Below are positions 1-64,000 of a stretch of 64,000 nucleotides of DNA, in pieces (the stretch's first letter is position 1; every line of letters begins with the position of its first letter). Under the pieces are notes generated by a model. The model had not been told where the DNA came from. It saw nothing but the letters and a program-made list of their open reading frames with translations, and did no database searches. Origin of the DNA: Fibrobacteria bacterium (lineage in GTDB: Bacteria > Fibrobacterota > Fibrobacteria > UBA11236); the NCBI GenBank assembly GCA_043732185.1, contig JAYTHY010000074.1, positions 104,114 to 168,113 of the forward strand. The letters run 5' to 3'. A program made the position numbers and the translations under genes.

Positions 1-196
1 AGCTCAATCATAGCGGTTTTTGATTTCCCTCAAGATAAGGAATTATCCCATAAAATTGAGGCAATGATGTTGCATTCGGGCCAAAAAATAGAATCGGGCC
101 GCTCAAGCGTTTTAAGTCTGGCTGGAAGCCTGAGTTCCGCAGGAGATTTCCCGGTTTTGGTACTAAGTTTTATACCATCCAAACTGCCAGGAGCCT

Positions 197-2182
197 ATGA
201 AAACATCCTCGACCAAACGACTCGCCCTCATCGGAGCGTGCTGCTCTTTACTCACTGTTCGTATTAATGCAGCGCTTAACTATGAAGCAGGCTTCTCGGA
301 AATCGAACCTGTGAGCTTCAAACTCCAAATACCTTCCGTATCCACTGCATCCTACACAAGTTCACGCACTCGACTTTTTTACGCCTTTCAACCTGCCGAT
401 GTCGATCAAGCCAACAAGCCGTTAGCTATTTTTTTTAATGGCGGTCCAGGCAGTTCCACCGGTCTTTTGTGGGGATTCAATACCAGCCATATGACCCTGG
501 ATTCGTCGCGCACCGGTGGCAAAGCCATTGCCTCCAACCCTTATACCTGGTCGAGTTTCGCCAACCTGCTTTATGTCGATGCGCGCTGTACTGGCTTTTC
601 CTATGGCATGATGACGAATCCTCAGAACGATGTCGCCCGAGCCGCCGAATTCCATCTCCGGAATTTCAACTCCTATATCGATGGTGCCGATTTTGTGCGA
701 TTGTTGCTGCGTTTTCTGAAAAGTCATCCGGAACTTCGAACCAATCCAGTGGTGGTGGTTGGGGAAAGTTATGGTGGAATCCGGGCGGATGTTATTTTCG
801 ATTTGCTGCTGCGTTATCAGGAGTTCGGAAATGGAAATGAAATTTATCAAGATACGGCATTGGTTAGAGAGATCAAGGAGCATTATGCCTTTGCCTTTCC
901 AACTTTTGTGGGCCAAACCGTGCCGCCTACAACTATTGCCACGCAATTCGGCCACCAAGTCCTCATCCAGCCCGTGATGGCCAGCAGGGCCATGGCCGAT
1001 TCTCAGGCCGGTAACATGTGGGAATTGCCCGGTTCGATCATTTACGATTTAGCCAAGGAAACCGGACGCACATTTACACCCTGCGCCCAAGCGGGATGCA
1101 ATAAGATGAACAACGCCATAGCCTTTGTACAGGCTGCGGGACGGGATTTGTATGCCATTCACAAACCAATGAATTGGGTCAATGGAAATGTGGCCCTGCT
1201 GCCGTTAAGACTCAACGACATTTCAGTTCTGCAAGCGATGACTGTAATCGATCCTCATACAATTACGCAACTCTATGCAACTAGCCGTGCCCAAGCGTAC
1301 CGGGTAAACGCCCTGACTCCACTGGGCGTGACGGAAGCCTGGTTGTCGCAAGGTGGACAGGAAGCCCTTCCCATTGGACCCATGGCCTTGGCCAAATACA
1401 ATGCGTCCATGGTTGCCGCAGAAAGTCTTTCCACTGTATTTGGCCCCTTGCAGGCCTGGGATCGGTACTACATGACCAATCACAACGATTTCGATTTGAC
1501 TTTCTATGGCGCCGATGCCTTCAAATATCAAATCAGCCCCAATAGCAACCTTTTTGGCGAAAGGGCGCTTCGGAATATGTACTACATCAAAACCTTCATC
1601 ACCAATGCCAGAAATGACATGGTCTGCTATGCACCCGCCTTGAAACCCGTGTTCTTAAAATTTCCATCCCTGGTGTCCGGAGTTGTGATTGATACCGTTC
1701 AACCCGTCACCGAAACGCGGCGCGGCGAAATGCGATTAGCGTATCAGGCCGGTGTTTTCGGAGAAAAACTTCCCGCGCAAACCCGCACCATCCGGTTTCC
1801 CTATTACGCCAATTCCGGCCATGCGGTTTCCCTTTTCCAGCCACAAGAACTGATGCAAGATGTCAAGGCCTGGCTGACTCAAAGCATCATTGTCGGCAAT
1901 GGTCCATCGGATCACAGCGGAACAAAGCAGAATATCAACTTTACTTTTTCTGCGCAAGATGGAAACCTGAGAACCTGGGTTCATTCTGAAAGAGCACAAC
2001 ACATTCGACTCGATCTTTTTCAAAAGGACGGGAAAAAGGTGGCTACGCTTTTCTCCGGCTCCATTTCATCTGGATCGACAGAAGTCCATGCGCCTTTGCA
2101 GATTCTCGGTGCAGGGGAATACCTTGCAGTGCTCAGCGGCGAAGGCAACGCGCGTGTTACCCGCTTATTGGCCTTACCATAG
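197..2182 (+). CDS. Secreted serine carboxypeptidase (peptidase S10-like) with C-terminal secretion (CTD-like) tail
   Basis: N-terminal signal peptide; S10 motifs FFNGGPGSS, NLLYVD...GFSY, nucleophile GESYGG, C-terminal GHAV; last ~80 aa (LDLFQKDGKKVATLFSG...GAGEYLAVL) resemble a T9SS/FlgD-Ig-like sorting domain. Confidence 0.8.
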   Translation: MKTSSTKRLALIGACCSLLTVRINAALNYEAGFSEIEPVSFKLQIPSVSTASYTSSRTRLFYAFQPADVDQANKPLAIFFNGGPGSSTGLLWGFNTSHMTLDSSRTGGKAIASNPYTWSSFANLLYVDARCTGFSYGMMTNPQNDVARAAEFHLRNFNSYIDGADFVRLLLRFLKSHPELRTNPVVVVGESYGGIRADVIFDLLLRYQEFGNGNEIYQDTALVREIKEHYAFAFPTFVGQTVPPTTIATQFGHQVLIQPVMASRAMADSQAGNMWELPGSIIYDLAKETGRTFTPCAQAGCNKMNNAIAFVQAAGRDLYAIHKPMNWVNGNVALLPLRLNDISVLQAMTVIDPHTITQLYATSRAQAYRVNALTPLGVTEAWLSQGGQEALPIGPMALAKYNASMVAAESLSTVFGPLQAWDRYYMTNHNDFDLTFYGADAFKYQISPNSNLFGERALRNMYYIKTFITNARNDMVCYAPALKPVFLKFPSLVSGVVIDTVQPVTETRRGEMRLAYQAGVFGEKLPAQTRTIRFPYYANSGHAVSLFQPQELMQDVKAWLTQSIIVGNGPSDHSGTKQNINFTFSAQDGNLRTWVHSERAQHIRLDLFQKDGKKVATLFSGSISSGSTEVHAPLQILGAGEYLAVLSGEGNARVTRLLALP

Positions 2183-2235
2183 CGGGAGCAGTATATTGAA
2201 ATACGCGTCAAATGAATTCAAGGGGACTCGATCCA

Positions 2236-3480
2236 ATGCAAAATCTTTTCGCCACACTTTTCGCCGTGCCCGTAAGTCTTTTATTAACCGGCGCACCCGC
2301 GGCTACAGTGATTCCGCCCTCTGATACCAACTTCTTAAACGGCCTTTCCCCCTTGAACTGGGTTCGCAACTCCGCCTACGTCTGTACTCCCGTCGGAGGG
2401 GCTTCCTTAAAGATCGGATTTACGGGAACGCGCCAAGTCACGTTGAATGTGGATACCAAGCATATTAAAACCAGCGCAGCCGGACGGTATCCGATTTTGG
2501 CCTGGTCCGTAAACGGGAGTGCGCCTCAATCGCATCAGCTCGTCCTCAATGAGACCTCCATACAACTGACTACTAATGCCACTAATCCCATCATCGATTT
2601 GTATTGTAAAGGGTTTTCTCCCTTTGAAAACCGGTGGTTGGGAGACATTCCGGAAAATTCCGTAAAAATCACCGGGTTCACGGTGGACAGTGGCGGAGCA
2701 ACGGTGGTCCTTCCCTTGCCTACTAAGGTGTGGATGAATATCGGCAATTCCATTGAGGCAGGAGATGCCGCGGCTTACGGTGCTGGACAGGGTAGGCCGC
2801 CGGATGATTTATGGGCAGCCTCGGACGATGCGCGGAAAAGCTACGGTTACCTTTTGGCAAACCACTATGGATACAGTGAAGTTCGCTTAGCCTATGGCGG
2901 ATGGAATTGGGGTGGAGGGATTGCCATTCCAGGCTTGAGTCCAGTTATAGACAATATTACCAGTACCGTGAGCCGCTTAACGACCTCACTTTTCAATCCG
3001 ATTCCCGATATCATACTGATCAACCTTGGTGAAAATGGTGTACCCATTAGCACTGATGTTACCGGCGCTTTGACCAAACTCCGCAGCCGCGTCAATGCTG
3101 CAACCAAAATCATCGTCATGGTCCCCGTATCCGGCAAGGCGCGTGCCGTCCTTACAGCGGCATTTAACACTTATAAGAGTGGAGCCAATGACATGAATGC
3201 CTATCTCGTAGACTTGGGAAGTATCACTTTTGCAACGGCCGATGGCGTACACCCAACAGGCGTGGGCCATCTCTCAATTTACAATGCTGCCTTACCCGCC
3301 TTGAATACCCTTATACCAACAACACACATTAGGGGCGAAGCGAAAAGGGATATAAATCGAAGCGTTCAAAGCGAAATTTCTTTTGGAAAATCCTCCGCGC
3401 AATACTCTGTCACATTTTCCAAGGCTTCGGGTATTTTAAAAGTCTATTCTCTAGCTGGAAAGCAGAGACAATCGAAATAG
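2236..3480 (+). CDS. Secreted SGNH/GDSL esterase (CE2-like architecture)
   Basis: Signal peptide; block I IGNSIEAG, block III NLGENG, block V DGVHP; beta-rich N-terminal domain; short VYSLAGK tail. Start at ATG 2236 (AGGGG upstream) or 2212. Confidence 0.7.
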   Translation: MQNLFATLFAVPVSLLLTGAPAATVIPPSDTNFLNGLSPLNWVRNSAYVCTPVGGASLKIGFTGTRQVTLNVDTKHIKTSAAGRYPILAWSVNGSAPQSHQLVLNETSIQLTTNATNPIIDLYCKGFSPFENRWLGDIPENSVKITGFTVDSGGATVVLPLPTKVWMNIGNSIEAGDAAAYGAGQGRPPDDLWAASDDARKSYGYLLANHYGYSEVRLAYGGWNWGGGIAIPGLSPVIDNITSTVSRLTTSLFNPIPDIILINLGENGVPISTDVTGALTKLRSRVNAATKIIVMVPVSGKARAVLTAAFNTYKSGANDMNAYLVDLGSITFATADGVHPTGVGHLSIYNAALPALNTLIPTTHIRGEAKRDINRSVQSEISFGKSSAQYSVTFSKASGILKVYSLAGKQRQSK

Positions 3481-3498
3481 TAACTCGGCCAAAAAAAA

Positions 3499-4896
3499 TC
3501 AGGACAGCTGCTTTGGGAATATCAACGTAACTTCTGTTCCCGTGCTGACCTGACTGGTCATACTGATACTTCCGCCATGCGCTTCCATAATTCTTTTGCA
3601 CAAGCTCAGTCCTAGTCCATAGCCACCCGTTTCCCGTGATCTGGAAGGGTCTACTCGGTAAAACGGTTGAAATAGTTTTGGTATTTCTTCGCTAGGAATT
3701 CCTGTGCCATGATCTCGAACCCTAACTGTAACTGAATGTTCGTTCGCCAAAATGCGGATTTCTATTGGCGCGTTTTGCCCTTGTGAAAACTTACAGGCAT
3801 TGTCCAGCACATTGGTCATGACTTTTCTGATTCGACTCGCATCGACATGGACCCGCAATCCTGCTGTCTCTACTTGCCTCTCGGGCATACCCAGGCCCAG
3901 GCCCATGTCCATGCCGATGCCCATGAGCATGGCCCCGGGAGGCCGTCCACTCAGCTCTTTTATGGACTCACATACCATATCGCCTAGATCGATTTCTTCC
4001 AATTGCAGCTTTCCATGCACGCTGTCCAACCGCGCTGCCTCCAGGATTTCGCCGATCATGGTTTCCATTTCGCGAATGTCTTCGCGTATGCTGTCAGTAT
4101 TCGTGCCCTCCGGGGTCAATTCCAACGCAACCTTGATACGCGTCAATGGTGAGCGGAGTTCATGGCTGACGTCCAACAGGAGTTGCTCCCTAGCCTTGAC
4201 CAGCGCTGCCAAACGGCTGGACATAGTATTGAATGATTTGGCCAAATCTCCGAATTCATCGTGACTGCAAACCGGTACCTGATGGCCCAAATCACCTTGG
4301 CCCAATCTGTCTACGGCTGCAGAAAGGCTTTTAAGAGGAGACAACAATCGGCGGATGGCAAAAAAAGCACCAGCCAAAACTACGGAGAGAATCAGGATGA
4401 CCAGTGCCAGATAGGCAACATGGTTTTCCATCAAATGGCGAAAATCCGGTACGAACAGAAACTGTCCTTGACCCTTGGAAACATTGACGCAAAACTTTCC
4501 TCGACACCAGCCTACCTTGCCCATTTCCCCAGCTGGCAACAACTCGCGTCTATCCGTTTTGAATGCCGATTCCGAATGAACCTTATCCTGAAGTTTTTCC
4601 TTTCCAAGTTCCGGCCGTGAATCCCAAATTCCCTCCGGTCCCTCGTAGCGAATACGCAAAGAATATTTTTCCGATAAGAGTCGGGCTTTAGCCGTATCCG
4701 GTGGTGACCCGATTTCTGCGGCCAGGAATTGGGCGTAATGGCCGACATTTTTTTCCATCGCCGCATGGGCTTGCCCGGAAAACAACAATCGATAGAATCC
4801 GCCCACGGTGAAATCAACCAAGCATCCCGTGGCCACCAAGACCAGGAAAAGCTTGGGCATCAGGGAATGACCCTTGCGTCTAGACTGCTTGCGCAT
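3499..4896 (-). CDS. HAMP-domain sensor histidine kinase (CpxA-like)
   Basis: Two TM segments, HAMP, H-box DVSHELRSPL, N-box NVLDNACKF, D/F/G boxes DHGTGI...FQPFYR...GYGLGL; start uncertain (4896 or 4860). Confidence 0.92.
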   Translation of the reverse strand: MRKQSRRKGHSLMPKLFLVLVATGCLVDFTVGGFYRLLFSGQAHAAMEKNVGHYAQFLAAEIGSPPDTAKARLLSEKYSLRIRYEGPEGIWDSRPELGKEKLQDKVHSESAFKTDRRELLPAGEMGKVGWCRGKFCVNVSKGQGQFLFVPDFRHLMENHVAYLALVILILSVVLAGAFFAIRRLLSPLKSLSAAVDRLGQGDLGHQVPVCSHDEFGDLAKSFNTMSSRLAALVKAREQLLLDVSHELRSPLTRIKVALELTPEGTNTDSIREDIREMETMIGEILEAARLDSVHGKLQLEEIDLGDMVCESIKELSGRPPGAMLMGIGMDMGLGLGMPERQVETAGLRVHVDASRIRKVMTNVLDNACKFSQGQNAPIEIRILANEHSVTVRVRDHGTGIPSEEIPKLFQPFYRVDPSRSRETGGYGLGLSLCKRIMEAHGGSISMTSQVSTGTEVTLIFPKQLS

Positions 4897-5587
4897 CGTC
4901 CACGCTCTCCTCATCGCCTATATACATATACCCGGACCCGCGCACGGTTTTAAGAAAAGCGGGATGGCGTGGATCATCCGAAAGTTTTTGCCGCAATCGG
5001 CTGATGAGCACATCGATGGAACGGTTGTAAGGCTCCCATTCCAATCCCTTGGTTCTATCTAATATGTGATCTCGATCCATGACCTTGCCGGGGCTACGCG
5101 CAAAAAGCGCCAGCACTTCGAACTCCATCGCGGTGAGGTCGATCGATTTACCTGCCAGGAGAGCTTCCTTACGTCGGAAATCGAGTTCCAGTCTTCCATG
5201 TTTTAGTCTGTCAGGGGGCTCGCTGCCATTTCCACGCCGCAGCACCGTTTGGATTCGGGCCACCAGTTCTCGTGGTTCAAAGGGTTTGGGTAGGTAATCG
5301 TCCGCACCCAGCTCTAATCCCAGAACCCGGTCCGCCACTTCTCCCCGTGCCGTAAGCATAATGATAGGCACAGTAAAATCCCGCCTAATCTCCTTGCACA
5401 TTTCAAAGCCATCCCGACCCGGTAACATCACGTCCAAAATCACCATATCCGGAATCTCGCGGCGCATAAAGCGAATGGCCTCATCAGGATGGGCCACAGC
5501 CACGACTTTAAAGCCGAACTTTTCCAGATAATCGGTGAGCAGTCGGCCCAGCTTGCGATCATCATCCAGTATGAGCACGGTTTTCAT
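4880..5587 (-). CDS. OmpR/CpxR-family response regulator
   Basis: MKTVLILDDD, LDVMLP, LTARG, GADDYLPKPF, winged-helix tail RSIDVLISRLRQKL...TVRGSGY; ATG at 5587. Confidence 0.95.
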   Translation of the reverse strand: MKTVLILDDDRKLGRLLTDYLEKFGFKVVAVAHPDEAIRFMRREIPDMVILDVMLPGRDGFEMCKEIRRDFTVPIIMLTARGEVADRVLGLELGADDYLPKPFEPRELVARIQTVLRRGNGSEPPDRLKHGRLELDFRRKEALLAGKSIDLTAMEFEVLALFARSPGKVMDRDHILDRTKGLEWEPYNRSIDVLISRLRQKLSDDPRHPAFLKTVRGSGYMYIGDEESVDDAQAV

Positions 5588-5660
5588 AGTTGCCATCCTT
5601 GGTCGGGAACCGCGCATGGCACGACTCCCGACATGTTCGGAAAGGTAGAGCATCGAAGCC

Positions 5661-6107
5661 TTAGCGGCAATACTCCTGAAGCTTGCCGGCCAGCTTTTCC
5701 CGCTGCGAGGCGTCCAGCATGGCATGGAACTCGGCAAATTCAACGATGAGAAAACCTCTGAGATCCTTCATCTTGGCCTCGCGTTCCTCAAAACTCTGGT
5801 TCAGCTTTCCCTGATCCACCGTTTCGGATCGCAATTGAGTCAAGAACACATCTTGCAGCCCAGCATGCACCGCACTGAACTCGCCTTTGCGGGCGAGAAT
5901 ATCGTTCTTGATTTTATCCAGCTTGGCTTTTTGCGCATCAGTCAAATCCAGCTCCTTGCCAATCCGCTTGGTGATATGCTCGGCCCGCTTTTCAGGTGAA
6001 GAGCGCATGCAAAAGCCACCATGCCCGTGACAACCGGATAGAAACAAAGCGCCTGCGGTTATAGCCAGCAAGGGAAAAGCGATTTTGGAAATTCTTCGTA
6101 GTAACAT
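5661..6107 (-). CDS. Spy/CpxP-family periplasmic protein (probable lipoprotein)
   Basis: Signal with LSGC lipobox, LDLTDAQK and LDASQREK (LTxxQ-like) repeats, upstream of RR-HK pair; GGAG before ATG 6107. Confidence 0.8.
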   Translation of the reverse strand: MLLRRISKIAFPLLAITAGALFLSGCHGHGGFCMRSSPEKRAEHITKRIGKELDLTDAQKAKLDKIKNDILARKGEFSAVHAGLQDVFLTQLRSETVDQGKLNQSFEEREAKMKDLRGFLIVEFAEFHAMLDASQREKLAGKLQEYCR

Positions 6108-6211
6108 TAGGTCTCCTTGGTTTGTCCCGACTACCTGCCGGGGGAAACGGCACTTTGCCGTCGTTGAGTAGAGAAGATACTGGGCTAAAGTAAGCGGCTT
6201 ATGTTTGTTCC

Positions 6212-6226
6212 GTAACAAAGTGTAAC
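6212..6226. promoter_or_regulatory. CpxR-box-like direct repeat GTAAC-N5-GTAAC
   Basis: gtaac aaagt gtaac in the divergent spacer between the spy-like gene and rhomboid gene; matches spacing of the CpxR consensus GTAAA-N5-GTAAA. Confidence 0.55.
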
Positions 6227-6255
6227 CAAAGCGTTGATTACTACCTTAAAGAACC

Positions 6256-6858
6256 ATGCTGACCTATATCCTAATCGGCCTAAACGTAGGTATTTCGCTA
6301 TGGGCCTTTTCCGCCATGCGCAAACCGGGTTCTGCCAAGTCTTATCTTTTTATTCCGTATGAGGTCGCGCAAGGCCGCAATCTTTTGGGTGTGCTGCTTT
6401 CCAATTTCTCCCATGCGGATGCCTGGCATATTATTTTCAACATGCTGACTCTATTTTATTTCGGTCCCGTTGTCGAGCATTTCCTTGGTCCCAAGATGCT
6501 TGTAGTCTATGGCCTTTCGGGCATTGCTGCACTGCTGCTCATCTTCCTCCTACGCCGCAACAATCCCCAATACCGGGTGCTAGGCGCCAGTGGATCGATT
6601 ACGGGAATATTGTTTGCCGCCATCGTACTCAAACCGGAAATGAGTATTTATTTCATGGTGCTGCCTATTCCCATACCCGCACCAGTATTCGCCCTTAGCT
6701 ACATCGCTTATTCGACATTTCTCCTGGATAGGCAGGTTGGCAATGTCTCCCATGAAGCCCATATCGGCGGCGCCGTAACCGGTTTCTTATCCGCCGGACT
6801 CCTTTCCTCTTACGGCTTCAGCCAAGTTGTCGAGCGCATTCATCGACTTTTGCCTTGA
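6256..6858 (+). CDS. Rhomboid-family intramembrane serine protease
   Basis: HADAWHIIFNM, catalytic GASG, AHIGG; multiple TM helices. Confidence 0.93.
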   Translation: MLTYILIGLNVGISLWAFSAMRKPGSAKSYLFIPYEVAQGRNLLGVLLSNFSHADAWHIIFNMLTLFYFGPVVEHFLGPKMLVVYGLSGIAALLLIFLLRRNNPQYRVLGASGSITGILFAAIVLKPEMSIYFMVLPIPIPAPVFALSYIAYSTFLLDRQVGNVSHEAHIGGAVTGFLSAGLLSSYGFSQVVERIHRLLP

Positions 6859-7538
6859 ACAGCCCTTCCCACCCCATTAGCCCTTGGAAAGAGACGCTCG
6901 CCGCTGGCCGCGCCAATCTCATTCCTGGTTTGGCCCTGCAATCTTTTGCTTTGGCTCTAGTCTTGGCATACTATTTTCATCCACCAACTCATGCGCTGCT
7001 GGAGGTCCTGGCCGCGTTTAAATCCCGGCTAGGACTGCGCTACAGCTCCATTGCCACTGCCTTGGCCGGTGGGGTTATACCCTCGCTGTTCCTATGGATC
7101 AATCCCCGTACCCGTGCTGTTACCCCATTTTCCCACATGCTTTTCTTCACCCTTTTCTGGGCGTATAAAGGAATCGAAGTGGATTTGATGTATCGGCTTC
7201 AGGCTTGGATGTTTGGCGTGGAACCCTCATTTTGGGTGATTCTTAAAAAGGTATTGGTGGATGAGTTCGTCTTTACTGCTTTTTATTTCGCTCCAGCAGC
7301 CCTTTGTATTTTCCACTGGAAAGAATCAGGGTTTCCTTTTACCGGGCTCAAGGACTTCGGCTGGGTGTCTTTTCTGAAACGAAACTTGCCTAAAGCGCTG
7401 TTAACCACATGGGTCGTATGGCTTCCCGCTGTGGCCATTATTTACAGTTTACCAGCGCCATTGCAGATGCCGCTTTTCAATATCGTGCTGTGTTTCTTTT
7501 CCCTGATTTATATCACCCTAACTCGAAAGCAAGCCTAG
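6855..7538 (+). CDS. Integral membrane protein, Mpv17/PMP22-like
   Basis: Several TM helices; KVLVDEFVF and W-VVWLPA...YSLP...Q pattern resemble Mpv17/PMP22; 4-bp overlap with rhomboid. Confidence 0.55.
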   Translation: MNSPSHPISPWKETLAAGRANLIPGLALQSFALALVLAYYFHPPTHALLEVLAAFKSRLGLRYSSIATALAGGVIPSLFLWINPRTRAVTPFSHMLFFTLFWAYKGIEVDLMYRLQAWMFGVEPSFWVILKKVLVDEFVFTAFYFAPAALCIFHWKESGFPFTGLKDFGWVSFLKRNLPKALLTTWVVWLPAVAIIYSLPAPLQMPLFNIVLCFFSLIYITLTRKQA

Positions 7539-7572
7539 CCCCGACTCAGCCTGGGTTAGGCGACGCTCAAGC

Positions 7573-8268
7573 TCAGGTCCGCTCAAATAAAACGGAATTT
7601 CCCACTTTACCCACCGGCCGCAAAATGTCCATGCGGACCAGGCAATAAGTCATTCTGGCAATGCGAAAATACGGCTGCTTTAAAGCTGTGGCAATTTCCC
7701 GGTTTGTGGAAGGACCAGTCCAGTCCTTCGGAAGCAGTCGCAGAAAGTCCCGACCCGTCTCGAACAATTCCCGACTGGTTACTTCCAAAAGCAGGTGATC
7801 TTTGATGCTGGTTCCCTTGCGACGCCAGCTTCCTTTGCCGTCTTCGCAGCGCAGTTCTTCTTCCTTAATCAGCACCACTTCCACTGAAAAATTGGGATCC
7901 AGTATGAGCTGCGGAAAGCTGACCAACTCATCGAAAAGGTCGTAGAGACTTCCCCGCTTGGGCGATTTGCGGCGACTCAAAAAGGTGGTTCCATCCTTGG
8001 CCAGTTTGGTGATCCATTTTTCCACGGCTACGGGATGGACAATACGCACGGGCCGATCTGGAAGCAATACTTGTAGTTTGCGTTTCAAGCTGGAAAAACT
8101 GCCAGTTTGTATTTCAATGATTTGCTCACCTCTGCGGATATCCACCCAGTATCCGCCGACTTTTTCCTCTACACAATCCCCAGGTTCGGTATACAACCGT
8201 TTCAGGTTGGCATGCATAGAGCGTTCGCGTAGGGTGCCAATCAAAAAGTCGCTTCCAGGAAGGCTCAT
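7573..8268 (-). CDS. Conserved hypothetical protein, possible PD-(D/E)XK nuclease-like fold
   Basis: E..H..LK, E-KVGGYWVDI...IIEIQT pattern; basic C-terminal helical region. Confidence 0.5.
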   Translation of the reverse strand: MSLPGSDFLIGTLRERSMHANLKRLYTEPGDCVEEKVGGYWVDIRRGEQIIEIQTGSFSSLKRKLQVLLPDRPVRIVHPVAVEKWITKLAKDGTTFLSRRKSPKRGSLYDLFDELVSFPQLILDPNFSVEVVLIKEEELRCEDGKGSWRRKGTSIKDHLLLEVTSRELFETGRDFLRLLPKDWTGPSTNREIATALKQPYFRIARMTYCLVRMDILRPVGKVGNSVLFERT

Positions 8269-8430
8269 GAGCCGAATAATAGCATTGTAGTGGCTACCTC
8301 ATCAGATGTATGGAGACGTTGGCAATTTATTTTAGTTGACCGTGTTTTCTAGCCGCCCGTATACTTGATAGTACTAGCAAAGGCCAGTATTTGCAGGCCA
8401 TGGAACATACTTTTTTGGAGATCAAGACCC

Positions 8431-9051
8431 ATGTCCGAAAAGTATAATGTCAGACTGAATTACATCTCCAACTTGTTTTTAAAGTGCACGGTAGCCCTGA
8501 TTTCCGGCGCCTTACTTTCTTCACTACTCGCCTGGTTTATTTATGGCGGACTGGAATCGCCATCATATGGGGCGGCAATAACCCAGATGGATCGAATACG
8601 AGTTGGCTTGTTCAGGGTAACGCTTTTTTGCGCAGTTGCGCAAGTATTCTTGGCCATCGCTCTGCTATGGATTATCGGCATTTACGCATCAAATAAAATA
8701 GCCGGGCCGCTGATCCGCTTTGAGAAATGCTTGAAAAATCTTGGCGAGGGAAACCTGTTCCAGTCCATCCAATTTAGAATCGGCGATCAGGATCAACGCT
8801 TGCCCTTGGCCTTGCAGGCGACCTGTTCGCGGCTACGCGAGAGGATTAGGCGGGGAAAGGATAGCGCCGATGCGCTTGGCGAATTGAGCGAGCAACTTGC
8901 AAAGGAAAGCGACCCAAACCTTTCCGAAGAAGAGATAAAAATAGCACGGTCTATTCTAGCCAGTCACAGCGATCAATTAAAAAAAATAGGGGTCCTCGCA
9001 GCCTATTCCAAAGAAGATCCTGAGGGGTTGGAAGCAAAAGTCCATGCATAA
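8431..9051 (+). CDS. Two-TM HAMP-domain membrane protein (truncated chemoreceptor-like)
   Basis: Two hydrophobic helices then SNKIAGPLIRFEK...LGEGNL HAMP signature and a short coiled coil; no MCP signalling domain; GGAG before ATG 8431. Confidence 0.65.
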   Translation: MSEKYNVRLNYISNLFLKCTVALISGALLSSLLAWFIYGGLESPSYGAAITQMDRIRVGLFRVTLFCAVAQVFLAIALLWIIGIYASNKIAGPLIRFEKCLKNLGEGNLFQSIQFRIGDQDQRLPLALQATCSRLRERIRRGKDSADALGELSEQLAKESDPNLSEEEIKIARSILASHSDQLKKIGVLAAYSKEDPEGLEAKVHA

Positions 9052-9910
9052 AATCGGAGCCGTGGGGATTTTGCTTTTGTTCGCGCTGGTTACTTTTTAT
9101 GCGTTTCTCTTTGCAGGCTCGGACAACGCCCCAAAATCTCCCCACCGCGGCGAGTCCCAATGCCGAAATTGTCACCTGGGAAAAGCACCCGATGGAGCAA
9201 ATGGATCACGCGTCACACTGGTTAAGGATGTGGATTTGATCTGCAAGTCCTGTCACGACACCAAGGAAGGCTTGTCCCATCCATCTGGTGTCAAGATGGA
9301 TTGGCCCGCTCCGGACAGCCTGCCGCTCGATTGGGCCGGTAGACTGACCTGCACCACTTGCCACTATATGCATGATGAAGGAAAGGAAGATAAAACCGGG
9401 TACAGGATCCGGACTCAAACGATTGGCAGGGAATTTTGTGAAACGTGTCATTCGGAATTCAAGGACCTGGTAGGTGGCAAACACAGGCAATTTCTGGACA
9501 AGTCGCATCTGGAAGCGCCCGATTCGGCCAAAACGGATCATTCGGTGCTGGACCACTTGTCTCAAGAATGTCTTGGCTGTCATGTGGGACGCATCGAACA
9601 AAGTTTTTCAATGGAAACCCAGCGGAACATCACCATCTTTCAGCATGGGCAAATACAAAGCACCCATCCCATTGCGGTACCCTATCCTCCCCTATCCACC
9701 GGCGACCTGAAGTTCAACCCGGTTGGAGATCTCGATAAAAGAATCAACCTGTATAATGGCAAGATTGGTTGCGGTACGTGCCATGAGCCATTTTCAAACA
9801 AAACTTCCGGCCTCGTTATGGAAAACAAGGAAGATGAGCTCTGTTTACAATGCCATTTGATGAATCGTAAACGATCCGGCCTCCCGAAAAGGGAAGTGAG
9901 GTACCCATGA
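9044..9910 (+). CDS. Heptaheme cytochrome c
   Basis: Signal/anchor helix and seven CxxCH motifs (CRNCH, CKSCH, CTTCH, CETCH, CLGCH, CGTCH, CLQCH) with SHP/THP distal-His motifs. Confidence 0.9.
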   Translation: MHKIGAVGILLLFALVTFYAFLFAGSDNAPKSPHRGESQCRNCHLGKAPDGANGSRVTLVKDVDLICKSCHDTKEGLSHPSGVKMDWPAPDSLPLDWAGRLTCTTCHYMHDEGKEDKTGYRIRTQTIGREFCETCHSEFKDLVGGKHRQFLDKSHLEAPDSAKTDHSVLDHLSQECLGCHVGRIEQSFSMETQRNITIFQHGQIQSTHPIAVPYPPLSTGDLKFNPVGDLDKRINLYNGKIGCGTCHEPFSNKTSGLVMENKEDELCLQCHLMNRKRSGLPKREVRYP

Positions 9911-10509
9911 ATTCCAGCCCACAACTCCCTGGAAAATTCAAAAGAAAATATCTGGTCAATGGATCTTTTCAAATTCGATTCGTTGCATTTCTTTGTACCC
10001 CCGTTATACTTACCGGGATTTTTTCCATCATTGTTGTATATAATAGTGCTCATGGGGCCCTGATGGAGAGCATGTTTCGCTCCCATCTTGCTTCTGGAGA
10101 AATCGGAAAAATTCTGACTATGCCGATTCTGAAAGCCAATCTGTTGGTGTTTGGTGTTTCCTGCCTCTTGGCTATGGGGGCGATTCTTTTAATCGCCTAC
10201 AGATCGAATAAGTCCATCCAATCCATTGAATCCGATTTGCTCAACTTTGGGGAAAAGCCCGCCGTTTCAAAATGGCGACAAAGCTCCGTTCTCTGGAGCG
10301 GAATTGAAAGTGAATCCGTCGAAAAATTTCAAGCAAGGTTAAACGGATTTCGGCAAGCTGCCGATTTGCTCGCCTCTGTTGAAACAAATTTCGCGTTGAC
10401 TTCAGATGCATCGCAGTTTCCAAACCGCGAACGCTTGGTTAGAATACTTAAAGAAGCCGAAACCTATTGCCGACTGTCCCTCAATCAGTTCCAATGGAAT
10501 AAAGCCTAG
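9907..10509 (+). CDS. Two-TM membrane protein (degenerate HAMP/MCP-like)
   Basis: KRKYLVNGSFQIRF N-terminus, two TM helices; ATGA overlap with the cytochrome gene. Confidence 0.55.
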   Translation: MNSSPQLPGKFKRKYLVNGSFQIRFVAFLCTPVILTGIFSIIVVYNSAHGALMESMFRSHLASGEIGKILTMPILKANLLVFGVSCLLAMGAILLIAYRSNKSIQSIESDLLNFGEKPAVSKWRQSSVLWSGIESESVEKFQARLNGFRQAADLLASVETNFALTSDASQFPNRERLVRILKEAETYCRLSLNQFQWNKA

Positions 10510-10548
10510 CGGATTGTAAAATTATTCAATACAGGAAAATGGTTTGAT

Positions 10549-11346
10549 ATGGACACTCTCGAAAACTTACTCTCCAAACTTTGGGAAGAGTATCGCGCGC
10601 TCAACCCTCAGGCCACGCGCATACAGGAACTCCTAAAAGCACGTGGAGAGTCGATACAAAACGATCATATTGCATTTCGAACGGTAGACGATCCAAGAGT
10701 GGATATAAGCGTCATGAGCGCGCCGTTTACTGCACTAGGATATCGAGAAGCAGGTCGGTATACCTTTCCCGAAAAAAAGCTTGATGCCGTACATTACGAA
10801 CATGCCGATCCGGCTCAGCCCAAAATATTCATCAGTCAGCTACGCATGCGGGAGCTCAGCCAGGGAGCTCAGTCCATGCTGCTCGGCCTTATCAATCAAA
10901 TCCCCGGAGCCTTTCTCGCTAATCCGTTCTGGTGTGTCGGCGGGCGGTCATGGAGTCTGGATTTTACCACCTATACCGCCTTGGAAAGGGAAAGTGACTA
11001 TGCTGCCTGGCTTTCCGCTTTCGGATTCCGTCCCAACCATTTTACGGTCTTGGCCAATGCCCTGCGCACTTTTCCAAACCTTCTGGCTCTAAACAGTTTC
11101 TTAAAATCCGAAGGTTTTGTTTTGAATGCCAGTGGCGGAGAGATTAAAGGCAGCCCAGAACTCTTCTTAGAACAGTCCTCAACCTTGGCAAATCAGGTAT
11201 CCACGGCGTTTAGCGATGGCTTCCATGCCATACCCGGTTGTTATTATGAGTTTGCCAGACGGTATCCTCTGCCAAGCGGCCAACTTTTCCAAGGTTTTAT
11301 TACTGCGTCGGCAAATCGGATATTCGAAAGCACGGATCGAAAGTAA
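10549..11346 (+). CDS. DUF1338 family protein (VOC-fold; HGLS-like)
   Basis: NDHIAFRT, PKIFISQL, ESDYAAW...GFRPNHFT, LEQSST, YYEFARRY, FQGF...A-RIFEST. Confidence 0.85.
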   Translation: MDTLENLLSKLWEEYRALNPQATRIQELLKARGESIQNDHIAFRTVDDPRVDISVMSAPFTALGYREAGRYTFPEKKLDAVHYEHADPAQPKIFISQLRMRELSQGAQSMLLGLINQIPGAFLANPFWCVGGRSWSLDFTTYTALERESDYAAWLSAFGFRPNHFTVLANALRTFPNLLALNSFLKSEGFVLNASGGEIKGSPELFLEQSSTLANQVSTAFSDGFHAIPGCYYEFARRYPLPSGQLFQGFITASANRIFESTDRK

Positions 11347-11385
11347 ACGCAGTAAATTGCCACAACCTTAAAATCCCAGAAAACA

Positions 11386-11414
11386 AAAAGCCATGCTATT
11401 ACAGCATGGCTTTT
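11386..11414. terminator. Bidirectional intrinsic terminator
   Basis: aaaagccatgct-attac-agcatggctttt between convergent genes. Confidence 0.85.
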
Positions 11415-11437
11415 CCATTTTCGAAATCAATCGAAAA

Positions 11438-13339
11438 TTATTTAATCAGGAATTTCTGAACCAGATTCTGACTGCCTACATTGAGTTTGACAAAGTACAG
11501 GCCGCGTTTGATAGCGTTTAAGTCAACGCGTTCATTCGTTGCAGAGGTTGCACCACTTACCATTTCTTTTCCAAAGAGGTCGAACACTGAATAATTTGCC
11601 CCGGCCTGGCTTAGAATGACAAAGCCATTCTTACCAGATTCAATGAGGCCCAACTGATTCGAGTTTCTGTTTGCAATAACACCCTGCCGAATACCGGCTG
11701 CATTTGTGACTTCAATGGAGAAGTCTTGCACGTCACCGGCGAACAACTTGCCCAGCGGGTCTGCGACGCTGCCCAAGGAGTCGTACTGCACGCGCACGCG
11801 CATTCTGGTAAGACCGAGTTTTGCCGTGGTTGGTACCACTACCTGTGCCGTGACATCACCGCTTGCTAATCCGCCCTGGGTGGACAGAACTTTTTCAGTC
11901 GAATCAAAGGAGCAATCTGAGTTCCAATCGATCCAGGCGTAGGCATGATCTGGCGGAAATACTGCGTTGAGCGTCACTGCCAGAGTCAAAGTTTGACCCA
12001 GACCCACTTTCGTTAAGTTCGCGGTGTAGTCGGAATAGAATTCTCCTGCTTTCGGAACACGCGAGGTGGACTGGCCAATATCGCCAAATGAGACATAACT
12101 GATGTAGTCGGCACCCGTTCCGGCGAATCCTGCAGCATCACCGTAGCATGTAGGTCCTTCAATATAGGTAGGGGCCAGCGTAATGCTCTTATCTAGAGTG
12201 ATGGATATGGTACGGTCCTTAAGGGTTGACACAGCACCCCAACCCGAAAACAGAAAGCCGTAAGCCGGAGCTACCGTGGCCTTGATGACGGTACCTTGAT
12301 TGTACGCGCCGCCAGCCGGACTAATCGTGACCGAACCCTTGGTTACATCAACGGGCACCGTAACCGTGCAAATGGGTGTGGTGACAAAAACGGGAGTAAT
12401 GGTAGAGTTTTTGGAAATAACCAGATCCAAGGGATTGGCATCTGTGGTATTGTCGCCGCTCCATGCCGAAAATTTATAACCAAGGCTAGGAGTCGCTTCC
12501 ATATGAATGGTTTCACCGGAGTCGTATGCAGCTCGGATGGGTGAATAGACCAAAGTGCCGTTGGTAACGCTGGTAGCCAAAGTATAGACTGGCACAGCTT
12601 TTCCCTTGGTGACGATGATGCTATAGTCTTCAACATCTCCGGCAAAACCATTACCACAGGGTGCTCCGGGCGCGCCTTCTGCATACTGAACGCGAACGCG
12701 CATGCGGGTGGCCCCGGCAACGGTGGATTGGGGAATAAAGACGGTGGTGATGTTTGCTTGTTGAATGGCGGCATAGTCCGAATGGAGAACCACTTCGGAC
12801 GTATCAAAAGTGCCGTCTTGATTAAAGTCAATCCAAACGAATATTTGGTCCGGCGGGAAGGTGGTTCCCAAAGAGACTTGCAGTCCATAGGTTTGGCCAG
12901 TTGTGACAAAGGCGGCCATGGAAGTGTAGTCGGTATAATTCTCCTGCAATTGGAAAGGATGTGGTGCCGACTGGTTATTTAGATTTGCAAAGGAAACCAT
13001 GTTCATAAAGTCCGCGCCCGTGCCAACGGAACCCGCTGCGGTGCAATAACCCGTCGCCGCTGTGACAAAACTTGCGGTCAATGATTTATCCGCATCCATA
13101 ACTACTGCAACAGTATTTTCCGTGCTGGTGGTGGCACCGGTCCAACCCGTGAAAACTTTTCCTGGATTCGCTGCGACAGTAACTATAACCGTCGTACCGG
13201 TAGCATAACTGCCGCCTGGAGGAGTGAGTGTGATAACACCATCCGGAGCAGTGGTCGTTAATGTAAAGGTTTGAGCCACCGTAAAGCTGGCAAACACCCC
13301 AAGTGCTAAAATTGCTGTACTCAATATCCGACGAATCAT
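11438..13339 (-). CDS. Secreted protein with two GEVED domains, InlB-B-like repeats and T9SS-type CTD
   Basis: Signal peptide; twice WID(F/W)NxD..FD..E...TRMRVR...GDV(E/Q)D; repeats with G-YxxGTxV...A.P..GY.FSGW; C-terminus YSVFDLFGK...GLYFVKL...QKFLIK. Confidence 0.85.
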   Translation of the reverse strand: MIRRILSTAILALGVFASFTVAQTFTLTTTAPDGVITLTPPGGSYATGTTVIVTVAANPGKVFTGWTGATTSTENTVAVVMDADKSLTASFVTAATGYCTAAGSVGTGADFMNMVSFANLNNQSAPHPFQLQENYTDYTSMAAFVTTGQTYGLQVSLGTTFPPDQIFVWIDFNQDGTFDTSEVVLHSDYAAIQQANITTVFIPQSTVAGATRMRVRVQYAEGAPGAPCGNGFAGDVEDYSIIVTKGKAVPVYTLATSVTNGTLVYSPIRAAYDSGETIHMEATPSLGYKFSAWSGDNTTDANPLDLVISKNSTITPVFVTTPICTVTVPVDVTKGSVTISPAGGAYNQGTVIKATVAPAYGFLFSGWGAVSTLKDRTISITLDKSITLAPTYIEGPTCYGDAAGFAGTGADYISYVSFGDIGQSTSRVPKAGEFYSDYTANLTKVGLGQTLTLAVTLNAVFPPDHAYAWIDWNSDCSFDSTEKVLSTQGGLASGDVTAQVVVPTTAKLGLTRMRVRVQYDSLGSVADPLGKLFAGDVQDFSIEVTNAAGIRQGVIANRNSNQLGLIESGKNGFVILSQAGANYSVFDLFGKEMVSGATSATNERVDLNAIKRGLYFVKLNVGSQNLVQKFLIK

Positions 13340-13447
13340 CTGTCCCCCTAATATGTGTGATGCACGAAATGCCTAATGTTCATGGCAATTAAAGGGGCTA
13401 AAGATAGACTTTGCCTTAAAGAAAAAACAGGTTCTTTTTACAAAAGT

Positions 13448-14668
13448 CTACTCGTGTGGGAACAGCGGAATTGTCAATAAATGTGATTCGGCAGGCCGGG
13501 CACCAGAACCAGCGTCCACTTTGATAAAACCTATGTCTGCCTTTTTGAAATCCGCTAAGGGATATTCACTGGGCCCGAAACCGGACAACGACTCCCGAAC
13601 ACGGCCACCTATATCTAAAATAGTCAAGCGATAGGGGCCCGGAAAAAGGACGGAAAGGACCTTGTTTTGCGAAAAGACCCCAATTCGGGCGATTTCATGT
13701 TGCTGAAGGCCCGTTCCCTTTAGAGTTTTGCAAGCTGCCGAGTCCGGCATATTGACGGCTGAATTGAATTCTAAAAAGCGACTGTCCGCACAGCCATAAA
13801 TTGCCGGCAGGTTTTTTTGGTAGGCCTTCCAAACTGTCATGGAATTGGCCAAATGTGTAATCGGATTTTGCGGCAATCCATAGCATTGCAACGCGAAGGA
13901 CCCGTGAAATCCATTTTCAACCAACATTTTTACAAGCACAAAGGTGTCAAAATTGCCCTCACCTAAGGGGCGAATCAAGGTTGTCCAATCCGAGCCCACG
14001 CTGTCGGTGCCATTAATAGAAGCTGCGAAAACATAGGCCATGGAAGTTTTAAGCAAGGAATCCGCCCTTTGCGTAAAATTCAATTTCATCACACTGCAGT
14101 AGCGCTGCTCGTGGCATTGGTTGAAACAAATGCCGACATTGGGGCGATTGGCGAGTTTTGCCACCCGGAGCGCCTGAACGGCATTGGAAACAAAATCACC
14201 ATAATGCGGATATATGGCGACTTTACGTCCCGATGGTGCCAAGAGGTCCGCTACCCTAGCCACGTTCAAGGCCGCTTGTGCCTCAGTTGAAACAGAGCCG
14301 GCGGGAATATACAGGAACACCAATTCTCCTGCGGTTTTTAAAGCCGTTAAGTCTCCACTGATATTGTCGCCGGGATTGCGCCAAATACCAAGAAGCTTTT
14401 GATTCCGTTGTTGCAGGGCCGGCAATAGAGTAGTGAAATCGCTGGACCCCCCTTCCCACATGATCCCGTTATAGCCTGCATTGGCGATAAGAGTCACTTT
14501 ATCAGTTGGGTTACCGGGAATGCCCGTGGATTGCGGGTAGATGGGATGAGTCAATCGGGTAGTGGGAAGCTGAGCCAAACCCAATGTGGCAAAGGCTAGA
14601 ATTAAAGCGACGAGGTGCTGCGAAAGTCGTCCTTGTTTCAAGGCTGGAAGCTGGAATGACATGTTCAT
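13448..14668 (-). CDS. Secreted sugar-phosphate isomerase/epimerase-like TIM barrel with C-terminal CTD-like tail
   Basis: Signal peptide; AIYPH, NVGICFNQCH, SING, LIRPLGEGNFD, GSFALQCYG; GCADSRFLEFN...AC motif; ILDIGGR tail. Confidence 0.7.
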   Translation of the reverse strand: MNMSFQLPALKQGRLSQHLVALILAFATLGLAQLPTTRLTHPIYPQSTGIPGNPTDKVTLIANAGYNGIMWEGGSSDFTTLLPALQQRNQKLLGIWRNPGDNISGDLTALKTAGELVFLYIPAGSVSTEAQAALNVARVADLLAPSGRKVAIYPHYGDFVSNAVQALRVAKLANRPNVGICFNQCHEQRYCSVMKLNFTQRADSLLKTSMAYVFAASINGTDSVGSDWTTLIRPLGEGNFDTFVLVKMLVENGFHGSFALQCYGLPQNPITHLANSMTVWKAYQKNLPAIYGCADSRFLEFNSAVNMPDSAACKTLKGTGLQQHEIARIGVFSQNKVLSVLFPGPYRLTILDIGGRVRESLSGFGPSEYPLADFKKADIGFIKVDAGSGARPAESHLLTIPLFPHE

Positions 14669-14792
14669 GCTGTGTTCCCTTGTCAATCTCTATACCCGGT
14701 TTGGCCTGCCGAGTCTACAAGCTATGCTGGATTTCAAAAAGCCACACCGTGTTTTCACACCCTACCTCGAAAAATACCGCCGTGGTGGCAGA

Positions 14793-16172
14793 TTAGTCCA
14801 GGCCCAAAATACCTTCTAACGCCACTGAAGCTGCGCGGCTCTCCCTTAAAAGGTCCGGATCCAGTAGATCTGCCGACAGTACGCGATCCCGGTAATGTTT
14901 TTCTACCCAATCCATCAGCCGCTTATAGATCTGGTCGTTGAATTTCACTCCATTTGGGACCTCGCCCCATTCCTCCGGAGTCAAAACAGCGCGTAGCCTT
15001 AGGCACGCCGGACCTCCGCCGTTGCGCATGCTTTGTCGCAGATTTACAAACGCCACTTCGGTTATACCAAAACCTAAATGCGGCAAGTGTTCCAAATATT
15101 TGCGAGTGGACGGATTCCGACGGCACTCTTCGGCCGCCAACAGAAGCATTCCCCCATCGGGCAGGCTAATGATTTGCGAATTGAACAAATAGGTGGAAAT
15201 GGCCGTCGCCAAGGAAACGTGCTGCGATTTCACTTCAATCAACCGCAGCGCCCCGTGACCTAATGCTGCGAACTTGCGTTGAATTTCCCTTAGCGCCCCA
15301 CTCCGGTTCAGAAAAGCAGCTTCATGGAAAAATAAAACGTCCGCATTGGCAACGGATATCACATCGTTATGAAAGACACCGGCGTCAATGGCAACGGGAT
15401 TTTGGGCAAGAAAAAGGGTTCGTTCCGGAGCCAATGCATGCAAACGGGCTACCGCTTCCGAAGCTTCTTGGGATTGACGCGGGGCATATCGGCGCGTGGT
15501 ATTGCGCTTTTGCTGTGCGTGGGAAAATCCAAATACGAATACTTCTAAGCCAGTCTCGGCATGCTGCGACGCCAGGCGAATATGATTGGCTGCGCCCTCA
15601 TCCCAAAAATAATTTGCTGTGGGTAAGGGATCATGGTGGACAAACCGGTGGCCCGGGAAAATCCGTTTCAGCAGACGGGATGTGTGAGGCGTTTCCAAGC
15701 TCCGATGCAGCTGGCTCGCCAGATTGGCGGGAGTAATATGCACCTTGCCATCGGCGCAATCGGACGAGGGTGAAATCGTAGCCGCATTGGCCGTCCACAT
15801 AGCGGAAGCACTCCAAGCGGCAGCCAAAAGAACAGGATTCTGTTTTCCAACTTTTTGCAAAACATCGGGATCTCTACCCGTAAATCCCAAACGCCGTAGC
15901 CAATCGAGATCGGGACGGATTTGGGGGGGTAGAATCGCTTGTGGAATTCCGCGGGAGGCGAGGTATCGCATCTTGTCCAACCCTTGCAGGGCCGCCTGCC
16001 TGGGATTGGCCGGTTGCTTGCGATTGACTTGCGAGGCGACATTGCCATGTGCCAAGCCCGCATAATTATGCGTCAATCCAACCAGGCCATCGAAATTGAC
16101 TTCTTGAGTTTGAGATTGGGCTTGGACTTGGACCTGGGTCTTGATCTGCGTCGCGGTGAATTTCTTTTTCAA
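14793..16172 (-). CDS. astB: N-succinylarginine dihydrolase
   Basis: EVNFDGLVGLTHNYAGL, SASAMWTANAAT, DEGAANH, GVFHNDVI, QSMRNGGGPACLRLR; probable TTG start overlapping the astD TGA. Confidence 0.95.
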   Translation of the reverse strand: MKKKFTATQIKTQVQVQAQSQTQEVNFDGLVGLTHNYAGLAHGNVASQVNRKQPANPRQAALQGLDKMRYLASRGIPQAILPPQIRPDLDWLRRLGFTGRDPDVLQKVGKQNPVLLAAAWSASAMWTANAATISPSSDCADGKVHITPANLASQLHRSLETPHTSRLLKRIFPGHRFVHHDPLPTANYFWDEGAANHIRLASQHAETGLEVFVFGFSHAQQKRNTTRRYAPRQSQEASEAVARLHALAPERTLFLAQNPVAIDAGVFHNDVISVANADVLFFHEAAFLNRSGALREIQRKFAALGHGALRLIEVKSQHVSLATAISTYLFNSQIISLPDGGMLLLAAEECRRNPSTRKYLEHLPHLGFGITEVAFVNLRQSMRNGGGPACLRLRAVLTPEEWGEVPNGVKFNDQIYKRLMDWVEKHYRDRVLSADLLDPDLLRESRAASVALEGILGLD

Positions 16173-17647
16173 GGGTCGATGCCCAGTGGAAGCGGTTGGA
16201 TTCCCGACCCATCCGGCTTTGCCAGTGGAGCGGCTTCCAAAGATGCTACAGGGTAGGCACAATAATCAGCTGCATAATACGCGCTGGGCCGATGGTTGCC
16301 GCTGTCGCCGACGCCGCCAAAAGGCAGCTTGCCGCTGGCTCCGGTGGTTTGCCGGTTCCAGTTGACCACTCCGGCGCGGATTCGATTCCGGAACAATTCC
16401 CAACGATCGAGCCTATCGCTGAGAAGTCCTGCTGCCAATCCAAAACGAGTTTGATTGGCCACATCTATGGCGGCGTCGAAATCTTTTACCCGAATGATTT
16501 GTAGTAGGGGCCCAAAATATTCCTCATCGGGACAATTTTCCACTCCGGTCATATCCACGATACCGGGAGATAAAAATGCGTGCTGCATGCGCCGCATACG
16601 AACCAATATCGTACCGCCCAGTTTTTCCAATTTCGATTGTGCGTCCATTAGGTGATCGGCCGCTTGAATGGAAATGACCGGTCCCAAAAAGGGTTCCGGA
16701 CGGTCTCCATAGGCTCCCACTCTTAATCGCGGAACCAAGGAAAGGAGTGCCCGCAAATGCCGGTCCCCATCTGTACCCTCGGGTAGGATAAGTCGCCGAG
16801 CGCACACACAGCGCTGTCCGGCGGTGATAAAGGCCGACTGAGCCGTGAGCAAAGCAGCCTGTTGCGCTTCCGCACAGTCCCAGATGACAAGAGGATTATT
16901 GCCTCCAAGTTCCAAGGCTAATATTTTTCCCGGATGTTCTGAAAATTGGCGCGCCAGAGCTACGCCGCCTGCATGGCTGCCGGTAAAAAAAAGTCCGTCC
17001 AATCCGGGGTGCGAAGCGAGGGAAACCCCCGTGTTACGTCCTCCCTGAACCAGATTCAAGACACCTGCAGGCAGTCCTGCCTGTTGCCAAAAAGCCGTGG
17101 TCCATTCGGACACACCCGGTGTCATTTCACTCGGTTTGAAAACCACCGTGTTGCCGGCCAGTAAGGCGGGTACGATATGGCTATGCGGCAAATGGCCGGG
17201 CAAATTAAACGGTCCGAGCACGGCCACGACTCCATGGGGTCGAAAGCGTTTGACAGCCCTAAAATCCGCCTGAGAAAATTCGGATTCCGAGCAGCGATCG
17301 CGATAGGCTTCGATGGAATTTGCCACCTTGGCCACCATGGTATCGCATTCTTGCAGCGATTCCCACAGGGGCTTTCCTGTTTCCTGGGAAATGGCGTCGG
17401 CCAATACAGCGCGGTTCTCTTTCACTTTGTCTGCAAAGGAGGTTAGGTAACCGGTGCGTTCACTTACCGTCAAGCGGCTCCAGAATAATAAAGCCGACCG
17501 AGCAGCCGCAATAGCCGCATCCACTTGCTTGGGAGACGCTTCCTGACCTTCCCAAACGGAATTACCTGTAGACGGATCGACGGAAGCAAATTGTGCTCCT
17601 TCGCCCAGCGTCCAAACTCCAGCAATGAAATGTCCGCGGCCTATCAT
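16169..17647 (-). CDS. astD: Succinylglutamate-semialdehyde dehydrogenase
   Basis: ALDH motifs FKPSE, FTGS, LELGGNNP, catalytic GQRC, EEYFGP; AstD-typical GNHRPSAYYAADYC. Confidence 0.95.
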   Translation of the reverse strand: MIGRGHFIAGVWTLGEGAQFASVDPSTGNSVWEGQEASPKQVDAAIAAARSALLFWSRLTVSERTGYLTSFADKVKENRAVLADAISQETGKPLWESLQECDTMVAKVANSIEAYRDRCSESEFSQADFRAVKRFRPHGVVAVLGPFNLPGHLPHSHIVPALLAGNTVVFKPSEMTPGVSEWTTAFWQQAGLPAGVLNLVQGGRNTGVSLASHPGLDGLFFTGSHAGGVALARQFSEHPGKILALELGGNNPLVIWDCAEAQQAALLTAQSAFITAGQRCVCARRLILPEGTDGDRHLRALLSLVPRLRVGAYGDRPEPFLGPVISIQAADHLMDAQSKLEKLGGTILVRMRRMQHAFLSPGIVDMTGVENCPDEEYFGPLLQIIRVKDFDAAIDVANQTRFGLAAGLLSDRLDRWELFRNRIRAGVVNWNRQTTGASGKLPFGGVGDSGNHRPSAYYAADYCAYPVASLEAAPLAKPDGSGIQPLPLGIDP

Positions 17648-18729
17648 TTTTTCTTTTTGGCTCTAGGTACGGGGGACCGCAAAGGTGCCGCTACAGGGAC
17701 GGATACGGCCCCACGAATAGGCGCCACTCGCACCGGATCGCCTTTTTTTAAACTAAGTGCTTTAGCAGTTTCCTGCGATATTTCAACTCCCTTTCCCGGC
17801 AATATATTCAGGGAAGCTACCGTAGCACGGAAGCCGTGAGAATAGGTATTGGAAAGCAGGAACGGATCGGTTTCGATGGGCTTTCCCAGGATTTTTAATA
17901 CCTGCAGCACCTGACTTTCTTTTACCGTGCGAATGTCATCGGTGGGACAGCTGATAATTGGGCCACCCTCGAAAATATCCACCATGCCCGAAAAAGAAAA
18001 ACCTTCTCCTTCCAATAGTTTGATGGCAGGAACAGACTCGGAATGCACACGTCCGATCACATCCTGCGCCACTTTGGGCAAGAGTGGAATATAAATGGGA
18101 TGCTTGGGCATGAGATCGGCGATGAAACGTTTGTCCTTCATGACCATAGCATCCGCTTTGGGGAAATCGATTTCAAAAAAATGCCGCCCCAGCGCATCCC
18201 AGAAAACGGAACCACCCTTCTCATCGATGACGCCGCGCATTTCCGCCAACACCACAGGGTCGAAAAATTGCCTGTGATCGGCGATGAACATGAAACGGCT
18301 CAAGGATAAAAGCCGGCCATTGGTCCCACGGCGAAAATTAGGCGCCAGAAACAAGCTGCCGATTTCGGAAGGGCCGTTATGCTCCTTGACCAGATGCAAA
18401 GCGCGAATTTCATTGCGCACCTTAAGGGTTTTGGATTCATGCACGGTGGTTTCCAAACGGTAGGTCCAGAACGGTTCGAATCCGCCCACTTTGGAAACGA
18501 TGCCAGCGGTGCCGCCCACTTCGCCGCGCTCTAAATCTTCCATTACAAATAGATAGGTTTCACCGCCCGGTTTTTTCGCCATGCGTGCAAAGCCGCGCTG
18601 AGACTCCAGAATTCGGCCCTTCAGCAAATCACGATCATGCGGCAAAGTCGTAAGCCCAAAGCTGGCTTGGGAAGACAGCTGCATCAGCGCTTCCAAATCA
18701 TTCAGCTGTACAGGTCTAATTATGACCAT
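17644..18729 (-). CDS. astA: Arginine N-succinyltransferase
   Basis: IIRPV...GLTTLP, SEIGSLFL, GRLLSLSRF, AEMRG, FWDALGRHFF, LMPKHPIY, VDIFEGGP; ATG 18729. Confidence 0.95.
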   Translation of the reverse strand: MVIIRPVQLNDLEALMQLSSQASFGLTTLPHDRDLLKGRILESQRGFARMAKKPGGETYLFVMEDLERGEVGGTAGIVSKVGGFEPFWTYRLETTVHESKTLKVRNEIRALHLVKEHNGPSEIGSLFLAPNFRRGTNGRLLSLSRFMFIADHRQFFDPVVLAEMRGVIDEKGGSVFWDALGRHFFEIDFPKADAMVMKDKRFIADLMPKHPIYIPLLPKVAQDVIGRVHSESVPAIKLLEGEGFSFSGMVDIFEGGPIISCPTDDIRTVKESQVLQVLKILGKPIETDPFLLSNTYSHGFRATVASLNILPGKGVEISQETAKALSLKKGDPVRVAPIRGAVSVPVAAPLRSPVPRAKKKK

Positions 18730-18733
18730 AAGC

Positions 18734-20194
18734 TTAGCCTTTGCCTTTCTTGGTGTCGGCAGCCCCGACAGTCCCTGCTCCGGCAGCCTCTGCCCCGGCA
18801 GCCTCTGCCGCCGTTTCGAGCAACACCCGTTCGATAATAGGGAATGCTGCATCGATGTCGCTTGTTTCTGTGGATCCTACGGGAAGCAGAAACCGCGCCC
18901 GCGCTGGATTTTCACCCGCAATAAAACCGATCACACCTGCATCGAATAACTTTCGCAAATACAGCGCCACCAAATCCGATTTGCCTCCCAGCGGTGTGAA
19001 GGCCAGCATGCCCCCAAGGCCAAAGGGTCCTGCTGCAAGCTTGGGATGACGGCGCACCAAATCTTCCAGCTTATGGGTAAAATGCCGTGAGAGACGCATG
19101 ATTTTTCCATCTGGTCCCAGAAAACCTTGCTCCAGCATGATACGCAGTATGGCCCGCGCGGCATGGATGGATACGGACGGCGCAGAAAAAGTTTGACTCA
19201 CCAGTCCAGGCTTTGGTTTGAATTCCGCACGAAACAAGGTCGCACAGGCTTGGCTCAATTTTCCAAGTGTGACCGCGTCCACGAAAGCATCTAGACCGAA
19301 ATGCTGGAAGGCAAAAAACTCGGAGGTCCGTCCGAAAGTTTGGATTTCATCCATAAGAATGGAAACACCGGACTTTTTAAGAATCTGCATTAGAGCGCGG
19401 AAAAAATCACTGTCACCGGGAAGATACCCCGCCCCCTCTCCTTGAATGAGTTCAAAAATCATGCAGGCATATTCATTGGGATGCTTCTGCAAGTGATTTT
19501 CCAGACAGGCCGCAGCCTCGTCCGTACTTTCCTTCGGTCGCAGCGGATCGAAAAAGGGCACATAATCCACGGCCAAGGATTCCGGCAGCCCCTGCCGGTA
19601 GGCGGGCTTATCCGTAATTTGGGATAAGGCCAAAGTCCGCCCCGCAAAACAATGCTGGAAAGCCAGCACTCGGTTGGCGGGAAAGCGTTTTTGGAACAGT
19701 ATTTTGAGAGCGTTCTCATTGGCCATGGCGCCACTACTGGTCAAAAACCCATGTGCCAGTTGAGCACCTTTGCGATTGGCCGCCTGTAAAAGTTCAGTGA
19801 GCAGGGCTTCGCTAGTCGCGTTCTGTTGCAAGTTTCCTTGCATCACCGTGTTCTCTAAGGCCGCGTCCACGCCAACTTCCAATAAGGCCGGATGATTGTG
19901 CCCCATATAATGCACGCCGATACCGGTGATGAAATCATACTTAACACTACCATCCGCCAGTTCGACCAAAGGACCTCGTCCCAGTCCACTTCCCAGATAA
20001 GGATAGTAGAGCGCGGATCCGCGCAGGCTCCCGAATCGTGCCAAGGTTTCTGCATACTCCTGGGTCAAATTAGGATCCGGAGGCCGGACACCTGTCAAAG
20101 CAGCCTGATGCTCCACCATCGCTTCCCGCAGCAATCGTTTTGCTTCTTGCACTCTTGAATCACTTGCCAAAGCTTTGGCCGCCAATTGTCCCAT
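18734..20194 (-). CDS. Class III aminotransferase (probable succinylornithine transaminase, AstC role)
   Basis: YDFITGIGVHYMGHNHP, SGAMANE, FAGRT, ELIQGEG, DEIQTFGRT, PLP Lys in TLGK; position inside AST operon. Confidence 0.85.
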   Translation of the reverse strand: MGQLAAKALASDSRVQEAKRLLREAMVEHQAALTGVRPPDPNLTQEYAETLARFGSLRGSALYYPYLGSGLGRGPLVELADGSVKYDFITGIGVHYMGHNHPALLEVGVDAALENTVMQGNLQQNATSEALLTELLQAANRKGAQLAHGFLTSSGAMANENALKILFQKRFPANRVLAFQHCFAGRTLALSQITDKPAYRQGLPESLAVDYVPFFDPLRPKESTDEAAACLENHLQKHPNEYACMIFELIQGEGAGYLPGDSDFFRALMQILKKSGVSILMDEIQTFGRTSEFFAFQHFGLDAFVDAVTLGKLSQACATLFRAEFKPKPGLVSQTFSAPSVSIHAARAILRIMLEQGFLGPDGKIMRLSRHFTHKLEDLVRRHPKLAAGPFGLGGMLAFTPLGGKSDLVALYLRKLFDAGVIGFIAGENPARARFLLPVGSTETSDIDAAFPIIERVLLETAAEAAGAEAAGAGTVGAADTKKGKG

Positions 20195-20197
20195 GGT

Positions 20198-21493
20198 CTA
20201 CGCTTCCTTTCCCGTCACATCAGACAGCCATATCCACTCACCCGAACCCAATTGCATCAGAAGTAGCGCAGCCAATTTCGATCTTTCCACCAAACTGCCC
20301 AGCACCAGAAATTCTTGTGGGCTGTGGATGTTACCGCCCACGGCCCCCAGGGTGTCCACATTCGGCAAACCTGCGGCCGCTAATTTATTGCCATCAGAAA
20401 CGCCACCACTAGACTCCCAATTCAGATCCATTCCCAATTGCAATCCGCATTCCCGTACCTTTTTCAGCAGGGCCAGATACTCTTGTCCAAGCGGTTTAGG
20501 CGGTGACGCAAACCCGCCGGTTATCTCCAAGCTAATGCCATCGCGAAGGTCGAACTCTTCCTTGAGTGCTACCAAAAATATTTCCACCGACGTTTGATCC
20601 GCCGGATCCTGCACTCGAACATTGAATCGTCCAATCGCAAGATCGGGAACGCGATTGAGTGGGCCTCCCCCTTCCACCCTGCCGACATTCACCAAGATCC
20701 CTGGATGTGATTTTCCGAATGCTTCCAGCTCCACAATCAGGTGGGCCAAGACATGGATGGCGTTCCGCCCCAGATGCGGATCTCGTCCGGCATGAGCGGC
20801 CTTGCCGTGAACGACGGCGGTGAAATTGCCCGATCCCTTGCGGGCCCCAACGAGATTGCCGTTGGGAAGACTAGGTTCGAACAGCAGTCCGAAATGATTG
20901 CGCCTCGCAGCCTCGATAAATAATGACGCAGACCCAGGGGAGCCGAGTTCTTCATCAGGGTTGATGAGAACTTCCCAGCCTACACCGGCTGAAAAAGGAC
21001 TGGATTCGAATGTTTCCAGCGCCTTGAGGAGAATGACGAGACCCCCTTTGGCATCGGCGGCCCCGGATGCATGCATGATGCCATTCTCTATACGTATCTC
21101 AGGAGGTACTCTAGGCGCCGCTCCTTCGAGCTTTTCCCCCGCACCCGGCTTTACAGCCCCGCCCGACTTTTCTGCCCCCCCGTAGACTACATCCATATGA
21201 ATGCCGAGAAATACCTGCATTGGCGCATCGGGTCGTTTACGAAACCGCAGCGCTCTGCCTAGCGGTCGATTTCGGATCAGGCCTTCCGAGTCTACATCCA
21301 GTTGGGGGGGCAAATTCAGCTCTTCCAAGGTTGCACCCAGACTCAAAAACGCACCCTTGACCTTTTCCGCCATGGACGTGAGTCCAGCAAGATCATGACT
21401 GCCCGATGACACACGCACCCAATCCGCTACCATGTCGGCCATAGCGCCAGATTGGGCCGTTAATCTTTCTAGATATGCGGCATAACGTTGCAT
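20198..21493 (-). CDS. M20-family metallohydrolase (probable succinylglutamate desuccinylase substitute)
   Basis: HMDVV, DAKGG, NPDEELGS, GKAAHAGR, GGVSDGN, GGNIHSPQE; first gene of the AST operon. Confidence 0.85.
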   Translation of the reverse strand: MQRYAAYLERLTAQSGAMADMVADWVRVSSGSHDLAGLTSMAEKVKGAFLSLGATLEELNLPPQLDVDSEGLIRNRPLGRALRFRKRPDAPMQVFLGIHMDVVYGGAEKSGGAVKPGAGEKLEGAAPRVPPEIRIENGIMHASGAADAKGGLVILLKALETFESSPFSAGVGWEVLINPDEELGSPGSASLFIEAARRNHFGLLFEPSLPNGNLVGARKGSGNFTAVVHGKAAHAGRDPHLGRNAIHVLAHLIVELEAFGKSHPGILVNVGRVEGGGPLNRVPDLAIGRFNVRVQDPADQTSVEIFLVALKEEFDLRDGISLEITGGFASPPKPLGQEYLALLKKVRECGLQLGMDLNWESSGGVSDGNKLAAAGLPNVDTLGAVGGNIHSPQEFLVLGSLVERSKLAALLLMQLGSGEWIWLSDVTGKEA

Positions 21494-21784
21494 TGACTTT
21501 TTTCCGGAAAACCCGGCCTCACCCTGAAACTATAGTTCCAAAAATACCCAAGAAAGTCAAGAAATGGTCGGTTGGAGCAGGGTTATTAGTCCAAAAATGG
21601 GAAGGGCCCGGCAAAATGCCGAGCCTCCCGAAAGGGTTTTAGTTTTATTGGGCAGGTACCGCATGAATATACCCGCTCCAGCGCAGGTCCCTCACCTGCT
21701 CACAAAAGCCAGTTTAGAGGGTGGCGGAATGAATCGCCAAGAAAAATTTACTTTTGTTGTCGAGCAAATCATCCGTAAACAAGG

Positions 21785-22270
21785 TTGGTCCCCATTTTCA
21801 CCCATCTCGACAAAGAAAACCAGCCTGCAATGGTGGATGTTGGAGGGAAAGCCCATACGAGACGCGAAGCCGTCGCCCAAGCTTTAGTCAAACTACCGGA
21901 AGAGATTTCCAGCCTATTCCGGGATGGAGACATTCACGCTAAAAAAGGCCCTGTTTTTCAAACTGCCATCATCGCCGGAATCATGGCTTGCAAAAAAACG
22001 TCCGAACTGATCCCGCTTTGCCATCCCCTACCTTTGGATGATTGCAAAATCCGCATCCACCTGAATGAGGATCAAGACGCAGTCATCACATGCCGGGTTC
22101 TCTGCCATCACAAAACCGGGGTGGAAATGGAAGCGTTGACCGGCGCCAGCATCGCTGCACTAACCTTGTACGATATGTGCAAGGCCATCTCCCACAAAAT
22201 GATCATCGGCGATATCCGCCTGCTGGAAAAAACCGGTGGCAAATCCGATTTCCGAGATCCGGCGGACTGA
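21785..22270 (+). CDS. moaC: Cyclic pyranopterin monophosphate synthase
   Basis: FTHLD...MVDV, KGPVF..A.IAGIMA, LIPLCHP, TGVEMEALT, LYDMCKA, KTGGKS. Confidence 0.96.
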   Translation: MVPIFTHLDKENQPAMVDVGGKAHTRREAVAQALVKLPEEISSLFRDGDIHAKKGPVFQTAIIAGIMACKKTSELIPLCHPLPLDDCKIRIHLNEDQDAVITCRVLCHHKTGVEMEALTGASIAALTLYDMCKAISHKMIIGDIRLLEKTGGKSDFRDPAD

Positions 22271-22859
22271 CCCAGTGGAATTGTTCGGTCTAGTCCTGGT
22301 CGGCGGCCGCAGCGCCCGCATGCGCGCGGACAAAGCATCGCTAATCTACCACGGCGTTCCCCAAGCCGAATACTGTTTAAAATTACTTGCCCCGCATTGC
22401 ACGCAAGCTTTCCTTTCCTGTCGGCAAGATCAATCCGATCAAGTTGGCTTCCAAGGTTTTCCGCAAATCCACGACACCTTTTTAAACATGGGGCCGATGA
22501 GCGGCATTCTCTCTGCCCTGCGTGCCCATCCCGGACATGCGTTCTTGGTAGTGGCCTGCGACCTCCCTTTTCTCGACGCCCCAACGCTTAACGCCCTCGT
22601 TCTCGCCCGCAATCCAGACCAACTGGCTACCGCCTTCACAGGGTCGCAAAATGGACTGCCCGAGCCTCTCTGCGCCATCTATGAACCCGCAAGTTACCCT
22701 CGCATGTTGGATTTTTTGGGCAGAGGCATTACCTGCCCACGCAAAGTCCTTCTGAATTCCCCAGCCCATTTGCTCGCCCCACCGGACATCCGCGCTCTTA
22801 TTAACGCCAATGATCCAGTCGCCTATCTGGACGCAAAGAACACCCTGACTTCGACTTAG
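22236..22859 (+). CDS. mobA: Molybdenum cofactor guanylyltransferase
   Basis: GLVLVGGRSARM..DKA, GPMSGI, VVACDLPF, EPLCAIY, NAN; start uncertain. Confidence 0.9.
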   Translation: MANPISEIRRTDPVELFGLVLVGGRSARMRADKASLIYHGVPQAEYCLKLLAPHCTQAFLSCRQDQSDQVGFQGFPQIHDTFLNMGPMSGILSALRAHPGHAFLVVACDLPFLDAPTLNALVLARNPDQLATAFTGSQNGLPEPLCAIYEPASYPRMLDFLGRGITCPRKVLLNSPAHLLAPPDIRALINANDPVAYLDAKNTLTST

Positions 22860-22910
22860 TTCCACAAACAGCATGATAGACTAGCAAACTCTACTCCCAG
22901 CATTCCATAA

Positions 22911-23651
22911 TTGAGATCCATGCCCATCATTCTACTAGCCTGCATTGCTCTTCTTTCCCTATGCTTCTCCCCTCCCATTCAAGCTGGAGATCTTCTAGGA
23001 GAGGATTTCGAGGAAGCTGAAAACCACACCTACGCCGCTCTCCCCAAATTGCGGCTCTCAGCGGAATATGGTTTCAGCAAATGGCTCATGAGTCCAGACT
23101 CGATCACAAGTAGCTACGAAAATTACCTGTCACGACTGGAAATTGGCACCACCTCCAATGCCGAACTCGCCTACTTCTTCTGGCCCAAAGGCGGTGTAGG
23201 AGTCAGCTGGATTTGGTTTCTATCGAGAGCCAAAGCCACTGACATACAGAAATGGCCGTCCAGTTCAGCAACCCACAACCTCGATGAAAGAGTTTCCGTA
23301 ACCTATATCGGACCGGATTTTCTCACCAGGCATCAACTGAGCGACAAAGCCATGCTCATCGGTGGCCTGGGCGTAGGCTACTTATTCTTCCATGAATCCG
23401 GAGTCGACAATTCCAAAACGTTCAGTGTCACTGCCGAAAACTTCGCCATCCAAGCCCACGTCGGCGCCGACTATGCGCTTTTTCACAACCTGGCTCTAGG
23501 CCTGGAAGGACGCTTCTTCTTTTCCAACATCCGAGAGTACAACTACAACGGTATCAAATACAAAATCAAGGATCCAAACAACCAATTTATCTGGTACAAC
23601 GTCCCCTTATACCGCCTAGAACTAAGCGCGGGACTTCACTTGCTGCTCTAG
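22911..23651 (+). CDS. Putative outer-membrane beta-barrel protein
   Basis: Signal peptide, alternating hydrophobic strands (GVGVSW, GLGVGY, GADY, LSAGL). Confidence 0.6.
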   Translation: MRSMPIILLACIALLSLCFSPPIQAGDLLGEDFEEAENHTYAALPKLRLSAEYGFSKWLMSPDSITSSYENYLSRLEIGTTSNAELAYFFWPKGGVGVSWIWFLSRAKATDIQKWPSSSATHNLDERVSVTYIGPDFLTRHQLSDKAMLIGGLGVGYLFFHESGVDNSKTFSVTAENFAIQAHVGADYALFHNLALGLEGRFFFSNIREYNYNGIKYKIKDPNNQFIWYNVPLYRLELSAGLHLLL

Positions 23652-23733
23652 ACCACTCATTGACTCCCTGGTCAGCAACTCTGATCATCGGGCCATTTTA
23701 GTATTTTTTCCCGCTACATGGAAAAGAGTACCT

Positions 23734-24237
23734 ATGAAAAATTTTATCCTGTCCTTTTTAATCTTTGCCTTAAACCTTGTGGCTTCCGAGAACGCCAAAT
23801 TTTCAATCGGTCCGACATTCTCAGGCGGGGAAATCCGCAAACAATATGGCAATGATGTGGAAGGGTTAACGAGGATTTATGAATACGGGATCCACGTTTC
23901 ATCCGAGATGAAATATGTAGAATCAAGTATTCAATTTGAACTGGGGCGGTATACCAGAAATCCCGCATATGGTTTAAGTCTCGATTTGAATGGAAAATAC
24001 GGCATCTTCCAAGATTGGGTAAAACTTTATGCCGGTATTGGATATGCCTATAATGGATATGTAGATGACCGTTGGGTAGGTTACAATTCGATAATTGGTG
24101 AGTACTCACACATTTTTTGTCCCTATCTAACCGCCAAAACAGAACTGTTTAAAGTCGTCTGTTTGGGATTCGAGGGGTTATTCAATTCTAAGCTCAATTG
24201 GAAGGAAAGGATAAGCCTAGCCCTTTATCATTTTTAA
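23734..24237 (+). CDS. Hypothetical exported protein, possible small OM beta-barrel
   Basis: Signal peptide, YAGIGY strand, terminal aromatic residue (YHF); visibly more AT-rich than neighbours. Confidence 0.5.
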   Translation: MKNFILSFLIFALNLVASENAKFSIGPTFSGGEIRKQYGNDVEGLTRIYEYGIHVSSEMKYVESSIQFELGRYTRNPAYGLSLDLNGKYGIFQDWVKLYAGIGYAYNGYVDDRWVGYNSIIGEYSHIFCPYLTAKTELFKVVCLGFEGLFNSKLNWKERISLALYHF

Positions 24238-24261
24238 TCGCGGACCCATTCCATCCCTGCA

Positions 24262-24365
24262 GCTCCGCCCCCACTCCGCATCTCCACCCCCACTCCCCAC
24301 TCCCCACTCCACACTCCACACTCCACATCCACATCCACATCCGCATCCGCATCCCATCCCCCACG
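24262..24365. repeat. Degenerate C-rich 6-7-mer microsatellite
   Basis: Successive units CCCACTC, CACACTC x2, CACATC x3, CGCATC x2. Confidence 0.85.
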
Positions 24366-24443
24366 CACGGTTCCCAACCGGCCCGTGGCGCCAGAATCCC
24401 CATCCCCATTCTTTACTCTGTGAACCTCACCTGCCGCAGAGGT

Positions 24444-24663
24444 GGGGCGCCCGGGGTGAACCCTGGGGCCGAATCGTCGCAGGTGCCGGCGCGGACATTC
24501 CCGCGGAAAGCAAGGCCGCCCCTGGGGCAAACCCAATCCACCTGACCCTAGCGGCCTGAATATCGACTCATTGAATCCCACCGCGGGAATGCCCAGCCAA
24601 CCCAGCGAACCCCAAGCCGGCACCGTAGACGCCTGAGGCCCCAGGGTTCACCCCGGGCACCCC
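24444..24663. repeat. ~220-nt fold-back element (REP doublet/REPIN- or MITE-like)
   Basis: 27-nt terminal inverted repeats 24444-24470 / 24637-24663 (26/27), inner inverted pairs 24482-24490 / 24616-24624 and 24493-24506 / 24581-24594. Confidence 0.8.
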
Positions 24664-24673
24664 GCGACCCACG

Positions 24674-25459
24674 TTACATATCCTGCCAGAAACGGAAATC
24701 CGTACTTTCAATATCCTTCGTCGTCGGCATGGGAAAAAACCGGTACTTGTCCTGACTCGTGAACATGAATCCGTGACGGATCATCTTGAAGGAAATTTGA
24801 TCCAGCGGACAGAATAAGGAAATACCCTTAGTGGTTTTTTCGGGTTTGATTTTCATCTGCAAAATGGCATCGCGCAGTTTGGAAGGATGCAGAAACGGAA
24901 ACGGCGCCTGCATAAAAGGATTCCGCTCGAAGTTGGCAATGAACTCGTCCACATTCAAATCGATTTGGGTGTAGAACAATTTGGGACAGCCTTTGGCGTT
25001 TCCTGGCGTGGTGATGAATTTACCAAACTCGACCATATCATAAGGGCTGATGACGAGCATGGATAGGGGCGCGATTTCGGCAAAGGTGCGCAAGAAGCCG
25101 ACTTGATGCACCTTATCGTATTCCTGGGGCTTGAGCTCCAAGATGTGCGCTTCCGAAGTCGAAAGGTAAAGGTGATTGATGCAATCGAAATCCATATGCT
25201 CCATTACGCGGTACGAGCAAATGAATTTGGTATGCTTGGGCCGTCCGTCGGCATGCGGTACGAGATCGGCCAAACCTGCATCGATATTGAAGTAGGGATG
25301 TCGGAAATTGATGTCGATATCGGCGAATACCAGCTTGCCCGAATAATGTCGGATGGATCCAATAAGATAGTGCCGGGCAAACGCCTCCGGAGCCAACTGC
25401 GAGGCGACTAAAGCTTGATTGGGATACAGGATTTGATAGAGTCGGTTTTCGTATTGCAT
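24674..25459 (-). CDS. Conserved hypothetical cytoplasmic protein
   Basis: 261-aa ORF, 2 nt downstream of hppA stop; no motif recognised with confidence. Confidence 0.75.
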
Positions 25460-25461
25460 GT

Positions 25462-27537
25462 TCAGAGACCCCAGAAGAGTTTGAGCATGGGAGCAATGAC
25501 CACCGACATGACGCCCATCAGTTTAATCAAAATATTCAAAGAAGGCCCGGCCGTGTCCTTGAACGGATCGCCGACCGTATCCCCCACTACCGCGGCCTTG
25601 TGGGCATCCGAGCCCTTACCCCCGCTGACACCGCTTTCGATGGTCTTCTTAGCGTTGTCCCAGGCACCGCCGGTATTGCTCATGAATATAGCTAATGCCA
25701 CTCCCGATGCCGTGACACCGGTCAGGAACCCCATCAGCATTTCTATGCCCCCCAAAAACCCAACGGCAACGGGCGATAGAATCGCCAAAAGCCCTGGCAG
25801 CACCATTTCCTTAAGGGCCGCAGTGGTACTAATATCGATGCACTTGGCATAGTCCGGTTCCGCTTTGTCTTGGAGCAGGCCGGGAATGGTACGGAACTGC
25901 CGTCGCACTTCTTCGACCATGGCCATGGCCGCGCGCCCTACCGCCATCATGCACATAGAGGAGAAAAGGTAGGGAATCATGCCACCGAGCAAAAGCCCCA
26001 CCAGCACTTTTGGATTTGTGATCTCGATAACATCTATTCCAACTTCGGTTTTAAAGGCCGAGAAAAGCACAATGGACGTCAGTGCTGCCGAACCAATCGC
26101 GAACCCTTTGCCGATTGCAGCCGTGGTATTTCCCACCGCATCGAGCTTATCGGTAGTGGCACGCACCGAGGGCGGCATTTCCGACATTTCCGCCAGACCA
26201 CCGGCATTATCTGCCACTGGGCCAAATGCGTCTACGGCTAGCTGGATGCCCAAAGTCAATTGCAATCCCACGGTGGCGATGGCTACGCCGAACAGACCAG
26301 CGAGATTGTAACTGAGCAGAATCGCCGCGCCCATGACCACGACTGGAAGGGCCGTGGATACCATGCCTACACCCATGCCAGTAATGATGGTGGTGGCCGG
26401 GCCCGTGTCGCACGCTTTGACAATGGCGTTGACGGGCACTTTATTGGTTGCGGTAAAGTATTCGGTAAGCATGCCGATCAGCGTACCCGCACCGATTCCA
26501 ACCACTGTGCAAAGGAAGAGTTGGAGGGCACCAGAGCCGCCATTAAAGGTTTGGCCTCCAAGGCAACCATAAAAAATCGGATAGCTGAAAAGGGCGGCGA
26601 GGATGGATGCTATATGCGAACCTTTATTCAAAGCGCCTTGCGGCGATCCGCCTTCCTTAACCCTTACGAATTGGATTCCGATGGCCGAGGCGACTGCGCC
26701 GGCCGCAGCCAAAACCAGCGGCAGCAAAGCAAGTCGGATTTTAAGAATGTCACTGGCTTCCGCAGCCAAGCCAAGAATCATACAGCCCAGCACGGAGGCA
26801 ACAAAGGATTCGTAGAGATCGGCGCCCATGCCCGCAACGTCACCGACGTTGTCGCCCACATTATCGGCGATGGTGGCGGGATTACGAGGATCATCTTCCG
26901 GAATTCCAGCTTCCACTTTACCGACTAGATCCGCGCCCACATCGGCCGCTTTGGTATAGATGCCGCCGCCCACGCGGGCAAAGAGCGCAATACACGAAGC
27001 GCCTAAGGCAAAGCCGGATAGAATTGGAAGAATTTGATGCTGAAAGTTTACCGGGTCCCGGCCAAAGCAAAGAATTGTGACGATCATGATCACGGTGATG
27101 CCGCCCAAAGCCAAACCGACAACACTCATCCCCATGACAGACCCGGCCGCAAAAGAAACGCAGAGAGCTTCATTTAAGGATTTACTGGCAGCGGTCGTTG
27201 TGCGCATATTGGCCTGAGTGGCGATGCGCATACCAAAGAATCCGGAAGAAGCCGAGCAAATGGCCCCAATACCGAAGGTGACGGCTTCCCACCGCAAAAT
27301 CCCTTTATTGCCCAATAGAAGCAAAGTGGCGGCCACAAGGACAAAGGGCACCAAAACTTTGTATTCCCGGAAAAGAAAGGCCATGGCCCCTTCCGCCACG
27401 TAACCGCCAATCTTCCTTAGCTTATCGCTACCAATCTCCTGCTTCATGATCCATTTCGACTTGAAAAATGCGAAAACAATGGCGAAAATGCTTCCTAGCA
27501 ACCCTATGGCTAAGGGCAATTGTATGTCGAGATCCAT
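25462..27537 (-). CDS. hppA: Membrane-bound cation-translocating pyrophosphatase, K+-dependent type
   Basis: [44 protein letters not shown] (Ala = K+-dependent signature), [11 protein letters not shown]. Confidence 0.96.
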
Positions 27538-27756
27538 TATGCCTTTCCGGTAAAAAACCTTTTGAGCAGTAAATATAGCCGCGCCTGGGGCGCTACTTTA
27601 GATTTTTTATGATCTTAGTTTTTTTCTGCATTTCCAAACAAGGTCCTTTTGATTTATCTCATCGGATTCGCCAACATTGCATGCTCAATATGGGATAGGG
27701 TGCAAGGATTTTTGGAAAAATTGGCTTTTTAAGGTTGACAATGAGGTTATACTAAG

Positions 27757-28305
27757 ATGCTTATGCGATTTAGGGCGAAATGGGTTGGAATATTGTTTTT
27801 GGAATGGGTGCAATGTGCATCTGCAGCAACCCTGCCCAATGCAAATCCTGCACAATTGACGGACGTGCCCCGGGCTCAGTATGAATTTAGTCCGGCAGCG
27901 GGCCTAATGGGTGGGAGTGCGCTAATCGGAATGCGGATTTCCATGAATTATCATCCCGTTAATCTTGAACTAGCCACCGATCAGGTCATGGGTCGCACTG
28001 CAACCTTGTATCCCGTGACCTTGAACGCGGTTTTAGACTTGGCCGACTCTAAGAAAACCGTGCCCTATGGCATTATCGGCGGTGGCCTTTTCCTAACTGT
28101 ACCGATTAATTCCGTTGGCGACCAGACCGTATCTTCTATTGGGGTCAATTTTGGAGGAGGCATTCGGTATTACATCAACTCGAGAATTGGCATACGCTTC
28201 GAAACCAAACAGTTGTTCACGCGTATCGACAATCGGGCCGACCATCGGCAGGAACTCTTGATTTTTCAATCCTCCAGCCTGGGAGTTTTATTTGCTTTCG
28301 GTTAA
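27757..28305 (+). CDS. Outer-membrane beta-barrel protein (OmpA-like barrel)
   Basis: Signal peptide; VPYGIIGGG, NFGGGIRYYI..RIGIRFE, terminal LGVLFAFG. Confidence 0.75.
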   Translation: MLMRFRAKWVGILFLEWVQCASAATLPNANPAQLTDVPRAQYEFSPAAGLMGGSALIGMRISMNYHPVNLELATDQVMGRTATLYPVTLNAVLDLADSKKTVPYGIIGGGLFLTVPINSVGDQTVSSIGVNFGGGIRYYINSRIGIRFETKQLFTRIDNRADHRQELLIFQSSSLGVLFAFG

Positions 28306-29077
28306 TACCAAACCCAGAGTCCATTCAAAAGGCTGGCTGCGACCGTTTTTGGTTTGTGCTTGTCTTTTCGCCCTTTGCATCCTTACCGGTCACGCTGGAA
28401 CCCGAAAAACAGCCCCAACCAAGGCGCCTGCCGAACACCAACTGGGCCGCGCTGCAGCGGAAACCGTCTATGTGCCGGTTAAAGCACCTGCCCCGCTTTA
28501 TCCCAGCGCCAATTCGGAATCATCAAAGGACGAGAACCGCCCAATACGCACTTCGATGTCTCAAGGCCCAGCGCGTGATTTTGACCAATCCTATGGCCTA
28601 TTCGCGGGGTTTTACAATGCGGAAGTTCTTGGCAGCAATCCTTACGCAAACCTATACTGGGACGTGTTCCCAAAAGACCAAGCCTTTTTCTTTGAATTCA
28701 CTTCGGGCGTTGGAACTGTGCAATCTTCATTTTCGAAAAGCGTGGTCGGAGGTGGCGTGTTCCCCCATAGCTTTATGATTACAGCAGAAGCCCTGGGTGG
28801 GTACACGTACTCGGGCCTGGCGCATGGCACAGGCATAGCCGGGGGACTTTATCCCTATTTTACAGGCGGAATTACAGCGATCTACCAAGGAGGAGTGCCT
28901 AATATAGGGGGAGTCCTGGGATTTGGAAATCGTATGAATATTCCGTACGGACCCAAAAATGGCAGATGGGCATTGAACTATGGCGTGCGTGACCATATCT
29001 ATTCCCAAAAAATCCGGAGTCAACCGTCCATGACCCAGAACTTTGTCGTATTGCTCGGAGTGCAGAAATACTATTAA
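28292..29077 (+). CDS. Putative outer-membrane beta-barrel protein with Pro/Ala-rich linker
   Basis: Signal peptide, LYPYFTGG, LNYGVRDHIY, terminal GVQKYY; start uncertain. Confidence 0.6.
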   Translation: MLSVNTKPRVHSKGWLRPFLVCACLFALCILTGHAGTRKTAPTKAPAEHQLGRAAAETVYVPVKAPAPLYPSANSESSKDENRPIRTSMSQGPARDFDQSYGLFAGFYNAEVLGSNPYANLYWDVFPKDQAFFFEFTSGVGTVQSSFSKSVVGGGVFPHSFMITAEALGGYTYSGLAHGTGIAGGLYPYFTGGITAIYQGGVPNIGGVLGFGNRMNIPYGPKNGRWALNYGVRDHIYSQKIRSQPSMTQNFVVLLGVQKYY

Positions 29078-29095
29078 AAGTTCACGAGGTACCCT

Positions 29096-31336
29096 ATGAA
29101 TCCTACTCGATACCTAACGACATTTTGTGCCGCTGCCTTGCTAACCGCCTGTCTCGAACCCGCCGATCAAATCATGGAACGCTATGGTGAGGGCAAGCTC
29201 ATTTTTGTTAAGGAGCCCAGTGTAGGCGGCACGAGTATGAACGACAACGTAGCCATGGCGAGCAATCCCAATGAATTTTATCCGGGTACGGACATTATTC
29301 TCCTGTCACCGATTTCCCCAACCGGAAAACTCACCAATTTGACCGCGCAATGGACCCGTGCCGTCGAGAATCACAACGATTGGGGCGCCGCGTTGGATCC
29401 GGAAGTTTCTTTCGATGGCACCAGGATACTTTTTTCGATGCGCAAACCGAGCACTCAGACGTCGCTGAACCAGCATTGGGGTATTTATGAAATGAATGTA
29501 GACGGAACGCATTTGGTCCAGTTGACCAGTCCGGAAATTGGGGACGATGTGGATCCAGCCTATATCGATGCAACCCATATCGTATTCGGATCCACGCGCA
29601 ATCAAATCTTGGATGAATATGAACGTCGAGCTGTGCCCCAACTTTTTGTAGGCGAAATGGGTGGCGTAGGCGGAAACTTGGTGAACGTTCGCCAGATCAC
29701 ATTTAACCAAAGCCACGATCAAAATCCATTTGTCCATTCCAGTGGCAAGATATTTTTTACGCGCTGGGATCATTTAGGCGACCCAAATAAAATGCCCTTG
29801 TTTACCGTAAATCCGGATGGCTCCGGTCAGTTTGTTCTCTATGGCGCTGACGAAACCTTCACTGGCTCGCAAACCAGCGGTTCACGCACATTTTTGGAAG
29901 CGCGAGAACTGCATGACGGCGGACTAGTCGCTTCGCTGATGGACAGGGCTTCCCAGTTTGAAGGTGGCGCTATCAGCATCGTGGACCTCTCAAAATTTAC
30001 CTCCGCTCCCGAGGTTCTCACCTCCAGTTCTAGCCCCTACAACACAACCCGAAACCCGTCCAATGCGCTGTTCAAAACACCCTATCCCATCATGGACGGA
30101 GGCCGGGAAAAAATATTAGTAGCGGAATCGGCCCATGAAGCTGGGAATGACGTCAAAAATGCATACGTAAATTACGATCTGTTCATAATGGATAAGGATG
30201 GCGGAAATCTGAAACTCATACACGCCGATCCCTTAAACAATGATTACGACCCCATTGTAGTCGCGCCGCGCGCCTTTACCCCCAAGCCCTTTGCCATGAA
30301 CCCGTTGATCGCGGATGCGTTCAAGAACGGCGTAACCACGGGAAAGTTTTTTGATGCAGACGTGTACAGCCGACAAGACAATGACGGCCATATGTCCGCC
30401 AAGGATCTCCTCAACGGTGGCACGGATAGGAGTAAGGGCTTGGCGAAATTTGTTCGCGTGATCGAAGCCGTGCCCATGTCCGCCCAATACCGTTCCATGG
30501 AAGGCGTCGGCCGCACCGAATTCGAGAAACAACACGTAATTGGCTACGGAGATGTGCGTGCGGACGGCTCCCTCTCGTTGGAAGTGCCGGCGAATAAGGC
30601 CTTGCATTTGCAAACGCTTGATGAAAATGGGATGATGCTCGTCAACCAATTGCAATGGATCAATGTTATGCCTGGAGAAAAGCGCATGTGTACGGGGTGC
30701 CATGGCGCAAGAGAAAAAGATCAAGACATCAACTATTTCAAAATCGTGAATGATTCCGTGGTCTTCAAGCCCTCAGCGGGAAATCTACTCGCGGAAACCA
30801 AGAACTACCTCTCCGGCTTCTACAATGCCCAGAAAGTCACTGAACACCCATCCGCCCGAAAGGACACTCTGGATTTCATGAGCCTTTACTACCCCGGCAA
30901 AACCGCTACTGTACAAGCTATCCTAAATCGCCGCTGCAACTCCTGTCACGCTGTGGCGACTGCTAAAGATTCCGGAGGCAGCCTGGTTCTCGAAAATGTC
31001 CCGGATACAGCCTTGAACAACCACAGTAACGCCAATGTTTACGCCACCCTAACCAACGACAATGGCTATACCACCGCCAAAGCCGGAACCAAACTGCGTT
31101 ACGCCACCCCGGACGGCGCTCGAGAAAGCCCGCTGGCGTGGGTTCTCCTGAATAAACAGTTGACCGATAAAAACGAAACCTTATATCGGCCTACCTCCTA
31201 CAACCACAGCACCCTCTGGCAAAAGGATTCGACTGGACGCATAAACGCCTTTGCGAAAGAAAACGTCGACCTATTGTCCTTGATTGAATGGATGGATATG
31301 GGAACGCAATTCAACAATTCCAATTACACAAAATAA
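29096..31336 (+). CDS. Hydrazine synthase alpha-subunit-like lipoprotein (PD40 propeller + HZS-alpha middle domain + two heme c sites)
   Basis: Lipobox LLTAC; DPEVSFDGTRILFSMR, DVDPAY, ITFNQSHDQNP, FTRWDH; V.ADGS...VPAN..LQTLDENGM...W..VMPGE..CTGCH; second CNSCH; LIEWMDMG. Confidence 0.8.
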   Translation: MNPTRYLTTFCAAALLTACLEPADQIMERYGEGKLIFVKEPSVGGTSMNDNVAMASNPNEFYPGTDIILLSPISPTGKLTNLTAQWTRAVENHNDWGAALDPEVSFDGTRILFSMRKPSTQTSLNQHWGIYEMNVDGTHLVQLTSPEIGDDVDPAYIDATHIVFGSTRNQILDEYERRAVPQLFVGEMGGVGGNLVNVRQITFNQSHDQNPFVHSSGKIFFTRWDHLGDPNKMPLFTVNPDGSGQFVLYGADETFTGSQTSGSRTFLEARELHDGGLVASLMDRASQFEGGAISIVDLSKFTSAPEVLTSSSSPYNTTRNPSNALFKTPYPIMDGGREKILVAESAHEAGNDVKNAYVNYDLFIMDKDGGNLKLIHADPLNNDYDPIVVAPRAFTPKPFAMNPLIADAFKNGVTTGKFFDADVYSRQDNDGHMSAKDLLNGGTDRSKGLAKFVRVIEAVPMSAQYRSMEGVGRTEFEKQHVIGYGDVRADGSLSLEVPANKALHLQTLDENGMMLVNQLQWINVMPGEKRMCTGCHGAREKDQDINYFKIVNDSVVFKPSAGNLLAETKNYLSGFYNAQKVTEHPSARKDTLDFMSLYYPGKTATVQAILNRRCNSCHAVATAKDSGGSLVLENVPDTALNNHSNANVYATLTNDNGYTTAKAGTKLRYATPDGARESPLAWVLLNKQLTDKNETLYRPTSYNHSTLWQKDSTGRINAFAKENVDLLSLIEWMDMGTQFNNSNYTK

Positions 31337-31358
31337 CGCGTTCAAGGATTTGATTCTG

Positions 31359-31874
31359 TTGCTTCGTCCGCATTTTTTAGCCTTCGGTTTGACTATGGCT
31401 TTAAGCTTAACATCAGCTCCAGTATGGGCAGGTTCTGGCCCTAAACCGGGATCGATGGCTCCGTCGTTCAGCCTTCCGGATCTCCTCAAAAACCGCGGAG
31501 ACATGAGCCTACGCCAACTAGAAGGCAAAGTGGTCCTGGTCGATTTTTGGGCAAGCTGGTGCCCGCCCTGTAAAAAGTCGCTGCCGGAACTTGGCCAGAT
31601 GCGCCTTCGAAATCCAGCACTGGTGATCGTGGCGATAAGCATTGATGAAAACCGCAGCAAGGCCGTGGATTTTCTAAAAAACTCCGACACATCGCTCGTC
31701 TATCTGCACGATGCCAAACACGAGGCCGCGGAAAAATTCGACCTCGGCGGAATGCCCTCAGCGTTTCTCATCGACAAAAAGGGTATGCTGCGCAACCGGT
31801 TTGACGGGTATGGTTCCGGAGAATTAAAATCCATGGAAACCGAGGCCAGGAAATTACTGGAGGAGAAACCATGA
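31359..31874 (+). CDS. TlpA-family thiol-disulfide oxidoreductase
   Basis: Signal peptide, APSFSL, VVLVDFWASWCPPC, GMPSAFLIDKKG; start inferred at TTG 31359 (ORF track gives 31284). Confidence 0.92.
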   Translation: MLRPHFLAFGLTMALSLTSAPVWAGSGPKPGSMAPSFSLPDLLKNRGDMSLRQLEGKVVLVDFWASWCPPCKKSLPELGQMRLRNPALVIVAISIDENRSKAVDFLKNSDTSLVYLHDAKHEAAEKFDLGGMPSAFLIDKKGMLRNRFDGYGSGELKSMETEARKLLEEKP

Positions 31875-32113
31875 AAAAAAAGCTTTGGTGGAGAAGTAGG
31901 GCTACAGTCCGGATTGCAATAGGTGCGGGGGCGCTGCTCTTGTCCGCCTGCGCAGCTGTTAAGCCCTATGAGCGGGAGAAATTGGCGGATCCCATAATGG
32001 AGCCAGGTGGCCAATTTTCCAAGCAAACCTTAGAGCAAAAATTTTTCTCCACGCGTGAAGGCAGCATCGGCGGACCAACCGGTATAGGTGGCGGGTGTGG
32101 ATGTTCGAAATGA
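31871..32113 (+). CDS. DUF4266-domain lipoprotein
   Basis: LLSAC lipobox, VKPYERE.LADP.M, REGS.GG...GGGCGC C-terminus. Confidence 0.88.
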   Translation: MKKKLWWRSRATVRIAIGAGALLLSACAAVKPYEREKLADPIMEPGGQFSKQTLEQKFFSTREGSIGGPTGIGGGCGCSK

Positions 32114-33246
32114 TTCGATGGATCCGCAGCTCCTGTATGGTTTTTTTAGTTGTGATCCTAACGACCGCCATACTGTCGCAAGCCGATCAGGTGGAATACA
32201 CCACCTACTACTTTAAAGACAATCATGAAAATACCGTGGCCACATCTGCCTTCTCCTTGGCCAAAACCCTTTGGAAAAAAACCCAGATCCTGTTGGATGT
32301 CGAGCTTGATCAAACCACCGTGCCACCTTCCATTGATGGGGTCAGCGGGGCTTCACGACCGCAGCGGCAAAGCAAGTCCGACTTCATCAAGAATCGGGGG
32401 CAGATTATCGGCGGGCTGGAACAGGGTCTAGGCGACAACACCAAAGTTTCTGGCAGTTATTACTTCAGTCAAGAAGTGGACTACGCATCGCAATCCGTTA
32501 TTGGCAGCTTGACTCAAGAGTTTCTCCAGAAAAACCTTACCGTTACGCTACGAGGTCAATATACTTTGGACTCCGTTGGCGAGATTTTGGGCGACGGAGC
32601 CATGCTGAATCGATTTAAGGAAACGCATCAAGCTTCCTTAACCATTTCGCAATTGCTTTCACCGACCACCGTTCTGCGTATGGGCGCGGATGGCATGCGC
32701 AACCATGGAATTTTGAGCGACCCTTACAGGAAAGTCTTGCTCGACCAAACTGATAATGTTTTGAATAAGGATACCCTAATCGAACGTCACCCCAACATGC
32801 GCTACCGCCAAGCAGCCTGGGCCGAGATAAGCAAATTCATGCCAGGTATGGATGGCTCGTTCATCATTACATACCGCTACTACTGGGATGATTGGAACTT
32901 AAAATCGAACACCCTATCACTCAAATTGAACAAATACATTACTCCCAACTGGATCCTTAGTCCAGAGTATCGCTATTACGTTCAGACGGGCGTCAATTTC
33001 GGAGACTATGCCAAAAACCAGCCGAATATTTTTGATGCAGTTGACTATAAACTCAGAGCGTTCACCAGCCATACCGTGGGCATGGGGGCAACATGCTTTC
33101 TGCGTGCCTTCGGAAAAAATCATCCCGATTGGGATTTCCTAACCAACACATCCGTTTCGCTTTTGTATTTCCACTATTTCAATGATACGGACGCCGACAA
33201 TTTTACGGCCAACATCCTAGAAACGCGGATCAAGTTTGCCTTTTAA
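32110..33246 (+). CDS. DUF3570-domain outer-membrane protein
   Basis: DGVSGAS, SQEVDY.S, G.LSDPYR, E.HP..R, YRYYWDDW, YRYY.Q; ATGA overlap with the DUF4266 gene. Confidence 0.85.
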   Translation: MIRWIRSSCMVFLVVILTTAILSQADQVEYTTYYFKDNHENTVATSAFSLAKTLWKKTQILLDVELDQTTVPPSIDGVSGASRPQRQSKSDFIKNRGQIIGGLEQGLGDNTKVSGSYYFSQEVDYASQSVIGSLTQEFLQKNLTVTLRGQYTLDSVGEILGDGAMLNRFKETHQASLTISQLLSPTTVLRMGADGMRNHGILSDPYRKVLLDQTDNVLNKDTLIERHPNMRYRQAAWAEISKFMPGMDGSFIITYRYYWDDWNLKSNTLSLKLNKYITPNWILSPEYRYYVQTGVNFGDYAKNQPNIFDAVDYKLRAFTSHTVGMGATCFLRAFGKNHPDWDFLTNTSVSLLYFHYFNDTDADNFTANILETRIKFAF

Positions 33247-33309
33247 CTGAGCGTCACATGCTACCTTTAAAGTGCGTGGGTTTTATTTTGACTCTATCCC
33301 ACTAGCGCA

Positions 33310-33747
33310 TCAGCCAGGCACAGCTACGTGCAATTGTTTGAGAATCCCAGCAAACCCGCCATCCGCAACCGGTTGCATTTCCAGGAGGTGCAAGAGACCG
33401 CCGTGAAACTGTGCGGTAAAATTTTCCACCGGCAATTGAATGGACATTCCCGTGGCAGGCAGTCGGATGCCTAAGAGCAGAAGATCCAAGGTGTCTTTAT
33501 GGGTGCCGGTAAAAGAAAAGTGGCCGGTAACTTTTCCATGGTTTTCTTCCAATACAACAAGATTGAAAGAAAAATCCGGAAAGGCGTGGCCCAATGCCTT
33601 GTGTAGCGTGAGCCATTCCTGCTTGCTAATCGGTTTGTGATCGGCGCCGAGGAATTGAAAATTGTCCTCCAGGCATTTTGCTGCCTTATCAAAATTGTGG
33701 GATTGAATCGCCTTGATACATTCTTTGAGAATCTTCGCTGAAGCCAC
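33310..33747 (-). CDS. SnoaL-like ester cyclase / NTF2-fold protein
   Basis: AFPDF, FTGTH...L...PATG, ILKQL. Confidence 0.75.
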   Translation of the reverse strand: MASAKILKECIKAIQSHNFDKAAKCLEDNFQFLGADHKPISKQEWLTLHKALGHAFPDFSFNLVVLEENHGKVTGHFSFTGTHKDTLDLLLLGIRLPATGMSIQLPVENFTAQFHGGLLHLLEMQPVADGGFAGILKQLHVAVPG

Positions 33748-33903
33748 TTTTCTCTCCTTTTAAAGGTTTAACTCAAATGATGAACCAAAAATCGGGGCAA
33801 AGAAAACGAGCCCATAGATAAAGTTTTCAATATTTAATGAACAGAAGCCTCCTTTAGTGCGTGGCGTTTTTCCGTTGATAACTTAGGGAAAACTTTTTTT
33901 GAA

Positions 33904-34263
33904 TTAATCCTCATTGTCGGACCAGTTGTTATTACGCGACTGCTTTTTTTTCGACTGCAAGGATTTTGCCTTCTTTTTGCTGCGTTTCGCGGACTTGGGA
34001 GGCTTTGTCACCTTGCGCACCAAGGGCACTATATTCAGTTTTACAACCTTTTCGCGCAGCTTTTCCAGGCAAATACATTTGTTTAAAAACTGGCTGCGCT
34101 CCTGTTGGCACATCACCACAATTCCTGTTGGTAGATGGCGTAGGCGCACGGCGCTATCGGTTTTATTTACGTGTTGGCCACCTTTGCCGCCCGAACGAAA
34201 AGTTTCCACTTCACATTCATCAAGCAGTTTTTCGTCCGATTCCGGCAGTAGAATCCGAGGCAT
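33904..34263 (-). CDS. Peptide chain release factor-like protein (ArfB/YaeJ-type)
   Basis: [26 protein letters not shown], basic C-terminal tail. Confidence 0.88.
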
Positions 34264-34315
34264 ACCTTAAAGAGAGGAATGTTAATGCCTCTTGGCAAAG
34301 AAAGAAATGAAACAA

Positions 34316-34331
34316 GCCCCCTCGAGGGGGC
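34316..34331 (-). terminator. Probable intrinsic terminator after CDGSH gene
   Basis: gccccc-tcga-gggggc followed on the minus strand by TTGTTTC. Confidence 0.55.
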
Positions 34332-34351
34332 CGGAGGTCTTTGCGCGGGGC

Positions 34352-34555
34352 TTAGGGAGCGACTACCTCGGAGGCGAAACCCTGCTTGCTATGCGAACCA
34401 TCGCAAAACGGTTTTTTAGAACTTAGGCCGCAGCGGCATAGAAAGGCAGCCTTTCCAGGTTCCAGAGTGAAGGGTTTGCCTGCGGAATCATTGAGTGAAA
34501 AGTCCCCTTCAACTTTTAGGGGTCCATTTTTCAAGGGTGTCATTTGAGCCGACAT
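34352..34555 (-). CDS. CDGSH iron-sulfur domain protein
   Basis: NGPL...LCRCGLSSKKPFCDGSH; AAGGA before ATG 34555. Confidence 0.92.
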   Translation of the reverse strand: MSAQMTPLKNGPLKVEGDFSLNDSAGKPFTLEPGKAAFLCRCGLSSKKPFCDGSHSKQGFASEVVAP

Positions 34556-34676
34556 ATTCATTCCTTTGTTTTGGGAGGAACCTCCCAGGCCATAATAATA
34601 CACTTTATTTGTTGTAACAACAATAGTTATCACATTTAAATAGCTGCTGACGACTTTTTATAAGTTCTAGCCAATT

Positions 34677-35522
34677 ATGCCCTTTTCTCCCTATCGCCTC
34701 GTCATCTCCGACATCGACGGCACACTTCTGGATGATGAGGGCAACTTGCCTCAGATTAACCGGGACGCTTTGACGCATTGCCGCGATCTGGGCATTCAAA
34801 CCTGCTTGGCCACGGGTAGGCGCTGGACCACTTGCGCCCGCCTTTTGGATAGGCTCAAACTTCACCACCTGATCGACTTTTGCATCCTGAACAATGGCAT
34901 GCTCGTGCGCCAGGTGGCTACGGAACGAATCCTGTTCAAACGCGAGTTTCCGCTTTCCCAAGTCCTCGCCGCAGCCGAACGGCTGAATGCTCTGGGTCTG
35001 GATCCCATCGTACTCGGACACAATCCTGATGGACATACCAAGGATGTCTTTCATCGCAACGATGCATTGCTCAATGCCGATTTCATCGCCAAGAACGTCG
35101 GGCACACCCAGCGGGTAACTGAATGGAGCGAGCTTGCGAACGCGCATCTTGTTGAATTGGTTTTGATCGGAAAAAAACCAGATTTGGAAACCGCCGCTGC
35201 GGCACTTGCACCTCTCGAATTGGAAACCACCATACTGCGTAATTCTTTCTATGCCGAATACATGTTGGAAGGCACCCCCAAAGGGGTTTCCAAACTTTTA
35301 GGCGCCCGGGAACTGATTGCCCATTTGGGATTGGAGGTGCGGGACGTTATCGCACTTGGGGATTCCGACAATGACTTGACCATGCTCCGGGGTATTCCCA
35401 TGTCCATCGCCATGGCCAATGCTGACGCGACATTGAAAGCCATTGCCAAAGAGACAACCAGCTTGAATACCGAAGGTGGTTTTGGACATGCTTTGTTCCG
35501 CTTGCTGGGACAGCCCGGGTAA
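34677..35522 (+). CDS. Cof-type HAD-IIB hydrolase
   Basis: SDIDGTLL, LATGR, NNG, GVSK, LGDSDNDLTML, AMANA. Confidence 0.92.
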   Translation: MPFSPYRLVISDIDGTLLDDEGNLPQINRDALTHCRDLGIQTCLATGRRWTTCARLLDRLKLHHLIDFCILNNGMLVRQVATERILFKREFPLSQVLAAAERLNALGLDPIVLGHNPDGHTKDVFHRNDALLNADFIAKNVGHTQRVTEWSELANAHLVELVLIGKKPDLETAAAALAPLELETTILRNSFYAEYMLEGTPKGVSKLLGARELIAHLGLEVRDVIALGDSDNDLTMLRGIPMSIAMANADATLKAIAKETTSLNTEGGFGHALFRLLGQPG

Positions 35523-35553
35523 TTGACCGACTATTCTAATCAAAGGAGTGCGC

Positions 35554-36243
35554 ATGCTTATCGAAACGCTGACTCAAGAAGAAGCCCGAGTACTCGGCAC
35601 CTTGGCGGAAAAAAGTTTGGCGACGCCGGACTATTATCCCCTGACTCTGAATTCCCTGCGCACGGCCTGCAATCAAAAAAGCAATCGGGATCCGGTTACG
35701 GAGTATACCGATGAAACCGTTTCACTGGCATTGGCCGGCCTCAAACGCAAAGTTTTGGTCACCTTCATTCCTTACGGATCGCAAGGAAATCTCTACAAAT
35801 ACCGGCATTTTTTGGAAGACCCCCGGTTCCATCTCAGCCAAGGCGAAATTGCCATCCTGGCCGTGTTGCTGCTACGCGGTAGGCAAACTTTGAACGAAAT
35901 TAAATTGCGAGCATCGAGCCTGCTACCCCTCGACTCTCTAGAAGCAACGGAAGCCTTGCTGCAAAGCCTCGCCAACCGAGTCGAGCCCTTGACGGAATAT
36001 CTTCCGAAGCGGCCGGGTTGGAAAGAGCCTCGCTGGACGGACAAACTGTGTCCACATCAATCGGAAACGCAATCAGAATCGGCCCTTAAGGAGCAAGAAG
36101 GTGCGGAAACACCGGAGGCTCAAACGCCCAGCCGACCACAAAACTCAGACTTGGAAATCATTCGACTGGCCTTGGCAGATTTGACCGAAAAATATGCGGC
36201 CCTTAAAACGGACGTCGAAAAAATAAAATCGGAACTGTACTGA
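35554..36243 (+). CDS. DUF480 (YceH-like) protein
   Basis: EARVLG.L.EK...TPDYYPLTLNSL..ACNQKSNRDPV, LLLRG.QT; AAGGAG before ATG 35554. Confidence 0.9.
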   Translation: MLIETLTQEEARVLGTLAEKSLATPDYYPLTLNSLRTACNQKSNRDPVTEYTDETVSLALAGLKRKVLVTFIPYGSQGNLYKYRHFLEDPRFHLSQGEIAILAVLLLRGRQTLNEIKLRASSLLPLDSLEATEALLQSLANRVEPLTEYLPKRPGWKEPRWTDKLCPHQSETQSESALKEQEGAETPEAQTPSRPQNSDLEIIRLALADLTEKYAALKTDVEKIKSELY

Positions 36244-36295
36244 CTCAAATATTTTTTGTTTCATAACTCGGTTGTACCATGACTCGGCTGCTTCC

Positions 36296-37837
36296 TTACT
36301 CCGCGCCCACGCCCAAGTAGCTGCGGACTTTTTCCGCTTCGAATTTTGCTGCCGCCTCAGGCTCGGATTTTACCAGCGACACGGCGATCCCGACGACAAA
36401 GGCACCGGCGATGGAGAATAGACCCGGGTTCTTGAAGGGAACAATAGGCGCCGCGTGTTTGAAGATATCGACCCATACCGTGGGGCTAAGGATGATCAGA
36501 ACAACAGCCAGTACCAAGCCCGTGAGGATACTGGAAACGGCGCCTGCGGTGGTGAAGCGTTTCCACATGATGGACATGAGGAGCGCGGGGAAGTTGGCGC
36601 TGGCAGCAATGGCAAAAGCCAGACCCACCATAAAAGCCACGTTCTGACCCTTGAACAAGATTCCCAGCGCAATGGCAATGGCTCCCAAAAGGACTGTCGC
36701 TATTTTGGCCATATTAACCTGATTGTGTTCTGTGGATTTTCCCTTTTTGATAACGCCCAAATAAAGATCATGGGATAAGGCCGATGCTCCCGCCAGAGTA
36801 AGGCCAGCCACTACCGCCAAAATAGTTGCGAAAGCAACCGCCGCCAAAAATCCCAGGAAAACATTTCCTCCGAGTACTTCAGCCAGCAGCGGGGCAGCCA
36901 TGTTGCCGCCCTTATCCATGCCTTTGATGATGTCCTGCCCAACAAATACAGCAGCACCAAATCCAATGGTAAAAGTAAGAATGTAAAAGTATCCGATAAA
37001 TCCGGTGGCGTAGAATACGGATTTGCGCGCTTCCTTGGCATTGGGCACGGTATAGAATCGCATCAGAATGTGCGGTAACCCTGCCGTGCCAAACATCAGC
37101 GCCAGGCCAAGGGAAACCGCATCGAGCGGATTGGATACAAGGCCACCGGGGCTGAGAAACCCTTCGCCGTATTTTGTGACGGCCTCATGGAACAGCCAGC
37201 CATAGTTGAAATGGGCTTTGATTAGAACCATAAGCACCAGCAGGGTAGCCCCCCCAAGTAGCAAGCAGGCTTTGATAATTTGCACCCAGGTAGTAGCCAG
37301 CATGCCGCCGAAAAGCACGTATGCGGTCATCAGCACACCTACGAGAACCACGGCGAGTTCGTAAGGCAGGGAAAACATCAGCTTGACCAGGCTGCCCGCT
37401 CCCACCATTTGGGCGATGAGATAAAAAAGCACGGTCATGATGGCGCCTAAAGACGCGACGGTTTTGATGGGGCCGGGATTGAGACGGTAGGCGGTAACAT
37501 CCGAAAATGTATACGTGCCTAAATTGCGCAGAGGTTCTGCAATCAGGCAAAGAACAACGGGCCAGCCCACCAAGAACCCAACAGAATAGATGAGGCCGTC
37601 ATACCCCTTCAAGGAAACCAGGCCCGCAATTCCCAGAAAGGATGCGGCGCTCATATAATCACCCGCTAGCGCCAGACCATTTTGAAAGCCCGTTACACTT
37701 CGGCCCGCAGCATAGAATTCCTTGGCGGTTTTAGTTTTCTTAGCGGCCCAATACGTGATCCCCAAAGTCAGCGCAACAAACAAAAAAAAGAAAGCAATGG
37801 CGATGGGGTTGCTGTGTCCGATGAGCGTCGTCTGCAT
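36296..37837 (-). CDS. actP: Cation/acetate symporter
   Basis: [57 protein letters not shown]. Confidence 0.95.
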
Positions 37838-38169
37838 TATCTGTCCGCCAATTTGCTTTTAAAAGCCGTTACTGCGGGATCGTACTTCCGGTTTGCCCAT
37901 AGGACGTAGATGCCCGTGAACACGCAGGTTACCGCTATCACGCCGATGCCGATGGGGATACCCAGGGTAATATTTTCCGTAACTTTTTTGGCCAAAAAGG
38001 ATTTGTCGAAGGCCACCAAAAAAATAAAACCGAAATACACCGCCATGGTAGCCAAGGTCAAACCGACCGAGACGGAAGTTTTCTTTCGCATCAACTTTTT
38101 AAAGTCCGGATTTTCGAGCACCGCGTGTATAGCCGCCCGATTGGAATCCAGGGGTTGGATATCTCGCAT
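37837..38169 (-). CDS. DUF485 (YjcH-like) small membrane partner of ActP
   Basis: Two TM helices, [10 protein letters not shown]; directly upstream of actP. Confidence 0.9.
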
Positions 38170-38185
38170 CAAAACTCCATTTTAT

Positions 38186-38704
38186 TCAGGTGGATGGACC
38201 AGGGCTTTGTATTCGCATCAGCTGAGCCGAGGCGACGGAAAGCAAACAGTATCCAAGAAAATACCAGAATCCATCGTGAAGCTGTGCGGTCAGTCCTTCA
38301 GCGGCACCGGCGGCTAAAAAAGCCAGCAGAATACCCATTACAAAGACATCCGCCATGGACCACTTGCCGATGAGGGCCACAAAGCGGAAGATGGGCAACC
38401 GGAACGGTGCCTTTGGGATCGCCAATACATACAGCAAGGATAAGCCCTTGGCCATGGGAACGATCACGCTAAAGAGAAGGATTAGAAAGGCAACCAATCG
38501 GTTACCGGTATCATAGAGATTACCTATGGTGCCCAGAATGCTGCGGGTCTGATGATAAATAGCCATCTTGCCTATAAAAGGCAGCACCGGGGAGATATCC
38601 AAGGTCAAGGCCGGGCGCGTGAGCCCCGGGAACAAACACGCAAAGGACGCTAATATCAGGCTTAACGCCACCACATTGAGGGATTTGTTTCGCATCGCAT
38701 TCAA
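38186..38704 (-). CDS. Paraquat-inducible protein A-like membrane protein (single PqiA domain)
   Basis: SILGTI..L, FSVIVP..K, IGKWSMADVF, GFWYFLGY. Confidence 0.8.
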   Translation of the reverse strand: MNAMRNKSLNVVALSLILASFACLFPGLTRPALTLDISPVLPFIGKMAIYHQTRSILGTIGNLYDTGNRLVAFLILLFSVIVPMAKGLSLLYVLAIPKAPFRLPIFRFVALIGKWSMADVFVMGILLAFLAAGAAEGLTAQLHDGFWYFLGYCLLSVASAQLMRIQSPGPST

Positions 38705-38736
38705 ATTAGCTAATCTTCGGTTAGGAGAATACCAAC

Positions 38737-39450
38737 ATGCCGACCAAATCTTTAGTCACCTGCTCGATTTGCAAACGCCAATTGACTCAAAGCAAATGCG
38801 TACCCAACCATGCCATTCGATCCGCCATGGTCGCCCATTTGAAAAAGGATCATGCAGATTGGAATCCAGATGGTTTTATCTGTCATGCCGATTTGAATCG
38901 CCTACGCGCCGAATACGTACAGCGCATGCTGGTATCCGGTAAAGGCAACCTTGCTCATCTCGAAGCCGATGTGGAACAAAGCTTTAAGGATGACGCCCTC
39001 ATTTCAAGTTTGTTGAAAGAAGAAAGCAAGGAACCGATTACCTTCGGCCAAAAAATGGCGGACGGCGTGGCCCGATTTGGGGGGAGCTGGAGGTTTCTCA
39101 TCACCTTCGCCTGTTTTCTGGCGCTGTGGATTTGCCTTAACGTGGCCATCATCGTTATCGCCCATGCCCAGGCCTTTGATCCCTATCCTTTTATCCTGTT
39201 GAATCTGATCCTCTCCTGTCTCGCCTCCGTGCAAGCACCGATTATCATGATGAGTCAGAATCGTCAAGAAGCCCGCGACCGCACGCGCGCCGAGAACGAC
39301 TATAAGGTGAATCTTAAAGCGGAGCTGGAAATCCGGAATCTACATGAGAAATTTGATCATCTGCTGGAGCATCAATGGCAGTACTTGATGGAGATCCAGC
39401 AGGTTCAGGTGGAGCTGATGGAGGAGTTGGCGGATAGGAAGAAGAATTGA
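38737..39450 (+). CDS. DUF1003-domain protein
   Basis: ADGVARFGGSW, FDPYPFILLNL.LS..A..QAPIIMMSQNRQ, NLKAELEI. Confidence 0.92.
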   Translation: MPTKSLVTCSICKRQLTQSKCVPNHAIRSAMVAHLKKDHADWNPDGFICHADLNRLRAEYVQRMLVSGKGNLAHLEADVEQSFKDDALISSLLKEESKEPITFGQKMADGVARFGGSWRFLITFACFLALWICLNVAIIVIAHAQAFDPYPFILLNLILSCLASVQAPIIMMSQNRQEARDRTRAENDYKVNLKAELEIRNLHEKFDHLLEHQWQYLMEIQQVQVELMEELADRKKN

Positions 39451-39478
39451 TGGTGCGAAAAGTCGGTGCTAGGCTGGG

Positions 39479-40105
39479 CTACTTAATCCCCAACTGCCGC
39501 ATCTCCGCCAAAGATGAAACTGAAACATGCATATCGCGCAGTAGCCCATCGCTGATACTGTAAATCCAGCCATGCACGGTCAAGTCCTGCTGCTTGAACC
39601 AAGCCTTCTGCACCAACGTCGTGTTGCACACATTATACACCTGGGCCACTACATTCATTTCACACAAGCGATCCGTGCGCGCTTCCGGATCCGCAATGGC
39701 GTTGAGCTCCTGCTCATTGTGATAGTACAAGTCCCGCACATTGCGCAGCCAATTGTCGATCAAACCATGCGGCGAATCTTCCATGGCCGCGCGGATGCCG
39801 CCGCAGCCGTAATGACCGCAGACTATGATGTGCTTCACTTTTAATACGGCGATGGCGTATTGCATCACGGACAGACAGTTCATGTCGGTGTGGATGACCA
39901 GATTTGAAACATTGCGATGTACGAATAGTTCGCCGGGCAAAAGGCCCACGATTTCATTGGCGGGCACACGGCTATCGGAACAGCCTATCCATAGATAACT
40001 GGGCGTTTGTTGTTTGGTCAATTTCTCGAAGAATTGGGAATCCGTCTTGAGGATGTTTTTGGCCCATTCGCGGTTGTTGTCGAAAAGAGAATTGAGTTCG
40101 TCCAT
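39479..40105 (-). CDS. can: Beta-class carbonic anhydrase
   Basis: WIGCSDSRVP, FVHRNVSN, CGHYGCGG. Confidence 0.95.
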   Translation of the reverse strand: MDELNSLFDNNREWAKNILKTDSQFFEKLTKQQTPSYLWIGCSDSRVPANEIVGLLPGELFVHRNVSNLVIHTDMNCLSVMQYAIAVLKVKHIIVCGHYGCGGIRAAMEDSPHGLIDNWLRNVRDLYYHNEQELNAIADPEARTDRLCEMNVVAQVYNVCNTTLVQKAWFKQQDLTVHGWIYSISDGLLRDMHVSVSSLAEMRQLGIK

Positions 40106-40143
40106 GAATTAGAATGATAGCAAAGACTGCATGAATTAATTTT

Positions 40144-40929
40144 ATGTCCATGCAAACTATCGCCATTGAAAATCTGGTTAAAACCTATCGGAACGGTGTC
40201 AAAGCCTTGGACGGCGTTTCTTTTCAGGTCAGCCAAGGTAAAATCTTTGGCTTGCTCGGTCCCAATGGGGCGGGCAAAAGCACCACCGTACGCATCCTGA
40301 CCTCTTTAACCAAGCCCGATGGCGGCAAGGCGGAAGTCGCGGGCTGCGATGTCATGCGCGACCCGCAGCGCGTGCGCGAACGCATCGGGTATGTTGCGCA
40401 GGCATCGGGCGTGGACAAATGGGGAACGGGACGGGAGAATCTTATTTTACAGGCGCAGCTTATGCGCGTGGCTCCCGCTGCCATTGCTGGCCGGGTGGAT
40501 CAGTTGCTAGCCTGGGTGCGCCTCACTGACGTGGGTGGCCGGATTGTCAAAACCTATTCGGGTGGTATGAAGCGCCGCCTGGATTTGGCCATGGGACTTG
40601 TGAATGAACCTGCCGTCCTCTTTCTGGATGAACCCACTACCGGACTCGACCCGGAAACACGCAAGGCACTGTGGAACGATCTCATTCGCTTGCGCAAAGA
40701 GCGCAACCTAACCGTGCTTTTGACCACGCATTATCTGGAAGAGGCGGACCATCTATGCGATAGGTTGGCAATTGTCGATCATGGCAAGGTGGTGGCGGAA
40801 GGGTCTCCAGCGGCACTTAAGGCCAGTATCCGCGGTGATACCGTAACCGGAACGCCCACGCTTGACGATGTGTACATGCACTATACTGGCCATCGCATGG
40901 ATCAGGATGCCGCCGAAGGGATAAAATGA
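40144..40929 (+). CDS. ABC-2 exporter ATP-binding subunit (DrrA-like, short)
   Basis: GPNGAGKST, YSGGMKRRLD, FLDEPTTGLDP, TTHYLEEAD, TLDDVY. Confidence 0.92.
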   Translation: MSMQTIAIENLVKTYRNGVKALDGVSFQVSQGKIFGLLGPNGAGKSTTVRILTSLTKPDGGKAEVAGCDVMRDPQRVRERIGYVAQASGVDKWGTGRENLILQAQLMRVAPAAIAGRVDQLLAWVRLTDVGGRIVKTYSGGMKRRLDLAMGLVNEPAVLFLDEPTTGLDPETRKALWNDLIRLRKERNLTVLLTTHYLEEADHLCDRLAIVDHGKVVAEGSPAALKASIRGDTVTGTPTLDDVYMHYTGHRMDQDAAEGIK

Positions 40930-41699
40930 TGCCGTTCCTAACCGATTCTCTCCATCTACTCTTGCGACATATCCGCACCACTATCCGCATTCCCATTTGG
41001 GTGGCGGTCACCTTGGTACAGCCCGTCATCTGGCTCACCCTCTACGGACAGCTGTTCCGCAGGGTAGTGGAAATACCTGGATTTGGATCGGGATCCTATA
41101 TTCAATTTTTGACTCCGGGTGTTGTGGTCATGACGGCGCTGTTCGGCTCTGCCTGGTCCGGCATGGGAATCATTGAAGACTTGACGGATGGGGTCATGGA
41201 CCGGATGTTGGCCACGCCTGTCAGTCGGGCTGCTTTGATTTTCGCCCGGGTACTGCATGCCGCGCTTACGGTGGCGGCGCAGTCCTGCATCATTCTATTG
41301 TTTGGCATGCTGCTGGGGGCGAGAATCGCCGGAGGCATACCAGGATTTATGGCCATTTTGGTTTTGGGAGCTTTACTGGGATGCGGTTTTTCCGCGCTTT
41401 CCAATGGCTTGGCGTTGATCACCAGGCGGGAAGAAACCTTGATTGCCGTCATTAACTTTTTCGGGTTGCCACTGACATTTCTTTCTACGGCATTTATTGC
41501 ATCGGAATTGATGCCGGGGTGGATTCGCGGCTTATCCCGTGCCAACCCCGTGAACTGGGCCGTTGATGCGTCCCGTGATGCCATGCTTGGAAAAGATTGG
41601 GGGTACGTTTGGATCGCAGGACTGATGCTGGCGGGCTTTACCCTTGTCTCCGTGGGATTGGCAACCCAGGCATTTAGGGCTTATCGACGCGCTACTTAA
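40926..41699 (+). CDS. ABC-2 exporter permease (DrrB-like)
   Basis: Multiple TM helices, LVQP, Y..FL.PG, LATP, MPGW...NP. Confidence 0.92.
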   Translation: MMPFLTDSLHLLLRHIRTTIRIPIWVAVTLVQPVIWLTLYGQLFRRVVEIPGFGSGSYIQFLTPGVVVMTALFGSAWSGMGIIEDLTDGVMDRMLATPVSRAALIFARVLHAALTVAAQSCIILLFGMLLGARIAGGIPGFMAILVLGALLGCGFSALSNGLALITRREETLIAVINFFGLPLTFLSTAFIASELMPGWIRGLSRANPVNWAVDASRDAMLGKDWGYVWIAGLMLAGFTLVSVGLATQAFRAYRRAT

Positions 41700-43803
41700 G
41701 GGTTTGATATTCGATCTGTAGCACCCGTACTAAAAAAGCCCATTTGTCCGCCGCCTCTTCAATACTCTTGGTGATGGGTTTTCCAGCGCCATGCCCTGCT
41801 TTGGTTTCGATGCGGATTAATAAAGGCCCCGACGATGCATCGCCCGCGGCTTGCAACGCTGCCGCAAATTTGAAACTATGACTCGGCACCACGCGATCGT
41901 CGTGATCGGCCGTAGTGATGAGCACTGCCGGGTAGCGGGTACCGGGTTTTAGAGTATGCAAAGGCGAATACTTCAGCAAGGTTTTAAATGCCTCGGGATT
42001 TTCAGGACTGCCGTAATCGGACACCCATGCCCAACCGATAGTAAATAAATGGAAACGCAGCATATCCATGACGCCCACCGCTGGCAGCACAGCTGCAAAT
42101 AATTCCGGGCGCTGATTCATGCAAGCGGCTACCAGGAGGCCGCCATTGCTTCCACCGCCAATGGCCAAACGCTCCGAGCGTGTGTACTTGTTTTGTATCA
42201 GCCATTCCGCAGCTGCGATAAAGTCATCGAAACAATTTTGTTTTTGGGACTTGGCTCCGGCTTGATGCCATTCTTCTCCGTACTCGCCACCCCCGCGGAT
42301 ATTGGCCACCGCCAAGACACCGCCCAGCTCCAGCCAGGGAAGATTGGCGGTGGAAAAACTCGGGGTGAGTGAGATTCCGAACCCCCCGTAACCGTACAGA
42401 TACGTCGGGTTGTTTCCGTCCAGCTTAAGGCCCTTTTTGTGAACGAGAAAAATAGGAATGCGGGTTCCATCCTGGCTGGTCGCAAATACCTGTTCCGTTT
42501 CGAATTTGGCGACATCAAAATCCAAAGTGGGTTTGCGAAAGACGGTGCTTGTTTTAGTAGAAAAATCTAGTCGATACACAGTTGCCGGAAAAGTGAACCC
42601 CGTGAAGGTGAAAAAGGTTTCCATGTCTTCGCGCTCACCGGAAAAACCACCGACGGTTCCCAAACCCGGTATTTCCAATTCACCCAGTGAACCTCCTGTA
42701 AACGTGTAGGTGCGGATTACAGAATGGGCGTCCTTCAGGTAACCTGTCACAAATCGGTTGCCCACTACGCTCACATCCTCCAAAGTATCCGCAGACTGAG
42801 GAAGGATTTCTTGCCATCCGTCTGGATTCATGTTGTCAAATGCCATACCCACCACACGGCCACGCGGGGCGTTCCAATCCGTTAGAAACCAAAAGGTTTT
42901 TCCATCATCACCAACAGGCGTGAACTTGGCCTTAAACTCCGGCACTAGTTCGTGTACCGTTCCGTTTGGATCGCGAAGGTCCTTCCACAAAACCAAATTC
43001 ATCGGGTCTGTTCCCTTCCAAACCAGTATTAAAAGAATTGTTCCCGATTCACTGAGATCGGCAGTAAACCCCCATTCCTCTTGATCCGGACGGTGGTAGA
43101 TGATTTTATCCTGGCGCTGATCCTCTCCCAGACGATGAAAGCATAATTTCTGAAAACGATTGATATCCTCCAGTTTGTTTTGATCGCCGTCATAGCGTCC
43201 GTAATAAATTCCGGAACCGTCTTTGGCCCAGACGGGCGAGGAGAATTTAATGCGCTCTAACTTATCAGCCAGGTCTTCTCCTGTTTCAATGTTCCGTATC
43301 CGCCAGGTTTCCCAATCGGAACCGGATTGGGAAACGCCGTAGGCCAAATACTGCCCATCTTCACTCACCGAAAATACCGTAAGGGAAACGGTTCCATCCT
43401 TGGACAGCGTATTTGGATCGATTAATACGCGAGGTTCGTCATTTAAGGAGAGTAACGTGTACAGTACGCTGTGGTTCTGGAGGCCATCATTTTTGAAATA
43501 GAAATACCGCCCGCCCTTTTTGAAGGGCGCGCCGAAGCGCTCGTAATTCCAAAGTGTTTTCAATCGGTCACGAATGGAGTTTCGGGCGGGAATGGACTCC
43601 AAATATTTTAAGGTCAAACCGTTCTGCGCCTCAACCCAGGAGCGGGTTTCATCTCCGTCCAAATCTTCCAGCCAACGATAGGGATCGGCTATGGACGTCC
43701 CATGTAATACATCTACTTGATCGGATTTTCTGGAACTGGGATAAATGATGGGGTAAGCGATGGGATCAGCGAGGAAAGATGCAGGCGATAAAGGTTTTTC
43801 CAT
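41692..43803 (-). CDS. Prolyl oligopeptidase (S9A)
   Basis: DPYRWLED, YGYGGF, NIRGGGEYG, GGSNGG, DHDDRV, KAGHG. Confidence 0.96.
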   Translation of the reverse strand: MEKPLSPASFLADPIAYPIIYPSSRKSDQVDVLHGTSIADPYRWLEDLDGDETRSWVEAQNGLTLKYLESIPARNSIRDRLKTLWNYERFGAPFKKGGRYFYFKNDGLQNHSVLYTLLSLNDEPRVLIDPNTLSKDGTVSLTVFSVSEDGQYLAYGVSQSGSDWETWRIRNIETGEDLADKLERIKFSSPVWAKDGSGIYYGRYDGDQNKLEDINRFQKLCFHRLGEDQRQDKIIYHRPDQEEWGFTADLSESGTILLILVWKGTDPMNLVLWKDLRDPNGTVHELVPEFKAKFTPVGDDGKTFWFLTDWNAPRGRVVGMAFDNMNPDGWQEILPQSADTLEDVSVVGNRFVTGYLKDAHSVIRTYTFTGGSLGELEIPGLGTVGGFSGEREDMETFFTFTGFTFPATVYRLDFSTKTSTVFRKPTLDFDVAKFETEQVFATSQDGTRIPIFLVHKKGLKLDGNNPTYLYGYGGFGISLTPSFSTANLPWLELGGVLAVANIRGGGEYGEEWHQAGAKSQKQNCFDDFIAAAEWLIQNKYTRSERLAIGGGSNGGLLVAACMNQRPELFAAVLPAVGVMDMLRFHLFTIGWAWVSDYGSPENPEAFKTLLKYSPLHTLKPGTRYPAVLITTADHDDRVVPSHSFKFAAALQAAGDASSGPLLIRIETKAGHGAGKPITKSIEEAADKWAFLVRVLQIEYQTLK

Positions 43804-43849
43804 ACGACCAATATAGTCGTCCGGGACCTTCTCGCCTATGCATACCCGA

Positions 43850-45160
43850 TTAGAAATTAAAGGCAGGCATAAAATACAGGAACCAACCCGGTTGCTTAGA
43901 ATAAGCGTCGTTGGTGATTTTTGCCGCGGCCAATTTGCTGGCGGATTTGTCGGCTAAAAATAGCGCTGCCCCTAGAACAATATTAGACTTAGGGTAAAGT
44001 GCTAAATGAGCTTCCAAATTGAATTCTTGTCCATAGGGATCGTCCTGCCCTGATGGGGCAGCTTGAGGCATAAAATAATGATATTGAGGTTTTACGGTGA
44101 CGCGTGGGTTACCACTGGCATTTGGTAGAAACGCGAAATCCCCATCCAAACGAATATCCATCACGCCATACTTTGGGTTATTCACAAAATAGTCCATCCA
44201 GCCATATAGAGCATGAGCGAAATAGTAATTTGCCCGGTACGTATGGATTTTTGTATCCGTTGGATCGTCATCGCCACTCATCATGTCCAAACCCAAGTTG
44301 GCCTTATAGGTATTGATCACAATACCGGCGCGGGTGGCCAGCTGAAACGCACCGTTAGCATAGTCCACGCCCTTTTTGGACACATCACCCATTTGATAGA
44401 TGAACTCTTCTTCAAAAGCAAACATGCCAAGCTTTCCCGCTAGCCTTTCCCCAAAGTATTCCAGATCATAAGCTGCCGACGTGTCACCGGCATATACCGT
44501 ACTGGGAAGACGGCTTTGATCATAGAATCCATATCCTTCAGCGACGATGTCGGGAGTTATTTGATGCGAGTAATACAATCCGTTCAAAAGTAAACGATCG
44601 TTTTTGGCTGCCGTATTTGTGTCTCTAACCAAAAAGGACAGACCAGTCAAATTTCCCACTTCGCCAATCTTATAGTTAAAGGACACGCCGTCAAAGGATC
44701 GCGATGTAGGACTCCATTCCAGAGTGCTCAAAAACCGTCCTGCACCTAGGGTCATTTTCTGCCGTCCTAAAGCGGTTTTGAAATTTCCTTCTTCAATGGC
44801 CAAATATCCTTGTAAGAGATCCACTCCCTTTGCATTGGAGGTGCTGGCCGTCGCTGCATTGGTGCCAACTGGAGGGACTTCCGAACCCATAAATCGGACG
44901 TCTTGCATTTCAACTTTTATCTCCACTTTTTGCGATGGGACGGCTGTGAATCCCAGTCTGGTTCTTAATTGCGTGCTTAAGAATGGGTGATTGGCCAAGG
45001 TATCGCGAATGTCCTTGCTATCGAATTCAGTGCGCGTTCGGACTTGTCCGAAAAACGGCGGTTGCGGTACTGCGTACGGGGACTCGAGCGGCGCGCTCCC
45101 CCAAACAATTCCAATTGTTACGACGGATATAAAGGGGACTAACTTTCCAGCAATACGCAT
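43850..45160 (-). CDS. Alginate-export-family outer-membrane porin
   Basis: Signal peptide, QVRTRTE, QLRTRLG, LGRQ, RSFDG, SGDD, GWMDYF, GQE; terminal FNF; last gene of the nitrate ABC operon. Confidence 0.75.
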   Translation of the reverse strand: MRIAGKLVPFISVVTIGIVWGSAPLESPYAVPQPPFFGQVRTRTEFDSKDIRDTLANHPFLSTQLRTRLGFTAVPSQKVEIKVEMQDVRFMGSEVPPVGTNAATASTSNAKGVDLLQGYLAIEEGNFKTALGRQKMTLGAGRFLSTLEWSPTSRSFDGVSFNYKIGEVGNLTGLSFLVRDTNTAAKNDRLLLNGLYYSHQITPDIVAEGYGFYDQSRLPSTVYAGDTSAAYDLEYFGERLAGKLGMFAFEEEFIYQMGDVSKKGVDYANGAFQLATRAGIVINTYKANLGLDMMSGDDDPTDTKIHTYRANYYFAHALYGWMDYFVNNPKYGVMDIRLDGDFAFLPNASGNPRVTVKPQYHYFMPQAAPSGQDDPYGQEFNLEAHLALYPKSNIVLGAALFLADKSASKLAAAKITNDAYSKQPGWFLYFMPAFNF

Positions 45161-45183
45161 AATTCTCCTTAATAGTGTGATTT

Positions 45184-46032
45184 TTAAACAAGGCCTGCAT
45201 GCACGCCCGCACCGATCAGATAATGCAGCAACTCTTTGCGAAGCGCAGTATAGAGCGGCACTTCCAATAGGGACTCCCGCGCCCTTGGACGCGGAATATC
45301 TACCTGAAACATTTTGGCGATGGTCGCTTGCGGTCCGTTAGACATGAGAACAATTCGATCCGAAAGAAAAATTGCTTCATCGACATCGTGGGTGATCATC
45401 AGAACAGTTTTTCGATTGTGTTCCCAAATCGAAGTCAATTCATCCTGCATACTGCCGCGCGTCAAAGCATCCAAGGCTCCGAAGGGTTCATCCAAAAGCA
45501 GTACCTGTGGGTTCGCCGCAAAAGCTCGCGCAATCCCGACGCGCTGCTTCATGCCGCCGGAAAGTTGACCCGGTTTTTTGGCCACATGCGGCCCAAGATG
45601 CACCATATCCACATATTTTTTGGCCAGCTCCTCACGAAACTTGCGGTCCTTTTTTGGGTTTACACTGTCAACGGCCACGAGCACGTTTTCGAGTACCGTC
45701 AACCAAGGAGGGAGCGAATGGCTCTGGAAAACAACTGCCCGATCCAAACCTGGCGCAGTCACTTCCTTACCATTCACGGCCACTGTTCCTTCAGTTGGTT
45801 GGTATAAACCTGCCACCATATTGAGCAATGTGGACTTGCCACAGCCGGAATGACCGATGATGCTTACAAACTCACCCTTGGCTATCCTTAAATCCACGCC
45901 AGCCAAGGCATGGAACCGACTTTTTCCATGACCAAAATATTTATGCACTCCGGAAATATCGACGAATTTATCTTCTTTTTCCGATTGGACTTGCGACTGT
46001 TTTTCTGCATGTCTGCCTAGTGTGGATATCAT
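45184..46032 (-). CDS. Nitrate ABC transporter ATP-binding subunit (NrtD/NasD-like)
   Basis: GHSGCGKST, LSGGMKQRVGIARA, LDEPFGALDALTR, ITHDVDEA. Confidence 0.92.
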   Translation of the reverse strand: MISTLGRHAEKQSQVQSEKEDKFVDISGVHKYFGHGKSRFHALAGVDLRIAKGEFVSIIGHSGCGKSTLLNMVAGLYQPTEGTVAVNGKEVTAPGLDRAVVFQSHSLPPWLTVLENVLVAVDSVNPKKDRKFREELAKKYVDMVHLGPHVAKKPGQLSGGMKQRVGIARAFAANPQVLLLDEPFGALDALTRGSMQDELTSIWEHNRKTVLMITHDVDEAIFLSDRIVLMSNGPQATIAKMFQVDIPRPRARESLLEVPLYTALRKELLHYLIGAGVHAGLV

Positions 46033-46812
46033 TCAGGTGCCTACCGTTCCGAATAGGGACGCCAGCTTTGCCACCATTCTATCGAGTAACAGCCCCGTTA
46101 ACCCCACGTAAGTAACCGATACGATAATGTCGCTCATGCGAGACGAGTTCCAAGAATCCCAGATAAAAAATCCAATCCCTACTCCACCCGTCAACATTTC
46201 CGCCGCGACAATTGCCAACCAGGCCATGCCGATGGAAATTCTGAGGCCGGTAAAAATAAAGGGTGCGGCCGATGGCAGCATGATTTTGAAAAAATATCGA
46301 CTGCCTTTTAACTGATAGACCCTAGCGACATTTTCGTATTCAGAGGGTATGCGCATGACTCCCACCGAGGTATTGATGATAATTGGCCATAACGCGGTAA
46401 TGAAGATGACAAATATCGCCGATGGATTTGCCTGATTAAATATGGCCAAGGAAATGGGCAGCCACGCCAAGGGTGGAATCGTGCGAAGAACCTGAAAAAT
46501 GGGATCCACTGCCTTGAATGCCATGCTCGATTTTCCGATCAATATTCCCAACAAGATTCCCACGATGGCCGCAAGCGAATATCCTGCCGCCACGCGTCGC
46601 AATGAAGACAGCAACTGCCAGCCCAGACCCTTATCATTCGGTCCATTATCAAACCAAGGGTGCGCGATAATATTCCACGACTCGGTCACTGTCTTTATTG
46701 GACCTGGTAGAACAACTCCCTCGCGCTGAGAATAAATCTCCCAAAACAGACCAATAAAAAAGAGAGCTAATACCGGCAGAATATAGGTTTGAGCGGGATT
46801 CTTCGTTATCAT
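46033..46812 (-). CDS. nrtB: Nitrate ABC transporter permease
   Basis: GPNDKGLGWQ..SL.RV, LRTIPPLAWLP, AWLAIVAAEML.GG.GIGFFIWD. Confidence 0.92.
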   Translation of the reverse strand: MITKNPAQTYILPVLALFFIGLFWEIYSQREGVVLPGPIKTVTESWNIIAHPWFDNGPNDKGLGWQLLSSLRRVAAGYSLAAIVGILLGILIGKSSMAFKAVDPIFQVLRTIPPLAWLPISLAIFNQANPSAIFVIFITALWPIIINTSVGVMRIPSEYENVARVYQLKGSRYFFKIMLPSAAPFIFTGLRISIGMAWLAIVAAEMLTGGVGIGFFIWDSWNSSRMSDIIVSVTYVGLTGLLLDRMVAKLASLFGTVGT

Positions 46813-48152
46813 TTCCGCCCCGTAGCGCCTTTTTTCCCGTCGATATTTTTGATTTTAAGCTTGGCCAAATAGCCTTCTGGATCGTTTGGGTCGAATGTGA
46901 CACCATCAAAAAAGGTCTCAATACCGCGCGAATCGCTTGCTGGTATCATGGATTCCTGGCCGATCTCTTTGGCGCATTCTTTCCACAAGTCTGCGCGATT
47001 TACTTCGCCGATTACCTTATCATAATCGACTCCGTTGGGCAGGTAACCCCATCTACGCGTTTCCGCCAAAAACCACTTATCATGGCTCTTATATGGAAAT
47101 GAAGCGTGGTCGCGCCAGAATTTCATCCGTTCCCCTTCTTTTGGTTTTCTTTTTCCATCTCCATAGTCTGTGTGCCCTTGGAGACGGGGCAATAAATCTT
47201 CGACGGGACAATTGATCCAGTTTTTTTGCGATAGAATCCTGGCAAGTTCTGGTTTATTTTCATCCTTATCACACCAAATCTGGGCTTCCATTACGGCTTT
47301 AAGCAAAGCCTTGGTTGCGTTTGGATGCGCATCGCACCAATCCTTGCGCATGGCAAATGACTTTTCCGGATGGTCTTTCCAAATTTCCTGAGTCTGGATT
47401 GCCGTATAGCCGATTCGTTGATTGATAAGCTGTTGATTCCAAGGCTCACCGACGCAAAAGGCGTCCATATTGCCCACGCGCATGTTCGCTACCATTTGCG
47501 GTGGTGGAATCACTATTGTAGAGACGTCCAGATCGGGATCAATTCCCCCAGCAGCCAGCCAATAACGAATCCAGTAATTGTGCGTGCCTGTCGGAAATGT
47601 CATTGCGAAGGTGAGTGGTTTGCCCCCTCGTTTTTTCGCCATATCGATCCAGGACTTAAACAGGGAAGCGTCTTTACCAATTCCCGTCTCCTTGTATTTT
47701 TCAGCAACCGAAATGGCTTGGTTATTCAGGTTGAGACGGGCCAGCAAATAGATGGGGACGGGCTTATTGCCCTTGGTTACCAAACCCATGCTGAGCGAAT
47801 ACGCCATAGGAGTGAGCAGATGAGCGCCATCAATACCGCCTTTGTCCGATCCCAATTCCAAATTATCCCGGTTCGCTCCCCAGGACGCTTGTTTTAGAAC
47901 TTCGACATCAGGCATTCCATACTTTGCAAAAAATCCTTTTTCTTTGGCTACCGCCAATGGTGCGAAATCGGTTAATGCGATAAAACCAAGCTTGGCTTTG
48001 GTGGTTTCCGGTTTTACCGGATCGGCTGTAGCCCCCATGGATAGCCCGTTTGCCAGCATGGTTAATGCTAACGCCACGCATGCGGTTGTTGATTTTGCGT
48101 AACTCGCTTTTATGGAATTGAAATATTGGTTACTTGAGGTTACTGCTTGCAT
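46809..48152 (-). CDS. nrtA: Nitrate ABC transporter substrate-binding protein (NrtA/CmpA family)
   Basis: Signal peptide; LGFIALTD, KQASW, AMTFP.GTH, PPPQMVANM, FCVGEPW, HPEK; ATG 48152 with GGAG upstream. Confidence 0.9.
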   Translation of the reverse strand: MQAVTSSNQYFNSIKASYAKSTTACVALALTMLANGLSMGATADPVKPETTKAKLGFIALTDFAPLAVAKEKGFFAKYGMPDVEVLKQASWGANRDNLELGSDKGGIDGAHLLTPMAYSLSMGLVTKGNKPVPIYLLARLNLNNQAISVAEKYKETGIGKDASLFKSWIDMAKKRGGKPLTFAMTFPTGTHNYWIRYWLAAGGIDPDLDVSTIVIPPPQMVANMRVGNMDAFCVGEPWNQQLINQRIGYTAIQTQEIWKDHPEKSFAMRKDWCDAHPNATKALLKAVMEAQIWCDKDENKPELARILSQKNWINCPVEDLLPRLQGHTDYGDGKRKPKEGERMKFWRDHASFPYKSHDKWFLAETRRWGYLPNGVDYDKVIGEVNRADLWKECAKEIGQESMIPASDSRGIETFFDGVTFDPNDPEGYLAKLKIKNIDGKKGATGRK

Positions 48153-48363
48153 TGGGCATACTCCGTCGGCTACACTGCATGCAGCCGCTATTGGTATGTC
48201 CAAAAGCCCGGACGGACCGGAGTAAGCAAGCCCTTGTACTAAGGACTATTAGAAGCTCAAACGCCTCCGCTTATTGACTGCTGCGGTAACGGAGATGTTT
48301 TCTCCGATTTGGAAGTCCGTCCAAATTTCCGCCGCAATCAATCAGTTGGTTTTTGATACGGAC
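48153..48363 (-). promoter_or_regulatory. Long structured 5' leader of nrtA (putative attenuator/ncRNA)
   Basis: ~210 nt between the sigma54 promoter and ATG; three-way-junction-like fold, GGAGGC-loop hairpin, G-U-rich hairpin with U run; 27-nt element shared with the nirA leader. Confidence 0.6.
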
Positions 48364-48375
48364 AGTTGTAATTAA

Positions 48376-48391
48376 AGCAAAGCGCGTACCA
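48376..48391 (-). promoter_or_regulatory. Sigma54 (-24/-12) promoter of the nrtABD-porin operon
   Basis: Minus strand TGGTAC-GCGCT-TTGCT fits TGGYAC-N5-TTGCW. Confidence 0.8.
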
Positions 48392-48442
48392 AGTGAATTT
48401 GATGCGCAATGCCGCACATGATGGCTTGAGACCTTGAATGTG

Positions 48443-49519
48443 TCATCCCGATTTGGACAATAAGGAAACTGTTGGCACGATGTGTTCGGATTTGCCAGTT
48501 TGGAAATGTCTTACAGGAGAACCTCGTGTCGCAGAAACCGAATCGTAATGGAATTTTTCCAAACAAATCGATTCCACATTCAAACGCGTGCACGCCAAGG
48601 ACTCGGCATGCCCATGGCGCTGCATCTGCTCTATATACCAATGGACATGTGACCTGGATGGGAAGTGGGCTCCATCTTGATCAAATTTTCGACTTTGCAT
48701 CGTTTCCGGAATCTTGTCCAACCGTGATCTTAGCGATGCCTCCACCACCGACTTTGGTGTATTTACATATCGCTTGGAAGCGACAATCTCCGCCGCCGTT
48801 TCAATGTTGTCCGGATCCGCCAACCAATCACCTGCCATGGAAAGCGACTGAATCACCATAGCATGCTCTTGTTGGTGCGCGCCATGCCAACCCGCCCTCA
48901 CTGCCAATACTTTTTCGCCTAAACCTGGAAAAAATTCCCGACTGTCTGCCGCCAATCGGCCCAGCTTCGAGGCCATGGCGCGTCGACTCCAAGGATCACC
49001 TACGCAAAACCCGTCGATTTCGTTTTTCCTAAGCCTGCCCACCATTTCCTGCGGTGGTATAATTTTTAAGCTTATTCTTGGCCCAATTGATAAGCCGCCC
49101 ATGGCCAACCAATATCTAAGGAAATATTCTTGTGTCCCTCTCGGGAAAACCACACCCAGACAAAGGGTTCTTTTAAAGTCCGCCGATAACCAGCGGGCAA
49201 GATGTTCAGCTGTTCTTATGCCCTGATTCCACAGCGCATTGGAAAGGATAATGCCATTACCGTTGCGACTCAAGGTAAAGGCATGGCATAAGGCAGGATA
49301 GTTAGGATCTTTTTCCAATACGGATTGTATTGGAATGGTTAGGAGCAAATGTGCAGCATCCAATTGACCAGAGCCAAGATTCTCGCGAATGGCACTCCAG
49401 CTTTGGGCCTTATGCAGTTCCACCGCGATTCCGTGAGCTTCAAAAAAACCTTGCTCTTTGGCGATTGCCAGTAATGCGCAGTCTACTAAGGGAATGAAAC
49501 CGATTTGTAAGTCTGGCAT
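48443..49519 (-). CDS. Cytoplasmic NrtA-like nitrate sensor (NasS-like)
   Basis: IGFIPLVDCA, SWSAIR, AAHLL, RYWLA.GG, IPPQEMV, FCVGDPW; no signal peptide; in nitrate island. Confidence 0.75.
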   Translation of the reverse strand: MPDLQIGFIPLVDCALLAIAKEQGFFEAHGIAVELHKAQSWSAIRENLGSGQLDAAHLLLTIPIQSVLEKDPNYPALCHAFTLSRNGNGIILSNALWNQGIRTAEHLARWLSADFKRTLCLGVVFPRGTQEYFLRYWLAMGGLSIGPRISLKIIPPQEMVGRLRKNEIDGFCVGDPWSRRAMASKLGRLAADSREFFPGLGEKVLAVRAGWHGAHQQEHAMVIQSLSMAGDWLADPDNIETAAEIVASKRYVNTPKSVVEASLRSRLDKIPETMQSRKFDQDGAHFPSRSHVHWYIEQMQRHGHAESLACTRLNVESICLEKFHYDSVSATRGSPVRHFQTGKSEHIVPTVSLLSKSG

Positions 49520-49573
49520 CGACTGGCAGGACGTCGGTTATGGGTGTCCGTCCATGGCGCCATTGCCAAGGAC

Positions 49574-50788
49574 TTAAACTCGCGCTCTGGCGATTTCCGG
49601 GGATCCCCAAGTTGCACGCCAACGAAATTTAACCTTGAACAAAATTCCAAATGCGCATACGCCCAATAATGCGTACATGAGAAATCCAATGCGGTAATCC
49701 CCGCTCCATTGTTTTGAGAGGCCTAAGGAATAGGCCAAGTAAAATCCACCCACACCACCGGCCATGCCGACAAGTCCGGTCAAGGTTCCCATTTCACGTT
49801 GGAAGCGTTGAGGTAACAGCTGAAATACGGCGCCGTTGCCCATTCCCATGGACATCATGGCGACTATAAATAATGCCAGCGTGAGCGCCAGAGTGGTTGG
49901 AAACGCAGCGATCAAAAGCATGGATAAAACAACCATGATGTAAAACCATTGCAGAGCGCGAACACCACCAACTTTATCGGCAATATTTCCGCCAATGGGC
50001 CGGAACATGGAGCCGCAGAATACGCAGGCAGCGGTCAAGTAGCCGGCCGTCGCCGGAGTCAAACCGAATTGGCTGTTAAAGTAAATAACCAAGCTGGATG
50101 CCATTCCCACAAAGCCGCCGAATGTTACCATGTAAAAAAGCATAAACCACCACGCATCCTTCTCTTTAAGGACTTGGAAATATCTGGAAAGTTTTTGTGG
50201 AGGAGGCAAACCGGGAGCATCCTTAGCCATGATAGTGTAGAGAATCATGGTAAGCGAAAGAGGAATGAGTACTAAACCGAATACATTGCTCCAGCCAAAA
50301 TGAGTGGCCAGCAATGGTGCAAATAATGCTGAGAATACCGTTCCGGAATTGCCTGCTCCCGCTATCCCTAAGGCCAAACCCTGAGCTTCAGGCGGATACC
50401 AGCGCGATGCTAAAGGCAAGGCCACTGCAAACGAGGCGCCTGCAACACCCAAACACACGCCCAATAAATAAACTTGGTTCAGACTATGCACACCAAACAT
50501 CCAGGCGCAAAGTAAAGCCGAAAGCACCACTCCCTGGCCTATCAGGCCTGCCTTTTTTGCGCCCAAGGAATCCACCAAAATCCCCATAAACACACGCAGG
50601 ATGGCTCCGGAAAGCACCGGCACCGCCACCATCATTCCTTTTTGCGATGGAGTCAATCCAAGGTCTTTGGCAATGTGGACACCCAAGGGTCCAAGCAAAA
50701 CCCAAACCATAAAACTCATATCAAAATACAGAAAGGCGGCAAACAAGGTGGCGGGATTACCGGCTTTGGCAAAGTCTCTGAGTTTCAT
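49574..50788 (-). CDS. narK: NarK-family MFS nitrate/nitrite transporter
   Basis: TLFAAFLYFD.SFMVW, GASFAVALP.ASRWYP, G.A.GIAGAGN.G, TFGGF, GNGAVFQL.P.RF. Confidence 0.9.
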   Translation of the reverse strand: MKLRDFAKAGNPATLFAAFLYFDMSFMVWVLLGPLGVHIAKDLGLTPSQKGMMVAVPVLSGAILRVFMGILVDSLGAKKAGLIGQGVVLSALLCAWMFGVHSLNQVYLLGVCLGVAGASFAVALPLASRWYPPEAQGLALGIAGAGNSGTVFSALFAPLLATHFGWSNVFGLVLIPLSLTMILYTIMAKDAPGLPPPQKLSRYFQVLKEKDAWWFMLFYMVTFGGFVGMASSLVIYFNSQFGLTPATAGYLTAACVFCGSMFRPIGGNIADKVGGVRALQWFYIMVVLSMLLIAAFPTTLALTLALFIVAMMSMGMGNGAVFQLLPQRFQREMGTLTGLVGMAGGVGGFYLAYSLGLSKQWSGDYRIGFLMYALLGVCAFGILFKVKFRWRATWGSPEIARARV

Positions 50789-50815
50789 GGTACGTTCTCC
50801 TACTCACCGTTTCTA

Positions 50816-50831
50816 AGCAAACGCAATGCCA
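50816..50831 (-). promoter_or_regulatory. Sigma54 promoter of narK-nasS
   Basis: Minus strand TGGCAT-TGCGT-TTGCT, 27 nt upstream of narK ATG; AGGAG RBS follows. Confidence 0.8.
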
Positions 50832-51110
50832 TATTTGTTTGCTGCGAATCATGTATCATGCATGTTACTGTTATTTTTGTCCGCTTATTTAAAACAAAAG
50901 CGTTTGCCAATTTATTTGTACTTGCCAAGCCTAATTCAGTAAATCAATTAAACCTAAAGTCCGCAAAAGATGACCGAAATTGTAAGAACGGAATTGACAC
51001 AACCTGACCATTGGAAACATTGATTTTTATTTAACCGAGCGTTTTGAGGGCCAGCGTCCGCTTTCGCTTTGAATTTTCGGAAATGAACCCATTACCTTGA
51101 TTAAATATTT

Positions 51111-51126
51111 TGGTACGCCCTTTGCG
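51111..51126 (+). promoter_or_regulatory. Sigma54 promoter of the nirA operon
   Basis: TGGTAC-GCCCT-TTGCG. Confidence 0.75.
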
Positions 51127-51265
51127 TTATACAACTGGATTACCGCCAACCGTCTCCGGTCCGTCCGAACCTTTGGTCATCGCAATTCCTCTTTATCAAA
51201 GGAGGATGGGCCATGGCATTGGCTATGGAAATACCCGGCGATGGAGGCATGTCGGGAGATTTTTC

Positions 51266-53050
51266 GTGATACCTAAGGGAACACCTGGAGGGCCATTCTC
51301 CACAGAACAGAAGGAATACCTGGATGGGTTTTTCCGCGCCCAAAACCGGAAGATTGAAGTTGAGCCCTCGACTCCAGCATCCAATCAGGAAAACGTTCTT
51401 CATCTCGCCCTAGGCAAACGCGCCCAACAAGCATGGATAGCCGCAGGCAAGCGACTCTCCAAGGAAGAGAAAATAAAGTTTGATGCCAACCCTTTAGATG
51501 CATGGCCACGCATCGCCGAGCTTTCCGCTCAAAATGCCCTACCCGAGGGCGAAGATCTCTATCGCCTTAAAACCCACGGCCTTTGGAATGTGTCTCCGGC
51601 GCAAACCGCCATGATGTGTCGATTGAGAATTCCCGGTGGCGTCCTCAACGCTCATCAAGCGCAAGCTATCGCCAAAGCCGCAAGCGCCTACGGCGGAGGC
51701 TATGTGGATATTACCACGCGGGCAAATTTCCAGATTCGTGAGATCCCCGCCAAGCATATGCTCTCACTGCTCACCGACCTCCATGAATGCGGGATAACCC
51801 CACGCGGATCGGGTGCAGACAATATCCGCAATGTCACCGGTAACGCCACATGCGGCATCGACAAAAATGAATTCTACAATGTCCTGCCTCTCTGTCGGCA
51901 ATTGCATCACCTCATCCTCCATGACCGAGATCTTTTCGGGCTGCCACGCAAATTCAACGTCGCCTTTGACGGCGGCAACACCGTCTCCTCGCTCGAAGAC
52001 ACCAATGACATTGGTTTAAAAGCCGTCAAAATATTGGACAGACCAGGCCTGAAGTCTGGAATTTATTTCAGAGTTGCCCTCGGTGGCATCACCGGCCACG
52101 GAGATTTGGCCAGAGACACGGGCCTTCTGCTCAAGCCGGAAGAATGCCTGCCCGTCATCACGGCCATGATTAAAGTCTATATAGCCAGCGGTGACCGAGG
52201 CAATCGCAAACGCGCCCGGCTCAAGTACGTGCTTGATTCCTGGGGCTTCGAAAAATTCCTGAGCGAAACACAGAAGCTGCTCACTTTTGAATTGCGGCGC
52301 TTACCCGAATCCGATTGCTTGTCCGCGCCCCCCATAAATAAAGTCGCTCATTTAGGTATTCACCACCAGCGCCAAACTGGACTGAACTACATCGGCGTCG
52401 ATGTGCCGGTCGGGAGGCTCACAGTGCAACAATTGCGCGGATTGGCAAACCTCTCCAAACACTATGGGTCCGGAACGCTACGGCTTACCGTATGGCAAAA
52501 CCTGATCCTATCCGATATTCCCGACGCTGACCTAAGCCATGCCATCCAGGACCTGCATGCCCTAGGACTCAATCACGAGGCCAATCCCATCAGCGCTGGC
52601 ATTGTCGCCTGCACGGGCGCCGAAGGATGCAAATTCGGGATGGCGCCCACAAAATCTACGGCGTTAGCCATAACCGATTGGCTTAAGGACAGAATAACTT
52701 TGGAACACCCCGTCAATATTCATTTGACCGGTTGCACCCATTCCTGCGCGCAGCATTTTATCGGTGACATTGGACTATTAGCCACTGGCGTAGACACGGA
52801 AAACTATAAAGGCCCGGGCTTCCATTTCTTTGTGGGAGGTGGCTATGGCCGCACCGGCCGCATGGCAGTAGCCGCAGTGCGTTTTGTCCCCGTCCCCCAA
52901 GTCCCGATGGAAATCGAACGCATTCTGAATATCTACCTCGAACTGCGCATGCCGCAAGAAAGCTTTTCGGATTTCACCGGAAGACAGGACAGCCAAGCCT
53001 TGCAGGCGTTATTCCTGGATGCGGCCTTAACTACCAAGGAACAATTATGA
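51266..53050 (+). CDS. nirA: NirA-family siroheme nitrite reductase
   Basis: RLRIPGG, ITTRANFQ, GADNIRN, LPRKFN, ACTGAEGC and TGCTHSC Fe-S/siroheme ligands; start reassigned to GTG 51266 (GGGAG upstream) because the ORF-track start lies in the promoter. Confidence 0.88.
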   Translation: MIPKGTPGGPFSTEQKEYLDGFFRAQNRKIEVEPSTPASNQENVLHLALGKRAQQAWIAAGKRLSKEEKIKFDANPLDAWPRIAELSAQNALPEGEDLYRLKTHGLWNVSPAQTAMMCRLRIPGGVLNAHQAQAIAKAASAYGGGYVDITTRANFQIREIPAKHMLSLLTDLHECGITPRGSGADNIRNVTGNATCGIDKNEFYNVLPLCRQLHHLILHDRDLFGLPRKFNVAFDGGNTVSSLEDTNDIGLKAVKILDRPGLKSGIYFRVALGGITGHGDLARDTGLLLKPEECLPVITAMIKVYIASGDRGNRKRARLKYVLDSWGFEKFLSETQKLLTFELRRLPESDCLSAPPINKVAHLGIHHQRQTGLNYIGVDVPVGRLTVQQLRGLANLSKHYGSGTLRLTVWQNLILSDIPDADLSHAIQDLHALGLNHEANPISAGIVACTGAEGCKFGMAPTKSTALAITDWLKDRITLEHPVNIHLTGCTHSCAQHFIGDIGLLATGVDTENYKGPGFHFFVGGGYGRTGRMAVAAVRFVPVPQVPMEIERILNIYLELRMPQESFSDFTGRQDSQALQALFLDAALTTKEQL

Positions 53051-54954
53051 GCCCTCCCGTCCTTCCCGATTCCTCTCCCTTCTCCTCCGAACAACGGAAT
53101 TGGCTGAACGGATATTTTGCAGGTTTGAGCAATGCCGACATCAATGGAAATACAATAGCTGCATCCAATGACAACACGACTGTTGCATCAAATGGCAGCG
53201 CAACTATACAATCGCTTTCCGCAGCTACATTGCCTGTCCTGGTTTTGTTTGGATCGCAGTCGGGAACGACGGAAGGATTGGCGCAAACATTAACAGAAAA
53301 GTTGGCTGCCACAAAGGCCCCGGACGGCACCGGCCCTCGGTACACTCCACGCCTGATGGGAATGGATCAGTATCGCGATTTCGACTGGACTCAGGAAACC
53401 ACCATCCTCCTCTTGACCAGCACATGGGGGGATGGAGACATGCCCGATAATGCGGTAGCCTTTTGGGAATGGCTTAAATCTCCGGAAGCGCCGACCCTGT
53501 CCAAACTCCAATTTTCCGTGCTGGGGTTGGGGGATCGCAACTATTCGCATTTTTGCCAAGCAGGAAAAAACTTGGACGCGCGCCTGTTCGAGTTGGGAGC
53601 GAAAAGAATCATACCGTTGGTTGAATGCGACACGGACTATGAATCCACCTCCGAAAAATGGATGACGGATGTCCTGGAATCATTGGCCCACTCTCATGAC
53701 AAAGCTGTTTCTGAGAGTCAACCTGTTTCCGAAAATATTTCGACTCAACCAATCCCATCCCAGCACAATCTGGTCCAAGGTAGCCGGGACCAACATGAGA
53801 CAATAGCGCCGACGCCTCCAAAATATTCCCGGAAAAACCCGTTCTTTGCACCTCTGCTAGAAAACCATCCACTCAATGCCAAAGGATCCTCCAAGGACAC
53901 CCGCCACCTGGCCTTCTCCCTACTGGGTAGCAGCCTTGAATACAAAGTAGGCGATGCACTCGGTATCTATCCCCGCAACTGCTATGAACTGGTGGATAGA
54001 ATTATCCTGTCTCTCAACTGTCTCGGTAACGAGAAGGTTACCCTAGATGGCGGAGAAGAAATAACCTTGCGGTCAGGCCTGATCTCCAGAATTGATCTCC
54101 GCCGCGGTACAGAGCGGCTGCTATTCAACCTGCGTCAGGCCTGCTTTAATTTGGGCGAAAAACGTCGACTGGATGAACTCATCGGCGAGGATGGCGCCAA
54201 GGCTCGACCTTATTTAGCAGAACGAGATGTGCTCGACGTTTTGATGGACTTCCCGCATACCCGCCTCGATGCCCAGCATTTGACGGCGTCTCTGAATAAG
54301 ATTGCTCCCAGATTGTATTCCATTTCCAGCTCCCCGGATGAAAATCCCGGCGAAGTGCATTTGACGGTGGCGGTGGTTCGTTACGCTGCCGCCGGCCGTC
54401 GACGCCTTGGCGTAGCCTCCTCGTTTCTGGCAGAGAGAATTCCCCTGGGCATGACCGCGCCCGTCTTCATTCAGCCCACGGCGCATTTCACCTTGCCAGC
54501 TAAACCCGGCTGCCCAATCATCATGGTGGGTCCAGGCACCGGAATCGCGCCCTTTCGCGCCTTTTTGCAACAACGCCGTTACCTGGGTGATACGGGTAAA
54601 AATTGGCTTTTCTTCGGAGATCAGCACCGGCAATACGACTTTCTATACAGCGATGAATTTGTAGCCATGGCCGCCTCCGGATTTTTAACCAGGATGGACC
54701 TGGCTTTCTCAAGGGATCAAGAAGAAAAGGTTTACGTGCAAACGCGCATGCTAGAACAGTCCCGAGAACTATTTGCCTGGCTTGAGGCGGGTGCGCACTT
54801 TTATGTTTGCGGGGATGCCAAGCGTATGGCCAAGGATGTGGAAGAGGCCTTGCTGCAAGTCATAACCAAAGAAAGTGGTCAGAGTCCGGAATCGGCCCGA
54901 GTTTATCTGGACACCATGAAAACCGGGAAGCGGTATCAGCGAGACGTGTACTGA
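53047..54954 (+). CDS. CysJ-like diflavin (FMN/FAD/NADPH) reductase
   Basis: Flavodoxin GSQSGTTE, STWGDGD, LGLGD; RLYSISS, GVASSFL, GPGTGIAPFR, AFSRDQ, YVCGDA, RYQRDVY. Confidence 0.92.
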   Translation: MSPPVLPDSSPFSSEQRNWLNGYFAGLSNADINGNTIAASNDNTTVASNGSATIQSLSAATLPVLVLFGSQSGTTEGLAQTLTEKLAATKAPDGTGPRYTPRLMGMDQYRDFDWTQETTILLLTSTWGDGDMPDNAVAFWEWLKSPEAPTLSKLQFSVLGLGDRNYSHFCQAGKNLDARLFELGAKRIIPLVECDTDYESTSEKWMTDVLESLAHSHDKAVSESQPVSENISTQPIPSQHNLVQGSRDQHETIAPTPPKYSRKNPFFAPLLENHPLNAKGSSKDTRHLAFSLLGSSLEYKVGDALGIYPRNCYELVDRIILSLNCLGNEKVTLDGGEEITLRSGLISRIDLRRGTERLLFNLRQACFNLGEKRRLDELIGEDGAKARPYLAERDVLDVLMDFPHTRLDAQHLTASLNKIAPRLYSISSSPDENPGEVHLTVAVVRYAAAGRRRLGVASSFLAERIPLGMTAPVFIQPTAHFTLPAKPGCPIIMVGPGTGIAPFRAFLQQRRYLGDTGKNWLFFGDQHRQYDFLYSDEFVAMAASGFLTRMDLAFSRDQEEKVYVQTRMLEQSRELFAWLEAGAHFYVCGDAKRMAKDVEEALLQVITKESGQSPESARVYLDTMKTGKRYQRDVY

Positions 54955-54955
54955 A

Positions 54956-56668
54956 ATGACAAAACCCTCCCTGAACAATTTCCTAGGAGAAGGGCAGGCG
55001 CTGATTGGCGCATACCTGGAGGAACAGCAAAACCTGACGGCGGTAGATCGTTTTTCCACCGAGCACGATCGCATAAATGGATTGAAGGGGAGCCAGCCGC
55101 GTTTAGAAAGCCATTACCGTGATTTACTGCCTTTTGAATCGCCCAAACCCGGCCAGCAATACGCTTTTGAAGTGGACCTCGATCGCTGTACGGGCTGCAA
55201 AGCTTGTGTCACCGCCTGCCATAGTTTAAATGGTTTGGACGAGGAGGAGACTTGGCGCTCGGTCGGTCTCATCCACAATGTCATGGGTAAGCCCCTGCAG
55301 CAAACTGTAACCACTGCATGCCAACACTGCCTGGATCCCGCATGTGCAAATGGTTGCCCCGTCAAAGCCTTTGAAAAAGATCCGATTACCGGCATCGTAA
55401 AACATTTGGATGATCAATGCATTGGATGCGAATACTGCATTTTGAAATGCCCGTACGATGTCCCCCAATACCACCATGGAAAAGGCATCGTCCGGAAATG
55501 TGATATGTGCACCAGCCGACTCGAAGTGGGTGAAGCGCCCGCCTGTGTGCAGGCCTGCCCTACCAAAGCGATCCGCATCACCGTGGTCTCCAATGCGGAC
55601 GTACTAAAAAATCCCACCGATTACACCGCATTACCTGGTGCACCGGACCCAACATACACCTATCCTACGACGCGTTATAAAACCACGCGCAAATTTCCGG
55701 CAGGCATGGAAGCCGCTGACGCATATAAATTTCGCAAGGAAAAAGCACACATACCCCTGGTGCTCATGCTGACACTTTCACAAATGGCCGCAGGATTCTT
55801 TTTCTTCCTGGAGATAGGAACTTGGACCGGATGGGTGCCGAGCCATACCGATTTTCAAGCATGGACCCATAGCATCGGTGCTGGCCTCATGAATCTAGCC
55901 ATCTTAGTCAGCATTTTTCACCTGGGTCGCCCTCAGTTTGCCTTCCGCGCCGTGCTCGGTTTCCGCAAGTCGTGGCTGAGCCGAGAAATTGTCATTTTCG
56001 GTCTCTTTGGTTGCGCGAGCCTGGCCGCGGCCCTGGGCGCTGTGCTGGCTCACCACGCACAGTCTCATGGACAAAACCCAGGCGTCCTAGTGGCTGCAAC
56101 TACTGGAATGGCGATGCGGTTGATATTGATTCTTTTCAGCTTGCTAGCCGTGTACAGCTCAGCCATGGTGTACCGGGATACTCCGCGCCTCTACTGGGCA
56201 ACGCGGTTGACTTCAGCCAAATTTTTTCTTTCCGGGACGATCACGGGTGTGGCCGGTTTGTTCGCTTTGGTGGCTTGGTTCGACAGCTTCGGCGCAGAAC
56301 CATTCGCCGAATCTCAATCGCATTTAGCCGTGCCAATCTGCATGTTGATGGGCCTGGCCCTCATCGCAAAGCTTATTTGTGAAGCCCGTGTGCAAAGGCA
56401 CGTGGACGATCAAGACGCCAACCCACTCAAGAAAACAGCCCTCCTGCTGCGCGGTGAACTTCGATTTGTCCACGGCTGGCGCTTCAACCTAGGCATCCTC
56501 GGCGGCCTTGTGCTGCCAATGTTTTGGCTGTATCGCGGCTACACCGGCACAGGCTCATTTGACCCAGTAATTTCCCTATGCATACTATGCGCGCTACTGG
56601 CTGGAGAAGGTTTGGAACGCTATTTGTTTTTTACGGCATGTGTGCCACCCAGAATGCCGGGAGCATAG
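54956..56668 (+). CDS. 4Fe-4S polyferredoxin fused to DmsC/NrfD-like membrane anchor
   Basis: CTGCKACVTAC, CQHCLDPAC...CP, CIGCEYCILKCP, KCDMC...PAC..ACP; then multiple TM helices with HLGRP...SWLSRE and ERYLFF. Confidence 0.88.
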   Translation: MTKPSLNNFLGEGQALIGAYLEEQQNLTAVDRFSTEHDRINGLKGSQPRLESHYRDLLPFESPKPGQQYAFEVDLDRCTGCKACVTACHSLNGLDEEETWRSVGLIHNVMGKPLQQTVTTACQHCLDPACANGCPVKAFEKDPITGIVKHLDDQCIGCEYCILKCPYDVPQYHHGKGIVRKCDMCTSRLEVGEAPACVQACPTKAIRITVVSNADVLKNPTDYTALPGAPDPTYTYPTTRYKTTRKFPAGMEAADAYKFRKEKAHIPLVLMLTLSQMAAGFFFFLEIGTWTGWVPSHTDFQAWTHSIGAGLMNLAILVSIFHLGRPQFAFRAVLGFRKSWLSREIVIFGLFGCASLAAALGAVLAHHAQSHGQNPGVLVAATTGMAMRLILILFSLLAVYSSAMVYRDTPRLYWATRLTSAKFFLSGTITGVAGLFALVAWFDSFGAEPFAESQSHLAVPICMLMGLALIAKLICEARVQRHVDDQDANPLKKTALLLRGELRFVHGWRFNLGILGGLVLPMFWLYRGYTGTGSFDPVISLCILCALLAGEGLERYLFFTACVPPRMPGA

Positions 56669-56729
56669 CTTCGTGATTTTGCCATTGGTTACAGATAAAT
56701 CTGAACGGTTTTTTGGGTGAATCAATTTC

Positions 56730-58952
56730 ATGACATTCACTGAAAAAATTTCCAGCCTCCTCCGCAAACGCGAAGGTAAGCTCACGCATGAAATGGTGCT
56801 TTCACCTGGGCGCTTTGGCCTTGGCAAAACACCCGATCGGTTACAGCCCGATGCCACCACCTCCATGGTCTGCGGCTATTGCTCCACAGGCTGCAGCCTC
56901 AAAATTCATTTGAAGGATGGCAAGGCCATCAACTTAACTCCGGACCCGGAATATCCCGTCAATCTCGGCATGGCCTGCCCTAAAGGCTGGGAAGCGCTCA
57001 CACCGCTTAAATCCAAAGACCGCGCGACGACCCCATTACTGCGCGACAAACAGGGCCGCATGCATCCCATCGACTGGGATAAAGGCCTCACGGTTTTCAC
57101 GGAAAAATTCAGAGAAATTATTGCCAAGCATGGACCCGAATCCGTTGCCTTTTTAAGCACCGGACAAATTCCCACTGAAGAAATGTTCGTCCTGGGAATT
57201 TTGGCCAAGTTTGGAATGTGTATGATACACGGGGATGCCAACACCCGGCAATGCATGGCCACTTCACATGTAGCCTACAAACAAAGTTTCGGTTTCGATG
57301 CACCGCCCTTTACCTATCAGGATTTTGAAGAATCGGACGTTCTGGTTTTTCTCGGCGCCAACCCCTGCATAGCCCATCCCATCATGTGGGAACGCGTGAT
57401 GAAAAATCAGCGCAACCCTGAAATCCTCGTCGTCGATCCACGCCAAACAGAAACCGCACTTGCTGCGACCCGACATTATGCCATCCAACCCAAATCCGAT
57501 TTGCCCTTGCTGTACGGATTGGCACATATTCTCATTCGCGAAAACTGGATCGACCCGGAATATATAGCAGCCCATACCACTGAATTCGCAGCCTTCCGAG
57601 AACATATTCAGGCCTTTGACCCTGTCACCGTAGGTAAAGAAACCGGCCTAGGTGAAAAACGGTTGCTGGAATTCGCCGAACTGCTTCGACCTGGCAAACG
57701 GGTTTCCTTTTGGTGGACGATGGGCGTCAATCAAAGTCACGAAGGCGTCCGCACCGCTCAAGCAGTCATCAACCTGGCACTCATGACCGGAAACATCGGC
57801 AAGCCGGGCACTGGTGCAAATTCTATTACGGGCCAAGTCAACGCCATGGGCTCCCGTCTATTCAGCAATACCACAGGCCTTCCCGGAGGCCGTAACTTCC
57901 AAGATCCCCTTCACCGCCAAGAAGTGGCCGATATACTCCAAATCCATCCCGATACCATTCAAAAAGTTCCAGGGTTGGCCTATGACCAAATCATCTCAGG
58001 AATTCACGATGGAATAATAAAAGGGCTCTGGGTGATTGCCACCAACCCAGCCCACTCCTGGATCAATCAGTCCGATTTCAAATTAGCGGCCGGCAAACTG
58101 GATTTTTTGGTTGTCCAGGATATGTATCCGGATACAGATACAGCCAAGCATGCGCATCTTGTCTTGCCTTCCGCAGGATGGGGAGAAAAAGAAGGCGTCG
58201 TCATCAACTCGGAACGCCGATTGGGTTTATTCAAAAAAGTATCACCGGCTCCCGGGCAAGCCCTGGCGGACTTTTACATCTTCAAGCTTATCGCCAAATA
58301 CTGGGGTTGTGAATCCCTCTTCAAGGATATGGAAACACCGGAAAAAGCCTTTCAAGTCATGCGTTCCCTATCCGAAAATCGCCCCTGCGACTTTACAGGC
58401 ATAACCGATTATAAAATGATCGACGAATTAGGCGGTATACAATGGCCTTTTCCGAAAACCAGGATAGATGGTTCAGTAACACCACAAGTAGAACGCAGGC
58501 TTTTTGAAAATGGCCGATTCTTCCATCCCGATGGCAAAGCAAAATTTATTTTCAGCCCACCGCAGCCAGTGCAAGAGCCCACTTCCAGCGAATTCCCGTA
58601 TATACTAATGACTGGAAGAGGGTCCTCGGCCCAGTGGCACACCAATACCCGCACTGGTAAATCCGCTGTATTACGAAAACTGCATCCCAAAGATTCCATG
58701 GTCGAAATAAATCCCGATGACGCACGTCGTCTCAATATTTCCGCCGGCGAATGGGTACTCGTCCAATCTCGTCGAGGGCAGGCACGCGCTCGAGCAGCCG
58801 TAGCTTCAACGGTACGGCCCGGTCAGCTGTTTATGCCCATGCACGATATGGAAGTCAATCGCTTGACCTACCCGGCATTCGATCCTCATTCCCGGCAACC
58901 TTCCTACAAGCACTGCGCCGTTCGCGTAGTAAGAGAAGTGCCTGGAGGTTAG
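56730..58952 (+). CDS. nasA: Assimilatory nitrate reductase catalytic subunit (Mo-bisMGD)
   Basis: CGYCSTGC...C Fe-S motif, [30 protein letters not shown]...NSERR, TGR...QWHT.TRT; no Tat signal. Confidence 0.88.
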
Positions 58953-59016
58953 TTACTTCTAGCTAGTCACTGGAAGCGAGTCCTGGGAAGCCAGTCGTGT
59001 GAAGCTTGTCGTGGAT

Positions 59017-60177
59017 TCAGGTCAGGTATTTTTTCAATTGCGCCACAGGCACTACGGTGATTTTCTCCGCCAAAGCATAAGCTCTTTCTCCCGGATAGAC
59101 TATAAGCAATCGGTCCAACTTCAAATCCGCCATGGCCACATGCATGGATTTGGTGGTTGATGGAGCCTGTAAATATTTGAACTCCACGCCCTTGCGCTTG
59201 TTCCCGTCAGTCAGAAGCAAGTCCAACTCCGCGCCACCGTGCGTTCCCCAGAAATACGCATTTCGTCCCGCGCCAGTATGTTTCAACACTTCCTCCAACG
59301 CGAAGCCTTCCCATGACGCGCCCAATTTGGGGTGTCGCAACAACTCCTTCTGATCCTTCAAACCCATAAGCGCATGGAACAATCCTGAATCCCGGATGTA
59401 GAACTTCGAGGCCTTCACCACTCTTTTGCCAATGTTCGCGAACCAGGGCTGCAAAAGGCGAACCATGAAGGTTTGCTCCAGGATCCGTAAATAGTGAAGC
59501 ATGGTTTTGTCGCTCAACCCAAGCGAGCGGCCGATTTCTGATGAGTTCCAAGTCTGACCATGATAGTGCGCGGCCATCATCCAGAAGCGCCGCATTTCCG
59601 GGGCCGGTACCCGCAGCCCCAAACTGGGAATGTCTCGGTCCAAGAAAGTGTCGATAAAAGCATTGCGCCACTGAAGGCTTTCCAGTCCACTTCGTGCCAG
59701 GTAGGACTTAGGGTAACCGCCCCGTTGCCATAACCGTTCCCAGTTCGCGCCGTCCACTTCGGTTAGCGACAGCCCCGGCAATTCATGGAATAGAATGCGC
59801 CCCGCCAATGATTCGGAGCCCTGCCGCATCAGGTCCCCGGAAGCGCTCCCCAACACCAGGAAACGAGCTGGCAAAGGCTTGCGATCCGCCAAAACCCTGA
59901 GCAAGGGAAACAAGTCCGGAAGTCGCTGCACCTCATCGATAATCACCAATCCTTTAAGCTCGGGAAGGCTCAAGGCCGGCTGGGACAACGCCGCCGCATC
60001 TCCGGGATTTTCCAAGTCGAACCAATGCGTTTCGCCTTTCCAGGCTTTAGCCAGCAACCGAGCCAAGGTTGTTTTTCCGGATTGCCGGGAACCGACCAAT
60101 GCGACCACGGGAAAGCGGCTCAATTCCGCCTTGACGGTCTTTAGGTGATCGAGTCTGGAAAGGGTTCGGATCGGCAT
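59017..60177 (-). CDS. AAA_14 ATPase with DUF4143 domain
   Basis: GSRQSGKTT, IDEVQR, LGSAS, ESLAGR, RGGYP, RDSGL, GASWEG, ELDLL...VEFK. Confidence 0.92.
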   Translation of the reverse strand: MPIRTLSRLDHLKTVKAELSRFPVVALVGSRQSGKTTLARLLAKAWKGETHWFDLENPGDAAALSQPALSLPELKGLVIIDEVQRLPDLFPLLRVLADRKPLPARFLVLGSASGDLMRQGSESLAGRILFHELPGLSLTEVDGANWERLWQRGGYPKSYLARSGLESLQWRNAFIDTFLDRDIPSLGLRVPAPEMRRFWMMAAHYHGQTWNSSEIGRSLGLSDKTMLHYLRILEQTFMVRLLQPWFANIGKRVVKASKFYIRDSGLFHALMGLKDQKELLRHPKLGASWEGFALEEVLKHTGAGRNAYFWGTHGGAELDLLLTDGNKRKGVEFKYLQAPSTTKSMHVAMADLKLDRLLIVYPGERAYALAEKITVVPVAQLKKYLT

Positions 60178-60186
60178 AACTTCTTT

Positions 60187-60221
60187 CTTGAAATATCGGA
60201 TATTATCTCCGATATTTCAAG
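60187..60221. promoter_or_regulatory. Perfect 14-bp inverted repeat (operator-like) upstream of the ATPase gene
   Basis: CTTGAAATATCGGA-tattatc-TCCGATATTTCAAG, 9 nt from the ATG at 60177. Confidence 0.75.
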
Positions 60222-60367
60222 GATTATTTAATCATTAAATTGGCGTTTTCTCTGCAAAAAATTCGAATACGGAAAACTCTACCAATTTGTAGACTCATTC
60301 GGGCCTTGTATTCCGTAATCGGTATAGTCCATAATGGGGGTGCGGATTTTTTAACCAGGTGGCACCC

Positions 60368-62452
60368 ATGCGCATTCGAAAAGCGGTTTTTCAAGGACAT
60401 GCTGGATTATTGGCAGCACTCTTCTCCATCTCCCTGCTTACCGCAGGATGCGATGGACCCTCTTCGGCCACCGGATTGAATGGGGGTACACCCGGCGACT
60501 CCCTGGACGCACAGCTGGGCATGGGAAAAGGGAACAGGTATGAATTCCTGCAAGGAAACCTGATGGCAACCGGCCATATAATGGACCTCGGTATCGATGG
60601 CATCGGTTTCTTCATCCTCAAGAACGGATCGCAATACGTTTACTTCCGCCGTCCAGCCAGTTTCACTCAAGACGCCGAGGGATACCTCACACTCGGGAAC
60701 GCCAAGACCCGCCTGCAAGGTATTCCTTTGTACAGCAACAAACGTCCCTACCCGAACATCAGCGAAGACTCGCTCTCTCGCCCGAATGTACCCTTGACCC
60801 AGCTGGTAGATATCCACTGGCCGTTTCAAGAATTGATGCCGCCCCGTGCGACTTCATTTATCAAATTGGCTCGTAACCTGGATTCCGATGCGGAGGGAAA
60901 GGGGGCGATTCTTTACACCCAAAAATTCCTGCACCACGCCGAAGCCTCTGATCTATTGGTAGGACTCAATAGTTACGACGGCCATGAACTCGGCATGCAA
61001 ATCGGCGATGCGATAACGGTGTCGGCGATGGCGGACCAAATCTCCACTCATACTAAAACCATCTTGGTAACGGATGGTTTTACGGTAGCGAATCTTAATA
61101 CTGCCATAACCGAATTTTTACGGAGTGCCAGTGTTGACTTCGGGAGCGGAACCACGGCTGACCTAGTTACCTCCGCAGAAAATGCCAGTCAACGTGGAGC
61201 AATCACCGTGTACGGCAATACTAGGCCCATCCACAACTTCCAGATTACGAGCAGTCGGCCTGTGAGCGGGCCGAATGTCACGAAAGCTTTCGCCGTTCCC
61301 ACCGATATTCCCGCCGGAACGCGTAGGCTGGCAATATGCACCAATACCTTCCGGAGTCCTGCCATGGCTGGAGATTTGTTAACCGACCTTTTCGACACAG
61401 GGGGCAACGATTTGGGCCTTGAAAACGGGGATATGCTGAGCGTGACTGGATCTATCGGTGACGAACCCGCATCCAACGTAGCCCCATTGTCCTTTGTCGC
61501 GGGTCCCGGTGGCACAACCATGGCGGACCTCCTTACGAAAATAAAGGACAATTTCAAGCTTGCGGATAGAGACGGAACCGCCTCCAACAACCACTCCATT
61601 TCCTTGGATCCCACTGGTAGCGAGGACAACATCCCCGATGGCGCCATCGTAATCCGCGGGCAGCCGGGCACGGCTTTCACTATTAAAGACCTGGCCATAC
61701 TAGCGCACGACGTCAACAATTCCAAGCCCTCGCCCAATTTTTTCAATACCAACACGAATGCGACCGTCCTCCGTGAAGCGGTAGACACGCAAACTCCTGA
61801 ATGCAGCTTTAGTGCCTATGACGAATCAGGCAAGGAACACATGCTGACAATACGCTTTACGCCCACGGGTACGCCGAGCCAATGGCTATGGGAAGCAATA
61901 GCCCCGGCAAACGCAATACTCCAGAAAGGCGTCAGAGGAACCCTGATTTTCGGCAGAGATGGGTCCGTTGCTAGCTTCGCCACCGATACCGGAGACCCAA
62001 TTTTGGAATTCGATCCCGGCAACGGATTACAAACCATACGCATTACTATGCAGGCTGGCGGGCCAAAAGACTTCACCGGACTCACTCAATTCCGGTCCAT
62101 AACTACCGCGATGGTGTCGTATCAAAACGGATGCCCAGCAGGTATACTGCGGCAGATCTCCATCGGTGAGGACGGTATCATTTCCGGGAGCTACACCAAC
62201 GATCAGTCCCGTGCACTCTTCCAAATCCCCCTCGCCGATTTTCCTAACCACAGGGGACTTAAGCTGGTTGGCGCGAACTCCTTCCTGGAAACCGCCGAGT
62301 CAGGAAAGGCAGCGGTATCGGTTGGTCTATTCAATGCCACGGGGATCATTAAACCGGGAGCACTGGAATATCTCACCACCGCTGACTTTAAGCAGGTGTG
62401 CGACGTTTATCCGGAGTGCCGGGCGTCGGTAGCGACTTCCAATCAGCCATAA
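60368..62452 (+). CDS. Flagellar hook (FlgE)-like lipoprotein lacking D0 helices
   Basis: Lipobox LTAGC; FLQGNL..TG...DLGIDG.GFF, AT...L..NLDS, YD..G..H...I.F, LTQF, QNG...G.L..ISI..DG.I.G.Y.N, LADF.N..GL..VG.N.F.ET..SG, GALE. Confidence 0.8.
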   Translation: MRIRKAVFQGHAGLLAALFSISLLTAGCDGPSSATGLNGGTPGDSLDAQLGMGKGNRYEFLQGNLMATGHIMDLGIDGIGFFILKNGSQYVYFRRPASFTQDAEGYLTLGNAKTRLQGIPLYSNKRPYPNISEDSLSRPNVPLTQLVDIHWPFQELMPPRATSFIKLARNLDSDAEGKGAILYTQKFLHHAEASDLLVGLNSYDGHELGMQIGDAITVSAMADQISTHTKTILVTDGFTVANLNTAITEFLRSASVDFGSGTTADLVTSAENASQRGAITVYGNTRPIHNFQITSSRPVSGPNVTKAFAVPTDIPAGTRRLAICTNTFRSPAMAGDLLTDLFDTGGNDLGLENGDMLSVTGSIGDEPASNVAPLSFVAGPGGTTMADLLTKIKDNFKLADRDGTASNNHSISLDPTGSEDNIPDGAIVIRGQPGTAFTIKDLAILAHDVNNSKPSPNFFNTNTNATVLREAVDTQTPECSFSAYDESGKEHMLTIRFTPTGTPSQWLWEAIAPANAILQKGVRGTLIFGRDGSVASFATDTGDPILEFDPGNGLQTIRITMQAGGPKDFTGLTQFRSITTAMVSYQNGCPAGILRQISIGEDGIISGSYTNDQSRALFQIPLADFPNHRGLKLVGANSFLETAESGKAAVSVGLFNATGIIKPGALEYLTTADFKQVCDVYPECRASVATSNQP

Positions 62453-62524
62453 GCGTACTGGAAGGCCGTAGTGGCAATTGACAATTAATCTATTTGAAAA
62501 AGTACAGGAAAAGATGAAACAAAA

Positions 62525-62548
62525 ACGGCCACCCCGTAGGGTGGCCGT
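62525..62548 (-). terminator. rRNA operon intrinsic terminator
   Basis: acggccaccc-cgta-gggtggccgt, followed on the minus strand by a U run. Confidence 0.9.
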
Positions 62549-62575
62549 CTGGACTGCACGTAGCAGTAATGTATA

Positions 62576-62693
62576 CCCTGGCACCGACCCACTCTCCCAC
62601 GGCAAATGACCGTAGTACCATAGGCGCGTTGAGGCTTAACTTCTGTGTTCGGGATGGGAACAGGTGTGGCCCTCAAACTATAGGCACCAGGGA
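62576..62693 (-). rRNA. rrf: 5S rRNA
   Basis: Minus strand reads CCTGGTGCC...CACACCTGTTCCCATCCCGAACACAGAAGTTAAG...GGGAGAGT.GGT..GTGCCAGG. Confidence 0.96.
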
Positions 62694-63022
62694 ATTTCGT
62701 AGGCAAAGGCAACCGGCTAGCCGGTTGCTTAGAGAATGCCATTAGCATTCTCCATAATCTCACTTAAAAACCGTTCCTCTCATCTTGAGAAGCTTATACA
62801 CTCCCCCGAGGGAGTGGCTGGTTAACATTGTACTTGGAAGCGCAATAAGATGTGAAGGGCGTCTTGAGGACAAGACGCTTTCAAGCCATTATTATATCGT
62901 CAAGGGCAATCGCCTTACGGCAATCGCTCTAACCAGATTAACTGGTTACCTTCGAATCCTTATATGGAGAGCAGGTGATGGATAACCTTGCGGTTATACC
63001 TATTCCTGTCAGTCTTACAAGT

Positions 63023-64000
<978 letters not shown>

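Follow-up and report, generated by a model that had tools for sequence, protein, structure and literature searches.

The leaders of nitrate-assimilation genes in one Fibrobacterota family carry a 31-nt core hairpin that we interpret, with a probability of roughly 0.55, as a cis-acting switch whose expression platforms differ by gene class. In the nrtA leader analyzed here, the hairpin would be fitted with an accessory module, Domain I, in which an ACGGA most likely contacts the apical loop of the core in cis. A first-pass annotation of the same DNA had described this 88-nt element as a structured attenuator that may also act in trans on the nirA leader. By our folds and comparisons with relatives, it is Domain I of a two-domain expansion of approximately 120 nt (48342-48224) located in the bulge of the 31-nt core hairpin. 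The annotation's observation was largely right, and its attenuator or small RNA reading is mostly not supported.

The nitrate-assimilation cluster and its promoters

The window, a 64-kb stretch of DNA from a Fibrobacteria bacterium, contains a nitrate-assimilation gene cluster, as judged from open reading frames and Pfam matches. Its genes and promoters are as follows.

43850-45160, minus strand: alginate-export-like porin
45184-46032, minus strand: nrtD
46033-46812, minus strand: nrtB
start 48152, minus strand: nrtA (AUG 48152-48150)
48358..48363, minus strand: 5'-proximal GUCCGU, which repeats the core loop sequence in direct orientation close to where transcription is predicted to start
48377..48391, minus strand: sigma54-type promoter of nrtA, TGGTAC-N5-TTGC (GG 48390-48389, GC 48378-48377), recognized by sequence
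48443-49519, minus strand: cytoplasmic NrtA-like protein, 358 aa (Pfam NMT1_2), NasS-like or NrtC C-terminal-regulatory-domain-like, adjoining the leader
49574-50788, minus strand: narK
50817..50831, minus strand: sigma54-type promoter of narK-nasS-like, TGGCAT-N5-TTGC, recognized by sequence and followed by a short leader in which the core motif is absent
51111..51125, plus strand: sigma54-type promoter of nirA, TGGTAC-N5-TTGC, recognized by sequence
from about 51206, plus strand: nirA
with nirA, plus strand: CysJ-like flavoprotein, FeS/DmsC-like protein, and molybdopterin nitrate reductase

The sigma54-type elements of nrtA, nirA, and narK share the consensus TGGYAY-N5-TTGC, and RpoN is encoded in the source genome. 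Read by eye, the 5'-proximal GUCCGU is found in 9 of 13 nrtA leaders of the genus, including the short-form leaders of G014, which have no hairpin a (see below). The best PDB matches of the cytoplasmic NrtA-like protein are the C-terminal regulatory domains of cyanobacterial NrtC/CmpC (E 3e-54), and homologues are present in all five relative clusters examined. Since it is closest to this domain, the protein may regulate the transporter rather than RNA.

A core hairpin with a site of insertion

A search of relatives with the nrtA leader found both ends of the leader conserved and the middle not. The copies that we tabulated follow a common plan, consisting of a sigma54-type promoter, often a 5' hairpin, (G)CCAACYGA, a linker, and (Y)CCGGUCCGYCCGGNCYUUUGG. 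The core itself is the 31-nt hairpin CCAACYGA ... CCGGUCCGYCCGGNCYUUUGG, predicted in its short form to consist of P1 (CCAA:UUGG), a 2x2 or 2x1 internal loop, a G-C pair, a bulge, P3 ((N)CCGG:CCGG(N)), and the pentaloop UCCGY. Read by eye, the linker from CCAAYYG to GG spans 5-6 nt in about 35 of 50 copies and 63-130 nt in the other 15, at the same place in each. This insertion site is the bulge of the core hairpin, and the inserts it holds range from 2 nt to about 130 nt. The window carries both forms, a long one ahead of nrtA and a short one ahead of nirA.

48342..48349, minus strand: core 5' half CCAACUGA in the nrtA leader, with the P1 5' strand CCAA at 48349-48346 and G 48343 pairing with C 48206
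48200..48220, minus strand: core 3' half CCGGUCCGUCCGGGCUUUUGG in the nrtA leader, the "shared element" of the first-pass annotation, with P3 at 48220-48217/48211-48208, pentaloop UCCGU at 48216-48212, and P1 UUGG at 48203-48200
51146..51176, plus strand: short-form core hairpin CCAACCGUCUCCGGUCCGUCCGAACCUUUGG of the nirA leader, without insert, scoring 57.9 bits with covariance model R1

In an alignment of 34 short copies (A2), 92.8% of cells pair and one pair covaries. Four variant copies, all with a sigma54-type promoter of their own and followed by a nitrate-related gene, carry changes on both strands of P1: GCAA..UUGC in two nrtA leaders (G018 and G026) and an FNT leader (G001), and CCAG..CUGG in the G015 narK leader. 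With two of these copies added (alignment A3), three pairs show double changes, compared with 0.7 in shuffles and reached by 1 of 500 shuffles. The CCAG..CUGG variant came from a structure-aware covariance model that favors kept pairs. P1 is paired in 100% of the 35 distinct rows of A3, and G-U pairs in lower P3 (UG in 7 rows) fit an RNA on the sense strand. Most core positions never vary, so the covariation support for the core fold is thin, and we regard the modeled fold as partly supported. An alternative register of the apical hairpin (GGUCC/GRNCY) was rejected upon reading the alignment by eye, its 3' positions varying freely opposite an invariant 5' side.

Distribution and gene association of the motif

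Of the 32 genomes of one Fibrobacterota family, 26 carry the motif, most often with 2-4 copies clustered together; the source genome has just two. These family tallies, like the ANTAR tally below, include genome G011, flagged as unpublished, on which no sequence-level claim rests. Four family genomes without NirA above the cut-off also lack the motif, and of the motif-less genomes G008 and G021, the former has nirA cut at a contig end and the latter has nirA with a sigma54 promoter. Covariance model R1 gave matches in 8 of the 11 family genomes searched; of 140 genomes sampled elsewhere in the phylum, none matched. An exact-pattern scan of 596 Gb of species genomes returned 71 loci, 20 of which also have the 5' half and/or the promoter; by their titles, these 20 comprise 17 Fibrobacter-lineage MAGs, 1 "uncultured bacterium," and 2 "uncultured Bifidobacterium." The remaining loci look like chance or coding-repeat matches. 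Also dismissed as chance were a 23-nt exact match in an other-family genome (L018), which falls inside a long ORF, and 1-mismatch pattern matches in G012:C27, G007:C140, G007:C272, and G009:C81, which have neither the 5' half nor a promoter.

The gene association of the core is strict, encompassing nirA, nrtA, narK, FNT, porin, and nasA. Among 30 first downstream ORFs scanned, 13 encode NIR_SIR, 9 NMT1_2 (nrtA), 3 MFS/narK, 1 FNT, and 1 an alginate-export porin, with 3 familyless; one copy lies ahead of an FeS/molybdopterin nasA operon. A TGGYAN-N5-YTGC promoter lies at most 300 nt upstream of 47 of the 50 tabulated copies, and all of the roughly 50 copies are in a single orientation relative to transcription.

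Among the 4227 models of Rfam 15, no family matched the leader. Matches above gathering thresholds in the window are to 23S and 5S rRNA only, and at E up to 10 the region 47900-51500 yielded only a spurious lncRNA match on the opposite strand. Our literature search found nothing published on the motif, and the main text of PMC5737381 contains none of the terms nitrate, nitrite, or narK. Judging from these searches, the core appears to be a small leader hairpin without earlier description, found in one Fibrobacterota family.

Two structured domains in the nrtA insert

The junction that the first-pass annotation had proposed for 48345-48258 (minus strand) is the MFE fold of that segment (-34.6 kcal/mol, z -4.68, none of 200 shuffles as stable). 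It is composed of AUUGAUUGC/GCAGUCAAU, GCGG/CCGC, hairpin AUUUGGA-CGGACU-UCCAAAU, and hairpin CGGAGA-AAACA-UCUCCG, and it is retained when the 221-nt leader is folded whole. Comparison with relatives places it next to a second domain.

48273..48342, minus strand: Domain I, the junction of the first-pass annotation (MFE fold, RNAalifold, relatives)
48342-48334/48281-48273 and 48332-48329/48286-48283, minus strand: Domain I closing stem
48326-48307, minus strand: hairpin a of Domain I, with loop CGGACU at 48319-48314
48306-48290, minus strand: hairpin b of Domain I, with loop AAACA (5 nt)
48224..48272, minus strand: Domain II, closed by AAGC 48272-48269 and GCUU 48227-48224 (leader fold, RNAalifold, relatives)
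48268-48251, minus strand: hairpin c of Domain II
48246-48230, minus strand: hairpin d of Domain II, GUCCUU/AAGGGC, with AAGGGC at 48235-48230

The Domain I fold is found in all 11 same-genus nrtA leaders. RNAalifold reports compensatory changes in its closing stem (columns 14-81, 16-79, 20-75, and 22-73), and double changes occur in 12 of 43 alifold pairs across these 11 leaders. Domain II contains two hairpins in 10 of 11 relatives and one in G007, which is without hairpin d. The best-conserved unpaired stretch of Domain I is the ACGGA(C) of hairpin a, whose columns are invariant or at least 90% conserved in the genus nrtA leader alignment, while the remaining loops and stems drift. ACGGA is found in hairpin a in 10 of 11 genus genomes (ACGCA in G004) and in 8 of 8 long-form metagenome leaders. 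The stem that presents it differs by lineage (UUUGGA/UCCAAA in G000, GGUUU/GGACC in most, GGUU/AACC in the G012 group), with ACGGA staying in or beside the loop.

The insert is single-copy in the source genome, which rules out a mobile or repeated insert, and the 63-102-nt inserts that other genera carry at the same site are unrelated to it in sequence. By these folds and alignments, the structured domain ahead of nrtA is real but a genus-specific add-on inside the leader hairpin. Because the short form, including the nirA leader of the window, has no insert, we view the domain as an insertion in a conserved hairpin and not as a free-standing attenuator.

Complementarity of hairpin a to the core loop

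The ACGGA of hairpin a is the exact complement of the core apical loop UCCGU, and it is the only conserved complementary block. A longer complementarity noted previously, in which GGACGGAC...CGGAG is the reverse complement of CUCCG-GUCCGUCC, can be read directly in the window, but its CGGAG block is not conserved in relatives. The better fit to nirA that had been claimed holds in the window, where the hairpin-a duplex has an energy of -20.7 kcal/mol with the nirA core versus -19.7 with its own core. For the whole insert, the own-core value was reached by 8 of 300 dinucleotide shuffles and the nirA-core value (-28.1 kcal/mol) by none. From these shuffle counts and duplex energies, the complementarity in the window exceeds chance and is slightly better for nirA.

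Elsewhere in the genus, little of this extended complementarity recurs. Duplexes of the whole insert are matched by no more than 15 of 300 shuffles in 1 of 11 genus genomes for the own core (G000 only) and in 3 of 11 for the nirA core (G000, G002, and G007). Only G000 and G002 have the extended seed-target match, and the whole-insert complementarity of most relatives lies within the shuffle range. Among the long inserts of other genera, four have neither special complementarity nor an ACGGA-type block, and that of G022 is borderline, 16 of 300 shuffles reaching its own-core value. We favor a cis contact between ACGGA and the core loop as the likely reading of these sequences, with a passive spacer second and trans action third.

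A passive spacer would be a self-folding expansion tolerated at the bulge, with ACGGA kept for local reasons and its complementarity to the core coincidental. Variable stems are tolerated at bulges in other structured RNAs, and here short forms do without any insert, other-genus inserts are unrelated and show no special complementarity to the core, and most genus members stay within the shuffle range. An origin by inverted duplication was also rejected, the identity of the insert to the reverse-complemented nirA leader being within the shuffle range in 10 of 10 genomes tried, as a spacer would have it. The hairpin-a and core loops are both nearly invariant, and covariation between them is absent; at least two U-to-C changes in the own core loop have no corresponding A-to-G change in hairpin a. 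We nevertheless think a mere spacer rather unlikely, as it leaves to coincidence that the best-conserved unpaired stretch of Domain I is held in or beside a loop by differently built stems and exactly complements the most conserved loop of the motif.

The trans reading of the first-pass annotation holds that an attenuator ends a transcript of ~150-165 nt at a G-U-rich hairpin followed by a U run, and that this RNA, or the leader, opens the shared element of nirA. In its favor are the nirA-core duplex of the window insert described above, the better pairing of hairpin a with the nirA core than with the own core in 10 of 11 genus genomes (in a segment pre-selected around ACGG), and the retention in hairpin a of the A opposite the U of the nirA loop where the own loop has C. 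Its termination step fares poorly. The consensus terminator scan of 48150-48370 found no terminator-like site in the nrtA leader, and the arms of the terminator that had been proposed, AGGGCUUG...CGGGCUUUU, belong to other helices: AAGGGC is the 3' strand of hairpin d and GCUU closes Domain II with AAGC, both recurring in relatives. P3, for its part, is 4-5 bp long and is followed by GCUUUUGG. The nrtA leader is therefore probably not a terminator-based attenuator, insofar as predicted folds can tell.

The proposed target also fails to track its seed. Changes in the nirA core (GAUCC, GAGCC, and GCACC) occur without compensation in hairpin a, so the seed-target covariation that trans pairing predicts is not seen across relatives; G014, of the same genus, and other genera have a nirA core without hairpin a; and the own core, being in cis, would out-compete a target in trans. 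A search of the source genome for a separate trans RNA bearing the GGACGGAC seed gave 109 occurrences, 6 of them in low-coding places and none convincing. Together with the unconserved CGGAG block and the confinement of unusual nirA-core duplexes to three genomes, these observations make trans action on nirA unlikely.

Least probable is a DNA-level reading in which GGTCCGTCC, GTCCGT, and ACGGAC, lying downstream of the sigma54 promoters, serve a DNA-binding regulator as operators, with no RNA structure involved. In its favor, the core is nearly invariant, and pieces of it are found in either orientation within the nrtA leader (48363-48358, 48320-48314, and 48218-48210). Against it, the core is not palindromic, its copies share one orientation relative to transcription, the self-complementary sequence between its halves varies in length from 2 to about 130 nt, four variants have compensated changes in P1, and its G-U pairing works only on the sense strand.

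Alternative pairing of the core 3' strand

The 3' strand of the core has potential partners downstream as well as upstream. In the nrtA leader of the window, these lie in a candidate expression platform.

48150..48203, minus strand: expression platform of the nrtA leader (RNAalifold, constrained folds, duplex energy)
48187-48167, minus strand: hairpin e of the platform
48164-48161, minus strand: SD GGAG of the platform

Here, the segment between the SD and the AUG of nrtA, GUAUGCCCAA (48161-48152), is a possible pairing partner of UUGGACAUAC (48203-48194). RNAalifold predicts the corresponding UUGG.ACAUAC:GUAUG.CCAA helix in 11 of 11 genus nrtA leaders, in all of which it is invariant; the duplex in the window has an energy of -12.0 kcal/mol, reached by 22 of 300 shuffles. 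Related arrangements are found in other gene classes. In genera g4 and g2, the partner of GGGCCUUUGG in nirA leaders is a segment that includes the start codon, CCAAUGGCCC. In G022, the core 3' strand of the narK leader folds with CCAAGGCU into a terminator-like hairpin, after which comes UUUUG.

Thirteen of 46 copies have a duplex between the 3' strand and the initiation region whose energy is no higher than the 5th percentile of shuffles, where about 2.3 copies would be expected; most of them are g4/g2 nirA and nrtA leaders. The other 33 of 46, including g1 nirA and narK leaders, are within the shuffle range, and initiation-region pairing is not general across copies. These duplex energies took the place of an MFE-based metric that was dropped: it scored 3'-strand contacts with the initiation region in 35 of 47 copies, but shuffled 5' segments reached its criterion in 65% of trials. 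In constrained folds of the window leader, the MFE structure (-86.6 kcal/mol) is followed at small intervals by those with the anti-initiation helix (-83.9), P1 (-79.2), or the hairpin-a/core duplex (-77.4) enforced; enforcing P1 frees just the CCAA adjoining the nrtA AUG. The earlier description of a switchable leader thus survives in part: the leader is structured and probably switchable, given that its 3' strand has alternative partners and its ACGGA is conserved and complementary, and the attenuator part of the description falls away.

From these features we infer the following scheme. General nitrogen limitation would act via the sigma54 promoter, and the core would serve as a cis-acting switch within the resulting transcript. 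When the 3' strand (GGNCYUUUGG plus flank) pairs upstream, the core would form; the same strand could alternatively pair downstream, either with the initiation region, in several gene classes, or into a terminator-like hairpin, in at least one narK leader. A nitrate- or nitrite-specific signal would stabilize or disrupt the core through a non-ANTAR factor. In the genus nrtA leader, the helices of Domain I, as an accessory module, would bring the two core halves together, and the ACGGA of hairpin a may contact the apical loop UCCGU in cis, by loop-loop pairing or strand exchange, tuning the nrtA switch.

Comparison with known leader systems

Control of nitrate assimilation in bacteria commonly has two layers: the promoter responds to a general nitrogen signal, and the leader RNA is the site of a nitrate-specific step that classically employs ANTAR antiterminators. 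The ANTAR domain (PF03861) was found neither in the source genome, which is 100% complete, nor in any of 61 relatives, and the same search matched in 3 of 4 unrelated genomes used as positive control. A parallel search for the NIT domain gave no match, and its control was also matchless, rendering it uninformative. The loops in the leader do not fit an ANTAR target either: hairpin a has CGGACU (C1, A4), hairpin b AAACA, and the core the pentaloop UCCGY.

According to PMC10783516, the ANTAR-type leader NalA has two hexaloop hairpins bearing A1 and G4 and a Rho-independent terminator. The NasS-NasT/NalA system (for NasS-NasT, PMC3795266) combines a nitrogen-regulated promoter, a leader RNA, and a cytoplasmic NrtA-like protein. 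Leaders of the NalA/nasF type (NasT/NasR; Pseudomonas, Klebsiella, and Paracoccus) resemble those described here in being nitrate-operon leaders after a nitrogen-regulated promoter, in having a nitrate-specific step after initiation (which we propose here), and in the adjoining gene for a cytoplasmic NrtA-like protein. They differ in that ANTAR targets are tandem hexaloop hairpins with a terminator, whereas here a single irregular hairpin bears a UCCGY pentaloop.

With riboswitches and protein-bound leaders, the motif shares a small conserved element, functionally linked genes, downstream partners that vary by gene class, and a variable stem at a fixed site. Unlike established examples, it has no Rfam match and sparse covariation, and it is a candidate sensor only. 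The guanidine-II (mini-ykkC) riboswitch consists of two hairpins with ACGR loops that contact each other. In the nrtA leader, too, which may control translation, a hairpin loop holding ACGG lies close to another hairpin whose loop is complementary to it. Its two loops differ from each other, however (ACGGA and UCCGU), would form an antiparallel kissing helix of 4-5 bp, and precede nitrate genes. SreA of Listeria, a riboswitch-derived terminated leader that acts in trans, parallels the first-pass idea of a 5' leader fragment pairing with another mRNA leader, although that mechanism needs a terminated short transcript and no terminator was seen in the nrtA leader.

Implications for nitrate assimilation in Fibrobacterota

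We know of no precedent for a riboswitch that senses nitrate or nitrite anions, and our literature search turned up none for either. On a more ambitious and rather speculative interpretation, the core would serve as sensor for a new class of riboswitch, or be bound by a new RNA-binding regulator outside the ANTAR type, so that nitrate, nitrite, or a nitrogen-status metabolite is read directly on the leaders of nirA, nrtA, narK, FNT, and nasA. The nrtA leader of this genus would add an ACGGA antisense loop that pairs with the apical loop of the sensor and possibly couples nrtA and nirA in trans as well as in cis.

On the reading that we prefer, of a cis-acting switch with an accessory module, the 120-nt insert, with a loop complementary to the apical loop of its own switch, would be a natural case for accessory-domain tuning of leader switches. 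The core itself, a compact 31-nt object, could be made synthetically and used to look for a new regulator or to ask whether nitrate or nitrite is sensed directly. An uncultured family of freshwater and sediment Fibrobacterota appears to keep the two-layer layout of nitrate control, with a sigma54 promoter, a leader element, and a cytoplasmic NrtA-like protein, without ANTAR.

Third loop-sequence copy in the nrtA leader

48358-48363, minus strand: GUCCGU, a third copy of the core loop sequence, near the predicted nrtA transcript start

This 5'-proximal GUCCGU is found, as read by eye, in 9 of the 13 nrtA leaders of the genus, including the short-form leaders of G014 (a genome of the window's genus), which lack hairpin a, the Domain I hairpin of the nrtA leader insert. 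It is complementary to the ACGGAC of hairpin a, and a three-element scheme is therefore possible in the nrtA leader.

Core variants at narK and in relatives

50786-50831, minus strand: promoter and leader of narK and the NrtA-like gene in the window
L148:5468-5560, plus strand: narK leader of the relative G022
L185 (G027:C27:4300-6100): further core-like 3' half, GGTCCGCCCGGCATTTTGG then CCATAC

In the window, narK and the NrtA-like gene are served by their own sigma54-type promoter (TGGCAT-N5-TTGC). The narK leader that follows is short, about 25-30 nt, and lacks the core motif, whereas the motif is present at narK in another genus, g4. Within the G022 narK leader, the core 3' strand pairs with CCAAGGCU, which is followed by UUUUG, forming a terminator-like alternative; the same core may thus use a transcriptional platform there. 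The core-like 3' half at L185 lies immediately 3' of a masked stretch; its 5' half and promoter were unreadable.

A PP2C phosphatase-Ser/Thr kinase fusion adjoins narK in the clusters of three relatives (L148:6635-8500, L143:8253-9989, and L144:7022-8740); the nitrate cluster of the window lacks it.

Start of nirA and the NrtA-like protein

51206-51310, plus strand: nirA start region
48443-49519, minus strand: stand-alone cytoplasmic NrtA-like protein
62576-64000, minus strand: 5S rRNA and a 3' portion of the 23S rRNA, at the end of the window

In the window, the ATG at 51213, which corresponds by homology to the start of NirA in relatives, begins a frame of just 18 codons (MALAMEIPGDGGMSGDFS, then a stop). 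The TGA that ends this short frame overlaps a GTG at 51266 that is in frame with the main NirA sequence. The start in relative G010 reads through uninterrupted (MAQDLAGGKKPPGDKLIP...), and that of G002 is identical in sequence to the window's. Possible explanations of the interruption are a genuine frameshift followed by a coupled restart, a leader peptide, and an assembly error that is shared.

The NrtA-like protein matches the C-terminal regulatory domain of cyanobacterial NrtC/CmpC at E 3e-54 and periplasmic NrtA at E 8e-38, which places it nearer the former. Instead of partnering an RNA-binding protein in the manner of NasS, it may serve as a detached subunit that regulates a transporter.
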